The notes beneath the pieces are model-generated. The model worked only from the letters and a program-made list of their open reading frames with translations. It was not told the DNA's origin and did not search any database. A DNA stretch of 63,372 nucleotides, the filler included, from Craspedostauros australis (taxonomy: Eukaryota), in NCBI GenBank assembly GCA_030167865.1. It is 11 parts of 11 records of this genome, joined end to end, with 100 filler letters (N's around TTAATTAATTAA, not from the genome) between each part and the next. Parts side by side here need not be neighbours in the genome. Positions count along the whole stretch, not along the records: positions 53,008 to 56,168 come from JALAGF010001403.1; 10 more parts are not named here. One strand, written 5' to 3'. Position 1 is the first letter of the stretch. Every line of letters starts with the position of its first letter. A program made the translations under genes and the position numbers. This document shows, one piece after another, positions 1-63,372 of this stretch.

Positions 1-1906
1 TGAGACTGGTCAACGTGGAGTGTTGTTGGCTGTCCTGGCATGGCAAATTTTGTTGTTGCCGCGCGCAGTCATCATCGTGTCTTGTGGAGGAGGAGTCACA
101 CGATGTCTCTTCCTCTGTTGTGACTCGTTTTTCATGACGTGGAATCCGTTCCATGTGACGTAGAAGACGGATCAGCGAGAGTAAACACGAAATAGCTCTA
201 AATATCCAATCGCCGTTTCTCCCAAAAGCAAGCAAACCAGTGGCAACAAGGGGCCAAAACTCCACAACTAGTGATATCGCGACACCGTTTTACATTGAGT
301 GCAGCTAGTATGTTACCTCCAGAGAGTGCTCTATTTGCTTGTTCACCTCATTTCTTGGCATATCATTGATTACACTTCCGTCTTGTGACCCAAACACATT
401 CTTTTGCCATCCATTTCTGGCGATATCCTGGGAGAAAGGATTGAATGGGACGTGGCGAGTTCGGCAATCGGCACATGTGGGAGGTCCCAAGTCTCTGGAG
501 TGGCGAATCACATCGGGTGGTAGATCTTGGGATGAATATTCTCGAATTGGAACAGGCTCTTCGAATGCTCGTGACATCCCACCCACAACTTCTCGAGATG
601 TTGATGATGCCAACAGTCATTACGTACGAGCAACGAGATGATTGCATTGTCTCTCCATGGGGAGGATTGACCGTGAGCATCGAATCACACATGACGACTT
701 TGTTTTGCTAGGCAACGGGAGAAAACATCCAACAGCACATCGTTGCTCATGGTTGTCGAACGAGACAATCACAATGCAATACATCTCACCACATGGACAT
801 GCACGGTCTCTCTCTCTGTGTGTGTCTGTGTGTTTGTGTGTTTGTGTGGAACAGTTTGGTGCTGTGGAGATCACCGCCGCCACAGGCGTAATTGCACCAT
901 CAGTTCTCAGTGTGTATTAGCACATTTGTTACAGGTAAATGCACCGCAAACTCAGCTTTGTGTTCCCGGTAGAACCATCACAAGACAGCGCTGCGGTATG
1001 GCTGTAGGAAAGCAGAAAAAGGAGAGAAACGCGGAGACGGAGGAAGTAGTCACCCAAAGGAATGGAAAAAGTGGCTATCAGGCGGCACCGTCATCGAGCC
1101 TGATCGTGGACACTAGCTGCTACTTCTCGCTATTTAGTGGCAATGGTGTTGATCACGGTCGGGACTCGACGGTATGAACCAGCGAATGCAGACATGCCGC
1201 TCGAATTGTCATTTGGACGATAGAGTACCAAACATTAGCGCATCCCAGTCCAGCGTTCTTGTCACAAACGCGCTGAATGGTTGTTTTTGTAGCACATTCG
1301 TGTACTCGACTGTACTAATACCAGTATTGTTTTGGTAGAGAAAAGATGGTAATTACAATTACCTCAAGGCCATCTTCTTCATCCCTTTCGGGTCAGCAGA
1401 ACGAACGCGATTCAAAAAACTACAGGAAAATATGTCCGTATGTGTGTCTGTGTTTTGTCGGAACGTCCATGTGTGTTAATTAAGCTGTTGTTGCGACTGT
1501 TCGGAGTATTCCCGTAGTAGCGATAATTGTCATCTGTTGGTGTGGGTCGGCAGCAACGTGACAAATGCAACCACTGTGGCAGCCGACTCGCTTTTTGGCA
1601 TCGTGTGACGATGCTTCGACTGTACCGCCGTGGCGCAACGCAACGCGACTCGAAACGACACAACACGAAGAACCGTGCAAAAAGGAGAAACGCCCTCCAC
1701 CATCACGACCAAACCCATCCCAACAACAAGACAGAGAGAAATAGAGAGCGAGGGGGGAGGCATCGCCGATTGATCATAAAATCAGGCAAGCCACCAATCC
1801 TCGACTCTGCTCTCTTCACCACAACCATTGCCTCAGCAACAACCACAATCACAACAAACAAATAAACACACAAACGAACGCACACACATTGACATCCAGA
1901 AGAAGC

Positions 1907-3598
1907 ATGACCAGAGGCAACAACATGGAGCGAAGCGGCCCAACGAACTCGCTGGCCCAACCGACGCTGCCCACAATCGGAGAAGACGCGTTCCTCAGCA
2001 CCAGGAGACGCAGCTTCTCTGCCGACTCCAACGTCCCCGCTGCCTCCACCCTCGACAAGCGCAGCCACCACAGCAGCGGCAGCCACAAGAGGAGGAAGGC
2101 CAAGAAGAGCGGCAGCAGCAGCAAGAAGAACAAGGAGACTGCCGTCCCCAAGTCCTTCGCCTTCCGCCACAGCAAGAAGAGCAAGGATACCTCCTCCATC
2201 AAATCCCCCGTCTCTCCACGTTGCAAGAAGCGTAGCACGCGTTGCATCAAGCTGCTGTCCAAGCGGGCGCAGCATGACCAGATCTCGCAGCATGAAACCT
2301 TCTTCACGCCGTTGCCACCGGCACCGCCCCTGCACAGCATGACGGAGCCGCATCAGAGTCAACCAGAACGTCAGCAATCATATCAGCAACAGTATCAGCA
2401 ACAGTATCAGCAGCAACAGACAGAGTCCGTCCACAAAAACGCGCTGCATGATTCCGCGGAGACCGTCATGGATGAAGACGATGAGTACCTCGAGATCGTC
2501 GGCGCCAAGTCCATGGCAGAAGCGGCCCTTCCCATCAAGTCCTTCCAATTCCAAACATTCCAGCTGTCATCGCAGGGCAACGGCGACGAGACGGTGCAGA
2601 TACGCAGGCAGCGAGACCAGCAGCCCCTCGCCCAAATCCAGAACATCTACAGGCACATGAAGGTGCTCACTGCGATTGATGATGACAGCGTTGTCAACAC
2701 GGACAGTGTCGTCGGCAACAGCAATGGTGGTAACGATACCAGCAATGTCAACGCAGATGCCAACACAAGTATCAACGGCAACAACAACAGCAACAACACT
2801 GACGCATCCAACGTCGACAGCACTGCCAGCGGCGCTCCCAATCTCGCAGCCAAACCAAAGGTCAAGGCTGAGAAGATCCAGGCCATCCTGCACCGCCACC
2901 GCAATCAGGACGGCAGGCACCACTACCGCATCTTCGGTCTGCAGCCCATCTACGAGGGCCAGAAGCCCTGCAAGGACATCATGGAAAGCATGGATCGCTA
3001 TTACAACAGGAGCGATGAGAATGACACCACCGGCGACACCAACACCAAGAACAAGCTTGGGAAGAGAATTGGCAAGAAACCAGACAAGAAGTCTGACAAG
3101 GCTGCTACCTCGAAGACTGGTAGCGGCCAAGGTCGAGCCAAAACCGGCAGCAGCAAAAGAAGAAACAACAGCGAGAACAGCATCGGCAAGTCGCCTGAAG
3201 CCAGCGGCAGGAACACCACCACCAGCAACAACAGCAGCAACAACAGCGGTGCCAATATCACCCACGACAGCAGCCGCACCGCCGCAACCGTCCACATCCC
3301 AGCATTCTACCAGTGGGCCGAAATCAAAAACTCAAACACTGGCCTCCACATGAAGTTCTCAATGAAGCTCAAAGGCGAGCCAGCCCTCAAGTTCGTCACG
3401 GAGCATTTCGGTCCCTCGATCTTTCGATGGAACCGCAAGCGCGGATTCCTCGTCAAGGCCACTGGCAACGTCTGCGCGGGCGTCACATACACGAGCACCG
3501 GCAACAGCTCCCTCGTGCTGCGTCCCGGCGTCGATCCCTGCCTCATGTCTTGTCTCGCGGTCGTCATCGAGGAAATGACAGATAACATGCTCAAATAG
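1907..3598 (+). CDS. Hypothetical protein with low-complexity N-terminus and possible C-terminal LURP-one/Tubby-C-like barrel
   Basis: Long ORF with codon usage like neighbouring genes. First ATG is at 1907 (the ORF track starts at an upstream TTG). C-terminus VLRPGVDPCLMSCLAVVIEEM resembles the terminal helix motif of LURP1/Tubby-C-like proteins. Confidence 0.7.
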   Translation: MTRGNNMERSGPTNSLAQPTLPTIGEDAFLSTRRRSFSADSNVPAASTLDKRSHHSSGSHKRRKAKKSGSSSKKNKETAVPKSFAFRHSKKSKDTSSIKSPVSPRCKKRSTRCIKLLSKRAQHDQISQHETFFTPLPPAPPLHSMTEPHQSQPERQQSYQQQYQQQYQQQQTESVHKNALHDSAETVMDEDDEYLEIVGAKSMAEAALPIKSFQFQTFQLSSQGNGDETVQIRRQRDQQPLAQIQNIYRHMKVLTAIDDDSVVNTDSVVGNSNGGNDTSNVNADANTSINGNNNSNNTDASNVDSTASGAPNLAAKPKVKAEKIQAILHRHRNQDGRHHYRIFGLQPIYEGQKPCKDIMESMDRYYNRSDENDTTGDTNTKNKLGKRIGKKPDKKSDKAATSKTGSGQGRAKTGSSKRRNNSENSIGKSPEASGRNTTTSNNSSNNSGANITHDSSRTAATVHIPAFYQWAEIKNSNTGLHMKFSMKLKGEPALKFVTEHFGPSIFRWNRKRGFLVKATGNVCAGVTYTSTGNSSLVLRPGVDPCLMSCLAVVIEEMTDNMLK

Positions 3599-4368
3599 AA
3601 AACCTTGTGAATGCATACTCATACGTGCAGACAATCGCTCAATGCGCCATACAATTATTAAAGAGGACTCGCGCTCTGCTGCTCTCTGGTCGTACTCGTA
3701 TTCATGCGCACGGAGATACATACCCGTAGAGGAACACACTTGCTCGGCGTGGTGCTCGGCACCCAAGCTTTCCATTTCTCCGATATGTGGCGGTATCACT
3801 GCCACAGAACTGCCATCGGAGGTTAATCCATCGCGCTCACTCGGCGACGTTTGCATCCTTGCCACAACATCAGGATTGCGGAGGGTGGGTACGACCTCCG
3901 ATTGCGCTCGTCTCACCCCATCTACTCGTACTCGCGCTCGCACTCGTGGTCGCCACAGTCTACCCTGACTCGAGAGAGGCAATGCCGTGACGACAAGCAT
4001 CTCGAAATTCGAGCCATCACTTTCCGACTACCAAAGAAGCAAATCAAATTTTAAAATGTGGGGAGATGGAAATCGCAAGAATTCTCTTTTTGTCACACCT
4101 TCGAAGAACATCGCGATGACGAAACACCAGACAGGAGAAGGAAGATGATGGTGCGTGTTTCGATCTTCGAAACCCCAACAATCCAGGGTGGCGTCATCGC
4201 CAGCAGCGGGAGCAACATCGATGAGAGTGTGAAGTGCTGGCAGCTGTCTTTGCCGATCAAGAGGTCTTGAGTTGGTGGATGCACATCCGGCGAGGCCAAG
4301 TGCATTGGTCACAAATCAAGCTCCCCTAAACCAACGAGCACGACTCTCGCCTCAACGCAGGCGCAACA

Positions 4369-7300
4369 ATGACATTCGTTTCCGCAGAAGTGGCCGCGGG
4401 CTCGAATCCAACAACATCACAACAGAAACGGGCGAGGTTTCAATCCACCAATCGGCAGGAGGTCTTCGAAACCTCTGACTTGCAACATAATGACCCTCGA
4501 ACTGGCGATGAGTCTTCATCTCAACAACCGACGACTCAAAACGGTGCCGATGATGCGGCCGATGTTGATGATCACGACCATCACGACCATCACGATCAGC
4601 TGCTTTTTCAAAGGCACAGACGCAAAAGCGTCTCAACACGCTTCACCTTCAGCGAGTCCACTCGATCAACCATCCTGACTATAGCTGGGTCATCCCATGG
4701 AGGATTGGCAGAGAAGAATGCAAGTGGCGAACTGCCCAGTCATCACCGGCACCATCAACGACAGAAACGGCATCGGCAGAAAATGCGACGGCACGAGCAG
4801 CAGAAACGACGACGAAGTCTATCGATCATCTCCAGGTTCACGAGGAACGGCGGCGACATCGCCACACGTCTCGACATGGCGCTGCGCACAACGATCGGGA
4901 CTGTCATCAACTTCGCATGCTTCCGGCATGAATTCTTCCACGGCGTTTGGATTGCCAACATGTTCTTCCATGTTTGCCTCGCCGATCCAACCATCGGCGC
5001 GTCGTCTCTGGCATTCCAGAAATTCGCCTTCAGCGTCATCATCACGACGCTCTTGAGTTGGCCCATCGCCATTTGGTTCGAAAGCGGAGCTTTATCCATG
5101 ATGACGAGGCAGATCCTGCTGCCAATCTTCATCTTCTTTCTGTCCTTGCTTTTCATGCTGTGTCCATGGCTGTCCTACCGCAACCTCATGGTGCTCATCT
5201 CCTACATCGTCATCGCGCTGCCCGTTCGCAACACGAATTTGGATTGGTACGGACCGTGGGGATACTGCGCATCCTACGTCGCCTGCACATGCGTCGCGGT
5301 CCTCATGACGATCCCCAACCGTGCCTGCAACCGGATCTCCGTCCTACTGCATCACTACGAATCCGATGCCTGCCAGTGCTTGACGGAAATCCGCGCCTAC
5401 ACCATGTCGGCGGGGCACGCATCGAAGGTGGCACGTGCCGCGATATCGGGCATCCAGCTTTTGGTCGGACGCATGGATACCACCGTGCGCGAATTGAAAC
5501 GGTTGACACCTGCGGCAAGCGAGGAACTGAGGTTGCAGCAATGGATGGGAGGCGGCACGAGGATAAGGTGGCGGCGTCAAGGGCAGAAGCGCTGCCAACC
5601 TCAGTCGGTCGTCGCCCGACTGGAGCATTGGATTCAGCACTTGGAAAGGCAGATTATGGATTATCATTTGCTGACAACCGCGCTGGGGCAGCACTATCTG
5701 GGTGAAGCGTCGCCCCTCCAATCACAAGATGCCGTGCGGATGCGGATTCTGATCGCCAAGCACATTTCCCCGATGTACCAGCATCTGATAGATCACATGG
5801 CGCATGCGATACAGCTGGGGACGCTGATGGCGGACCCCATTGCTTGTCACGCCGACGATCCTGACGATGTCACCGTCATGACGGAACTGTGCAAAGAGAT
5901 CGAAGTGGCATTCTCTAACGCCATCCAGGAGGCGGCGATGACTGTGGGTAGCAACGTCAACGCGCAGCCGGGACAACAGAAAGTCAAACCACAGTTGGCT
6001 CATTTGGCACGCCGCATGGCGACCTTCCGCAGCTTCATGTCGATCGCGGACAATCTCATCACGTACTTGAAGGATGAAAACGATGCCAAAGATCAAAACA
6101 TGAACCACGAACGAGCGACGGTGGTGCCCGCAGGTCATACCGCGGCCACAACGGCAGCTACAACGGCAGGTACGAACAGCCGAGTACGCGACGGAAGAAT
6201 GACTCGGATCTGTTGCCTCCCATTCAGGATCATTGCCAACATGCTCCAGTATCTCATTCGTGAGTTTTGGACTCCGTCCTGGCTTTGGCGCAACGAGGCC
6301 GATCGGAACTTGGCATTCAAGATGGCCGCGGGCATGTGCATCAGCTCTCTCTTCGTCTCCGTCGATGCCTTGTGGAAGGTCGCCGCACCGTTCGGCCTGT
6401 GGCCCGCAATCACGGTGGCGATCGTCAACTTGGGGCAACGGGGAAGCAGCTTCCAAAAGGCTTCCGACCGATTGTTCGGAACCGCCTTCGCTGTCGCATT
6501 CGGCATGCTCGTGGTCGATGTCTTTCCGAATCAGGACGAGGACACCGTGCACATTTGCGCGATCGGGGTCTTCACATTCGTCATGATTTACCTTCGCAAC
6601 CCCGAGCATGCCTACATGTACACCTACGCTGCCATGAGCATCGGGGCGATACTGATCGGCGCAACAGAGAATGGGTACGACGTCGAGGAGTACATCCCAA
6701 AGCGAATTCAGCTTATCTTCGTGGGCGTGTTTATCTTTGCGAGCGTCGAGCTGTTCCTATTCCCACGCAGCAGCCGGAACGTGGTTGAGACGATGAGCTT
6801 GAGTGTGTTGTTCCAATGCGAGTCGTTCCTGGGCGAAGGCAAGTCCTTCTTGGAGCAGCTGGAACACGATGTCGCAGCTCATCACGTGGACGTCGAAACA
6901 GGTGAGCACATCAGCACACAGAGAGACGGTGCTGCGACGAGCGATCGCGACGATCCACGAACCATCGAGATGGAAAAGGAGGCACAGCAACGTCACCAAA
7001 TCAACGCGGCCGACTCGCCATCCAAGACGAAGCTTGAGGAACTGCAGCAGAGCATCCATTCGTGTGCTTCGAGTTTGGCCCAAGAGGTACCGTCAGCGTT
7101 GAAAGAACCATACTTTGGCTTCTCTCAAAGATTGATTCCAGCTCCGATTATCAACATCAGCAGGGAGGCGACACTGTTGGATCGCCAAACCACACTACTG
7201 ATGAAGGCCTTCACGCGAATTCCAGCGCTTTATTCCAATCAGGTATGGAACTCTCCTTCACATACCCATGCATATTCGTTTAGTCAGAAACACAACAGCA

Positions 7301-7770
7301 GCAGAAACGGCGTCGCAGCAGGAACAGGAGCAGAATCAGGAGTAGCAGGAACAACGGCAGCGATCCTTGCAGAGGAACGACGCGACTGGCCAAAGGTGTA
7401 CCACCAAATGATCTCGATGGCATCGCAGCAGATTCAGAAATGCTGTGACAATCTCCGAGTCGCGTTTCCGGATGGGCGATTGCGACCACAGCATGGCAAT
7501 TCGCTGGACGCGGTCGCTGCCGCCGCATCTTTCAAGGAAATGAATTCGATCCGATTGCAGCTGGTCGACATGTGGTCGCGGAGCTTCTACGAGATGCAAG
7601 GCTACCATCTGGAACGTGCAGGGGGCGACCGTGCAAAAGCGATAGAGTCGATGAACCCGACACAGGTAGTGACCCTGGGTGTCACCATCTCTTATCTGCT
7701 GGAGATCTGCCGCCACTGCCATCAGATCGGCGAGAATTTGGAAGCGTACGCCCGAAGCTTCCCACGATAG
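4369..7770 (+). CDS. FUSC/ALMT (aromatic acid exporter) family multi-pass membrane protein
   Basis: 1133-aa ORF with two clusters of about 5-6 TM helices, each followed by a helical soluble region. The second cluster has LAFKMAAG...GLWPAITVAIV...GSSFQKASDRLFGTAFA, typical of FUSC-like domains. Confidence 0.75.
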   Translation: MTFVSAEVAAGSNPTTSQQKRARFQSTNRQEVFETSDLQHNDPRTGDESSSQQPTTQNGADDAADVDDHDHHDHHDQLLFQRHRRKSVSTRFTFSESTRSTILTIAGSSHGGLAEKNASGELPSHHRHHQRQKRHRQKMRRHEQQKRRRSLSIISRFTRNGGDIATRLDMALRTTIGTVINFACFRHEFFHGVWIANMFFHVCLADPTIGASSLAFQKFAFSVIITTLLSWPIAIWFESGALSMMTRQILLPIFIFFLSLLFMLCPWLSYRNLMVLISYIVIALPVRNTNLDWYGPWGYCASYVACTCVAVLMTIPNRACNRISVLLHHYESDACQCLTEIRAYTMSAGHASKVARAAISGIQLLVGRMDTTVRELKRLTPAASEELRLQQWMGGGTRIRWRRQGQKRCQPQSVVARLEHWIQHLERQIMDYHLLTTALGQHYLGEASPLQSQDAVRMRILIAKHISPMYQHLIDHMAHAIQLGTLMADPIACHADDPDDVTVMTELCKEIEVAFSNAIQEAAMTVGSNVNAQPGQQKVKPQLAHLARRMATFRSFMSIADNLITYLKDENDAKDQNMNHERATVVPAGHTAATTAATTAGTNSRVRDGRMTRICCLPFRIIANMLQYLIREFWTPSWLWRNEADRNLAFKMAAGMCISSLFVSVDALWKVAAPFGLWPAITVAIVNLGQRGSSFQKASDRLFGTAFAVAFGMLVVDVFPNQDEDTVHICAIGVFTFVMIYLRNPEHAYMYTYAAMSIGAILIGATENGYDVEEYIPKRIQLIFVGVFIFASVELFLFPRSSRNVVETMSLSVLFQCESFLGEGKSFLEQLEHDVAAHHVDVETGEHISTQRDGAATSDRDDPRTIEMEKEAQQRHQINAADSPSKTKLEELQQSIHSCASSLAQEVPSALKEPYFGFSQRLIPAPIINISREATLLDRQTTLLMKAFTRIPALYSNQVWNSPSHTHAYSFSQKHNSSRNGVAAGTGAESGVAGTTAAILAEERRDWPKVYHQMISMASQQIQKCCDNLRVAFPDGRLRPQHGNSLDAVAAAASFKEMNSIRLQLVDMWSRSFYEMQGYHLERAGGDRAKAIESMNPTQVVTLGVTISYLLEICRHCHQIGENLEAYARSFPR

Positions 7771-8506
7771 TCGACAATGACAAGTCGGTTGAGGCTTCCA
7801 AACTCTTATCACGCGGAAAGATCCTGCGATTTGGATCCGAGCTGGCCTCGCAACTCGAGGTAGAGCCTGTTACTAGTACGAGTAGATCGTTTGCACACTT
7901 TGGCATTATCGTTACGACGAGATCTTGGTTCCTCAAACGAGGTACGAAGATTGAACGGGCGATGGACAGTATTTCAAATTTCATTGTGTGAGTCGGAGAC
8001 AACCAAGACTGTGTTCGTTCACGCGATTGCACGATTCGATGTGAGTCGTGTGGACTTCGGGTTTTGTTCTCTTTTGATTTGTTCGAAACGCCGCGTTGAT
8101 GTTCTTTGCAACTGTTCTTTTGTGCCAAAGAGGGCGGCTCGTGCCGAACGCGATGGAACAACGGCTCGTTGCTTCGCAAGGTCGCGTGCTTTTGTGTGCG
8201 CGATTCTGCCCAAGTTGAGTAAGACGAATGGAAATCCGCACATCAAACATCGAAAAGATCGACTTCTTCTGGTCGGTTTCCTCCATTTCTTTGCCCAAGA
8301 GAGGAACTCCGCAACACAGACAACACAACACAGCAATACCAATGCCATATCGATACTGTCGTCCATAGCACTACTGCGCTCTGCTCGTACACTACATATT
8401 ATCCTTTATTATTCGTTTTTCTGATCATATTACATAGTATTCTATATTATTATACTCGTGCACTTTTTGTACTCCCTGCACTCTCTGCACTCGGAGAGCC
8501 TCCGAG

Positions 8507-9955
8507 ATGGCGTACCGACTGAAGCAGGTGACGTACAACAAGCGCAAGCACAAGATCCTGGTGCAGAACGAGAATGGCCCCTGCCCTCTGATCGCCGCCG
8601 CCAATGCGCTGCTGCTGCGCGACGCCATCAAGCTGCCCAGCAACTGCGTGGGAGCCGGCGTCATCAAGATCGACGAGCTCATCAACGTGCTGGCGGAGAA
8701 GGTGCTGAACAACTCCTCGCAGCAGTCGCAGTCGATGAACCACCAGTTCGCCGTGCAGGAGGTCATGCAGGTGTTTCCGTCGCTGCAGTACGGCATGGAC
8801 GTCAACCCCAAGTTCACGAAGGGGCCGTCGGGTGTGGAGTACACGAAGCAGCTCAACGCCTTCGATCTGCTCCACGTGGACCTCGTGCACGGGTGGCTGG
8901 TGGACCCTAACGACCCGGAAGAAGCCGGGCTCATCGGCGACCAAACCTACAATCAGCTTATCAACCAGGTCATCAAGGGCAACGAGGCGAAGTCCGAGCT
9001 CGAGGCGCTGCACAAAAAGAGCGACGCGGTTGCCAGCATCCTTCTGATGGACCCGGCGCAGCAGATGACGCCGCAGGAGAAAAGGCAGAAGGAGCACCAG
9101 CTATCTGCCACCGCCACCAACGGGTCGCTGATCCACAACTTCCTGGAACGATCCGCCCATCAGCTGACGCAGTACGGCCTGCAGGTGCTGCACGAGCGCG
9201 TCAAGGAGAACGATCTGTGCGTGTTCTTCCGCAACAACCACTTCAACACGCTCACGAAGCACAAGGGCATGCTGTACCTGCTCGTCACGGACTTGGGATT
9301 CGCCACGATGCCGGATGTGATTTGGGAGAGGTTGGATGTCATCGATGGTGACACGGAGTACGTCAACGCGGCCTTCGTTCGGCCTGCGCTGCCGCAATCG
9401 GTGGGCATGCCACAGGCGGCGGCGACGGGGCAGCAAGTGCTCGCCAACAACGCGCAATCGAACGTCGATTTCCAACTGGCGTTGCAGCTCAGTCGCGAAT
9501 CCAGTACGGGCGATGTCGCGAAGGCGCCGAGAAAGCAAGCTGGCGCACAAGCAAATTTACCACCATCCACGACGGCTGCGAACGCAAGACCTATCCCGCA
9601 GCCAACACCCAACAATCAGCTGGAAGCAGATGCCAACGCAGACATCCAAGCGGCGATGCAGGCCAGCATGATGGAGTTCCAGCGAGAGCAATCGCAACGC
9701 GCGGGTCAACCGTTCCACGCACAGCCAGTCACCGTCGCGATTGGAGTTCCATCCATGGCGGATGAGCTCATGGCGCGACAGCTGTACGAAAATGAAGATG
9801 CCAGCCGTCGGCTGGCAATGCAGTTGCAACAGGAAGAACGGGAGCAGCAGCGGCAGCAAACCCGACCGACTCGGAATGTGCAGAGGTCACGGCAGAATGC
9901 TGCCACGACGAGCAGAACAAAGACGCAGGATGGCAGCAACTGCTGCATATCTTGA
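8507..9955 (+). CDS. MINDY-1/2 (FAM63) family deubiquitinase
   Basis: Catalytic Cys motif QNENGPCPLIAAANALLLR and His motif FFRNNHFNTL, plus LYLLVTDLGF. MIU-like helices DFQLALQL, DELMARQL and SRRLAMQL. C-terminal CaaX (CCIS). Confidence 0.92.
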   Translation: MAYRLKQVTYNKRKHKILVQNENGPCPLIAAANALLLRDAIKLPSNCVGAGVIKIDELINVLAEKVLNNSSQQSQSMNHQFAVQEVMQVFPSLQYGMDVNPKFTKGPSGVEYTKQLNAFDLLHVDLVHGWLVDPNDPEEAGLIGDQTYNQLINQVIKGNEAKSELEALHKKSDAVASILLMDPAQQMTPQEKRQKEHQLSATATNGSLIHNFLERSAHQLTQYGLQVLHERVKENDLCVFFRNNHFNTLTKHKGMLYLLVTDLGFATMPDVIWERLDVIDGDTEYVNAAFVRPALPQSVGMPQAAATGQQVLANNAQSNVDFQLALQLSRESSTGDVAKAPRKQAGAQANLPPSTTAANARPIPQPTPNNQLEADANADIQAAMQASMMEFQREQSQRAGQPFHAQPVTVAIGVPSMADELMARQLYENEDASRRLAMQLQQEEREQQRQQTRPTRNVQRSRQNAATTSRTKTQDGSNCCIS

Positions 9956-10676
9956 GCACGGTTGCCTGTCGCAGAGCGTCATCAGTCTTTTCCATCACGA
10001 TGTTGTCGCCAACTTCTGATTGCGAGAGAGTAACATACATATGACAATACCCTGTTAATTGGCAATGATGCTCCTGGCGGCCAGACTAACAATCACGGTA
10101 GCGATTGAAAGATTCTGATCTCCTCTCGAAGTCTTGTGATAGTGCCGCATGGGTGCCAGGACCGCATCTGGTTCCCATACAGAATACTGACGATGGATGG
10201 TACGTAAGCTATAGAGAGGAATGTAGAGCTTGTGATTTTGTGTCTGCCCTTCGGTTGTTTCACGTGCTTCGCGGACACGAGTTCTCCTTCCGCTGTATTG
10301 CACGGCCTTGCTGAGAACAATGGCCGCACCCAACATCGAATTCGGTTCTCCCATGCGTCCCCTGTTGTGACTGTACCACAAAGAGAGCAACAACAAACGC
10401 CTCAAGAGTAACATCGACAACACCCGTTATGCTGCTACTAATATCACTTACTCTGTTATAATATATAATATAATATAAGCATCATACGCAATTCAATTGC
10501 GTATCTGTGGCGTTACATGTGCTTGTGGAAGACGCCAGTTACAGATAATGCCAGTGTCTGTGGTACAGTCAACAATCCAACACCAGCAGCAACATCAACG
10601 ACAACGACAACAAAGCCACCATCAACGCCATTGACAAGACGACCTGCAGCTGAATCAGCACCATCATCTTCACATC

Positions 10677-12125
10677 ATGGCGCCGTCAAATACAACCGCA
10701 CCCCCCAACACGAAGAGCTTGTCCATTTCCGGCATGAAGGCCAAGCGTGTTGTCGTCTTCATCGTCGTCATCACCATTGCAGTGGCGAATTGTGGGCTCT
10801 CTGCGTTTTCATTGGGGTCGTCCCAGTTCTTCAATGATGCAGTGAGAGATGCCGCCAACGCTCCAGCCAACACAGCCAGCGGCGATTTACATCCACACCG
10901 ATGGACTCATAACATCACAGACTTTCCTGCCTTCATGTTGCAATGGCCAACTGATATTTTCGAACCGCATCAGTGCAACTTCATGAACTCCTCGATGGCA
11001 CATACCTTCAGTGTCACTGACTATCCAAGATCGTACAGTTTAGACGACACCCTCCACGTGGACTATGGCAACCTCACTGAAGCGTTGGATCAAGCTGGCG
11101 CAATGACAGATGGAGGCGACCCCACGAACCCATGGATGAATGGGCGAACTCCCTCCAACCATATCACCACGGTTATCTGCGCGAAAGCAATGAAGCCATG
11201 GATCTTTCATTTCCCACATCTGCTCCAGAATCTGCTACCGTGCTGGTCGTTGTGGCGGCTCTTCCCAGACGTCGAGCATGTTTTTCTTCTTGGCCCGGAA
11301 TTCAAACCGGAACATGTTCACATAACCCAGTTCAACGAGGGGATTTTCGCCCTGTTCCAAGCAAACAATATCACAGTCTCATACGAGCGATCGAAGCCAT
11401 ACATCAACCACCTCAAAACCTTGGGGAAGAATATCCTCGTTGCAAAGGGAAATCTGAATTATCGCTCTGGTTACCGAGCGATCCACGAAGACGATCTGCA
11501 GCATTTTCGACGAAGCACCATGTCCATGCTCGGCATGGAACACTATATCACACAATCCTGTGGAGTGTCATCCCTCACAGAATTGACGGCCAAAACGAAT
11601 GCAGAAACAAGCGATCGATCAACTGGCAATCAGCATCTCCTGCGCCCACCACGCATCGGAATTGCCACTCGCACGGCCAGCAGACGAGTTCATGGCGCGC
11701 ACAACATCTCCTCACTTCTGCAGGATGAACTTGACCTGAAATACAGACCACCTGTTTTTCTCATGGAAAGTCTGTCATTTGAAGAGCAAGTGGAGCTGTT
11801 TGCCAATGTCGATATTCTATTGACACCACATGGTGCGCACTTGACTGGAGTTCCGTTCATGCCTCGTTGTGGCTCGGTCATAGAGCTGCTGCCGTATGGC
11901 TACGACTGGAATGAGTTCTTTGGAACGCTGACAGCAATGTCAGGTCTGAATCATTCCTACATTTACCTTGGGGAAGACCCAGTCGCAGAAACTCGGTTCT
12001 TCCACAAACGGAATAGGGATCAAGAGGTGCGTTCCGCAGACATTTGTGTGCCAGCACATCGGGTGATCGAGGCCGTGAAGATCCAGGTCGACCATTGGCA
12101 TCAATGTTGTGGATCTGCTCCCTAG
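10677..12125 (+). CDS. Glycosyltransferase family 61 (DUF563) type II membrane protein
   Basis: N-terminal signal anchor VVVFIVVITIAVA and the GT61 signature LSFEEQVELFANVDILLTPHGAHLTGVPFMPRCGSVIELLP. Confidence 0.85.
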   Translation: MAPSNTTAPPNTKSLSISGMKAKRVVVFIVVITIAVANCGLSAFSLGSSQFFNDAVRDAANAPANTASGDLHPHRWTHNITDFPAFMLQWPTDIFEPHQCNFMNSSMAHTFSVTDYPRSYSLDDTLHVDYGNLTEALDQAGAMTDGGDPTNPWMNGRTPSNHITTVICAKAMKPWIFHFPHLLQNLLPCWSLWRLFPDVEHVFLLGPEFKPEHVHITQFNEGIFALFQANNITVSYERSKPYINHLKTLGKNILVAKGNLNYRSGYRAIHEDDLQHFRRSTMSMLGMEHYITQSCGVSSLTELTAKTNAETSDRSTGNQHLLRPPRIGIATRTASRRVHGAHNISSLLQDELDLKYRPPVFLMESLSFEEQVELFANVDILLTPHGAHLTGVPFMPRCGSVIELLPYGYDWNEFFGTLTAMSGLNHSYIYLGEDPVAETRFFHKRNRDQEVRSADICVPAHRVIEAVKIQVDHWHQCCGSAP

Positions 12126-13019
12126 AGATCGCGGAAGCTGGTAGCGCACTCCTGCCATGCACTCTTGCATTGATGGGCCCCAATGCTCATCATGGAGGTG
12201 TCCGCATAATGTGGTTTTGTTGTTGCTATCGCTGTCGGTAATGCTGCTACCATCCCAGCACTTCCACTGTCGATGCCTGGATTGGCGTTGCCAATGCCGA
12301 TGCTGTTCATGTAGGATAGATACGTCGTGAAGATACAACTCGCGATAGTCAGAGACATGATACATTTGTAGCACAAATACAGAGAGCATCAAACAAGAAT
12401 GTGGCATTTGAATAGCTGTGGTTGTCTATGCTCGAACCGTGGCACGAACCAATGACAAGTGCCGCACGGTCTGTGCTTTGTCCGTGTGCAAGAACAATTT
12501 TGAATTTCGAAATTGCGTTGGAGAAACATGCAAATGCGGCGTCAAGAGCCGCATCTCGCCAAAGAAAGAGGGAGGAACTTCGACACAAGAACAGACAGTC
12601 AATGCCATTGTCAGAGACCGCTGGCATCTGCACAAATCCATCCACTTGCACTGGTATCGTCCCAGGCAAGGAGCATCACCTCCCAGCCGTCTGTCTTGTT
12701 GGACATCACGCCTGCTGCATCCACTGTTGTGGCATCCACTGTTGTGGCCTCCACATCCGTCGCACCGACCTCTCCATCCAACAAGAAGAGGTCATTGGGT
12801 CAGACAGCCATCAACCCGTCTCTCTATCGAATGGAATCGCGGTGAATCCCAACGCAGACAGAAGACGCAGATCGCACTGCAAAGCTCGTCATAGTATCAG
12901 TGCCAGGACGAGAACTAGTACTCGCACGCACATTTGCAAAGAGATCCCTGTGTCCCACATCTCCCAAAGATACATTATTATATGATATTGCATTGTATAA
13001 TATCATAGCACACGAGACC

Positions 13020-13244
13020 ATGTCGAAGAAAGAAGAATACCGCCGATACTTGGAACAGACGGGCGTCCTGGACGCGCTCACGAAGGTGCTGGTGGGTCTC
13101 TACGAAGAACCGGACCGTCCGACGGATCCCATCGAGTACATCAAGAAGTACATCGGTGCGCCGACCAACGTGGACGTCGAAGGATTGAAGCGTGAAAATG
13201 AAAAGCTCAAGCAGGAACTGGAATCGTACCGCGGCAAGAAGTGA
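13020..13244 (+). CDS. MYCBP: c-Myc-binding protein (MYCBP/AMY-1/FAP174-like) homologue
   Basis: SKKEEYRRYLEQTGVLDALTKVLVGLYEEPDRPTDPIEYIKKYIG followed by a short coiled coil matches the MYCBP consensus. A TAG just upstream of the ATG could be an acceptor for a short 5' exon. Confidence 0.88.
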   Translation: MSKKEEYRRYLEQTGVLDALTKVLVGLYEEPDRPTDPIEYIKKYIGAPTNVDVEGLKRENEKLKQELESYRGKK

Positions 13245-13379
13245 GACGAATGCGTTGCAGCATCAGGGTGGAGGCACTACATGCTCGAGACTACGATCAC
13301 GATGCTCTACATACGTGTCTGCGACGTGCATAGTCTGCGGTGCGCATAGCCTGCAGGGTAGATGTCGATTGCATGGAAA

Positions 13380-15704
13380 TCAGGCATCGATGGCATGCCG
13401 TTCCCAATGCAATGCCGATAACTTTTCAGGGATTTTTTGTTGATGCTGCCTGCGTTCCTCACTACCTGCTGTTCCCGATGCTGTCGTCGTCGTCGTCGTT
13501 GTCGTCAGTTGGTAGCAACCAATGGACAATTTATTCTTGATGCGATTGCGGATGGAACGCTTCAGTTTCAGGTATTCGTTACGAGATAAATGATCTCCGA
13601 CGATGGGATGGCCGTGCTGTCGCAGATACGTCCCGATGCTGCTCGTGGATGGATGGTGATGCACCTCCACTTGGATTGTGGACAGTTGCTGCGGGTTGGA
13701 TGCATCCTGCATGCGTTCGAGGCATGTGAAGGTGACGGGTTCCGTGATTGCTTGTTGGGCATCATTGATTGCCTGCGAACCAGTATCGAGTTTGCTGGCG
13801 TTCGAGCGCTTCCATTGCCGTTGGATGGTCAGCTCGACGGTGGTTGGCTGTGTCCACGGCGCTCTGCCATGCACCAACATGGTTAGGATGTGACAAACGC
13901 GCATGCCGTTGACCGATACATCTTTCAGCAATGCGCACAGACCCGGGCAGCAGGTGTCGAGTTTGGAGATGCTTTCGTATCGTTGCTTCTCGTGTTGCGA
14001 CACCATAGCTTCCAGCGTCGCAGCAGCACCGTCCTTGTTGAAGAATCCTTTCGTGCGCACCCCTCGATCCTTCCAAACGATCAGCGTGTCGTGTTGGGAC
14101 AGCCGTTCGATGATTTTAAATTGCTGCACTTTAGCGGGTGGCTGCGCAGCATGTGGGAGAGCGTATGCGATACAATCGTTCGCTGCCAAAAATCTGCCAG
14201 AATCCACAACAACGGCATCGTTAAGCATGACATTGCCGCCCTTGATGAGGGATTCCATCTTGCTCTTGGGATGTCCGGAGGCGAAGTTCTTGAGGTACCA
14301 TTTCAGCCGTTTTCCTGCATGTTCCTGAGCCACCACTAGTCGTTGCGTCGGAGGTTGGGTTTCGTTAACATTCATGTTGTAGTCATCGTTGGAATTTGTC
14401 GTGGCGGTGGTGACATGGGTGGCAGTAGTCGTGGCAGTAGTGGTGGTGATGGCGATGGGCTGCCGTGTGGATTGAATTGCAGAGGAGGAGATTGGAGTCT
14501 CATGTTTGGTACTCCTCGTTTGTGCGTGGAGCGGAAGCGCTTGCTCTGATGACGAGGAAGATCCCACAGCTGCAGCAGACTCCATGGATTCAGCATTTGC
14601 AGATTGTGATGCGTTGTAGATTGGCAACGCTGGTGCTGCCTGGTGTCGCTGTAACGCAGACGCCGAGTCGAAGGCTTCATTGCAGATCTCGCATCTGAAG
14701 ACGCCGTTTGCTTCGGCTGATTGCGTGTCGCCATTGCTGTTTCCATCTGGATTGCGTCTCTCATTTTTGGCTGCCATGACCTCAAATACAAAATGGGCGG
14801 ACCCCGCGACGTTCATATCGGCAGAACTTCCGCTATGCTGCGCACCTTCCGTCCGCCGGTGCTTGTATCCGTACTTGCCCAGGAAATGGCGACTGCCCAA
14901 CTTGCCATTGCGATACCGACGCGGTGCAGCATCGCCAGGTCGCGGCGGCTGCACCCAATCCTGTGTGTCGGTCCATATCGCATGAAAGGGAACGCGCGTG
15001 GAGATCTGGCGGATGAGACGCAGCCGTTGCCGCTGCGCTGCCTGCAGGAGCTGCCACGTCTCGGGCTGCGCGCCGCACAAGCATACGTGGATCAATGCAA
15101 TTGCGTCGTTGTCGTCGTCGGTGGTGGTGTCGTCCTTATTCGTATCATTTGCAGGCACAACCACTTGACGAGCTGACGCCAAATAATGGCACAGCAGCAC
15201 ATGATGGCGTCTGACATGCTCTACTTCGCTTTCTTGCAGCGTCTGCAATCCCAAATGAGGATGGTGGAAGGTGATGAGATTCCACTTGCTTCCGTTCGCA
15301 TTGGTATCTACGATTGCGTTTGTGGGGTTTGGATTTGCGCCCATCGCGAGCTTGTGCAGTTGCGTGGCATCCCATCCGTACCGAATGTCGATGCGCTTGT
15401 GCTCCAGCTCTTGCAGAACCGCGGCGTCATCCTTGGAGGAGTAGGTGCGTATTAGATCCTCCTTGGATTGCAACGTGGATGCCGTCAAGTGGATCCTGTC
15501 ACCGTAGGCTCGAGCCATGGCCAACGAAAGCGAAAGGTCGCCATCACCAACAGTCAACACACGCATGGGTGTCTGAGACTGAGAAAAAGGTGCAGGAGGA
15601 CTTTGGGCGACAGCAGGGCTCGGTTCATCCGCGCTCTCCATCATCTCGGACGAAGTTCGTTTCACGGTTGCTGGTGTTTCCACATTGATTGTCACTTCTA
15701 ACAT
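13380..15704 (-). CDS. Multidomain RNA-modification protein: DUF2431/BMT5-like methyltransferase + C2H2 finger + S4 + RluA-like pseudouridine synthase domain
   Basis: RVLTVGDGDLSLSLAMAR...YGWDATQL...ITFHHPH (DUF2431); FRCEICNEAFDSASALQRH (C2H2-like); GKRLKWYL...LIKGGNVMLND (S4); IVWKDRG, SKLDTCCPGL and GHPIVGD (RluA motifs). First ATG at 15704. Confidence 0.75.
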   Translation of the reverse strand: MLEVTINVETPATVKRTSSEMMESADEPSPAVAQSPPAPFSQSQTPMRVLTVGDGDLSLSLAMARAYGDRIHLTASTLQSKEDLIRTYSSKDDAAVLQELEHKRIDIRYGWDATQLHKLAMGANPNPTNAIVDTNANGSKWNLITFHHPHLGLQTLQESEVEHVRRHHVLLCHYLASARQVVVPANDTNKDDTTTDDDNDAIALIHVCLCGAQPETWQLLQAAQRQRLRLIRQISTRVPFHAIWTDTQDWVQPPRPGDAAPRRYRNGKLGSRHFLGKYGYKHRRTEGAQHSGSSADMNVAGSAHFVFEVMAAKNERRNPDGNSNGDTQSAEANGVFRCEICNEAFDSASALQRHQAAPALPIYNASQSANAESMESAAAVGSSSSSEQALPLHAQTRSTKHETPISSSAIQSTRQPIAITTTTATTTATHVTTATTNSNDDYNMNVNETQPPTQRLVVAQEHAGKRLKWYLKNFASGHPKSKMESLIKGGNVMLNDAVVVDSGRFLAANDCIAYALPHAAQPPAKVQQFKIIERLSQHDTLIVWKDRGVRTKGFFNKDGAAATLEAMVSQHEKQRYESISKLDTCCPGLCALLKDVSVNGMRVCHILTMLVHGRAPWTQPTTVELTIQRQWKRSNASKLDTGSQAINDAQQAITEPVTFTCLERMQDASNPQQLSTIQVEVHHHPSTSSIGTYLRQHGHPIVGDHLSRNEYLKLKRSIRNRIKNKLSIGCYQLTTTTTTTTASGTAGSEERRQHQQKIPEKLSALHWERHAIDA

Positions 15705-15721
15705 GTGGATTCTCCCCAAGA

Positions 15722-15783
15722 GAGTGATGGCAGCGATGACAGTGATGACAGTGATGACAGCGATGACAGCGATGACAGCGATG
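15722..15783. repeat. 9-bp tandem repeat (CAGYGATGA), about 6-7 units
   Basis: gagtgatgg cagcgatga cagtgatga cagtgatga cagcgatga cagcgatga cagcgatgg, immediately 5' of the minus-strand gene. Confidence 0.85.
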
Positions 15784-16156
15784 GTGGTGTCTGTGTCGAT
15801 GCCTCATGATGGGCAACGATCATGATGAACATCACGGTTCTGGTGTCAAACACGAATGGTTGGCGCCAAAATCGTTGGAGGCGGTTTCGATTTTACGGTA
15901 CTTCTTGAAACGTACTGAGTACCATCCCGCAACGACTACGTATCGGCATGGCAACTACCCGAAAATACGACACCGTCACTGGTTTGAAAACTAAACAGAA
16001 TGAAAGCCACGGCGTTCGTCTGGTTACTCGGAGCATCGTTCGTAGCACATATGCGAGTATGTAGCTACCAAAGCCATCGCATACGCACATCTGAGAAGCG
16101 TTGAGTAGGGCAGCACATACCACCATTCACTGGTGACGACCTGCTGCTCCACCACA

Positions 16157-17038
16157 TCATATTCTCTTTTGTTTGCTACTGTCGGCAGGCGGCGCCTGTT
16201 TTCCATCGCAACCATTATCGTCTCCATGCCGATCTCCGAACCACCAATCGTCCAAATATCCAAAGAACTGCTGCATCCGATGCGGCTTCATCCCAAAATG
16301 ATGCAGCCGATGCTCCCGCACACCCACGCACCATCGCCTCCACACATAGAAATCGGGCGTGCTCGTGTGCGACTCCGTCAACATCCACGTCACGATGCAA
16401 TTGTGCAGCATGCGTGCCAATTTCGTCTTGCGGGTGCCCCACGGATTGTATTGCTGGATGCCGATATTACACAGCACCTGCAGGGATCCATCCAGCAGCG
16501 AATGGCGCAGCACGTCGCGCGCTTCGAGCGATCTGCCATGCGTCGTCTGGAGGCTGTGATGTCGCCGATGGTCCATGATGTTGGCGATCGTCCGATTTTG
16601 ATGCATCAGCAGATGAATGACGAAGAATAGAGCGTCGTACGCAAAGATTCCGGCGGCGACTTCCAATACCAGCAGCACGACGGATTGCGCATCCGTCGGT
16701 GTGAGCAACGATCGCGAGGCATGCATTGCGGAGGCATTCGTCGTCTGTGATTGCTGCCTCCAGTACTGCAGCATGGAGATGCCGATCCAATACGCCATGA
16801 AGCTCATGTTCAAATCGCCCAGGCTGAAATCGAAATTCTGGCTGCAAAATAGCTTGGGACTTCGTGAGCGTCCTTGCCGGCGTTCCAAGTACCAGTAGAT
16901 GTGAACCCAGACGGCGAAGGACATGGTGGCGACGAATGGTTCAAACCACCAGGCATCGTAGAAGGGGGTGGCTTGCCGTTCCCGCATCGCATGCCCATCA
17001 TGACTTGACCATGCGTCTTCGAGTGCGTGAAACGACAT
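16157..17038 (-). CDS. Fatty acid hydroxylase / sterol desaturase superfamily protein
   Basis: His boxes YDALFFVIHLLMH, DHRRHH, ESH and EHRLHH, plus FFGYLDDWWFG and hydrophobic segments. Confidence 0.85.
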   Translation of the reverse strand: MSFHALEDAWSSHDGHAMRERQATPFYDAWWFEPFVATMSFAVWVHIYWYLERRQGRSRSPKLFCSQNFDFSLGDLNMSFMAYWIGISMLQYWRQQSQTTNASAMHASRSLLTPTDAQSVVLLVLEVAAGIFAYDALFFVIHLLMHQNRTIANIMDHRRHHSLQTTHGRSLEARDVLRHSLLDGSLQVLCNIGIQQYNPWGTRKTKLARMLHNCIVTWMLTESHTSTPDFYVWRRWCVGVREHRLHHFGMKPHRMQQFFGYLDDWWFGDRHGDDNGCDGKQAPPADSSKQKRI

Positions 17039-18514
17039 GGTCTGTGCGATGGGTGCTGGTCCTTTTGTCTTGCGTTGTCACCGATGTTGGGTGGTGCTCG
17101 TCGGACGTACCCTCCCAATCCGATGACCGTTTGCTTCCTTCTCTCTTCGCTATCTCGATGATCCGTTCGATTGGTATTCCTTCAACCCTGCCTCGTCTTG
17201 TCCTCTTTGGAGCCCGTCTCGACATACACGCCTCCGATGGCAGCAATGCTCTCCGTTGCATTCGTTTTGTGGACACCGCCAGATGGACATTGATCTGCCA
17301 ACCACCCACTGCTTCGTTTCGTCAGCTGCGATGTGCCGCAGTGATGTGATGTGGGATGCTGGGCTTCGCGCTGTCGCTGAAGGTGTTGTGACAGGAGGGG
17401 AAGATTGGCTGTCGTGATGTGCCAATCACACACTTGTTTTGACATGATTGAGAATGCTTGAGAAAGATACCAAGATTTCATTCGGGTGAGTCGGAGACGA
17501 AAATGTCCGGCGAACATGCTTGCGACGTGGTTGGGCTCACGTCAGCACCACCGAAGGTGCGCTCATCGCTGCAATTTCGCGCAAGCGCCTCGCTGCGGAG
17601 AAAAGGAAGGTTCTGTTGTTCGTGAAAAAAGATGGCGAAGAACACACCGTGTCTGGCAGGCATCGATGCGAACCAAACAGGGCACGTAACATCAAGGCGG
17701 GCTGCGAGATGGACCAGGAAACTTGTTGATGGCTGAGTTTCTGCAGAATAGGTCGTAATCAAATCAACCTTGAGAAGCCCTCCGAAGATTGGTGGTTAGA
17801 AGTGCCTGAAATCATCCAATGCAAGTAGGAGAGACATCGTGATGTACCTTTGGAAGAGTGGGAAACGTACGTACCATACGACTACGGGCCAGGCAGAGTA
17901 TGGCGCGTTTTGATTTCCTGTGTTGCGATCTCTTCTGAACAGAGAGTAACAAAGATCACGTTTCGAGATCATGCTGTGCCCAGATGATCGCGAGTCTGCG
18001 GTGTTGGTTGAAGAAGGATGGTTTGCTGGATGTGGAATCGGGAACGGATGGAAGAGATCTCAAGGATGGAAGGGTTGCTGTAGGTGCTGCTTCTTGCCTT
18101 GAGCGAAATGGAGAAACATGTTCCCGTGGCTACGAGTGATCGTAAAATGATTGGAGAGTAGAATGGCTAAGTAGGGGATAGTGGAATAGACTCATGAGGT
18201 GGTGTGTTTGTAGTAATGTATTATACGTGCTAGAGTTTATGTGCGTGTTATGTTCAGTGTTATGTTCAGTGTGTTGTTGTTGTTGCTGCTGCCTCAGATG
18301 ATGTCCTTGCGATTCAAAATTGGACACCCACCTGATCTGTGCTTGGCTTGATGAAGGAGTCGGATGATCTCATCTCGTGGAGGTTGTCACGAGATGCCAT
18401 TGTGCCTTGATGGTTCTTACGTTGTGTCATGTTGCGTTGATCTTGGTACTGCACAGAATGGCAGAGTCAAGTCGAGTAGAGTAGCGTGCATCTAGATCGT
18501 TGGTTGCTCCGATT

Positions 18515-18991
18515 CTAGTTTGCCAGGGAGTCGAGGGAGACCCTTCTGCCGAGGTTCCGGGAGAGGTTAGATACAATTCGCTTGGATCGGGTCAAGCCAG
18601 AGCATCGGCGCTTCGATGGTCTGATGAGGATGGCATCGATGTCTCTCTCGTTTTCCTCTTCGTCGTCGTCCTTCTGTGAGACGATGCTGCCGTCCCACTC
18701 AATCTTTGGGAACTCGATGTCCTCGGCGATTGGGATGGACTCGGCCATGAGAGACGCCATGTTGAACGAAGTCCTGAGGTTGATGCCGTCGCGTCCTCTC
18801 TTCAGTGTACTGCAGCGGTCGTTGTCGGTTGTGTCGAAGCAGCTGCCCTTGTCGAACCAGATCATGGGTTTGCTCATCATGAAGTCCAGTGCGTCGGTAG
18901 GTGTTGGTGGTATGCATCGTGATTCGGAGATGGCGAGGGCTGCGTGCAAGGCAGCTGTGGCTGGGGAGGTTGAGGTGGTCAAAGTGTCCAT
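18515..18991 (-). CDS. Hypothetical protein, 158 aa
   Basis: ATG preceded by an A/C-rich leader as in neighbouring genes. Basic C-terminus RPSKRR...LTRSKR. No recognisable domain. Confidence 0.55.
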   Translation of the reverse strand: MDTLTTSTSPATAALHAALAISESRCIPPTPTDALDFMMSKPMIWFDKGSCFDTTDNDRCSTLKRGRDGINLRTSFNMASLMAESIPIAEDIEFPKIEWDGSIVSQKDDDEEENERDIDAILIRPSKRRCSGLTRSKRIVSNLSRNLGRRVSLDSLAN

Positions 18992-19903
18992 CGTGATTTT
19001 GTTGCTGTTGTTGTTGCTTTCGGCTGTGATTGTTATTTGTGAGTGCGGTCAGTGGAGATCTCTTCCGTCATCAAGTTCGAGCTGATGCGCTCGTGTCACA
19101 GCGTAGGCAAAACACTCCACGAGACTGACTCTACGACCACCCAGTGCGGTAATCAACGGCGCGGACAAGGGCGAAACTTTTGTGACGAGGTGAGGTCGAT
19201 CGGATGTTGGGAACTTCGCATCTCTTCTGGAAGACATCTTGACGTCACGTGATGACTCCCAACATCTCCGAGGCGGTTTCTCTGTGGTGGCATCCCAACG
19301 TTCCGAAGAAGGCTTCCTTGTTGCCACTCTCATTTAAGCATCAGCCACGGCCTTCGCTGAGGTGGCCACATGCGACGAACACAACGGAGAACAAAGAATC
19401 ATTCTTTGACACACAAGTGTTGGACGTGGCGGTTCTTCGAGGTTGCACGCAGGAAACAGAAGACCTGACGTGGTTCGTCGTACTCGCTCAGAGTCACCAG
19501 GATGTTCTCCGTCGCCTTCTGATTCGAGCGAGTCAATCCGATGGTATCCTCTCGAGACGAATTTGAGACCAATCGTCATCATTTTGATGCATTCGTGGAT
19601 AGCTTCAATTCAGTCATTCACGCTTCATCCTTGTGTGCTGTCGTGAGTTGTTGTCGATCGAATGAGAGAGGGGAGAGACGCTTGCCAATGCCATCCAAGC
19701 GTATGTACATACCATACCGCACCGTACTAATACTTGCGACCCGCTATCCATCACATCATCACACACGATGCCGCATTCAATTGAGGGGGGGATGGAAGCT
19801 CCAACCTTCATGCCATGAGTGTGGTTCTGCCAACTCTCCTCTTCTCTCCTCCGCTGCTCAACGCAACACACGAATACTTCATCAGTAGTCTCAGACAGCC
19901 AAG

Positions 19904-20827
19904 ATGACGACGAGAATCTCTCCTATCCAAGACATCGCATCCATTCGAATGGAAGAAAAGGAGCAGCCTCTTTTCCCGTTCCTCCAGGACAACATCAACC
20001 ACCACTACCAACAGCAGCAACATCATCAACAACAACAACAACAATCATCATCGTTGTCGTCGTCATCATCATCAGACAGCTTCGCAACGCTCTTCCATCG
20101 TCTTGAGCAGCTGGAGAAATGGCACGAACTGGCGATCCGTCCGAGCACCGAAGCATTGTGCCATCAAGAAGACCTGGATCTGTTCCGTTCCGAGCAGGAC
20201 GACCTTGCCGTGTTGACGCAACGATGCCAAACCGTTCGGGAGACTATGAATCATCACCTCCCTCCTCACAAGCAGCTGCTGGATGATCACCTCGTGTCCA
20301 AAACGAGCCAAGTCCCAAATGCAGGATTGGGCTTGTTTTATGAACCGGAACTGATGAGAAGGGATACCCCAACATGCACCGCCGCCACCACCAATGACAA
20401 CAACAATGACAACAACGACGACAACAAAGACGACAACAAAGACGACGACAATGATGACCAGATCATTCCGAAAGGAACCCCGATCTGCATCTACACTGGC
20501 CATGTCCACACCTACGCATCCGTCAAACGGTTGAAGGATAGGGGATACTTGATGGCCATCCTGGAGGGAATATTCGTTGATCCTGGACCGGTGCATCGCA
20601 TCAAGGCCCGGTACATCAACGATCCGTTGAACGAAGATGTGGTGAATTGCATGTACGAACCGCATCGACTGTGCGCCATCGTTGTTGCGAAGCGGGGCAT
20701 CCGACCTGGCGAGGAACTGTTCGCCTCCTACGGAGATGGATACTGGGCGCAACAACCGGAGGATGGGACAATCCTCCAACCGAAAGGGCCATTATCCGGA
20801 CTGAAGCATCCAACACCTGCAGGTTGA
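19904..20827 (+). CDS. SET-domain protein
   Basis: SQVPNAGLGLF, IPKGTPICIYTG, ARYINDP and IRPGEELFASYG are canonical SET motifs. Confidence 0.88.
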   Translation: MTTRISPIQDIASIRMEEKEQPLFPFLQDNINHHYQQQQHHQQQQQQSSSLSSSSSSDSFATLFHRLEQLEKWHELAIRPSTEALCHQEDLDLFRSEQDDLAVLTQRCQTVRETMNHHLPPHKQLLDDHLVSKTSQVPNAGLGLFYEPELMRRDTPTCTAATTNDNNNDNNDDNKDDNKDDDNDDQIIPKGTPICIYTGHVHTYASVKRLKDRGYLMAILEGIFVDPGPVHRIKARYINDPLNEDVVNCMYEPHRLCAIVVAKRGIRPGEELFASYGDGYWAQQPEDGTILQPKGPLSGLKHPTPAG

Positions 20828-21017
20828 GTTGGATGGTCAAAGCCTGCATCAAAAAGCAAAACAGAAATGCTACAAAACATACTAGTGTTCTACATTCACA
20901 CATCACTATACAATAATAGTAACAATCACATGGCAACCAACGACTCCAAACAAGCCATTGGCCAGGCTGAAAGTATCATTGCATAATACTCCTGCTGCAC
21001 ATCGCTTGCGTTTGAAT

Positions 21018-23966
21018 TTACTCGACGTGAGGCATAAAAATCCGTTCCATCGAACTCACGACGATGTCTTCATGATCATCGAAGCCAGCTGTCTTGGTGT
21101 TATCCTCCATGTACTTGTCCCTGTCTGTCATGTACGGCTTCGTGTTTGTCAAAGATCTGCCTGCGACGAAGCCTTGCAAAGCACCCATGCCCGCCCCCGT
21201 CCACAGCCCGTTGCGCGCGCAAAAGAACAGCCACTGTCTCCAGACAACATCAGCCAGCATGGTGCTGGGATTGCCGACGACGACGAACGCCTCCTCGGCG
21301 CGCGTCATGGCGACGTTGGCCCGTTTGGGTTGCCGGAAGACGCCGATGCGCTTCCAGACATCGTTGGAAATGAAATCCGTGCTGCAACGCGTCAAGCTGA
21401 GGACGATGACAGAGTACTCCACCGCTTGGTAATCCTCGATGGTGCCGACGTTGAGGGCGTTGTACCCCAGCTTTCGCAGCATGCGGCGGATGAGCACGAC
21501 CTGACCACGGAACGGCGCCATGACACCGATCTTGGCCGTGGAGATGCCGGATTGCACGAAGCTCGTGACGATCTTGCAGACACTGTCGGCCTCATCTTCG
21601 TTGCACCACGAGTCTTCGCCGCAGAAGGTCTCGACGGTGATGGACACGTCCTTGCCTACCGTGCCGTGAAAGTGGATGGGCCAAGAACGAGGTTCATGAC
21701 ATCGCAGCATAGGGATGTTGAGCGCGCTGGCATCCAGAATGGGAACATTCCCGAGTCCGAATGTCCTGTGCCGGAACAGCGTCTTGATTGATGCCCGCAG
21801 CTTGAGAGTCTCCGGCGTTGCGTTAGACGCCTGCTCGAACTCATCGAATCCCTTTGCGCTCTGCAGCCGGTCGAAATAGAACAACGCCGATATCATCATG
21901 AGGAAGGCGGGATGGCCTCTGTAATTCATCGACATGAAGGTCGCCAAGGGATACTGGTGCAAGGCCTGGGACACGAAGTCCTCGACGCTGTTGAGTTGCG
22001 GACCCAGCATGTCGGTGCCTTCCGTGAGATCCCCGCTGTAGATGGGCAGCTGCAGGAGACGCTCCATCCAGGGCGTTTGCAGCCCTGCCACGGCCGCGGA
22101 ATGAGAATACACCTTGGGACTGAGCTGTCGCGGATCGCCGATGAGAACGATCTCGGCAGCGCGCACGGCCTTGGGATCGACGACGACGCTGAGCGGGATG
22201 CTGGATTCGGCCTCCGTGGCCTGCGAGGCCTCGTCGAAGTAGAGATGTGTGAAGTGCGGTTGATCCACGCCACGCAGGCGTCCATTCGATGGCAGGGCGA
22301 GGTTGGATCGATCCATTTGGTCGTCGAACCAGGTATGGAAGCACTGGCGGCGTTCGCGGAGCTCGTAGTTGGTGACGCCCGCGTCGTAGAGCATGTGGGC
22401 ATCGTGGCAGGTGCACACGACGATGGAGAATCGCAACAGATCCCGTGACGATGGCATGGAGAAGGCGCCGATGGTATCATCCTGACAGCAGTACTGGATG
22501 ATGGCGGACGGAATCGTGGAGATGGGACGCGAGCAGTCCAACAGGCGGAAGAGCTGCGACTGGTCCAGCCCCAGCTGCTCGCCGAGCCTCTGCGTGATGA
22601 CGTTGCATGCAGTGTGGCTAGGGGTGCAGACCAAGATGCGAACTCCAGGAAGCTTGATGCATTCCGCGATACTGGCCAGCAGGGCCTTGGTCTTGCCCGT
22701 TCCGGCCGGTCCGGTGAGGATGACGGGAGGGCGCATCGTGGCAGAGGGGTTTCTCGTTCTTGCCACCGTGGTATCGACGAGCTGCTGCTGGAACCTGTTG
22801 AGTCTGGGCGCTGCATCCACCGTGGTGGCTGTCCCTTTGGATGCTGTCATGTGCACTGCGGTGAAGGCTGGCTGAAGCGTGTTGCTGGGAAGTAGCGGTT
22901 CTTGGCTTGGCAGCAGCAGCGCCTCGCAGCACGAGGGCGGCAGCGAGCTCAACCACTGCAGCGCGGTGATGCAGCTGGAGTGCCTCTGCGTGCTGGGAAC
23001 GAAGCGCACGTTGTACCTGGCACTGGGATAGGAGATCTGCATGCCCCCGGCGAACGGCGGCAGGAACCACGTGATGGCCACCTTGTCGTCTTGGCCGTTG
23101 CGGCTGCGAACCACGGCGACGATCTGCGACCGGATCTCCACCGTGGTGCCGAAGTTCTGAAATAGCTCGTTGCTGACCATGAAGCTGGGCAGCGAGATGG
23201 GTGTCATGGGCCGCAGCAGGCAGATGTCGCCGATGCGCAGCTCGGGACGCGCGTCGGCAATGCCTGGGATGGAGATGGTGGCAAGGCAGCTGCTGGGACC
23301 GATGGCGCCATCGGTGGGAGAGCGGGGGTACGTGTTCCAGCTGACATGCACGAGATGGTTGTACACGGAATAGCGCTCGAAGAGGATCATGTTCTCCGAC
23401 CGCTCGTTGTCCAGCCACATCCTCATGGCGCGGAAGTAGGTGGCCACGAACTCGTCCGTGCAAGCCTGAAAGCCATCCTCCACGGCCGGAAGCGGATTCA
23501 TGACCTGGTTGCGACACAGCGTCTTGCTGTACGTCTGCACGGCGAAGTACATGTCGGGCGGACATCGGTACAGCGGCCGCAGCAGGGGATGCTGCGCCGC
23601 TGCGTTGAGCTGACCGGGCTCCGAACCAGGCGACTTGCAGATGCACGGGTGATACGGGATCACCGTCTCCCGCGTGCGCTGCAACATGGGATCCATGTTG
23701 GGCATGCCGCGCGTCGGCAGCACTCGCGCCACCTTGTGCAGGTTGATCGCGCGGTACGACATGGGGACGTAGGAATCGGCCAGGATGCTCTTGGATTCCA
23801 TGGCGGGGCGCTCATGGCTGTTCATGGCAGCAGGCTGCTGACGATGGGCGCCGCGCGATCCGTTCTTGCTGGATCGGGGGTTGGATTGCGGTTGTTGCGG
23901 CGCAGCGTGGGGATGTGCGTGCTGCATCATTGCTCTACTGCGGTATGACATCAACGGCAACCTCAC
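21018..23966 (-). CDS. SF1 RNA helicase, SDE3/MOV10/Armitage-like
   Basis: IPGIADARPELRIGD (MOV10-type motif), GPAGTGKT (Walker A), ILVCTPSHTA, FTHLYFDEASQ, IGDPRQL, NYRGHP, GVMAPFRGQV and NVAMTRA. Confidence 0.88.
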   Translation of the reverse strand: MRLPLMSYRSRAMMQHAHPHAAPQQPQSNPRSSKNGSRGAHRQQPAAMNSHERPAMESKSILADSYVPMSYRAINLHKVARVLPTRGMPNMDPMLQRTRETVIPYHPCICKSPGSEPGQLNAAAQHPLLRPLYRCPPDMYFAVQTYSKTLCRNQVMNPLPAVEDGFQACTDEFVATYFRAMRMWLDNERSENMILFERYSVYNHLVHVSWNTYPRSPTDGAIGPSSCLATISIPGIADARPELRIGDICLLRPMTPISLPSFMVSNELFQNFGTTVEIRSQIVAVVRSRNGQDDKVAITWFLPPFAGGMQISYPSARYNVRFVPSTQRHSSCITALQWLSSLPPSCCEALLLPSQEPLLPSNTLQPAFTAVHMTASKGTATTVDAAPRLNRFQQQLVDTTVARTRNPSATMRPPVILTGPAGTGKTKALLASIAECIKLPGVRILVCTPSHTACNVITQRLGEQLGLDQSQLFRLLDCSRPISTIPSAIIQYCCQDDTIGAFSMPSSRDLLRFSIVVCTCHDAHMLYDAGVTNYELRERRQCFHTWFDDQMDRSNLALPSNGRLRGVDQPHFTHLYFDEASQATEAESSIPLSVVVDPKAVRAAEIVLIGDPRQLSPKVYSHSAAVAGLQTPWMERLLQLPIYSGDLTEGTDMLGPQLNSVEDFVSQALHQYPLATFMSMNYRGHPAFLMMISALFYFDRLQSAKGFDEFEQASNATPETLKLRASIKTLFRHRTFGLGNVPILDASALNIPMLRCHEPRSWPIHFHGTVGKDVSITVETFCGEDSWCNEDEADSVCKIVTSFVQSGISTAKIGVMAPFRGQVVLIRRMLRKLGYNALNVGTIEDYQAVEYSVIVLSLTRCSTDFISNDVWKRIGVFRQPKRANVAMTRAEEAFVVVGNPSTMLADVVWRQWLFFCARNGLWTGAGMGALQGFVAGRSLTNTKPYMTDRDKYMEDNTKTAGFDDHEDIVVSSMERIFMPHVE

Positions 23967-24755
23967 GCTGGGCTAAACTGAGGCAGAGTATTGAAATAGC
24001 GTGGAGCATAGAGCATAGAGTATGCAGTATGCAGTATGGAGTATGCAGTATGGCGGTGCACCACGATTATGATCGCATGGTTGCGTGGACAGTGGTGCTT
24101 TTCTTTGCTTTCTTGGTGGGAAACTGCTTTGGTTGGGTTTCGTGGTGATCTTGCCCGCTTCTCTCCCTCGCTGCACTCTTGCACCAATTGATCGCACTCA
24201 CACGATGGAACTGGGAGAGCACGGCAACACGCAGAGACAAGGGGAAATCGAACTGTCGTTGGGCTGGCGGCAAATTCCAATCGTGTATCTTGGGTTCTCA
24301 TGTACCACACGCAACAAGAGAAACGTGGAACGCAAAATGGGGCATTTGTCTGTTTTCCTCACTGACGATGGTACTGGATGAATGCGAGTAGTAGTCGAAG
24401 GCTGTACTGACCATTTCACATTGCATGAACTCGCGCCATGTTGCACTGCGTGTGAGTGCTGGTGTGATGCTACTACTATATAATATAATAGAATATTATA
24501 TACGCAAATTTAACAGTTACTATCGTATGGGGTCGAGCAGTTGATTGCGAGAACCAAAGAGCCATCCTGCCGCGAACACATTCATTCCTGGACGGTTTGT
24601 CCATTTCGTTTTCATCCATCGTCTGCTTGGTATCGTATGTGTCTGCGTCTGTGGAAAACATCACTGTGGCGGCCTTGATTGACTGATTGATTGGTTGGAC
24701 ACTAATGTTGAGGGGGAGTCCTACACGTATCATCAAAGCCAAAGAGGATACGGAT

Positions 24756-27700
24756 TTAGGCGTCGGCGTCGGTGTTTCCGCCAGCTGTGGCGTTAGGATC
24801 GAAGCATGCCTGGCAGCAGCTGCATCCCATCAGACAGTCAGCGCGGATGAACGGGTTGTTGGCGCACATCTCGGTTGGGACGCCGCCGGTGAGCTGGGTG
24901 CCAAAGAGGTTCACGGTAGTCAGTGTTGGGATGCTGGCGAGCTCGACTGGGATGGCGCCCCGGGTCTCGGTGAACTGCACGCTGAACGTCTGCAGCTTCG
25001 TCAGCATTCCGAGTTCCGCGGGGAGCTCACCGGACAGGGGCGTCGAGTGGATCTCGAGGTCGGTGAGGCCCGTCATCAGACCGATGGACGGTGGGATTGG
25101 TCCGGAGAAGCCCACGTTGTTGTCGCTGGCGTAGTTGGTGTGAAGGCGGAGGACGACCAAGTTGGCGAGGTTGCCGATGTCTTCTGGGATGGTGTCGGTG
25201 AAGAAGTTGTTGGACAGATCAAGAAGAACGAGGCCGATGAGGTCGGTGAAGTTCTCTGGGAGACCACCGACGAACTGGTTGTTGGACAGATCGAGCATCT
25301 GGAGGTTCACCATGTTGCTCAAGGAATCAGGGATGGCACCAGTGATGCCGTTGGTTCTGAGGGAGAACTCGCCTGTGGCCATTGGATGCAACACGATGCA
25401 TGGGATTCATTCGAGGGAGAGCGAATAGTGTCAAGAAAGACAAAATAGGGAGCACAAAGTTAGTGCATGCGATAGTCATCGACAATGGAACAGAGTGCAA
25501 GTCATCTTTCAATCGTTCGTAAACCAAAGAGGAGACAGGTCCCGAGATTACGCCATTGCACTCTGCCATGCATTCCATCATGCATTCTATCATGATGCTG
25601 CGCTGCATCATACGCTACAGGTATCACTTACGGACGTTGACCAAATTTCCAATGCTCTCTGGGATGTTGCCGGTCAAGTCGTTTTCGCTCATATCGATCA
25701 CTTCCAGCAGTGTCATGGCGGTGATGGACTCTGGAATCGCCCCTTCGAGATTGTTGTTCTGGAGGGAGAGAACGACGAGGTTGGTGAGGTCACCCAAGGA
25801 CAGCGGCAGAACGCCTTCAAGGTTGTTGTCGTGCAGCACCAGACGCTCGAGGGTATCGACGAGGGTGATCTCGAATGGGATCGGTCCATTGAAGTTGTTG
25901 TCGTGGAGGATGAGGTCCTCGAGAGGGCCGTTGGCGATGCCGGCTGGGATCGCGCCCTCGAGGAAGTTGGCAGACAGATCGAGGATTCTCATCGAGTCGA
26001 GGTTGCCCATGCCATCTGGGAGCTCGCCAGCGAGGCTGCACTGCTGCAACTCGAGGTGGGTGAGTCCCGTCATGAGGGTGACGTAGGCTGGGAAATCCTG
26101 GGGGTCGAAGTTGTTGAATCCGAGTCTGAATCTCTGCATGTTGGTGGCCGCGCTGAAGTCTGGGATGGTGCCGGTGAAGCCATTGCCGTCCAGGTCAAGG
26201 CGGAAGAGCTGGTCGAGATCGGACATGCTGGCTGGCAAAGGTCCGTCCATTTGGTTTCTGGCCAATTGAAGGACTTGAAGGATGGCAAGGGTGGAGATGG
26301 TGCTTGGCATCTGTGAGTCGGAGAAGGTAACGGGGCATTGTGTGGATGGGTGCGTGGACATTGAGTAGAGAAGCGAGTGAGTGAGTGAGTGACCAGAAGC
26401 AATAGCTCAAGCGCAAACTATGACATGAATATTGAATATTGAATACACGAGACTCTGAAGACGTACCTCGCCGACGATGGCGTTGTCGTTGAGGTCGAGG
26501 ACGGCCAATCTCTCCATGTCGCCGATTTCATCAGGGAGGTTGCCTGTGATCTCGTTGTTGTCCAACCAAAGCACGAGCAAGTTGGTGAGCAATCCGAGCT
26601 CGGCTGGGAGGCTGCCTCCGATCTTGTTGTGGCCCATGGTCATGCGCTCTGCGGTATGAAAGTCGGTGCGTGAGATGGGGTGGTGAAAAAGAAAAAGAAA
26701 GAGATAACGGTGAGGTGGATGCTTCACATATTGACCGTGATGAGAGGCATGAACGCAAGATCGTGTGGATTGAGCATCCGACGCGTTGAACGTCACCACC
26801 TACGAGCAAGAGCAGCAGTTCACGTACCCAAAGCAACGAGGTCACCAACGGCAGCCGGGATTGGACCCACAAGGTCGTTGAAGTCCAAGACCAGGCTCTC
26901 CAGAGTGACGAGTGTGAAGAGCGAGTCTGGGAAGGCGCCTTCCAGGCTGTTGTCGGTGAGATCGAGGACGCGGATGGCCTTGAGTCCGGAGAAGTCTAGG
27001 GTGCTGAAGTCGCCAGTGATGAGATTCTCGTTGAGGTAGAGCTGCTCGAGGAATTCGAGCTGCAGGAGACCGGCGGGGATGGATCCGCTGATCTGGTTGT
27101 CGCCGAGGCTGACGCGCGTGAGGAAAGGGATCATGCCGAGGGCGTCTGGCAGAATGCCGTTGACGTTGTTGTCGTCCATGTCGATCTCGACGACGACGTT
27201 GAGGGTGGAGTTGGCGTCCGCCTGCAGTCGGCGGCGCATGCGGGCATCGGTGGCGCTGACGCAGCCGACGCCGACCCAGGCGCACTCATCCTCCTCGACG
27301 AGCCATCCAGTCTGATCGGCCCATTGGAACTGCGAGTGGAACCAGAAGGCGAGGAGCCCGAAGCGCTGTTGCAGGCGGATTCTGCTGTCGGCGGTGTCCG
27401 GCTCGAGCTGCAGCGGATCCTCCTGGGCCACCCACTTGAGGGCCAGGGTTTCCGGAGACTGCGGATCGGCGAAGGTGGCCTCTCCCGTCGGTGCCATCTC
27501 CTCCATGAAGGTCTGGAGCCTGGCGAGGCGCTCGGCGGCCTCGTCGGTGTCGGGGTCCCCGATGTCCGGGATGTCCTTGGGTGGATTGGTGGGCTCGTCC
27601 TCGGGTTCCTCGTCGACTGGGTCCGGTCGCACATCCGGATCTTCGATGGCGGAACCCGGGACATCCGCGGCGGCTCGCGAGGTGCTGGTGTTGTCTCCGA

Positions 27701-28088
27701 AGGCGTTGGTGCCGAAGCCCACGCCCAGGATGATGGCCACGACGCAGAGAAGGAGGACGCCCATGATCAGAGCGCGGCCGTTGCCTCTGCGCGGCTCGTC
27801 GTCGCTAATGTCGTCCTCGTTCTCGTCATCGCCATCGCCGTCTTCGTTCTCCTGGCTGAAGTCGTCTCCCATTCCGCGGTTGTTGACGGCCATGCTGGGC
27901 ATCACCTCCACGCTGCCGCTGTCGTCGACGTCCATCTCGACGCTGAGATCATCCTTGTTGCCTTTGGCGTTGTCGAACTCGGCCATTCCCTGGAACACCT
28001 TCAGCTGCTCCTCGTACGGAGGGATGCTGGGTGGTGGTGGTGGGAGTTCCACCGACGAATCGTCGCTCCCGTACTCGTAGTTGGCCAT
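24756..28088 (-). CDS. Type II membrane LRR receptor-like protein, 4 exons (28088-26828, 26648-26467, 26310-25632, 25372-24756)
   Basis: Acidic N-terminus, one TM (LIMGVLLLCVVAIILGVGFG), LRRNT-like W...ECAWVGVGC, many plant-type 24-aa LRRs and a Cys-rich end ADCLMGCSCCQAC. Three GT-AG introns keep the frame (phases 1, 0, 1). Confidence 0.88.
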
Positions 28089-28140
28089 GGTCGTCTTCTG
28101 TTGGTGCGAGCCTGTTCTGTTGCTCTCTCTCTCTCTCTCT

Positions 28141-28170
28141 ATTGGTATTGGTATTGGTATTGGTATTGGT
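28141..28170. repeat. (ATTGGT)5 microsatellite preceded by (CT)n, in the 5' leader of the LRR gene
   Basis: Direct reading. Confidence 0.9.
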
Positions 28171-29264
28171 AGAGGCGTGGGATGTGCTGTCGTTGTTCTG
28201 GATTGTGCACAAACACTGTTGTCCCTCTCTGCCCGCTTTCTTGCTTGCTTGACTTTCTTGCTTGACTTTCTTGCTTGCCTGTTTGTGTTCTTGCTTGCTC
28301 CAGCGCTTCGATCTGGTCAGCAACCTGCAACCTGCCTCACGCTTGTTTGTGTGAACGCCCGCAAGGAAATTGGTGATCCCCAAAGAGAAGCACCAACCAT
28401 GTTGATTCCACTCACATCACTGTGCGCGTCGTTCCCGTTCCCTCCAACAGCAATACCAACAGCAAACCACCTACGTTGAGTTCACTGCCAAAATTTTGTG
28501 ATGATGAATAAGAATGAATAATTCGAAATGCTCTGTGACACGGTGTGCGTGTCGTTAATGGTTATCCAGACGTTATTGTTGCCGAATTTCGTCATGTGTG
28601 TTCAGCAATGTTTCTCAACATAACGCATCCCTCCAATGCTCGCGCACTCCACCTGGCGAAACCGATCTTCCGAACGCAGCAATCGTGCAACGTCGGAGTA
28701 CCATTGGAATGCGAATGAGAAGATTCGCAACACCAATCTTGCATGGGTGCCTGACGCAAAGGCGGAAGCGCGGGACGGTGCACTTCGAGGAATGGGGTTC
28801 GCGTGTGTCGGCAACGCTCTCCTCTGCCCTGTCGATAGCAACTCAGATGACGATAGTTGCAGGTGCAAATAGTGTTCGCAAGAGTATTACCCACCAATGG
28901 AGCAGCAAACGAGCTGCTCCACAATCTACACAAGACACAGATGACGGAGGGTTGACACCATTGGAGGCCGCATCGGAGGAAGCAATCATGTGCGGAAACC
29001 ATTGCGCCAAAGCTGTGAATAACATTGTGAATCATCATCATGCGGTCATGCTCCATGCCGACAAACGTCGGAGTAGAAACATGAAGGAACAGCAACCCGG
29101 CATCTTCCCGTCCAGGCCCCTGTGCGATGTGGGAGGGGTGTTGATGACGAGGTGATGGATGGTTCTGTCTTCCCAGCATTGCATGTGAGAGTACCGTACA
29201 ACCTCGGCCAACCGAATCAGGATATCTTTGAGAGCCATCTGTTGTACAATACATACAACTGTAC

Positions 29265-29364
29265 NNNNNNNNNNNNNNNNNNNNNNNNNNNNNNNNNNNN
29301 NNNNNNNNTTAATTAATTAANNNNNNNNNNNNNNNNNNNNNNNNNNNNNNNNNNNNNNNNNNNN
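29265..29364. other. Artificial contig-join linker N44-TTAATTAATTAA-N44
   Basis: The same 100-bp structure recurs at about 30895, 32162, 33415, 47937, 49324, 52908, 56169, 60073 and 61866. TTAATTAATTAA gives stops in all six frames. Confidence 0.97.
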
Positions 29365-29567
29365 CATTGGAGCGATCTTCATTGCCAAGAACCCATCAAC
29401 ATCCCAACGATCGCGGCACATCGACGTGCGCCATCACTACGTGAGGAACATTGTAATCAACAAACCATCGAAATCATTTTTGTTAAATCCGAGCAGAACA
29501 CAAGCGACGGATTCACCAAGAACATCAAGGCCGACTTGCAACGTGAACACGAGAAGTCGTACCTTGA
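29365..29567 (+). mobile_element. Ty1/copia RNase H C-terminus (family A), frameshifted
   Basis: IGAIFIAKNPSTSQRSRHIDVRHHYVR, then after a 1-nt frameshift near 29463, TIEIIFVKSEQNTSDGFTK. Confidence 0.88.
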
Positions 29568-29609
29568 NNNNNNNNNNNNNNNNNNNNNNNNNAATGCACA
29601 CAGGAAGGG

Positions 29610-30401
29610 TGTCGAGATGTACATGTGAGTATATGTCAAGATGTACGTGTATATGTGCATCGTTCACCCGCTATTCTCTCATACACACTTGGACGGTATA
29701 ACTATACTCGTGTCGATAATATGCTGTGATTCGTCAGAATTACAGGGGAAATGGAACACACGAAAAGGGGCAAGATTTCTGAAGGAAATTTGCAAATGAC
29801 GATTTCTGAGAAAATCGGAAGATCGTCCGTCCATCCATCAATGGTACCAAGAGAATCTCAAGGCACTTCCCAACTAAACCTCAGATGACGATATCATCTG
29901 AGAGACCATCGCATCACCAATGGAACGTNNCATCTGGAGAGCAGAAGGACGCCTACTGACGTCGACAGGATGTCAACATGTCACCACGTCGACAGCTGTC
30001 TCCAAGTCAGAGCAGGAGGCGAAGATCCGATGACCGAAGGGCATCAGCATCATGGATACTGAAGGTGAACTTCAAATGGTAAGTACTCATGGAGTAGAAG
30101 CCAGTACTGAATGAACAGAGTGTCGAATGCGGAGCACGCATTGAACACGGAGTATCGTGTAGCATGAGTACACGATGTTGAGAGAGAGAGAATACAGAGA
30201 GGAGCGAGAGAGGATCTCGCGTACCGACTCATAGTCAGAGACTGAATCTACGAAACAGATTGAAGCGCCGAGAGCATCAGGCAAGAGAACGAACGGACAC
30301 CAAGAGTATCGGAGTGCCAAGTAGTGAAATAGCAAACAGACGACTATCAACCAACACCATCTTCCACGTTCGTAGGTTACCGTGAGCGGAACTTGCCAAC
30401 A
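29610..30401 (+). mobile_element. 3' LTR of copia family A (TG...CA), preceded by PPT AGGAAGGG (29602-29609)
   Basis: Follows RNase H and a polypurine tract. Alignable along its whole length with 51073-51855; similarity ends at ...gaacttgccaaca. Confidence 0.88.
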
Positions 30402-30994
30402 GCTGTCTACGCTTGCATGGTAGGGATCTGCAGCCCTGAGCACTTGCCTGCCTCATGTTTCCTTCGTTGATCCTCATGACACCATCGTCTCATGATCGAT
30501 GTCACCTTTGGTGATGTTCCAAACCTGCGGATATTCTGATCCTTTCTGATGTTCCAAACCTGCGGATGTTCTTGTCCGCAGGAGAGGCACGTGCTGTCCT
30601 CTGAAGAAGGTGCGTCACTTGTCCATGGACATGCTGTTCTGATCGACGTCGTCGTCTGGATGGTTGCCATGGTTGGCGTGGTATTGGGACCTCCTGATCC
30701 GCCGTGGGTGTCTTCCTTTCATTACCAGAGGACAGGCTATCCTCCTTGCGGTTATACAGGCATCAATCGCGTCCGTATGCTTAGTCATAGTCATAATGAC
30801 ATGGTATACAAAGGTGTGACGAATAGTCTCTTAACATGTGATGAATAATATTCAAAGCTGTGACGAACAATGTTGGGAGGTGCGGCAATTACGGNNNNNN
30901 NNNNNNNNNNNNNNNNNNNNNNNNNNNNNNNNNNNNNNTTAATTAATTAANNNNNNNNNNNNNNNNNNNNNNNNNNNNNNNNNNNNNNNNNNNN

Positions 30995-32161
30995 CGCTTC
31001 TTCGCTTTGAGTGTTCTCCTTGGATGCCATGATCCGCAGTTCATGCATCTCGTTCAGGTGCTCTTCACATTCCTCGTCATCCAAGAAGCCATTGTTCTCC
31101 AGGTATCTCTCCGCTCGACCGTCAGGAGCTGCCAGGAAGCATTTGAGGTATGTGATGTCCACCTTGATCCTCTGCTCCCAATCAAGCAAGAAAGGCCCGG
31201 CCATCAGCTCTTCATGAAGCACATGAGCACTCCTCCTCGTGTCTGGGTTCCTGCAAGCAATCGCAGCATCGCACACAATCTGCGCCACTTGTTTCGACAT
31301 GGACGGTACCTTGGTTGCTGGAGATGCTGATGGGTCCTTCTTTCGTGAGTTGGCTTTGTCTGGGTGACAGATCGCCCATCCCTGCCTGATGGATTGAGGG
31401 AAGTCCACTGTGGCATTTCCTTCACAATTTGCCGTTTCTGCTGCTGCCGCTGCTGGTTCCAGAACACGCGAAGTGAGAATGCGCTTGAACATGTCGGTCT
31501 TGTTGGTGCTCTTGTTTGTTGTTGATGTGTGTCGTCGTTCAGTCGGTTGTGAGCCGCGGATATTCTGTGGATCCATCACAAATGCCGGTGAGACCTCGGT
31601 GATGTCCTCATCATTGCAAGTGACATCGAGATGGAGAATGTCAAACTTGTCGATCTTGCCCTGAGTGATAGTCTCTGGATGTGTCAAGCCTGAGGATGCT
31701 GTGACCTGGATTTTGTCATCGATCAGATCAATTTGATGGGTGGCGCGAACGGAAACTCGGTTGGTCGCGAATGCTTTTTCCTTTCCGTCCACACCACAGA
31801 TGATGGCATGTCCCAATCTGCTCAGATCCAACAGAAGTGTTGTTGTCCCCTTGATGTTGGCAGCTTTCAGCACTGTGAAAATATCGCCTTCGGTGGCAAT
31901 CTTTGCGTCCCTGGCACTGTCCACATACAACCTGAGTTGACGTGAGACAAAACCGAAGTGTCCGTCCAAAGCACTCTTGCCAGCTTGTGCCTCAGTGTAC
32001 AGCCATTGGATGATTTGGAGTCGTGGTTTGGGAGGGCGGGTTCCGGTGTCTTGCTGTGCTTTGGCCTTCGTGGATGATGCAGCCTTCACGTCATGATAAG
32101 ATGACTGTTCGGTGTTGATTTGGGGGGCAGGCGGAGATTTAGCCTTGTCCTTGTGCTTGCC
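30995..32161 (-). mobile_element. Fragment of a probable DNA-transposon transposase (Sola3-like)
   Basis: WLYTEAQAGKSALDGHFG resembles the E-x-Q-x-G-K-x-x-x-D motif I associate with Sola3-type DDD transposases. It sits on an isolated short contig truncated on both sides. Confidence 0.4.
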
Positions 32162-32261
32162 NNNNNNNNNNNNNNNNNNNNNNNNNNNNNNNNNNNNNNN
32201 NNNNNTTAATTAATTAANNNNNNNNNNNNNNNNNNNNNNNNNNNNNNNNNNNNNNNNNNNN

Positions 32262-33414
32262 GGGTCGATACCAACATCTTGAACCATTGCCTGGCGCTCT
32301 GCACAAGTCCATAGATTGGCTTGTGTAGGGTCAGGGCTTCGTCTGCTTGATGATCCATCCCGTTGGGACAATTCATGTAGATCTCCTCGTCGAGGTCTCC
32401 GTGTAGGAATGCTGTTACGACATCGACGAGTGCGCAGTCCATCTTCTTGATCAGCATGATCACCATCATGACCCGATAGGTCACGTCATGGATGACGGGT
32501 GAGTAATGCTCTTGGAAGTCTACTCCTGCGACTTGTGAATAGCCACATGCAACGAGCCGTGCTCGATGTGTGCCGTCACGCTTTAGCTTGAAGACCCATT
32601 TGCACTTGCAGTATCTGCGGCCGCGTGGGATGGCGTCTTGTTTGATCTTGCTGTACACCTTGCGTGTATCCATGGAGTCGAACTCCTTCTTGATGGCTGC
32701 TCGATATCCCTTCCGATGGATAGGATCTGGGTGATTGAAGGCTCCGTCGAACGTTGTAGGTTCGATGTGCTTCTCTTGTTCCTTGTTCTCGTCCTGCATC
32801 GATAATCCGATGTCGATCGCTGGTGTCTCGGTAATGATTGCGTTCATCCCGTATACTCCTGTTGTACTATGGTGAGTGATCTCGATTTCTCCTTCATCCA
32901 TGACTTCTTCATCATCTGTAGTTTTGTTGTTGGAATCATCGATCGTCTCGTCGCTGAGTTCGTCACTCGCTTCATTGGATGATGGATCGCTCTCATAGCC
33001 TTCTTCCTTTCGACCTCGTTCGTTGAAGTCTGCGAGCTCACGTAGAGCTCTGGGAATACTCTTCCCTGCAGTTGACTTGGGATTAGCTTCTCCCTTCCTG
33101 CCTCGTGCTTTGTGACGTCGGATCCTCTCCTTTCTAGCTATGTCACGCTTGCTTGGTTTGCTCGGTGGAGGTCTGGATGGTGTGTCATGTGTAGACCTCG
33201 CTGGTGTATTCGGAGGGCTGACATCTGTCTCATCATCGGCTTCGTCGCCGGAGGGTAGGATTTCGTCATCCTCATGATTGGATTCGCTCCGATCTTCCTC
33301 GTCATTCTGGATTAGTTGAGTCACTACTCTGTCGTCCTCATTATCCTCATCATCGCTGTCTGATAGGATGTAGTACCTGTTGCTGTCAGCGAAAGATACT
33401 CTCTTCGCTTCCGA
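32262..33414 (-). mobile_element. Ty1/copia pol fragment (integrase-RT linker and N-terminal RT)
   Basis: EPTTFDGA, KCKWVFKLKRDGTHRARLVACGYSQVAGVDF, DVVTAFLHGDLDEEIYM and IYGLVQSARQWF (RVT_2). Confidence 0.93.
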
Positions 33415-36038
33415 NNNNNNNNNNNNNNNNNNNNNNNNNNNNNNNNNNNNNNNNNNNNTTAATTAATTAANNNNNNNNNNNNNNNNNNNNNNNNNNNNNN
33501 NNNNNNNNNNNNNNTCTTTTGACATACGGACCTACTCATGGGATGCATTCCATCATTCTACGTTTGCCGGTGGATGCCGCCAGTGGAGTGTGGTGATCCC
33601 AGTCTTCTTTGTACGACATACTGAATTGTTTCCGCTAGCTACCACAAGCATGGGGGTGTTGGCATCTGTACACATGTACAATGCAGATGTCATCGACAGC
33701 AGCAACAGCTGACACAACAAACATCATCACAGCTCCGTAGTCATGAATCCACCATCAGCACGAAATCATACACACCACACGCTCGCGATACTGACAAATT
33801 CAGACAACAATTGGACAACACCATGCATTTTGTCAGTAGAAACCAAAAAATATGAATATAGCACGATAATTACACGATTCGGGAAATGGATGAACGCTGC
33901 AATCAGTCAGAAATCACGTTTTCACGACGCAACCAAAACGACAACACCAAAAAAATGCGCTTCGAAACGTAAAAAATGGAAAAGGAAAATTCACAACACG
34001 ACCAACGCGACGTGTCGGACAAACCCTTCGGAAGCCCGAAGGCGTCATCAGTTAACAACAACAATGGCATTGCATGAACCGACCATCATGATTGGCTGGT
34101 TGGTTCGTGGCGTTATGTCAACGATCTTATTTGGTGGGAACGCAATGATGTCTGCGACAGGTCACGAAGATACCGATGTCCACAACACGAGGGGAGTTCT
34201 CACGTTTCCCTTCAAACAAATATCGATTGCGTGCTTGTGAACACAAATAAAATGTCAAATAGAAAATCGATGTATCGTGATTTTGTCATTGCGTCGTTCT
34301 TTGCATGTTGCACGGTGTTCTATTTCGTCTGTGGAACTGAAGGACGGTTTGGACTTACCGAAGAGAGAGTGACGTCACACCAAGAATTAACCTTCCAGAC
34401 ACTCGAACAAGTGAAAGCACACGAACCAACTCTTGCACAGTGTTTCAGTGACAGAAACGTGGAGGCATGGCGCCAGACAAGCAGTCTAAATGTGGAGATG
34501 CTGTCCTCTGTTTTATGGTACGGTTTAAATGGTATCTACATACATTAGTATACCAATTATTGATGATACTGCGATGGGTACCGAAGGTCAACAAGGATGC
34601 GTCAGACCAGGGTGGGAGGCGACTGGGAAATTGGTCTCCCGCAGCTCCCAAAGTCGGCCACCACGACACGGTGTCGAACCGATGATAAAATAGATAAGTG
34701 GAAATCATTTCACAACGGAGGAATAGTAAGAGTATGGTGTAGAGTATGGCGTAGAGTATGGTGGACGTGTATCGGTAGTCGATGTTTGTGAGAACGCATG
34801 TACTATACTGGCCAATTCATTGTGGTACCAGTCGCACAAATGCCCGGACCACACTCGTCCCTGCATCGCAGAGAGTGACAGGTTGCGCAAGAGAGAGAAC
34901 GGTTCGCGAAAACAAGGAGCGAGAGGGCGATTCGTGAGCCGGAAGCAGCAAAAATCGATCTTGATTTCGCGGAAGTGTGTTTCGATGTGTCACCCTTTCG
35001 CGTCGCCAGCCACCATTTTGCGAGTTGTTGTGTCGTGTCGTGTCGTGTTGGTCACGGAGCACACTATTGACGACCACTTGGACCAATACGAACAGTGGCG
35101 AACCGTTCTTGATGTCTTGGCGAACGATTGAAACAGGGAATGGAGTACTGGAGGTCTTTGTTGGCGCTTCGGAAAGAGGGGGAGTCCGATAATTGGGACC
35201 AATCAAACCATCAGGCACACATTATTTTTATATCATATTAGTACGTATAGCTGCTCTTCTCTCTTGCTATTCCAACTGAGCTACTATACGAGCCATGAGG
35301 ATGCACGTCAGACCAACGAGGTTGTTGCTTCTCGATCTTTGCACAAAGATGTATTCTATAATATTTTGCTCTAACTTGCCTTTCATGCTTCTTCATGTTC
35401 GCCGTGAAATTCACGATGTCCTGATGTCAAAAAACAAGCAGTTCGATGGCATGACAAATGGATCCCCAATCAGTGATGTTGAGAATGTGATCTTGTCAAA
35501 TCTGACGCAGCTTGCATGTGGACGTTGGATGAAAATTGAAGTTCCTGGGAGTGCGATCAAGGGCATCCAGCCCACGTAACGTACTCGACCAAAGATGTTC
35601 CTAGTTGATGGGCGCCAAAAATAGGTGAGCAACGGCTGCGCCACGACCTCAACGGCAAACAATTGCCACACGTACAATCCGCGATCAATTTTTTTGCAAG
35701 TGAAACCAAAAGATCATGTTGTCATTGGTGGTGATGCGGAGGTCGAAGGGACCTTGATCAGCGTGACACACCACCGATGTGATGCTCGGTTGACGTGATG
35801 TCACGCTTGATGCATGATCGCATCTCTATTGCCTCTCCATCATTCCCTTCCTCTCTGTCTGCCTGCTCTCATAAATTGCGATCCATCACTTCCGTGGCAC
35901 CCACATCAAGCAACTCTCCTTCGTCTCTGTTCATACTATCACGCACCTGCAGCATCGCCCACACGATCCATCACCACATCAACGAAGGTGACCGACCATA
36001 CATACCATACAGAAGAAAGGACCACGTACCATCCAGCC

Positions 36039-36410
36039 ATGGACGATTCAAACCGATCTGACCAAGTGCAACAGCAGCGGACGCTGTGCCTTGGCGTGAA
36101 AGAGAATGCCCTGGATCCCAACAACGATTTCGTCCTGACCCTGCACGAATGCTTCGACTGCAGCATCTTGTCGTGCGACGAGTTCGATCCAACCGCATTC
36201 GAAAAGGAATACCGCGTTCGTTACGACGACAGCGATTTCAGTGACGACGAGAGCTTCGACACGAGCTACCTTCGACGACACGACACGCAGAATGAACCCC
36301 GCGTCGAGAGCGAATTCATTTACTCGTACAACGAGCTGCAGTCGAGGTATGCGTACGGCGTGGAGGTCAGCGCAACGATAAGAAAGAAGAAGACACCACA
36401 GAAGAAGTGA
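36039..36410 (+). CDS. Small hypothetical protein
   Basis: ATG after a CA-rich leader, codon style like host genes, ORF MDDSNRSDQ...KKKTPQKK. No domain recognised. Confidence 0.45.
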   Translation: MDDSNRSDQVQQQRTLCLGVKENALDPNNDFVLTLHECFDCSILSCDEFDPTAFEKEYRVRYDDSDFSDDESFDTSYLRRHDTQNEPRVESEFIYSYNELQSRYAYGVEVSATIRKKKTPQKK

Positions 36411-37368
36411 TGCGGACGCTGCGATCGGCGCGAGCTATGGCAGCGGCTGCAAAGGGCGTTATGTGCAATGGCATGATGCAATATGCCGAGACAAGCGCCG
36501 GCGGCTAGGTTCTTGGTCGCTTCGAAATCATTGCGGTCGCGACATCCTTTTTCGAAAGCAAGGTGCTCTATTTCACAGACTCGCTGAAAGGGGGTCCGTA
36601 TAGTAGAGTGGACGGGCTACAAGCTATGGTGCACCGCGAATACGATGCTACTCCTACCATTCTATTCCCAGATGGAGGAGCACCGGAGTTAGACTTTTCC
36701 GCTCTGACACAAAGGCCAATACTGTGCAGCGCGATACTGTAGCGACCAGATTTCAAAAACGCCTCAATTGTTCACTCCTTTTCTGAGAATTTTCCCGTGA
36801 TTGACACCATTTAAACAAATTCTGCTCGAAAACGTCAGATTCATGTGAAGCGTTAAGTACTAGTGCGCTCCGTCCGTTGCAACGGAACATGATGTATCTC
36901 AGCGACATGGAACACGACATCCAACACAGGCATGTATTTTTGGCGCTTAGCGACAAAATCGGTCGTGCAAAGTCGTTGCAGCCACGACAGATCGGAGGTT
37001 TACAACTGGAAATGACACGAGCAGTTCTCGTTTCGTGCTCGGTGTTGCAACGGATGTTCGCTGAAGAGCGTTTGCTGCAGTCCGCGGACGGCAAACGAAG
37101 TAGCTCGCCTGGTGTTGTATGTACCAACATGCATCCATCACCATTCCCGTTGAGTCCATCGACCGATTGCCGCCTCTTCCGCTCCGCCAACACAATTGTA
37201 TTGCCATTGCGACTCGACCCTGTTGGTATTGCCATTGTGATAGCTTGTAGAATACTATACTCCGCCATACTATACCCAAACAGATCCAAACCTACCGACA
37301 CCCTCATACCGATACAGACGCTCATACCAATACGCGTACGACCTCGCTCATAGCACCGCCAACAAACC

Positions 37369-38490
37369 ATGACCGCCGCAACGGGCACCGTGGCACCAGC
37401 GTGCGGCCCGACGTACGACGATGACCTCATGAACCCGGACAACGATCTGATGGCGGGACTGCAGCAGTGCCTGATGTGCAGCATCATGTGCGACGGCACG
37501 GACGAACGCGCGTTGGCGCAGGTGTACGAGAATGAGATCGCGCAGGCCATTGCGGACGATGATTCGACGCGATCGGACGACGAGGTGCGGGACAACGCCG
37601 TGGAGGATGACAGCGTGGTGGACGACGACAGCGTGATGCTCGTGGACAACGTGGTGCGCGCGCCGTTCAGCGACATTCCCTCCGACGATGACGACCACCG
37701 ATACGTCGACGGCCAGGTGCTGGCCAGGAAGAAGCAGCCGCAATCGCCGGCATCCGTGGCTTCGGCACACGAGATCGAGTCGCGGCAGAACAGCGACGTG
37801 CAGGACGATGCCACCATCCGCGCTCCGTCGTCGATTCGCAAGGCCGGCGAAGAGAAGAAGGACGATGACACCCAGCAGCTATCGATGCTCAGCATGGATG
37901 TGCCGGACGATGAGGCCAAGGCGGATCAGCGCCAATCTCCGACGCAGCGGGACGTGTTTCATCACGAAGCGAACAGCCTGCTGGAACTGCCCAAGCGCGT
38001 TGCCACGAGGGACGAGGCCGACAACGACGAAGAAGACAAGGTCGTCAACGTCAATGAGGATGGTGACCAGAACGCGCTTGGATTCGTTGCATTCGACGAC
38101 GACGACGGTCAAGAGAGCCAAGTGGCGACGGCGCAACCAGAAGTAGAGAAAGAAGAAGAAAATGATGATGACGCTGCCACGGCAACGGCAACAGAACAAG
38201 CGCCCTTCCCAAATCCCAAGAGTGAATCGCAGCAAGAAGAACAGCAGGGCGATGATGATGATGTTTTTGCTGATGTTGATATCGAGGATGAGGACGAGGC
38301 AGCCTCCAAGACCTTGCCAATCAACCCCACGCCCACCAGCACGTCCGCCGACACGGAAGAGGTGAACAAATGGGACGACGAGCGCAAATATGTGGAAACG
38401 GTCGTGGACGACAAGAAGAAAAAGAAGAAGAGCAGGTTGAAAAAGATGAAGTCCGGCTTTGCCAACCTCTGGAAGAAGGCGAGAAAGTAG
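37369..38490 (+). CDS. Acidic low-complexity protein with basic C-terminal tail
   Basis: 373-aa D/E-rich ORF in aaaccATG context, ending KKKKKKSRLKKMKSGFANLWKKARK. Confidence 0.7.
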   Translation: MTAATGTVAPACGPTYDDDLMNPDNDLMAGLQQCLMCSIMCDGTDERALAQVYENEIAQAIADDDSTRSDDEVRDNAVEDDSVVDDDSVMLVDNVVRAPFSDIPSDDDDHRYVDGQVLARKKQPQSPASVASAHEIESRQNSDVQDDATIRAPSSIRKAGEEKKDDDTQQLSMLSMDVPDDEAKADQRQSPTQRDVFHHEANSLLELPKRVATRDEADNDEEDKVVNVNEDGDQNALGFVAFDDDDGQESQVATAQPEVEKEEENDDDAATATATEQAPFPNPKSESQQEEQQGDDDDVFADVDIEDEDEAASKTLPINPTPTSTSADTEEVNKWDDERKYVETVVDDKKKKKKSRLKKMKSGFANLWKKARK

Positions 38491-38985
38491 ATTGGTGAGA
38501 AACCTTGCTCCACAGACTCCTAGACAATTATTATATAATGTTATAATATATTTTGCACTCGATGTGTTGCATTGCATCACATTCGTAGAATCATAACGTG
38601 CGTGCGCGCGTGAATGTCTTCTGGAGCGGAGTATACATCAATGTGCGTATACCATGTTCTAGCATGGCTAACACGTTGTCACTGTCTATTGGTGGTCAGA
38701 AGAGAGAGGGAGTCATCGAATTGTTGGACCCAACATGTTGAAAATGTCTCTACTCTGGAAGATAGCCTATGGAGAGGGACGCACACGTCAGCACATCCCG
38801 ACGTCACAATTTTGGCCAACAACAACGTGTCGCTTGTTTCTTGTGTCCAACTTCGCGGTGTCTCGCGGTACGGTAAAATGGCGTTGTTGCAGTTGTTGGT
38901 GTTGGATCAACGCACGCCACAATTTACGCACAAAAAAAGAAGAAATCTGTTCTTCCACCTCCATTGAAGAACGAAGAAGACGACA

Positions 38986-40115
38986 ATGAAGTTCCTCGCC
39001 GCCGCCTCGGCGCTGCTCGCCACCACGGCCCACGCTGCCTCCAGCGCTCCATTCTCTTACGATCCAGAATCACCCGTCGGTCCCCAGAACTGGCACAACC
39101 TTCCCATCGATGGCAACGCCTGCGGAGGCCGATCCAACAGTCCCATCGCCATCGAATCCAAGACGACCTGCGATCGTTACGAGGATTATGAATTCAAGGT
39201 GCGCATTGGATGAATCCATTGATTGGGCGTTTGAGTGTTTGGGGATTGTGAGTGGTGGATTGCGAGTTATTGGTTGCTTGAGTCCACTCGAGTTGAGTAG
39301 GCTTGAGTTGTGTATCGTTGGATGTGCCAAATCCACTCATACGTACGTAATATCCCTTCCTCCCATCAATCCACAATCATCAACAATGACACGAACAGAA
39401 CGGCGACTGCACGTTCGCCAAACTGCAATACAGCCTGACCAACACGGGCGTCAAGGCCTCCTTCCCGGCCGACGAGGACAACTGCAACCGCCCGCAGGTG
39501 CGCATCCCGGGCGTCGCGGGACTTTACGAGGCCCTGCAATTCCACATCCACACGAGCTCGGAGCACACCATCGACGGCAAGTTCTACGGCGCCGAACTGC
39601 ACGCCGTGCACCAGGAGATCACGACGGGCGAGCGCTTCGCCGTCGTCGGCATGATGATCCAGCCCGATGGCACCGTCGGCAACGGCTTCTTCGAGGAGCT
39701 GCTGCGCGGGTGGGAGCACGTGCTGGAAGAATCCGAGGCGTTGTGTGGTATGAACGCCAACACGCGACGACGTCAGTTGGCGGGGCACGATGATCACGGC
39801 GATGAGCCCATCGTGTTTTCACCCTACGAGCTATTGGAGCGTGACGACGTGTCCTTCTATCATTACGATGGCGGACTCACGACACCTCCGTGTTCCGAGG
39901 TCGTGTGGTGGAATTTGGCGGATGAACCGCTGTCCATCTCCGTCGATCAGTACATGCGGTTGGTCGAGTTGGTCATTGGCTACATCGATCCAAACACCTG
40001 CAAGCTGGGTACCAATGCCGGACCTGTTGGCAGCACCAGCCGCCCAGTCCAGCCCACCTTCGGACGCACCGTCGAACGCGTCTGCCCCACCTCCATGATG
40101 GAAACGTCCAACTAG
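38986..40115 (+). CDS. Secreted alpha-carbonic anhydrase, 2 exons (38986-39198, 39399-40115)
   Basis: Signal peptide MKFLAAASALLATTAHA, then FSY...GPQNW, SPIAI, Zn ligands QFHIH and ELHAVH, SEHTIDG, YDGGLTTPPCSEVVWW and RPVQP. Phase-0 GT-AG intron at 39199-39398. Confidence 0.93.
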
Positions 40116-40516
40116 AACCAGCTGCAACCTCGACAGTTCAATAGCCATAGTAGTAGACTATTCTAACATTTTGAAATAGAACAGGACAAGTACCTGAACA
40201 CTGCCACTGGCACAATGCTTGTATTGGAGAGGCTGCAAGTACGTATGTAAAACGAAGTTTGACGCATGTCTTGCGATGCACGAGTTGTCGGATACAATGC
40301 AGTGATACGAGGGCGTTCGACATGCGTAGCCGTTCTACTACTCCACACAGTTACTCAACGAATACAGCACTCCCATTGACAAACTCACTGACGAACTTAC
40401 GAACTTAATGATCGTGCTACATACATCAAGTACGTATGAATGCATACTGGTAGTAGTGCAAGCGTCTGATCATTCCCCACGCGAAGAGTGCAAACATTTG
40501 CTCTCTCTCTCTCTCT

Positions 40517-42676
40517 CTAGGCACACGCCTTCAACGACGATCCACCGCAGACATTGTCCAACTTTGTCATCATCTCACGCTTCTCAGTTGGGATGAGGTT
40601 GGCGGCATGCTGCAGGACATTGATGTACACCTTGATATCGTCCTGGATGGCGCAGCAAATGGCCTTGCTCGTCGAGGCGCTATAGCCCTTCGTCTTCTTC
40701 TTGTACGTCGCGCTGTCGCCCATCTCCTTGAAATGCACCATCAGCGGCATTTGATCGTTACCTTCCCCGATCTCGTGACGCACCGGCACGCCGTTGGGTG
40801 GCAGGACCGCCTTCTCGTTGCGGCTCAAGTAGCTTTCCAGATTCTGCAGATCGCGTTCGATGTGCTCCTGGTTGACGACCAGCACTTCGAGGGGCGGGAA
40901 TTCGTTGGTCAGGCTCGGAATGTCGCCGTGATATTGCGACGTCGTCACAGTGTCTTCCACGACCACCATCTTATTGCGCGCCGACGTGGCGTACTTCTCG
41001 TCCGAGTAAGACTCGACGCGCCTGGTGAAGTTCATTTGCTTATCGAAGTACCCGTATCCAAAATGCAGATGGTCGTACGTGCCATCCGGTACACCGACTC
41101 CCAGCGCCTTGCGCGCCAGGATCGAACAGGATTTCTCGTACTTGAGGGAGTTGGTGCGGCTGTCGTGCACGCCGCGGAAGGACGATGATCGCAGCGCGGT
41201 GCCCACGTCCTCGATGGTGTCGAAGCAGTTGCCGTAGAAATCGGCAAGGAAACCATCCTTGGCCGTCTTGCTGAGGCAGGACGGCGGAGCCTCCTTGGCG
41301 TTCCTCTCCAGAGCCTGCCCTTCGTAGGGACAGTTGTCGGGATGCATGGAATCGAACCACGACACGACGCGATCGACGGGGTTGCGCAACGTCCAGACCT
41401 GCGTCGTGACGTCGGTGGTGTACTGCGGCTTCACGGGAGAATCCGAGGCGACGAAGCCGATGCTCTGCTGAGACAGCTTGGTCTCGGGGAGCTTGCTGGC
41501 ACGCTTGCGACATCGCACGCGATCTATGGGCTGGTTGAGGAATCGGCAGAAGCCACGGTTGTTGGCACGCACGGTGGAGCCGCCCGTCCTGCCAACGTGA
41601 ACGAGGACGATCCTGCGCTTGGCGTCGAGGAGGGGCAGGGTGGAGGTTTTGACGAGCTTGTCGCGGATGACGTAAGAGGCGCGCGTGGCCTTGCTGGATC
41701 TGGGTCCGCCGCTGAGGAAGAAGTACCAGAAGACGAAGGCGTAAAGGCAGTACCTGGCCAGCTTTTGATTCTTGAGGGTGATGGAGATTTGGCGGATGCA
41801 GACCTGCAGCACTTCGAGGAGCCTGGACACGACGCCCGTGCGCTGCGGGTCGTTCTTCTGCTGCCATTCCTGAATCTTGAACATGGCCGTGGCAACGCCC
41901 TTGTCGGCCTGCTGCAGCGCCTTGTCGCGGTATTGCAGGGCACGGTGCATGTGGGGGGACTGCTGGGCGGCGCTCCAGTATTGCACCGTTTTCGTGTGGA
42001 TCTTGGCATGCATGTCGATCGCATCCTTCTGCAGCTTCTTCCTCCTGTCGGATTCCCAGGCCTGGTTGGCCTGCAGGTAGAGCTGCTGCGATGTGCGCTT
42101 GGTCGTGAGGATGGCGCGTTGCGTGGTGGGCGATGCCAGGGCCTGTTGGAAGGCGTGCGACACGGTGGACCCGCAGGCGTAGAGGCGGATCATGAGGGGC
42201 CCTGTGGTCTCGTGCTGCTCCAGAGCGAACTTGGCCTTGCGCAGCTGCAGCATGAGAGATTGCACCTGCGGCAGATTCCACACCAGCAGGACGTACCGCA
42301 GGACGAAGGCGTGGGCGAGCTTGAAATGGCGCACAACGACAGCGACGGGGGATGCATCATCAGCTGCACCGGCGTTGGCGTTGCTGCCCTTCTTGTCGTC
42401 GGCGTCCGCACTTCCTGCCTGGACAGAGGTCGCGCCGCTGGTGTTCGGGGAGCCATCCATCGATGCCATCAAGGGCTCCGTATCATCATCCTCGCTTCTG
42501 GAACGGCTGCGCAGCATGCTCGGCGATGAAGCCGCAGTGACCGTCGCAGTTGAAGCGGTGGCTTCGGTGGTGATGCCCACCGAGTGGTCCTCGGGATCCA
42601 ACGAAGTGACCGTCATCATGCTGTGATGTCCGTCGTTGTGCCCATCAAAGGACGAAAACGCATCGTTGCTGGACAT
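40517..42676 (-). CDS. Type II membrane protein with sulfotransferase-like luminal domain
   Basis: TM YCLYAFVFWYFFL, 5'-PSB-like IVLVHVGRTGGSTVR and 3'-PB-like TLRNPVDRVVSWF. First ATG at 42676. Confidence 0.7.
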   Translation of the reverse strand: MSSNDAFSSFDGHNDGHHSMMTVTSLDPEDHSVGITTEATASTATVTAASSPSMLRSRSRSEDDDTEPLMASMDGSPNTSGATSVQAGSADADDKKGSNANAGAADDASPVAVVVRHFKLAHAFVLRYVLLVWNLPQVQSLMLQLRKAKFALEQHETTGPLMIRLYACGSTVSHAFQQALASPTTQRAILTTKRTSQQLYLQANQAWESDRRKKLQKDAIDMHAKIHTKTVQYWSAAQQSPHMHRALQYRDKALQQADKGVATAMFKIQEWQQKNDPQRTGVVSRLLEVLQVCIRQISITLKNQKLARYCLYAFVFWYFFLSGGPRSSKATRASYVIRDKLVKTSTLPLLDAKRRIVLVHVGRTGGSTVRANNRGFCRFLNQPIDRVRCRKRASKLPETKLSQQSIGFVASDSPVKPQYTTDVTTQVWTLRNPVDRVVSWFDSMHPDNCPYEGQALERNAKEAPPSCLSKTAKDGFLADFYGNCFDTIEDVGTALRSSSFRGVHDSRTNSLKYEKSCSILARKALGVGVPDGTYDHLHFGYGYFDKQMNFTRRVESYSDEKYATSARNKMVVVEDTVTTSQYHGDIPSLTNEFPPLEVLVVNQEHIERDLQNLESYLSRNEKAVLPPNGVPVRHEIGEGNDQMPLMVHFKEMGDSATYKKKTKGYSASTSKAICCAIQDDIKVYINVLQHAANLIPTEKREMMTKLDNVCGGSSLKACA

Positions 42677-43134
42677 GATCGATGTCTGACACACCCTCGT
42701 ATCAATGGTGATGTTGCGTTCTGTTGGAATGTGAACACGGCGTCAATCGAAGCAGACCACACCGATGTCGGGCCAAGAGAGATGGAATGGGAATGTGATG
42801 GAATACCAGACTTTATTCCTCTCTTCTTTTGGTTCGATTTGGTTCGATTTGATTTGGTCTTCGTACAAGAAGGCAGTTGGAGCTGCTCTCCGCTTGGACG
42901 AACACAAAAAGCAAAGAAATCACGCGCCAAATTTGTTCCGTCGTTGATTTGGGCTCGGTTTGTGAGTTGCAGGATCGCAATTGACGACGTTTTGGAGGAA
43001 GCATCGATGACTCGAATCCGGTCATTTGCGGATCGCTATCTTCGAGATCGCATGAGTCGAGAGTCTCAGACACTTCACGACCAAATTGAGGGAATCATGA
43101 GTTTGTGAGTCGCGAATCATGGAGAACCACGCAA

Positions 43135-43271
43135 ACGTCACATCTTCTTGTTCCGTGAGATGCCAGAACTATCGCGGTGACGTAACCCAACCACACAACT
43201 CCCACCAACTGACGTCACGTCGAGAATGAAGCAATTTGAATTCGAAATTGCATGACACAACACACACGTCA
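43135..43271. promoter_or_regulatory. Cluster of TGACGT/ACGTCA (CRE/CCRE-like bZIP) motifs in a divergent promoter
   Basis: ACGTCA at 43135, TGACGT at 43178, palindromic TGACGTCA at 43210 and ACGTCA at 43266. Confidence 0.45.
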
Positions 43272-43502
43272 TGTCACATTCCCTCGCCCGGCATTCAACT
43301 CGCTTTCGCGACGTGACACCTCTTGTGTCTGCATCCACCCTTCAAGAGACACAAGGGAACGTCTTCCTCGGATCATTCATAATTCAAGATACGAGTGGAA
43401 GAGCACTCCACCACCATACTCATACAATACGAAGATCACTCTGCTCCATACCATCAATACCATCTATTCCATCAACAAGACCAATAACATCAAGAAAGAA
43501 AG

Positions 43503-45423
43503 ATGAGATTGTCGTCACCTGCATCCGCGCTGGCCCTGCTGGTGGGAGTTGCATGCAGCACATCATCGACTCAGGCATTTCAGGCACCTGTCACAACGAC
43601 TGGAAGAGTAGCACAACAGCAACAGCTGCAGCAACATCGATATGGGGACGTTCGCGTTGCGTCCCATGGCATCATCGCATCACAGCCATCATCGGCATCG
43701 TCATCGTCGTCGGCAGCAGCAGCATTGTCAGCAACAAGAAGTGCGCTGCGAATGTCGTCGTCCGTTTCTGGCGACAACGTCAACGAAGTGCGACACGATG
43801 ACACCTCCACCATCCTGCAGTCCTCCATCATCGTGGGCACCATCACCGCCGCCATCGGCTTCCTCTACGGCAAGGCCCTGTCCACATCCGTCGACCTCCT
43901 CTGGAAGAAGTTCCCGGTCTTCCTCACGAACGCGCTGGGTCTCGAGGCCCTCAATCCCGTCATCTTCATCACGGCCATGTGCACCTTCGGCGGCGCCCTG
44001 CTGGGCACGCTGAAATCGTTCCCCACATTCGGATCGTCCTTCACCGTGGCCGATTTCGTCAGCGCCTTCTCGTCCGTCCCGGCACGCGCCGCCAAGCTGC
44101 CCGCGAGTCGATCCAACGTTCTGCCCTTGCTGACGCTGTCGTTGCTGACCTCGACGTTCGGCTTTTCCATCGGCCCCGAAGCGCCCATGGTCTGCACGGG
44201 AGGATTGATCGGTGCCACCATGGCACGCCGGTTGTACGGCAAGGAGACCGTCACGGAAAAGCAGATTGAGACCTTAGCGTATGCCGGAGCTGGTACGTAC
44301 TGGAGAATTGTGGTAGGGTGTTGTGGTGCTATTTCATGGAATGCAACAGCTGTGGTGCCTGCTCAAATAGTGACACGCTCTATTTCTGCTGAATATTGTC
44401 GCATGCTCACCCATTCTCATGTCATTCATTTATGTCATTCATTTATGTCACTCATTTATGTCACTCATTGACGACTCCCTCCCTGCAATATTCCGCATTC
44501 ATATGTGCAAAACAGCCGGATCGCTGACAGCTTTCATGGGAATTCCAATCGCCGGGTCCATCTTCGCCCTCGAGATGACCAGATCTTCCGCCGGTCTCTC
44601 CAGCGGTGCACGTGATGCCTTCTCACCTGCCATCGCGGCCAGTCTCGCAGGTCTCGTCTTGCTGCGCGGTGTCCTCATTCCATCTGCCACGGTCGGTGGT
44701 CACTTCTCGTACGGTGCCCTGGGTGCCGTCACGGGTGGTGCCATGCTTTCTGCGGCTGTCCTGTCCGGTTTAAGCGGCGCCTTGATCGGCACCACCTTCC
44801 ACAAGGTCGTCAAGTTCATGAAGTCGTTCCTGTGGCCTGCCAACAAGCCCAAGTGGACATGGAAGCGTCAGGTCGCCGTCAAGATCATGATCGGATTGGC
44901 CGTCGGACTTCTCAGTTCCCAGTTCCCGCAGACCCTGTTCTGGGGTGAAGGCAGCCTGCAGTGCGCCATCGACGGACAGCAAACCGCATTCGCCGCCACG
45001 CACCATGGACTGTCGGCCGCCTTGACCAGCGCCGCGCAAGTCAATCCTTCCCTCCCATTCGCCTCAGCCGGCGCCGCCTTCAAGGTCGGCATGGCCAAAT
45101 TGGTCGCCATCATCCTGGCCTCGGCTGGCAAATTCCCGGGTGGCATCATCTTCCCGCTCTTCTTTGCTGGTGCACCGTTCGCGCACGCCATGGGCATGGC
45201 CATGAACTCCTCCGTCATTCCCATCATGGTCATGGGTGTCATGGCCTCGGCGCAGGCTGCCGTCACACGCACACCATTGGCCAGCGCCCTCATTCTGAGT
45301 CTGTCAGCGTCGCCCACCACGCCAATCAGCATCATGTTCCCGGCCTGTTTGGTGTCGTGCTACACGTCCGTGTGGATCGCCCAGCTCGTGTCCAAGAATT
45401 CGTACTTCCAGTATGCGGATTAA
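43503..45423 (+). CDS. Plastid-targeted CLC chloride channel/transporter (prokaryote-like, no CBS domains), 2 exons (43503-44292, 44516-45423)
   Basis: Bipartite pre-sequence with TQA-FQAP (ASAFAP-like). CLC motifs GFSIGPEAP, AGAAGSLTAFMGIPIAGSIFALE, GGIIFP and VTRTPLAS. Phase-1 GT-AG intron at 44293-44515. Confidence 0.88.
44416..44470. repeat. 13-bp intronic tandem repeat (GTCAYTCATTTAT), about 4 units
   Basis: Direct reading inside the CLC intron. Confidence 0.85.
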
Positions 45424-47383
45424 GATGCGGCAAGTCCTCGGAAAGTCGAGGGGTGGTTGGCGCCGTCGCAAGATATCAATAGTTTTGGAACTGTCCGGAA
45501 AGCACAGCGGCAACAGGAGCACGCGTGTGGTTGGTTCACAACCACTCATAATCATCGGGTGCACTCGTAAAAGCTATTATACATGCAACTTTGTAATAAT
45601 CACAGTGCAATAGGATAACCGTTGTACGTATTGTAGTGTTGGACACATGAGATGGATCGAATGGTACCCAACCATGGGCAGAGGAAGCAAGATTGCTGCT
45701 GCCCCCGGCGGCCCATTCTGAACTGCAGGACTCTTCTCCACTCTACTCCATTGATCTCGCCACCGAGTCCTCGCTTGCCGCTCTTTTCATTGAGCTCGGG
45801 CACTCCTGGCATGTCCTTTGCTTTTCCAACAGTTGGATGCGGAGACCTGGATACGAATATTAAAGTTGATTGTCAACTTGACGGGAGGTGGCAAGACCGA
45901 ATATATGACATGGTATTAGCAAACCCGAAAGATTGCGCAGCTTTTTCATCCATGACTGGTTTGGCGTTTGGTCTTCTCTTGGGTCATTGCGACGTGAGGG
46001 TGGTCATTGGAGGGGTTCGAGTGGCTATTTTTTGGCATGGCTGGCGACCCCAGCCAATCAAATGGCTTATACTTTATCACTGTTGGGAGCAAGCCATCCC
46101 ATTGAAGGGCGAATTGAGGGGAGTTTGGATGATTTATCCCGAGCTTTGTTGCGGTTGAAGTTCTCATTCGGGTCCGTGTGACTCAGATGATCGTGACGAC
46201 ACATTGGCATTGCAAAGACCTTAATCCTCACGAAAGTGGCTGTCTCCATTGTGCCCAGGCAAGTCTCTATTGAGGGGCTCCCCCTGTAATTCGGACAGCC
46301 CGGCGTGTCCCAGTACCCAAGTTCTGGGGCCACTCGAACCCCTCTATTGTTGTGCGACAAACGAAGTTTTATGCCGCATCATCTGTGATTGTTTGTGCGG
46401 CGGAAATTGCACGGCAACGATCATTCGGTGAAGTGGCTCTCCTTTCCAAGTGCGTCTTGATCGCCACATGCAAACTCAGGAGGCAAATGGGAGAAGCAGG
46501 AGCAGTCTCCACAACGTAGATGACGGTGGAGCAGAAACAAGGGTGCTGAAGCAACTAGGCCATGTCCCCAAGTCTTGGAAGGAGAGCTATTGCACTCTTC
46601 GTAGCTCTCTGATACTTGCGATTGTCCACAATCAGTGACTCCAATCAACTCTCGACACCGATTTTCGTATCAGACTCGGAAGCGAATTCTGTGGCCTGAT
46701 GCTCCCTCCACCCATGACAGCTTCACTCTCGCTAACAACAACGGAGATAGCTGAAGCGAAAGGCTCACACCCACCGTGCCATGGATGAGAAATCCAGTGG
46801 AGCCATCTGCATCGAGATGTCGCAGAGAGCTTCATGTCGACCTTGGTTTTGACATCGTTTTTCCAAACAAGAAGTGATGGTCACCCCGTCGGAGGAATCA
46901 AGAAGACCAAGTTCGTCGTCCTCTTCTCCTCTCTGTTTGTTGGGTCGTGAAGGTGTCAATCACCTTCACAAGAAGCGCAATCGCAATTCTATTTTTCTGC
47001 GCTGACAGATTCTTGGGCATCGCAATGATCCACTCTTTCTGCAACGACAGAAGGAGGAGTTCATGGATTGCATTTTAGGCCGACTTTTCATGTCCTAAAC
47101 GGAGACTGGTGCCGCAGCCTTTGTCTCTTTGGGATTGGAAGAGACAACGTGTGACAAAACGGGCTGTGATCCTTCCCAGGACCACGGGCTTCCACTTATG
47201 CATGGTGTCGGCAAGTTACGACACACGTGAAACCGATTTAGAGTGAAAAAGAGTAAAGATGCAGATTATGAGTCTTATCGATGTCGTATGCGTCAGTGCA
47301 GTTGTCTGATTGCTGTGTTGTGCATGATTGGTAGTGGCGGCTATCGTGTAACGCCGTTTCAACGGTTTCATACATATCCCGGT

Positions 47384-47936
47384 TTGGTCCCCTCGATGCG
47401 CGGTGGCTGTGCTAGCCGTCGTATCGTCACATTTTGGTTGCATTCGGGATGTACCTGCTGCATGCCCCACATGTGGACACCACAGGGCGCTCATCCCACC
47501 AGTCATAGGCAGAGCCCATGACCGACCACCCATGGGTACTGTCGCGCAGCGCCGAGGTCAGAAGAGGACCCGTTGTGCTTGTTCTTTTCGTCTCGGTCCT
47601 TGTTGTTGTTTCGTGAGCATGTCGGACAGATTGGTATCCGATGGTTCATGTTGGACCACCAGGATGCCCGCGGCGATGCTTTCTCGGACGAAATGGTATG
47701 CGATGGCATTGGCTTTCTTCCGCAATTGTGATTCTGGTAGTGAGGAATTGTATACCACACTCTGATTGTCGACCCGTACGTCCGCCGGGCCATCCAGTGG
47801 AATGCCCATCATGCGAAGCTTGTATCTCATGCCGATGATGATTTCGGTTGCGACCTTGAGTGCTGTGAACTCGCTGCCGAATGTGGATGTCTCAATGCTG
47901 TTCTGTTTCTTGCTGTACCACAGTATCGGTGATGTA
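47384..47936 (-). mobile_element. CoDi-like copia RNase H end with 3' UTR and PPT (family B)
   Basis: PILWYSKKQNSIETSTFGSEFTALKVATE...GIPLDGP...DNQSVV...KKANAIAYHFVRE...NLSDMLTK, stop at 47558. GAGGGGA lies about 170 nt downstream. Confidence 0.9.
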
Positions 47937-48036
47937 NNNNNNNNNNNNNNNNNNNNNNNNNNNNNNNNNNNNNNNNNNNNTTAATTAATTAANNNNNNNN
48001 NNNNNNNNNNNNNNNNNNNNNNNNNNNNNNNNNNNN

Positions 48037-48964
48037 AGCCAACCGACGCATCCACGGTGCTGCGGCTGAAGCGCCAGTTCAACACGGAACGCATGGCGAG
48101 GGATACGGATCCCGACATCTGCGTCACACGGCTTGAGCTGCTCCGCACTCGCCTCCAAGAGGTGAAATACGAGATCAGTGAGAGAGAGCTGATCATGCAA
48201 GTGCTCAGCAGCCTCAGCAAGGACTACGACGACGAAGTGAGCAACTTCGAATACCAACTGCAGATGGGTCCAGAGAAGGTGACGATCGAAGCCATCCGAA
48301 ACGTACTGAACTACAGATACTCCAAGCTCCAAGGCGGAAAGGCGTACGTGGACGACTTCGCAGACACGGGCAGCAAGCGCGACGACGCGGCGATGGCTGC
48401 GACAGGCGGATTCAAGGGCAACTGTCACAACTGCGGAAAGTACGGCCATCGGTCTGCGAACTGTCCAGACAGAAAGCAAGCGGCCGACAACAACAACAAC
48501 AACAATCAATCCAACAACGGCCGACGAGGAGGGTATAACAACAGAGGCAACAGAAGAGATCAGCGCGGCAATCAAGGCAACCGCGGCAACAGAGGAAGAG
48601 GTCGAGGCAATGGCTTCAGCGGGAAGTGCCATTACTGTGGCATCCCAGGGCATCGAGAGGCAGACTGCAGGAAGAAAAAGTTCAACGAAAAGAGAAAGCA
48701 GGAAGAGCAAGGAAGCACGGCGCAAGACGGCACCGACGACAGATTCGAGATGGTGATGACCATGCTCGACACACCCACGAATACTCACACCGCCTACGCC
48801 GTCGATGATTCATTCTTTGATACCTTTCAACACCGTCCAGGAATAGACGAGGTCCACGACGACACGAGCATCCCAGAATGGCTCAACGATGGACCAATCA
48901 TCCACGAGGTGACGCTCGACAACGAGCCTCGTTTTGATCTCGATTTCGATTACTGCCTCAACAC
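48037..48964 (+). mobile_element. Ty1/copia gag fragment with two CCHC zinc knuckles
   Basis: UBN2-like ELIMQVLSSLSKDYD, then CHNCGKYGHRSANC and CHYCGIPGHREADC separated by an RG/N-rich spacer. Confidence 0.9.
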
Positions 48965-49423
48965 NNNNNNNNNNNNNNNNNNNNNNNNNNNNNNNNNNNN
49001 NNNNNNNNNNNNNNNNNNNNNNNNNNNNNNNNNNNNNNNNNNNNNNNNNNNNNNNNNNNNNNNNNNNNNNNNNNNNNNNNNNNNNNNNNNNNNNNNNNNN
49101 NNNNNNNNNNNNNNNNNNNNNNNNNNNGCTCAAGATGACGGAGATGACGACAGCGATGCAACTCGTCCACTATACGTCCGGAACAGATTCCGTCCTCCCA
49201 GACCAGAAGGTCAACGAGTCCTTAGCCACCACGAAGACATGATCTTCCCAACCGGCCTACGCTTCGGGCCCACGGACTTCTTCAACCAACGAGGGGCGCA
49301 CGGCAGGCACGACACTGTGCCGTNNNNNNNNNNNNNNNNNNNNNNNNNNNNNNNNNNNNNNNNNNNNTTAATTAATTAANNNNNNNNNNNNNNNNNNNNN
49401 NNNNNNNNNNNNNNNNNNNNNNN

Positions 49424-49765
49424 CGTCCTTCTGCTCTCCAGATGTCACGTTCCATTGGTGATGCAGTAGTCTGTCAGATGATATCATCATCTGAGGTTTA
49501 GTTGGGAAGTACCTCGAGATTCTCTTGGTACCATTGATGCATGGACGGACGATCTTCTGATTCTCCCAGAAATCGTTATTTGCAAATTTCCTCCAGAAAT
49601 CTTGCCCCTTTTCGTGTGTTCCATTTCCTCTGTAATTCCGACGAATCACAGTATACTATCGACACGAATGTAGTTATACCGTCCAAGTGCGTATGAGAGA
49701 ATAGCGGGTGAACGATGCACATATACACGTACATCTTGACGTATACTCACATGTACATCTCGACA
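49424..49765 (-). mobile_element. 5' part of a family A LTR, inverted and truncated by a gap
   Basis: Reverse complement of 29610-29950, starting TGTCGAGATGTACATG at 49765. No PPT in front, so it is a 5' or solo LTR. Confidence 0.9.
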
Positions 49766-50258
49766 ATCATGGAGCCTGCATTGTATGATCCAGGCTGGTA
49801 TTCCCACAAATTCCAAGCTGCAGGGCTCTGATATGAAACTTGTGTTTCCATTGCGACAGGGAACTTTGTGTGGGTGGATGGACCCTATCCTTGTGGGGAG
49901 TGGCCAGACATCAAAACTTATCACGAGAAGCTACTACATGCATTGCATCCTTCCAAAAAAGGTTGTTGCCGACCATGGGTAAAGAGGCGAGCCAAGCTGC
50001 TGCTTGGATCGCACGCAACGCAATGGTGTGATTCGTGCACACCATGAAACCGTACACAAAAGATTCAAGAACTGGAAGTGTCAGAAGCAAAAATGGCTGC
50101 ACTGTTTGGATAAGCACCAGTATGCAATGTACTCAGTTGCCGCAATCATGCAATTGGAGCTGAAACAAACAAATCCACTGTTTTACCTCACCCAAACAAT
50201 GGGGATCATCCAAGAGATGGATGATTGGTTGGATTCCCCAGTGGAACCTTCGGAATAA
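49766..50258 (+). pseudogene. Decayed PIF/Harbinger-ISL2EU-like DDE transposase
   Basis: IMEPALYDPGWYSHKFQAAGL*YETCVSIATGNFVWVDGPYPCGEWPD...(frameshift)VVADHG*RGE...RAHHETVHKRFKNW. Two stops and one frameshift. Confidence 0.75.
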
Positions 50259-50298
50259 GCAATAGCCACATGCAATAAACCACTCCATTTTAGAATAG

Positions 50299-50299
50299 C

Positions 50300-50331
<32 letters not shown>

Positions 50332-50332
50332 C
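50299..50332. repeat. (CAA)11 microsatellite
   Basis: Direct reading. Confidence 0.9.
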
Positions 50333-51072
50333 CACTTATCAATCTATTTGTCACCAAAACTCCTGGAAAGAAACCGCAGTTGGCTGTGCCAACCGAGCAA
50401 GGAACCCAGGCCAAACCAAGGTGGACTGGAGGAGCGATCCTTGTCTCCAAAGGTAAAAACAAGGACAACGGCAAGGACAAGGAAGAGGAGAAGCAACAGT
50501 GGCACCAAACACTTTGAATGCAATCATGATTGTGTTGTTGACGAACACATGGAGGAACAAGAAGAAGCTGCTTGTACGACATAAGAACAACAACTATGCA
50601 TATAGCCAGGTAGTTTTGGACTGCTGCATCAAGCAAGTCTGGCACATCATGTGGCCATTAAGGTCCGTGGAGATGGGGCCAAGCTCCTTGTCAAAGCTCT
50701 CTGCATCCTGAAGCAAGGCGGCACTCCGCCAGAAGGAAACAGTTACACGTCAACCAACGCCATCGAGGAGGCTTGGCACGGAGCAGGCTGGGACAGCCCC
50801 ATATGAGGTACGTGGTTGGTGGAATCGAGAAAGCACGGTCTCAACCCTACCGAGTCGTCGGAGTGACGCAAACCCTTCCACTGGCAACCCAAAGCAACTC
50901 ACAAGCTGTGGCACGTGGCACTACAACAATGGTCGAGCCGAAATCACAAGCTCTGGGAAAAAGCTAAGCATGGCATGATGTCCCAGCTCATGGACTCCTA
51001 TTGTGAAGCCTTTGTAGAGCTGCCTCAAATGTTCATACCTCTGCGCCTCCATCAGCTTGCCCAGCACCTACC

Positions 51073-51855
51073 TGTCGAGATGTACGTGTATATGTGCATC
51101 GTTCACCCGTTATTCTCTCATACGCACTTGGACGGTATAACTACACTCGTGTCGATAGTATGCTGTGATTCGTCAGAATTACAGTGGAAATGGAACACAC
51201 GAAAATGAACAGAATTTCTGGAGGAAATTTGCTATCGACGATTTCTGAGAGAATTAGAAGATCGTCCGTCCATCCATCAATGGTACCGAGAGAATCTCGA
51301 GGTACTTCCCAACTAAACCTCAGATGACGATATCATCTGACAGACTGCTGCATCACCAATGGAGCATGACATCTGGAGAGCAGAAGGACGCCCACTGACG
51401 TTGACAGGATGTCATCGTGTCACCACGTCGAAATCTGTCTCCAAGTCAGAGCAGGAGGCAAAGATCCGAATGACCGAAGGGCATCAGGATTATGGATATG
51501 GGAGATGAACTTCAAATGGTAAGTACTCATGGAGTAGGAACCAGTACTGAATGAACGGAGTGTCAAGTGCGGAGTACGCATCGAAGACGGAGTATTGTGT
51601 AGCACGAAGCACACGATGCTGAGACAGAGAGAGAGAGAGAGAGAATGCAGAGAGGAGCGAGAGAGCATCTCGCGTACCGACTCATAGTTGGAGACCGAAT
51701 CTACAAAACAGATTGAAGCGCCAAGAGCATCGGGCAAGAGAACGGGCATACACCGAGAGGATTGGAGTAGCCAAGTAATGAAATAGCAAACGAACGACTA
51801 TCAACCAACACCACCTTCCATGATCATAGGCTTCCATGAGCAGAACTTGCCAACA
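51073..51855 (+). mobile_element. Solo LTR of family A with CCTACC target-site duplication
   Basis: TG...CA termini, colinear with 29610-30401. CCTACC at 51067-51072 and 51856-51861. Confidence 0.9.
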
Positions 51856-52764
51856 CCTACCAGGAACCTAGCCAAGGAGAGCAGAGTGGGTGCTAGCCAT
51901 GACACATGGCAAGCCAAATATGGAGGCCACAGTTTCTCCAGAGCATCCAGCATAGCTGCACCATGCAGCATCTGCATCCAACATCCTCCAGCGTGACCAC
52001 ACGCCCAACACGCCTCACACGAGTCACTGCAATGGCAGCTGGTGCCACCACATGTGTCTCCTGCATGTACATTATATATGTACTGGTATACACAATTTTT
52101 TGCAACCACACGGCAAGGCAAGACCTGCCAACATTATCCGTTCCCACTGCATGACTCATGTTGAATAAACGAGGCGGTTCGAAAGCACCTGCAGCACGTA
52201 GTTGTGGATTATAGTCCATATGGTACAACAGCAACAGAAAAAGAACTGTGCACAGCATGCATGGGGAAGAAGAGAGAAGCAACTTGCATTGTCAGTATGG
52301 TAGGCTGGACCACTATTAGTTGTTACAGGGAGGATCGTTGTGAAGTGTGGATGCAATGGATGATGGGCTTGTTGCCTTGAGTCGAAGGGAAGTCGCAAAT
52401 ACACAAGGAAAGCAACGACGGAACCTGTTGGAGCAGATGCCCATATTGTGACGACAGATGGCGCGAAACCAAAGAAACCAGGGAATGCCAATGACGTCAT
52501 TCGTCGGTGCGAATCAACGGCTGGCAGCCACCACCAACATCAAGCAAGCAAACACAAGAAAAACGACAACAAGCCGATCATCGGCAACAAGCTGGAGATC
52601 GGCAACAAGCAGCCATAAATCCAGTTTAAAATATCTGATTACACCACAACAACAATCTCATTGCTCCACATCTGGTTTGCCCTTCGGTTCATTGCCGGGT
52701 AGAGGCCGGTGCAGGAGCCATTGCTTCAACATATTTTAAACTGGATTGCTGCTTCATCGTAACA

Positions 52765-52821
52765 ATGAGCGCCGACATCAAGACCCAACCGACCAAGCCA
52801 AAAGGCGAAGGCGGCAAAGGC

Positions 52822-52859
<38 letters not shown>

Positions 52860-52907
52860 GGGGCGTTCCCCATTCGTCAAGACACCCAAGTTCGAGGGAG
52901 CCTGCCC
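52765..52907 (+). mobile_element. Probable N-terminus of a CoDi-like gag, truncated by a gap
   Basis: MSADIK...poly-N...KTPKFEGAC. A KFEG-x-C after a low-complexity start is what I recall for diatom copia gag. A structured leader lies upstream. Confidence 0.55.
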
Positions 52908-53007
52908 NNNNNNNNNNNNNNNNNNNNNNNNNNNNNNNNNNNNNNNNNNNNTTAATTAATTAANNNNNNNNNNNNNNNNNNNNNNNNNNNNNNNNNNNNN
53001 NNNNNNN

Positions 53008-54568
53008 CACACGTCTATTGGAGTACTATGCAGTGGTGAGCATATACTACTCACTCGATGGAGCCAAGTGGAACGACAAGATGGGCTTTCTATCAGATGC
53101 TGACGTATGTGACTGGCACTCTTCCTCTGGTGGTGTGACATGCGACAATGGCCATGTGGTACAAGTAGCTTTGGGTGATGAAGGCATGCGGGGCACGCTC
53201 GATCCAGCCCTGTATCATCTCTCACACCTTGAGAAATGGTCAATGAAAATGACTTCCAGCACTCGCGGACAGATCGATGGTATCATCTTCAGTCACATTG
53301 GCATGTTGAGTATGCTATCAGAGCTAACTCTAGTGTACATGGAACTGCGAGGCGCGTTTCCGTCAGAATTGTATCAACTTACACAATTGACACATCTTGA
53401 ACTGGATTCCAACAACTTCGCTGGACCACTTCCATCCAAGATTGGTCAGCTGTCAGCTCTCGCTTTTCTTGATTTGGGGTCCACTGATTTCACTGGGCAG
53501 CTTCCATCCGAGATTGGTCAGCTGACAGCACTCACCTTGCTTGATCTAGAATGGACCAAATTCACTTGGCGGCTTCCATCCGAGGTTGGTCAGCTGACAG
53601 CACTCACCTTTCTTGATTTGGGGCCTACTGATTTCACTGGGCAGCTTCCATCCGAGATTAGTCAGCTGTCAGCTCTCGCTTTTCTTGATTTGGGAACTAC
53701 TGACTTCACGGGACAGCTTCCATCCCAGATTGGTCAGTTGACAGCACTCACCTTTCTTGATCTAGAATCGACCAAATTCACTGCACAGTTCCCATCTGAG
53801 ATTGGGCAGCTGACAGTATTGCAACATCTTGACCTGGAACGGACGCGCTTCACTGGGCGGTTTCCAACTGAGATTTGTCAGTTGACAGCACTCGCGTCTC
53901 TTGACCTGGATTTCACCAATCTCATTGGACAGATTCCATCCGAGATTGGTCAGCTGTCAGCACTCACCTTTCTTGATTTGGGGCCTGCTGATTTCACTGG
54001 GCAGCTTCCATCCGAGATTGGTCAGCTGACAGCACTCACCTTTCTTGATCTAGAATCGACCAAAATCACTGGGCGGCTTCCATCCGAGATTGGTCAGCTG
54101 TCAGAGCTCACCTTTCTTGATCTGGGATCGACCAACTTGACTGCGCAGTTCCCATCTGAGATTGGTCAGCTGACAAAATTGCAACATCTTGACCTGGAGC
54201 AGACGCACTTTACTGGGCAGCTACCATCCGAGATTGGTCAGCTGGCAGCTCTCGCTTTTCTTGATTTGGGGCCCACTGATTTCACTGCGCAGCTTCCATC
54301 CGAGATTGGTCAGCTGACGGCTCTCGCCTTTCTTGATCTGGAATGGACCAAATTTTCTGGGCGGCTTCCATCCGAGATTGGTCAGCTGACAGATCTCACC
54401 TATCTTGATCTGGAATCTAGTGGCTTCACTGGGCAGCTTCCATCTGAGATCGGCCAGCTGACAGCGCTCACCTTTCTTGATCTAGAACGGACCAACTTCA
54501 CTAGGCCGCTTCCAACTGAGGTTGGTCTCCTCACACCATTGGAAATAATCAGGATCCCTGGAATCTAA
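53008..54568 (+). CDS. LRR protein (5'-truncated by gap) with 15 near-identical 72-bp repeats
   Basis: LRRNT-like YYSLDGAKW...VCDWH...GVTC, followed by plant-type LRRs with consensus LPSEIGQLTALTFLDLxxTxFTGQ. Confidence 0.88.
53429..54508 (+). repeat. 15 x 72-bp coding tandem array
   Basis: cttccatccgagattggtcagctg (with minor variants) recurs every 72 nt from 53429; the next unit starts at 54509. Confidence 0.95.
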
Positions 54569-56027
54569 TGCAGCGCCATTGTCCCAACACAACTAGCCAA
54601 ACTTATGCTCTGTTTATTGTTCGTTGGAAATGATGTGCCGTTGAGGCATCCCTCATGAGATTTTTCGTGCCTCACAATGCAGGGCCAAGTGCCGATCGAA
54701 CAGACCCAATAATTGGCGATTTTTGGCAATGCTTGGCAACAGTTGGCTACACATTTTGGGCCCGTTTGTCCCACCCAATCCAACATCTCTTCGCATCAAT
54801 CTAAATTTATGAGCCAGGGCCATCCAGGCAAGTATTAACGTTACCTCGTTGTTACCACTGTCTCATCGATCTCGATGTGTTTGTTGACCCCCTTGGTGTG
54901 GTTTCGCCATCTGACGACGGACAGCCGGGTATTGTTTTGATGATATGTTTGGCGACACGTGGGATTCTACAGGGGTCCGGTAGGATCTGGCCTCTTTTTT
55001 CAAGAAATTCGACCCTCCATCTTTGAAGTCTCCGCGCTGAGCATTCTTTGGCTCAATCTGTACAATAGATATCATTTCAGAATTCCATCGCCAAGGTGGT
55101 CACAATCATGTGGTCTATATTATGTTTGAGTGCCATGGTGTGTTGGTATGCTTGCTTTTAGGAGCCCCCCGAGTGAGTCGCAACGATATTTGACCACTCG
55201 GATCCCCATTTCGGTGGCAAGTTTGGAGAACTCAGGTTCCAATGTTTGCGTCATCGTGACGTCAGCGAGGGTTGGAACGCTTGTTTGGGGCGACCGAAAC
55301 AGCAGCGCATGACAAAACACAGGCAAAAAGCGTCCGTGAATGATGAGGTGCTTGACGGATCACATCAGTGCTCGCCGAGCAAGACAGTAACAGCCACCAA
55401 ACTTCAGAATTGCGTATATAAACGATATATTATGCCACAATGGCAAGATGAGTACAGGAAGATGCACATGAGCGAAGTCCGGAGAGTTTGACTACGGTTG
55501 ATGCTGTTTTTTCCTGTTGTAATTCGGGACTTACGTAGAACGTATACCAGAATCTACACTGCAGCTTTTGTGATCCAAACATATCCAATAATCGGCAAGA
55601 ACGTTGGCGACAGCTGTTTGTTACAGGCACAAGGTATCGAAGATCAAAAGTTAGAATGTCCATCTCGAAGTATTGGTCGACTCGCTCGAGGGGGCTTTTG
55701 CCTCGGAACCGGTCGTCAGTGGGCTTTCCCCACTGATTCGTGACAGCACACGAATTCCAACTAAGTCAAAGTAGTCGGTTGTGTTGGGTCGTGCTCTTGA
55801 CGTAACACGAATGAAATCTTTCACGACAAAACGTGGGCGGGAGTTGAGAAACTGTTCTCAGCAAACTCTCCTACTGGGAAAAGGCATGGAATTAGAAGTA
55901 AACAACGGATTATGAGCTCAAGGCACGAGCCATTTACCTCTCATGTGGTCTCTACTCTGCTGCGTACGATTCAGCTGCAAGTGCCCAGTCTAACGCTCAA
56001 ATAACCGGTAATAACGTCCGTATCTGC

Positions 56028-56168
56028 TTGGTCCCCTCGATATGCGGTGGCTCTGCTGCTCGTCAGATCGTCTCAATCTCTTCGGTGCTCTCGTTCATAT
56101 TCATTCGTACGGTATGTACCTGCTGCATGTCCTCATGAATGGACACCACAGGGCGCTCATCCCATCCA
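56028..56168 (-). mobile_element. 3' UTR/PPT remnant of a copia related to family B
   Basis: Shares the blocks ttggtcccctcgat, gcggtggct, atgtacctgctgcatg and ggacaccacagggcgctcatccca with 47384-47500. Confidence 0.7.
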
Positions 56169-56268
56169 NNNNNNNNNNNNNNNNNNNNNNNNNNNNNNNN
56201 NNNNNNNNNNNNTTAATTAATTAANNNNNNNNNNNNNNNNNNNNNNNNNNNNNNNNNNNNNNNNNNNN

Positions 56269-56844
56269 GATTTGCAGGACGTCGTGCGATAGCATGTCTT
56301 GGACGTCCTTCTCGGCCAGGTCGATCTCGAGTTGCACATCCTTGAAGGCGACCCCGTCGTCCAGAACGGCTTGTTGCAGTTCGGCGGCGTTGGCGACTGG
56401 GCGCTTTCTGCCTTTGCCTCTACCTTTCTTCCTGTTGCCGTTGTCGTTGCTCTCATTGTTGTTGTTGTTGGTGGTGGCCGATCGACGCGATGCGATATCG
56501 CTTGATGGGAAGAGGGAGAATGATGTTGGACTGGCACTGTTGTTGGTATTATTGTCGTCGCCGTTGACCACGAAGTTGAAGGATGCGTGCGACTCCTGCT
56601 CCACCACCGATGGCATGACCTGCCGAAGTTCCGTGACAAGAGAAGTGTGCCGGACGCTGCGTCGGAGCCTGTTCGATGCCTTGCGCGCAACGTTGAGCAC
56701 CGCCAGAACCTTCCCGGAGGTGCGATTCGTTGTTGGTGTGGTTGTTGTGATCGATGGTGATGTTGTCGTTGAAGTTGTTGTTGTTGTTGATTCTAGTCCC
56801 GCCCGTGACTCGCTTGACCACCACCAATATAGAGTGCGCCTCAT
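56269..56844 (-). CDS. 5' fragment of a gene truncated by a gap (function uncertain)
   Basis: Open frame with T/N-rich low complexity, then ELQQAVLDDGVAFKDV...SHDVLQI running into the gap. Confidence 0.5.
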
Positions 56845-57115
56845 GTGAATGTGGATGTGGTTCTGCTCTGATCCACACAAGTAGAATACCAACTAGAGTA
56901 CTCTGTATTTGGTATGATATTATACAATAGAATAGAATACATAGTGATTTTTTGTAGTCTACGGCTTTGTGTTCATGAAGCAGCGTAGCCTTTGATATTC
57001 GTCTGATGGCAAGTGCATAGATCGTTCGTGGCGACGTGTGCTGCTTTCTGTCATTGTGAAGCCACTGTGCCAAACGCTGCTGAGTCGAGTGCCATTGTTC
57101 GGACCAGCTCACATT

Positions 57116-57973
57116 TCACTTCTGCAACTGCGCCATGAGGGTCGCCATCTGATCCTGCAGGACTTGCAGCTGTGAGGCAGCCGTCGCCTTGAGGCTGGGT
57201 CCGAGCTGCTGGATGCCATCAGTATCATTGAGCCTGACAACCTGACCATCCCCGATGTTGATCTCGAAGTTGGCGCCCTCGTAGTTTGTTGGTGATGTTT
57301 GGTTGTTGTTGCCCTTGTGCTTCTTGGCGACAGTTGCAACCAGTGCACCGACATCACGTGGTTCCACTGGGGATCCATTCTGTGAGCTGTTGTTGCAGCA
57401 TCGGCATCAGCAGCAGCAGCAGAAAGAATGCGTGTGCATGTGTGAGGCAGTGGAATGTGGCGCAAGGCGGTGCAAGTAGGAGTATGTCACATTGAAAGAA
57501 ATGGAAAGATAGAGCAACAGCGTGAACCGAAGAGTTTCACCGACAATATTGTGAGAGACGATGCATGACAGCAGAGTGAATGAACTGCCGATGAGTGACA
57601 GCTGTCCATACCAAAGATCAAGACCACCGCAGAATCATCAGCAACGCACTTGCAACATCTCGATCGCAATGATGGTTTCACGCTCAGTACATACAAACAC
57701 AACAGAGCATATGGAAGACAGTACGTACTACAGCACTTCCCCGCGCCGCGCCGTGCGCAGGATGCTCCCTGGCGCAACGTTGCCATACCGACGCGTCGGT
57801 GCGGGCGTCGCAGCCACGGGCGGCAAGGGCTTGTTGTTGGCCGGAAACGGACGCTTGTGACCGGCTACCTGCATGTTGTCCTTCTGCAGCAGCATCTGCA
57901 GCAAGTTGCATTCGTACTTGGCATTGAAATCCCGGATCTTCATCCCTTTGACGGCCCTTGACAGCTTGAGCAT
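57116..57973 (-). CDS. Borealin (CDCA8)-like chromosomal passenger protein, exons 57973-57729 and 57386-57116; N-terminus unresolved
   Basis: LKLSRAVKGMKIRDF (end of Borealin_N). Splicing out GT-AG intron 57728-57387 creates LRTARRGEVLYSQNGSPV. C-terminal INIGDGQVVRL...LQVLQDQM resembles the Borealin dimerisation domain. Confidence 0.7.
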
Positions 57974-58914
57974 GTTGGCGATGTGTGTGTCAATAGGACT
58001 GAGTGTGTGAATCGATGTTGTTTGCTAATACAATATATATTATTCCATTATAGATATAACAGAATATAGAATGATATAATGTTAGAATGGGATTGATGAG
58101 TTTGGGAGTTGCGGTCTGCCCACGTGACAGTGGCTCACCCAGCTCTGTGGGAAGATATGGGTGCGGATGGGGATGCATCACGAGACACAGTCAATTGTGT
58201 CACATGGCTCGTCCTCTCATGACCACATGAACCAATGAGAACACTGTCCGAACAGTTCGAACTCGATGTGTGTCACATCGATTGATCGATTGCCTTCTTC
58301 GTGCTTTCTATTGGTGACAATGGTCATTGTTCTGTTTCAACGATCCCACGAGTCGAAGATACTCCGTTCTCATCACACAAGATCCCCTGGTTTCGTTCCC
58401 ACAACCCACAAAGATCGTCTTGTGGAGAGTGTTCTTGTCCAACTCCACTTCTTGGTGCCCCACATGACCCAACAAAGCCAGGACACGATGGGTGTTGAGA
58501 CTCCACGCTGGTGATCCTCCTCCACAACACTCCATGGATCGTACTTGTGCCGAAGCAGGACACGATCGTGGGATGGTGATCAAGGGACGGAGACCAACAC
58601 AGAAAGAAAGCGACAGAAGGAGAGAGAAAGACGATGAAAGACAATGAAAGACAATCAAAGACAGAGGCGAGGAGACAACAACGTTGTGCGAGTCCTACTC
58701 CAGGCATCGAAATCCACGCTCAAATCCACCAACAAGAGGCGTCGGCATGCTGCTCATCACACAGCATCATAGTCATACAACTACGCGTACATACTCGTAT
58801 TCGTGCTCGTACACTTGCTCGTCGTTGCACTGGTGGAATTGGGACACACAATCGGGATCTTGACCATTTCATCTCATAAAGCAGGCATCATGCCATAAAA
58901 TCATCCTCGGCAAC

Positions 58915-59055
58915 CAATCATCCAACAATCATCCAACCATCACCAATCAATCATCAAACAACATCCAACAATCGTCCACGAATCGTCCACGAATCGTCCA
59001 CGCATCATCCACGCATCATCCAACTAACAAACGCTCAACAATCATCCACCATCAT
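58915..59055. repeat. Degenerate ~11-bp tandem repeat (AATCRTCCAMS) in the leader of the ankyrin gene
   Basis: aatcatccaac, aatcgtccacg x3, catcatccacg and catcatccaac. Confidence 0.75.
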
Positions 59056-59061
59056 CTCAAC

Positions 59062-60072
59062 ATGCTGGATGTTTCGAACCAACAACTCCTTGATGCTGCC
59101 AAGGCAGGTGATGTGTCTGTGTTAAAAGAATGGAAGAAGCAGAAGGAAGGTGTTGATGTCAACAAGGTTGCAGACAGCGATGATGACACTCCTCTTCATC
59201 TGGCATGCGAAAATGGCCATCTGGAGTGTGTCAAGTACCTCATCGAATCTGCGAAGGCCGATGCCAACTGCAAAGACGAAGATGGTAATACTCCTCTTCA
59301 TCTGGCATGCTCCGAAGGTCATTTCGAGTGTGTCCAGTACCTCGTCGACTCTGCGAAGGCCAACACCAACTGCGAAGACGAAGATGGTAATACTCCTCTT
59401 CATCATGCATGCTCCGAAGGTCATCTCGAGTGTGTCAAGTACCTCGTCGACTCTGCGAAGGTCAACGCCAACTGCAAAGACAACCATGGTTCCACTCCTC
59501 TTCATGATGCATGCGAATATGGCCATTTCGAGTGTGTCAAGTACCTCGTCGACTCTGCGAAGGCTGATGCCAACTACAAAAACAACAACGGTGACACTCC
59601 TCTTCATCGCGCATGCTCCGAGGATCATTCTGACTGCGTCAAGTGCCTCATCGAATCAACCAACGCTAACATCGATATCGACATCAAGAACAACGACAAC
59701 AGAACACCCCTCGATGTGATCGATCCAACACATCAGATCAACATGATGAGATCAATCATGGAGCGTCTCAGTCACCTGAGCTCACAACTACAGCTTCACA
59801 AACGAAGCATCACAAGCACTGCCACAGCAACACCCAAGCACAACAAGTCGAACATCAACACAACGACCAACATCAGCATCGGCCAAGATCGTTGCAGCGC
59901 TGTTCGTACCGAGGCGAACGCAGACATCGTTTTCCTGTGTGGACAAGGCGACCGACAACAACCGATCAAGGCAAACAGCGGAGTCCTTGTGGTCACCGTC
60001 CCATCGATTCAAACATTGATCGACTCTGGAATCCACCATCTATCTTTGACCAAGCCATCATCCCCACCGTCA
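59062..60072 (+). CDS. Ankyrin-repeat protein with possible BTB/POZ start, 3'-truncated by gap
   Basis: Five 34-aa repeats TPLHxACxxGHxECVKYLVDSAKAxxNCKD. ADIVFLCG...IKANSGVLVV resembles a BTB N-terminus. Confidence 0.88.
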
Positions 60073-60172
60073 NNNNNNNNNNNNNNNNNNNNNNNNNNNN
60101 NNNNNNNNNNNNNNNNTTAATTAATTAANNNNNNNNNNNNNNNNNNNNNNNNNNNNNNNNNNNNNNNNNNNN

Positions 60173-61865
60173 CACGACTAATAGGAATACTAGTTTGAGC
60201 TAATACTCCCCAAAGTGTGTCTCGATGTAGGTAGCAGTTCAGGTGACGCGATCCGGTGAGGGGCTGGTACCCTTCCAGAAGAGCAGGGGCTTGACGAGGG
60301 GCCAGAAGGAAGCCCAAGGTAGGAACTTGGTCATGATGTCGGCCACATTTTGTGAGCCGTGTATTTTGACGAAGTAGAGGACCCCGGCGGCGATTGCGGA
60401 GCGGACTCTGTGGTAGGCGAGAGCATTGTGCCGCTTGGACAACATGCTCATNGGCACAGTAGACGAGGTGATGACGCTTTGGTTATCACCAAACATCCAG
60501 CTGGGACCGTCGATGGGAATGCCCATCTCGCGGAGAGCGAGGCGGAGAGAGATGATCTGTTCGGTGGCCTGTCAGGCAGCAACGAACTCGGACCCGTAGG
60601 TCGCAGTCTCGACAGTGGCTTGGCGCTTGCTGAACCACTCGATGGGAGTTTGGTTAACAAGGTGTAGGATGCCAGTTTCCGACCTGCCGGTGACCTGGCA
60701 GTGGAGGAGGTTTGCATCCACAAAAGTGGTGGTGCGGACGATCGCGCCCTTTGGAGTGGGCACGTCTGGGTCAGTTTCCTCCTGTGTGTGCCCGTACACG
60801 GAATAGAGCCAGTCGTGTTTTGGAACAACAAAACTCTCTTCGTGGTTTGGGACGCCCGTGCGGAACCGTATGGCGGCATCGGGATGTTTGCGCAGGTACC
60901 CGTAGACGCGTTGTGCGCGCTCGAGGTGACCTTTACGAGGGGCGGCACGGAAGCGTGCGAGGGTCATGACGGCGACAGAGATGTCGAACCGTCCGAGGGT
61001 GATGCACCATTGTAGCGCGCCGATCAGCGACATGAACTTGCGTTTGTCGATCTCGGAGAGCTCTGGCGACTTGTCGAGCTCCGGGCTGTCGGAATGATCG
61101 AGTGGGCAGCTGGCCTTCGTGGGGGCACAGCCGAACATGCGCTCGTAGTTGCCGAGCATGCGCTTGATGTACGATTGCGGGCTCATTTTCATGGTGCCAT
61201 CGCTATCGCGACCGAAGTCTGCGCCGAGATGGTAGGAGACGGGTCCGACGCCCTTCAGCTTGTATCCGTAGACCGAAGTGAGGGTGTCGAAGAAGGCTTG
61301 CGGGTCCTTCATGGTGGCCATGAGATCGTCCACGTAGACGCAGACGTATTCCCAGTGTTCACCACCGTCGCGCATCCACACATCAGGGTCGGATCTGCAC
61401 TGGAAGAATTGCAGGTCCCTGAGTGTGTCTGCGAGCGCTTCGTGGAAGCGTGCGCCGGAAGTGCGGAGGCCGTAGAGCGCCTTGACGATCTGCATCGTGT
61501 GACCGGCCTTGTCTCCAAACTCGTCTCCAGCGACAAAGCAGATGCGTTCCTTGGTGTAGGCTTCCAAGTACGCATTGCCGATGTCCCCGACCATGGTCTG
61601 TAGTCCGTTCATCTCCCCAGCGAGTAGTGCGAGGCGGAGAGAACGGAGACTGACGACTCCAGCGTAAGCTGTGTCCTTACATGGTGCGGTCAAGTGGCCG
61701 CCAGCGACGCATCTGGCCTTGTGGCGCAGATCGTGCTTCACGGCGTATACCCATTGCAGTCGGATCTTCTGGAACCCATCAGGTACCTTGGCGTGGTATC
61801 CGAGGGTCTTGAAGGTTTCGTAGCTCGTGAGCTGGTCCATTTCCTTGCGCTCGGCATCAGCCCAC
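60173..61865 (-). mobile_element. CoDi-like copia RT-RNase H (family C) with in-frame TGA, PPT and start of 3' LTR
   Basis: HKARCVAGGH, DIGNAYLEA, KALYGLRTSG, YVDD, WFSKRQATVETATYGSEFVAA*QATE and KRHNALAYHRVR. PPT GGGGAG at 60211-60206 is followed by TATT. Confidence 0.93.
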
Positions 61866-61965
61866 NNNNNNNNNNNNNNNNNNNNNNNNNNNNNNNNNNN
61901 NNNNNNNNNTTAATTAATTAANNNNNNNNNNNNNNNNNNNNNNNNNNNNNNNNNNNNNNNNNNNN

Positions 61966-63372
61966 GCTCTGTTCGAAGTTGATATTCTTGAGGGTCGACA
62001 CCAACATCTTGAACCATTGCCTGGCGCTCTGCACAAGTCCGTAGATTGGCTTGTGTAGGGTCAGGGCTTCGTCTGGTTGATGATCCATCCCGTTGGGACA
62101 GTTCATGTAGATCTCCTTGTCGAGGTCTCCATGCAGGAATGCCGTTACAACATCGACGAGTGCGCAGTCCATCTTCTTGATTAGCATGATCACCATCATG
62201 ACCCGATAGGTCACGTCATGGATGACGGGTGAGTAATGCTCTTGGAAGTCCACTCCTGCGACTTGTGAATAGCCACATGCAACGAGCCGCGCTCGATGTG
62301 TGCCGTCGCGCTTCAACTTGAAGACCCATTTGCGCTTGCGGCATCTGCGGCTGTGTGGGATGGCGTCTTGTTTGATCTTGCTGTACACCTTGCGTGTATC
62401 CATGGAGTCGAACTCCTTTTTGATGGCTGCTCGATATCCCTTTCGATGGATGGGATCTGGGTGATTGAAGGCTCCATCGAATGTCATTGGCTCGATGTGC
62501 TTCTCTGGTTCCTTGTTCTCGTCCTGCATCGACAGTCCGATGTCGATTGCCGGTGACTCGGTGATGATTGCATTCATCCCGTATAGTCCAGTTGTGCTAT
62601 GATGAGTGATTTCGATCGCTTCTCCTTCGTCTTCAATCTCTTCGTCATCTGTAGTCTCATTGTTGGATTCGTCAGTTATCTCATCGCTGAGTTCGTCACT
62701 CGCCTCATCGGATGATGGATCGCTCTCATAGCCTTCTTCCTTTCGACCTCGTTCATTGAAGTCTGCGAGCTCACGCAGAGCTCTGGGAATACTCTTCCCT
62801 GTAGTCGGTTTGGGATTAGTTTCTCCCTTCCTGCCTCATGCTTCATGACGTCGGATTCTCTCCTTTCTAGCTACGTCACGCTTGCTTGGTTTGCTTGGTG
62901 GAGGTCTGGATGGTGTGTCATGTTTAGACCTCGCTGGTGTGTTCGGAGGAGTAACGCCTGTGTCATCGTCGGCTTCGTCGCCGGATGGTATGATCTCGTC
63001 ATCCTCCTGATTGGATTCGCTCCGATCTTCCTCGTCATTGTGGACTAGTTGGGTTACTGCTCCATCGTCTTCGTCATCCTCATCGTCGCTATCTGATAGG
63101 ATGTGATATCTGTTGTTGTCAGCAAAAGATACTCTCTTCGCTTCTGATGCTTGACGCATTGCCGTCTTTGGCATTGCTCCCTTCCGTCCAATGGTTGTGA
63201 AGCCGTCTGCGTCTGTCGTTCCTACTTCGCTGGATATGTTCGGTGCTGGTGCCCAGCCACGGAACTGTCCGTATGATTGGTTGAGCCATTTGATGTCTCA
63301 AGAGCAGACCAGTGATTTGGTCGATGGTCTGTACATGTTGTAGACCCCTGATGCATGTTGGTGTGCATATCC
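61966..63372 (-). mobile_element. Second, pseudogenised copy of the copia pol seen at 32262-33414 (integrase end to RT)
   Basis: Colinear with 32262-33414 and read in a single frame with premature TGAs at 63298-63300 (CS*DIKWL) and 62836-62838. Confidence 0.93.

What the first reader, a model, noticed from the sequence alone, without database searches (positions are those of the whole stretch)
53429..54508. LRR array built from shuffled 72-bp cassettes with a fixed framework and variable concave-face residues: candidate diversifying recognition system
Seen: 15 exact-period units with an almost invariant DNA framework (cttccatccgagattggtcagctg). The residues after LDL vary: GSTD, EWTK, GPTD, GTTD, ESTK, ERTR, DFTN, GPAD, ESTK, GSTN, EQTH, GPTD, EWTK, ESSG, ERTN. 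The two residues before LDL also vary (AF/TL/TF/QH/AS/TY). Variants recur as nucleotide modules in non-adjacent units, including synonymous codons: gatttgggN..ctga in units 1, 3, 4, 8 and 12; gatctagaat.gaccaaa in units 2, 5 and 9; caacatcttgacctgga in units 6 and 11. Unit 10 looks chimeric. Known: these positions form the ligand-binding beta-face of LRRs, and repeat shuffling diversifies lamprey VLRs and Ectocarpus LRR-ROCO genes. Inference: intragenic recombination or conversion generates a receptor repertoire (immunity or mate/self recognition) in a diatom.
Basis: partly seen in the sequence, partly recalled or inferred. Interest (0 to 1): 0.75.

Follow-up and report, generated by a model that had tools for sequence, protein, structure and literature searches.

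The report
Reshuffling LRR surface-protein family in diatom
This diatom gene belongs to a young family of probable cell-surface binding proteins whose near-identical repeats are duplicated, lost and swapped by ordinary recombination, giving many different binding faces; it resembles fungal non-self-recognition genes, but no immune or mating role is shown.

Summary
In detail: 15 exact 72-bp LRR units with the listed variable residues and recurring nucleotide modules. The gene, cut at its 5' end by an assembly join, belongs to a young clade of 16 distinct copies with arrays of 3 to 53+ units. Full-length paralogues are single-pass membrane proteins: cytosolic N-terminus, helix, Pro/Ser/Thr stalk, cap, LRR array, no kinase. 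The clade has lost the ancestral Cys C-cap. Units are mosaics (10 of 11 arrays; window p=0.025-0.045), and caps recombine between genes (p=0.0002). The framework is under purifying selection (omega 0.40; 1 stop against about 10 expected). Face codons run at omega 1.1-1.8, but positive selection is not established, and within the window array alone face and framework ratios are alike (0.54 vs 0.46). There are no orphan cassettes (177 of 177 hits lie in arrays) and no introns, so this is not VLR- or ROCO-type. It works like fungal high-internal-conservation (HNWD) repeat arrays. Function is untested, and short-read assembly may distort some arrays. Unchecked notes of this scan report similar hypervariable LRR families in other algal DNA.

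The parts
52908..53007 (.). Assembly linker (N run with a fixed 12-mer); the gene's 5' part (cytosolic segment, membrane helix, stalk) is missing beyond it
   Evidence: contig G000:C1403 is 3161 bp
53009..54568 (+). Open frame of 519 codons plus stop: C-terminal part of a probable type II membrane LRR protein, no introns
   Evidence: Pfam LRR families only apart from one weak DUF hit; full-length paralogue P0002
53009..53155 (+). N-terminal cap of the LRR domain (helix, Trp and two-Cys motif); boundary approximate
   Evidence: nearest Atlas clusters are diatom proteins
53156..53428 (+). Divergent, fixed first LRRs, not part of the homogenised array
53429..54508 (+). Array of 15 x 72-bp plant-type LRR units, mean 77% nucleotide identity; Thr (13 of 15) and no Asn at the ladder position; variable codons 12, 13, 17, 18 and 20
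54509..54568 (+). Fixed, shortened terminal repeat ending at the stop shared by the young clade
54569..54606 (+). Non-coding relic of the next ancestral LRR; the Cys-rich C-cap that follows in older paralogues is gone here
56169..56268 (.). Assembly linker ending the contig

Best explanation
The array is a coding minisatellite in one member of a young subfamily of diatom single-pass membrane LRR proteins. Because units are 73-81% identical, misaligned homologous recombination (unequal crossing-over and gene conversion, within and between loci) adds, deletes and splices units. The constant framework supplies the crossover homology and is itself homogenised. Old variable modules on the concave face are recombined into new orders. 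Selection keeps the frame open and the solenoid core intact while tolerating, and perhaps favouring, change on the face. The product is a heritable, unprogrammed repertoire of extracellular binding surfaces on a stalk, most likely for recognising or adhering to variable biotic partners (bacteria, parasites, viruses or other cells). Shown: array, family, mosaicism, unit-number variation among paralogues, purifying selection on the framework. Inferred: membrane topology of this copy, the recombination mechanism, allelic hypervariability, the ligand.
For: Family: 22 cap hits at 88-100% identity, collapsing to 16 distinct caps (15 groups plus gapped C2100), with arrays of 3 to 53+ units. Architecture: a hydrophobic helix in 14 of 16 open frames printed, with more Lys/Arg before than after it in 12 of those 14, followed by a P/S/T stalk. 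Mosaic test p<0.05 in 10 of 11 arrays. Against clonal simulations with site rates kept, the observed z was reached in 3/60 (window), 0/60 and 0/60 runs. Exact internal duplications of 445, 254 and 143 nt in three paralogues. Cap recombination between genes: PHI-like p=0.0002, and 3 of 91 pairs at the permutation floor. All 15 window units have CAG at codon 7, while CAA dominates in 9 of the 10 other arrays. Omega is 0.40 in the framework against 1.09 and 1.23 in the variable blocks. One stop, in the last unit of C5722, against about 10 expected. C813/C814 share identical 508- and 496-nt ends but no identical inner unit, with 14 vs 12 units; other consecutively numbered pairs are mostly collinear at 95-99%. 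Older relatives have unit identity of only 0.44-0.59.
Against: Within the window array pN/pS is 0.54 at face sites and 0.46 in the framework, because synonymous diversity rises with it. Face omega of 1.78 (LRT 7.05) lies within the range of neutral simulations (0.83-2.41; 1 of 9 higher). The minimum-change count showed no contrast either (0.40 vs 0.43). Rare variants do not depart from neutrality in any site class (biased upward). Cap omega is 0.58-0.8, weak constraint. The PHI-like test was significant in only 6 of 10 arrays. Exact tracts of 72 nt or more shared between arrays are few (5 gene pairs) and no longer than in caps, so recent unit exchange between genes is not shown. The C-cap is lost, and some copies are broken (C853, C2061). 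No cytosolic signalling domain was seen. No ligand or expression data.
Confidence: 0.6

Rival explanations
1. Relaxed or near-neutral expansion. A gene that lost its C-cap amplified in transposon-rich DNA. Its repeats became unstable like any minisatellite, and the face varies only because exposed residues are unconstrained. The protein is a non-specific spacer or adhesin, or is decaying.
For: Cap omega 0.58-0.8. Face omega is compatible with 1. Stop in the last repeat with a decaying C-cap relic. Copia gag/RT or DDE fragments lie near 5 of the family contigs scanned (C5088, C5722, C6501, C430, C5575). The stalk and N-terminal segments also vary by simple tandem repeats. A larger near-identical ankyrin-array family exists in the same genome, so repeat homogenisation is not LRR-specific here.
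Against: Open frames through arrays of 20-50 units, 1 stop against about 10 expected, and length changes within arrays in frame. Framework omega 0.40. Variation is concentrated at codons 12, 13, 17, 18 and 20 (entropy 2.2-3.4 bits), far above convex-side positions 3, 4, 7, 9 and 10 (0.2-1.1 bits).
Confidence: 0.25
2. The unit order, number and chimeras are largely artefacts of short-read assembly through a tangle of similar repeats.
For: Fragmented assembly (6734 contigs). N gaps inside two arrays and contigs that end in arrays. Redundant overlapping contigs. Illumina assemblies omit, create and chimerise such repeats in Podospora (10.1101/2025.01.13.632504, passages).
Against: In the window array the longest exact internal repeat is 55 nt and no two units are identical (minimum 4 differences). 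Contigs of run X1 reproduce two multi-unit stretches exactly, including unit 10. 274 distinct units among 296 cannot come from misjoining a few. A four-unit block is collinear with paralogue C5088.
Confidence: 0.1
3. A programmed diversification system of VLR or brown-algal exon-shuffling type: dedicated donor cassettes are copied into an expression locus.
For: Constant framework with variable face modules; sub-unit mosaicism.
Against: All 177 genome-wide framework matches lie at unit starts in the arrays already held, none on the opposite strand. Genes are complete and intronless. No flanking signal or incomplete recipient gene was seen.
Confidence: 0.04

Closest known systems
Fungal HNWD/NWD and other high-internal-conservation (HIC) NLRs of Podospora (PMC1805685, abstract and outline; PMC13449251, passages)
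   Same: Multigene family of about 10-20 loci; near-identical intronless repeats with a few hypervariable surface positions; variable repeat number; recombination within and between loci; transposon-rich context.
   Different: LRR rather than WD40/TPR/ANK. Extracellular domain on a membrane anchor rather than a cytosolic NLR; no NACHT/NB-ARC or death domain. Positive selection and function are shown there, not here.
Diatom transmembrane LRR proteins without kinase (Pseudo-nitzschia MRP2/MRM2, PMC6261938 passages; expanded Seminavis LRR families, PMC7335047 passages; P0095, P0119)
   Same: Membrane helix plus LRR domain and no kinase. P0095 and P0119 show the same order of helix, stalk, cap and plant-type LRRs. 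At least 135 cap-like matches in this genome. A Seminavis LRR protein (P0271) also has near-identical repeats.
   Different: This clade has homogenised units (0.73-0.81 against 0.44-0.59 identity in older relatives), Thr for the ladder Asn in most arrays, up to 53+ repeats and no Cys C-cap. Orthology to MRP2/MRM2 was not tested.
Ectocarpus LRR-ROCO genes (PMC3341825, passages)
   Same: 24-residue, 72-nt plant-type LRR units, shuffled, with variable concave-face sites, in a stramenopile.
   Different: There each LRR is an exon, with spare LRRs in introns and a ROC-COR GTPase. Here there is one uninterrupted frame, no spare units and no GTPase.
Lamprey/hagfish VLRs (PMC3308329, passages)
   Same: LRR face diversity built from modules joined through short homology.
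   Different: No incomplete germline gene and no flanking cassette library; the diversity seen is among complete genes.
Plant LRR receptor ectodomains (RGFR1, FLS2, ERL1, HAESA-type)
   Same: Best fold matches of the model, together with SHOC2; 24-residue repeat class.
   Different: Opposite predicted topology (N-terminus inside), no kinase, 22-38% identity in the listed matches.

Membership tests
Fungal HNWD / HIC-NLR | High internal conservation of repeats | tested here: met
   Mean unit identity 0.73-0.81 (nt) and 0.66-0.76 (aa) in 13 of 13 arrays. The paper's Psim >= 0.7 metric itself was not computed, so this is borderline.
Fungal HNWD / HIC-NLR | Repeat recombination within genes | tested here: met
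   10 of 11 arrays in the mosaic test, controlled; 6 of 10 in the PHI-like test
Fungal HNWD / HIC-NLR | Repeat exchange between genes | tested here: inconclusive
   Caps recombine between genes; shared array tracts do not exceed what shared ancestry allows
Fungal HNWD / HIC-NLR | Repeat-number polymorphism among alleles | tested here: inconclusive
   C813/C814, 14 vs 12 units between identical ends; may be one looped array; needs long reads
Fungal HNWD / HIC-NLR | Positive selection at a few surface sites | tested here: inconclusive
   omega 1.72-1.78, but neutral simulations reach 2.41; no contrast within the window array
Fungal HNWD / HIC-NLR | NACHT/NB-ARC ATPase and effector domain | tested here: not met
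   No such Pfam hit in the window ORF or C5830; full-length frames read as helix-stalk-cap-LRR
VLR | Incomplete germline gene with non-coding intervening sequence | tested here: not met
   Uninterrupted frames
VLR | Flanking library of donor LRR cassettes | tested here: not met
   177 of 177 framework matches at unit starts within arrays; one pattern without mismatches, so diverged orphans could be missed
VLR | AID/APOBEC deaminase-dependent somatic assembly | not tested
   No deaminase search was run; no clonal data
Brown-algal LRR-ROCO | One LRR per 72-nt exon, with spare intronic or antisense LRRs | tested here: not met
   Units abut in one frame; 0 reverse-strand matches
Brown-algal LRR-ROCO | ROC-COR GTPase domain | tested here: not met
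   Frames stop in the last LRR; no Pfam hit
Diatom kinase-less transmembrane LRR proteins | Single membrane helix before the LRR domain | tested here: met
   14 of 16 paralogue frames by hydropathy; not testable for the window copy, whose 5' end is missing
Diatom kinase-less transmembrane LRR proteins | Diatom-type cap and plant-type LRRs, no kinase | tested here: met
Diatom kinase-less transmembrane LRR proteins | Cys-rich C-terminal cap (seen in older paralogues, P0095, P0119) | tested here: not met
   Lost in the young clade; relic behind the stop in C4705, C5852 and C853
Diatom kinase-less transmembrane LRR proteins | Mating-type-biased expression as for MRP2/MRM2 | not testable with these tools
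   No suitable RNA data

The most novel reading that the evidence does not exclude
A diatom has independently evolved an HNWD-like, allele-hypervariable repertoire of cell-surface recognition proteins. Its LRR faces are under diversifying selection and are reshuffled even within clonal cultures by the high mitotic interhomolog recombination reported for diatoms (10.1101/2020.11.08.373134, abstract), giving a population-level variable receptor or decoy system against parasites, viruses or bacteria. The parallel ankyrin family may be a cytosolic counterpart.
Probability: 0.25. Interest if true: 0.75.

Novelty: new variant of a known kind. Interest (0 to 1): 0.45.

Why it matters
How diatoms recognise parasites, viruses, bacteria or mates is largely open, and their many membrane LRR proteins have no assigned ligands. 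A compact family whose binding face is visibly being reshuffled, with older non-shuffling relatives in the same genome as controls, gives a defined test case: long-read amplicons across strains and clones can show whether a unicellular alga keeps a fast-changing surface repertoire. The mechanism itself (concerted evolution of near-identical repeats) is known from fungal NLRs. What is new is its occurrence in an extracellular LRR clade of a diatom, together with loss of the C-cap. Four library searches on diatom LRR proteins listed no title or abstract describing this. The library lacks most subscription papers, including a Phaeodactylum LRR survey that I recall (Schulze et al. 2015) and could not find.

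Tried and rejected
Word-based homologue search with the cap region: 0 of 152 candidates. Cap plus array region returned generic plant, bacterial and diatom LRR proteins at 27-51% identity and no close orthologue, so no cross-species comparison of this clade was possible. No RNA holder is listed on record; one run (X1, RNA guessed) holds 0.31 of the words; X2 and X3 gave nothing. X1 cover falls to zero just after the stop (54705-55128); this is not used as evidence of transcription. Singleton-variant dN/dS is biased upward by saturation of synonymous states and was uninformative. Minimum-change counts per codon saturate likewise. A shared transposon-like boundary around the genes was sought: 3' homology ends 100-140 nt after the last repeat (600 nt between C4705 and C5852) and 5' homology is patchy, so carriage by one transposon is not supported. 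Splicing around the stop was considered: most copies have lost the downstream cap altogether, and an X1 piece across it differs there by a stop-to-stop change. The structure model is single-sequence (pLDDT 65; residues 1-107 below 50), so only strand positions in the repeats were used. One letter comparison at 53146 had an offset error and was discarded. Rows dropped before unit counts: 5 redundant contigs (C1678, C1374, C430, C3351, C2692), 2 older paralogues, 3 units with non-72 spacing, and units with N or a stop (terminal units plus the last C5722 unit); C853 was also left out of the omega fits. No earlier notes exist for this genome.

Full report
1. Observation. The array is real. TRF finds period 72, 15.7 copies, no indels. 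The first 24 nt of a unit differ from the stated framework at 0-5 sites. Diversity peaks at nt 34-39 and 49-60 (0.39 and 0.45, against 0.11 in the framework). The frame starts at an assembly linker: the gene lies on a 3161-bp contig, so its neighbours in the window are not evidence of linkage and its 5' end is missing. No two units are identical (minimum 4 differences), and the longest internal exact repeat is 55 nt. Contigs of public run X1 match two multi-unit stretches exactly (210 and 248 nt), and these stretches are specific to this gene. X1 may derive from the same strain; 8 of its 119 pieces were shown.

2. What the gene is. The cap region has 24 genomic matches: 22 at 88-100% and 2 at about 76%. 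The 22 collapse to 16 distinct caps. Full-length paralogues read: a short cytosolic segment, one hydrophobic helix, a Pro/Ser/Thr stalk of 6-244 residues in the young clade, a helical pre-cap and Cys-containing cap, a few fixed divergent LRRs, an array of 3 to 53+ units, and a fixed terminal repeat. A helix was found in 14 of 16 frames printed, with basic residues mostly on its N-terminal side. Type II topology is my inference from the positive-inside rule. The cap's nearest Atlas clusters are diatom proteins. Two relatives with the same layout came from the HMMER search, one with an MMETSP label, and another hit is labelled Cylindrotheca. The wider family has at least 135 cap-like matches in this genome. 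The single-sequence model places a beta-strand at unit positions 13-15 and often a second short strand at 18-21, so variable positions 12, 13, 17, 18 and 20 lie on or flank the concave face. The best fold matches are plant receptor ectodomains and SHOC2.

3. What is derived in this clade. Older relatives have ordinary divergent repeats (mean unit identity 0.44-0.59), and the two closest (C5830, C3235) end in a Cys-rich C-cap. The young clade has unit identity 0.73-0.81 and mostly Thr at the Asn-ladder position (no Asn in 8 of 13 arrays). It has a stop in the last repeat; the old cap survives as a decaying relic behind the stop in C4705, C5852 and C853 and is replaced in the others examined. 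Homogenisation, ladder change and cap loss thus occur together in this clade.

4. Shuffling. A two-parent mosaic explains units better than codon-permuted controls in 10 of 11 arrays (window p=0.045, and 0.025 on repeat). Clonal simulations with the same site rates reached the observed z in 3/60, 0/60 and 0/60 runs. A PHI-like test was significant in 6 of 10 arrays. Paralogues contain exact block duplications of up to 445 nt; these could partly be assembly products. Caps recombine between genes (p=0.0002). Exchange of array units between genes is plausible but not shown: window units 5-8 match C5088 units 4-7 at 18 of 288 differences, the same as their cap divergence (24 of 355), which fits inheritance. 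C813 and C814 have identical 508- and 496-nt ends but 14 vs 12 units, with inner units 3-12 nt apart. Four of six other neighbouring-contig pairs compared are collinear at 95-99%, so these may be two alleles with rebuilt arrays. A looped single array cannot be excluded, and short-read assemblies are known to mangle such repeats (10.1101/2025.01.13.632504, passages).

5. Not a cassette system. A framework pattern has 177 matches genome-wide and 0 for the reversed control (only 100 were listed). The contigs I held contain exactly 177, all at unit starts and on the gene strand. There is no donor library, no incomplete recipient gene and no exon-per-repeat structure, which are the defining features of VLR loci (PMC3308329, passages) and Ectocarpus ROCO genes (PMC3341825, passages).

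6. Selection. The frame is protected: one stop, in the last array unit of C5722, against about 10 expected from at least 332 distinct codon changes, and the only complete odd-length units inside an array are in-frame 63-bp ones. Codon-model omega is 0.40 in the framework, 1.09 at codons 11-14 and 1.23 at codons 15-20. Face-only fits give 1.78 (LRT 7.05) and 1.72 (LRT 3.04), but neutral simulations gave 0.83-2.41, with 1 of 9 above the observed value. Within the window array pN/pS is 0.54 on the face and 0.46 in the framework, because synonymous diversity is also doubled there. That fits old modules in a homogenised frame as well as selection. The cap is weakly constrained (0.58-0.8), and some copies are broken. 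The face is therefore at least free to vary; positive selection is unproven.

7. Mechanism and comparison. The best reading is unprogrammed unequal recombination and conversion among near-identical repeats, producing a heritable set of stalked extracellular binding surfaces (220 distinct face strings in 296 units). This is how the Podospora het-d/het-e family works (PMC1805685, abstract; PMC13449251, passages), but the gene is not an NLR. By architecture it belongs with diatom kinase-less membrane LRR proteins, some of which are mating-type biased and were proposed as receptors or adhesins (PMC6261938, passages; PMC5485032, passages). LRR expansions are documented in Seminavis (PMC7335047, passages), and a Seminavis protein has near-identical repeats too. 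Diatoms show frequent mitotic interhomolog recombination (10.1101/2020.11.08.373134, abstract only), which could drive change in clonal growth; that step is speculation. No supplements were read.

8. Verdict. A real, well-supported shuffling LRR family, and a new variant of a known evolutionary design. The immune or mating function and diversifying selection remain hypotheses. Unchecked notes of this scan describe similar hypervariable LRR families in other algal DNA; they are not independent support. Interest 0.45.

Noticed in passing
window 59070-59700 (+), contig C1404: Ankyrin gene with near-identical 102-bp repeats (4.7 copies, 82% matches). It has 131 matches on several dozen contigs from only 40 of 236 candidates scored, including a run of about 6 kb on C3870: a second, larger family of homogenised repeat arrays.
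   Followed up: partly
window 26823-28316 (-): Another membrane helix-stalk-cap-LRR gene of the older type, cut at its 3' end in this frame.
   Followed up: no
window, ten N runs carrying a fixed 12-mer (e.g. 29265-29364, 52908-53007): The window is a concatenation of separate contigs joined by an artificial linker; gene neighbourhood across these joins is meaningless.
   Followed up: yes
L031:1-3060 (-), contig C4705: An older-type membrane LRR gene lies directly downstream of a young-clade member, in the same orientation.
   Followed up: no
C1374 and C1627 (L039, L045): These two young-clade genes carry the N-terminus and stalk type of older paralogue C5830 and are 94.7% alike there, while their caps differ by 11.5%: domain-level chimeras.
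   Followed up: partly
C2061, C2100, C5287, C5088, C5830, C6501: A similar short sequence beginning TGT, resembling an LTR start (my reading, untested), lies at or after the 3' end of 6 of 9 genes checked and truncates C2061.
   Followed up: partly
window 52765-52907 (+), contig C1402: Start of an open frame with a poly-Asn run that looks like a retrotransposon gag start (recalled resemblance, untested); it is on another contig and not part of the LRR gene.
   Followed up: no
C5111 / C430 / C3389 / C5404: Two genes with caps 12% apart share an identical 475-nt 3' end, continued by two different contigs: recent exchange or an assembly join.
   Followed up: partly
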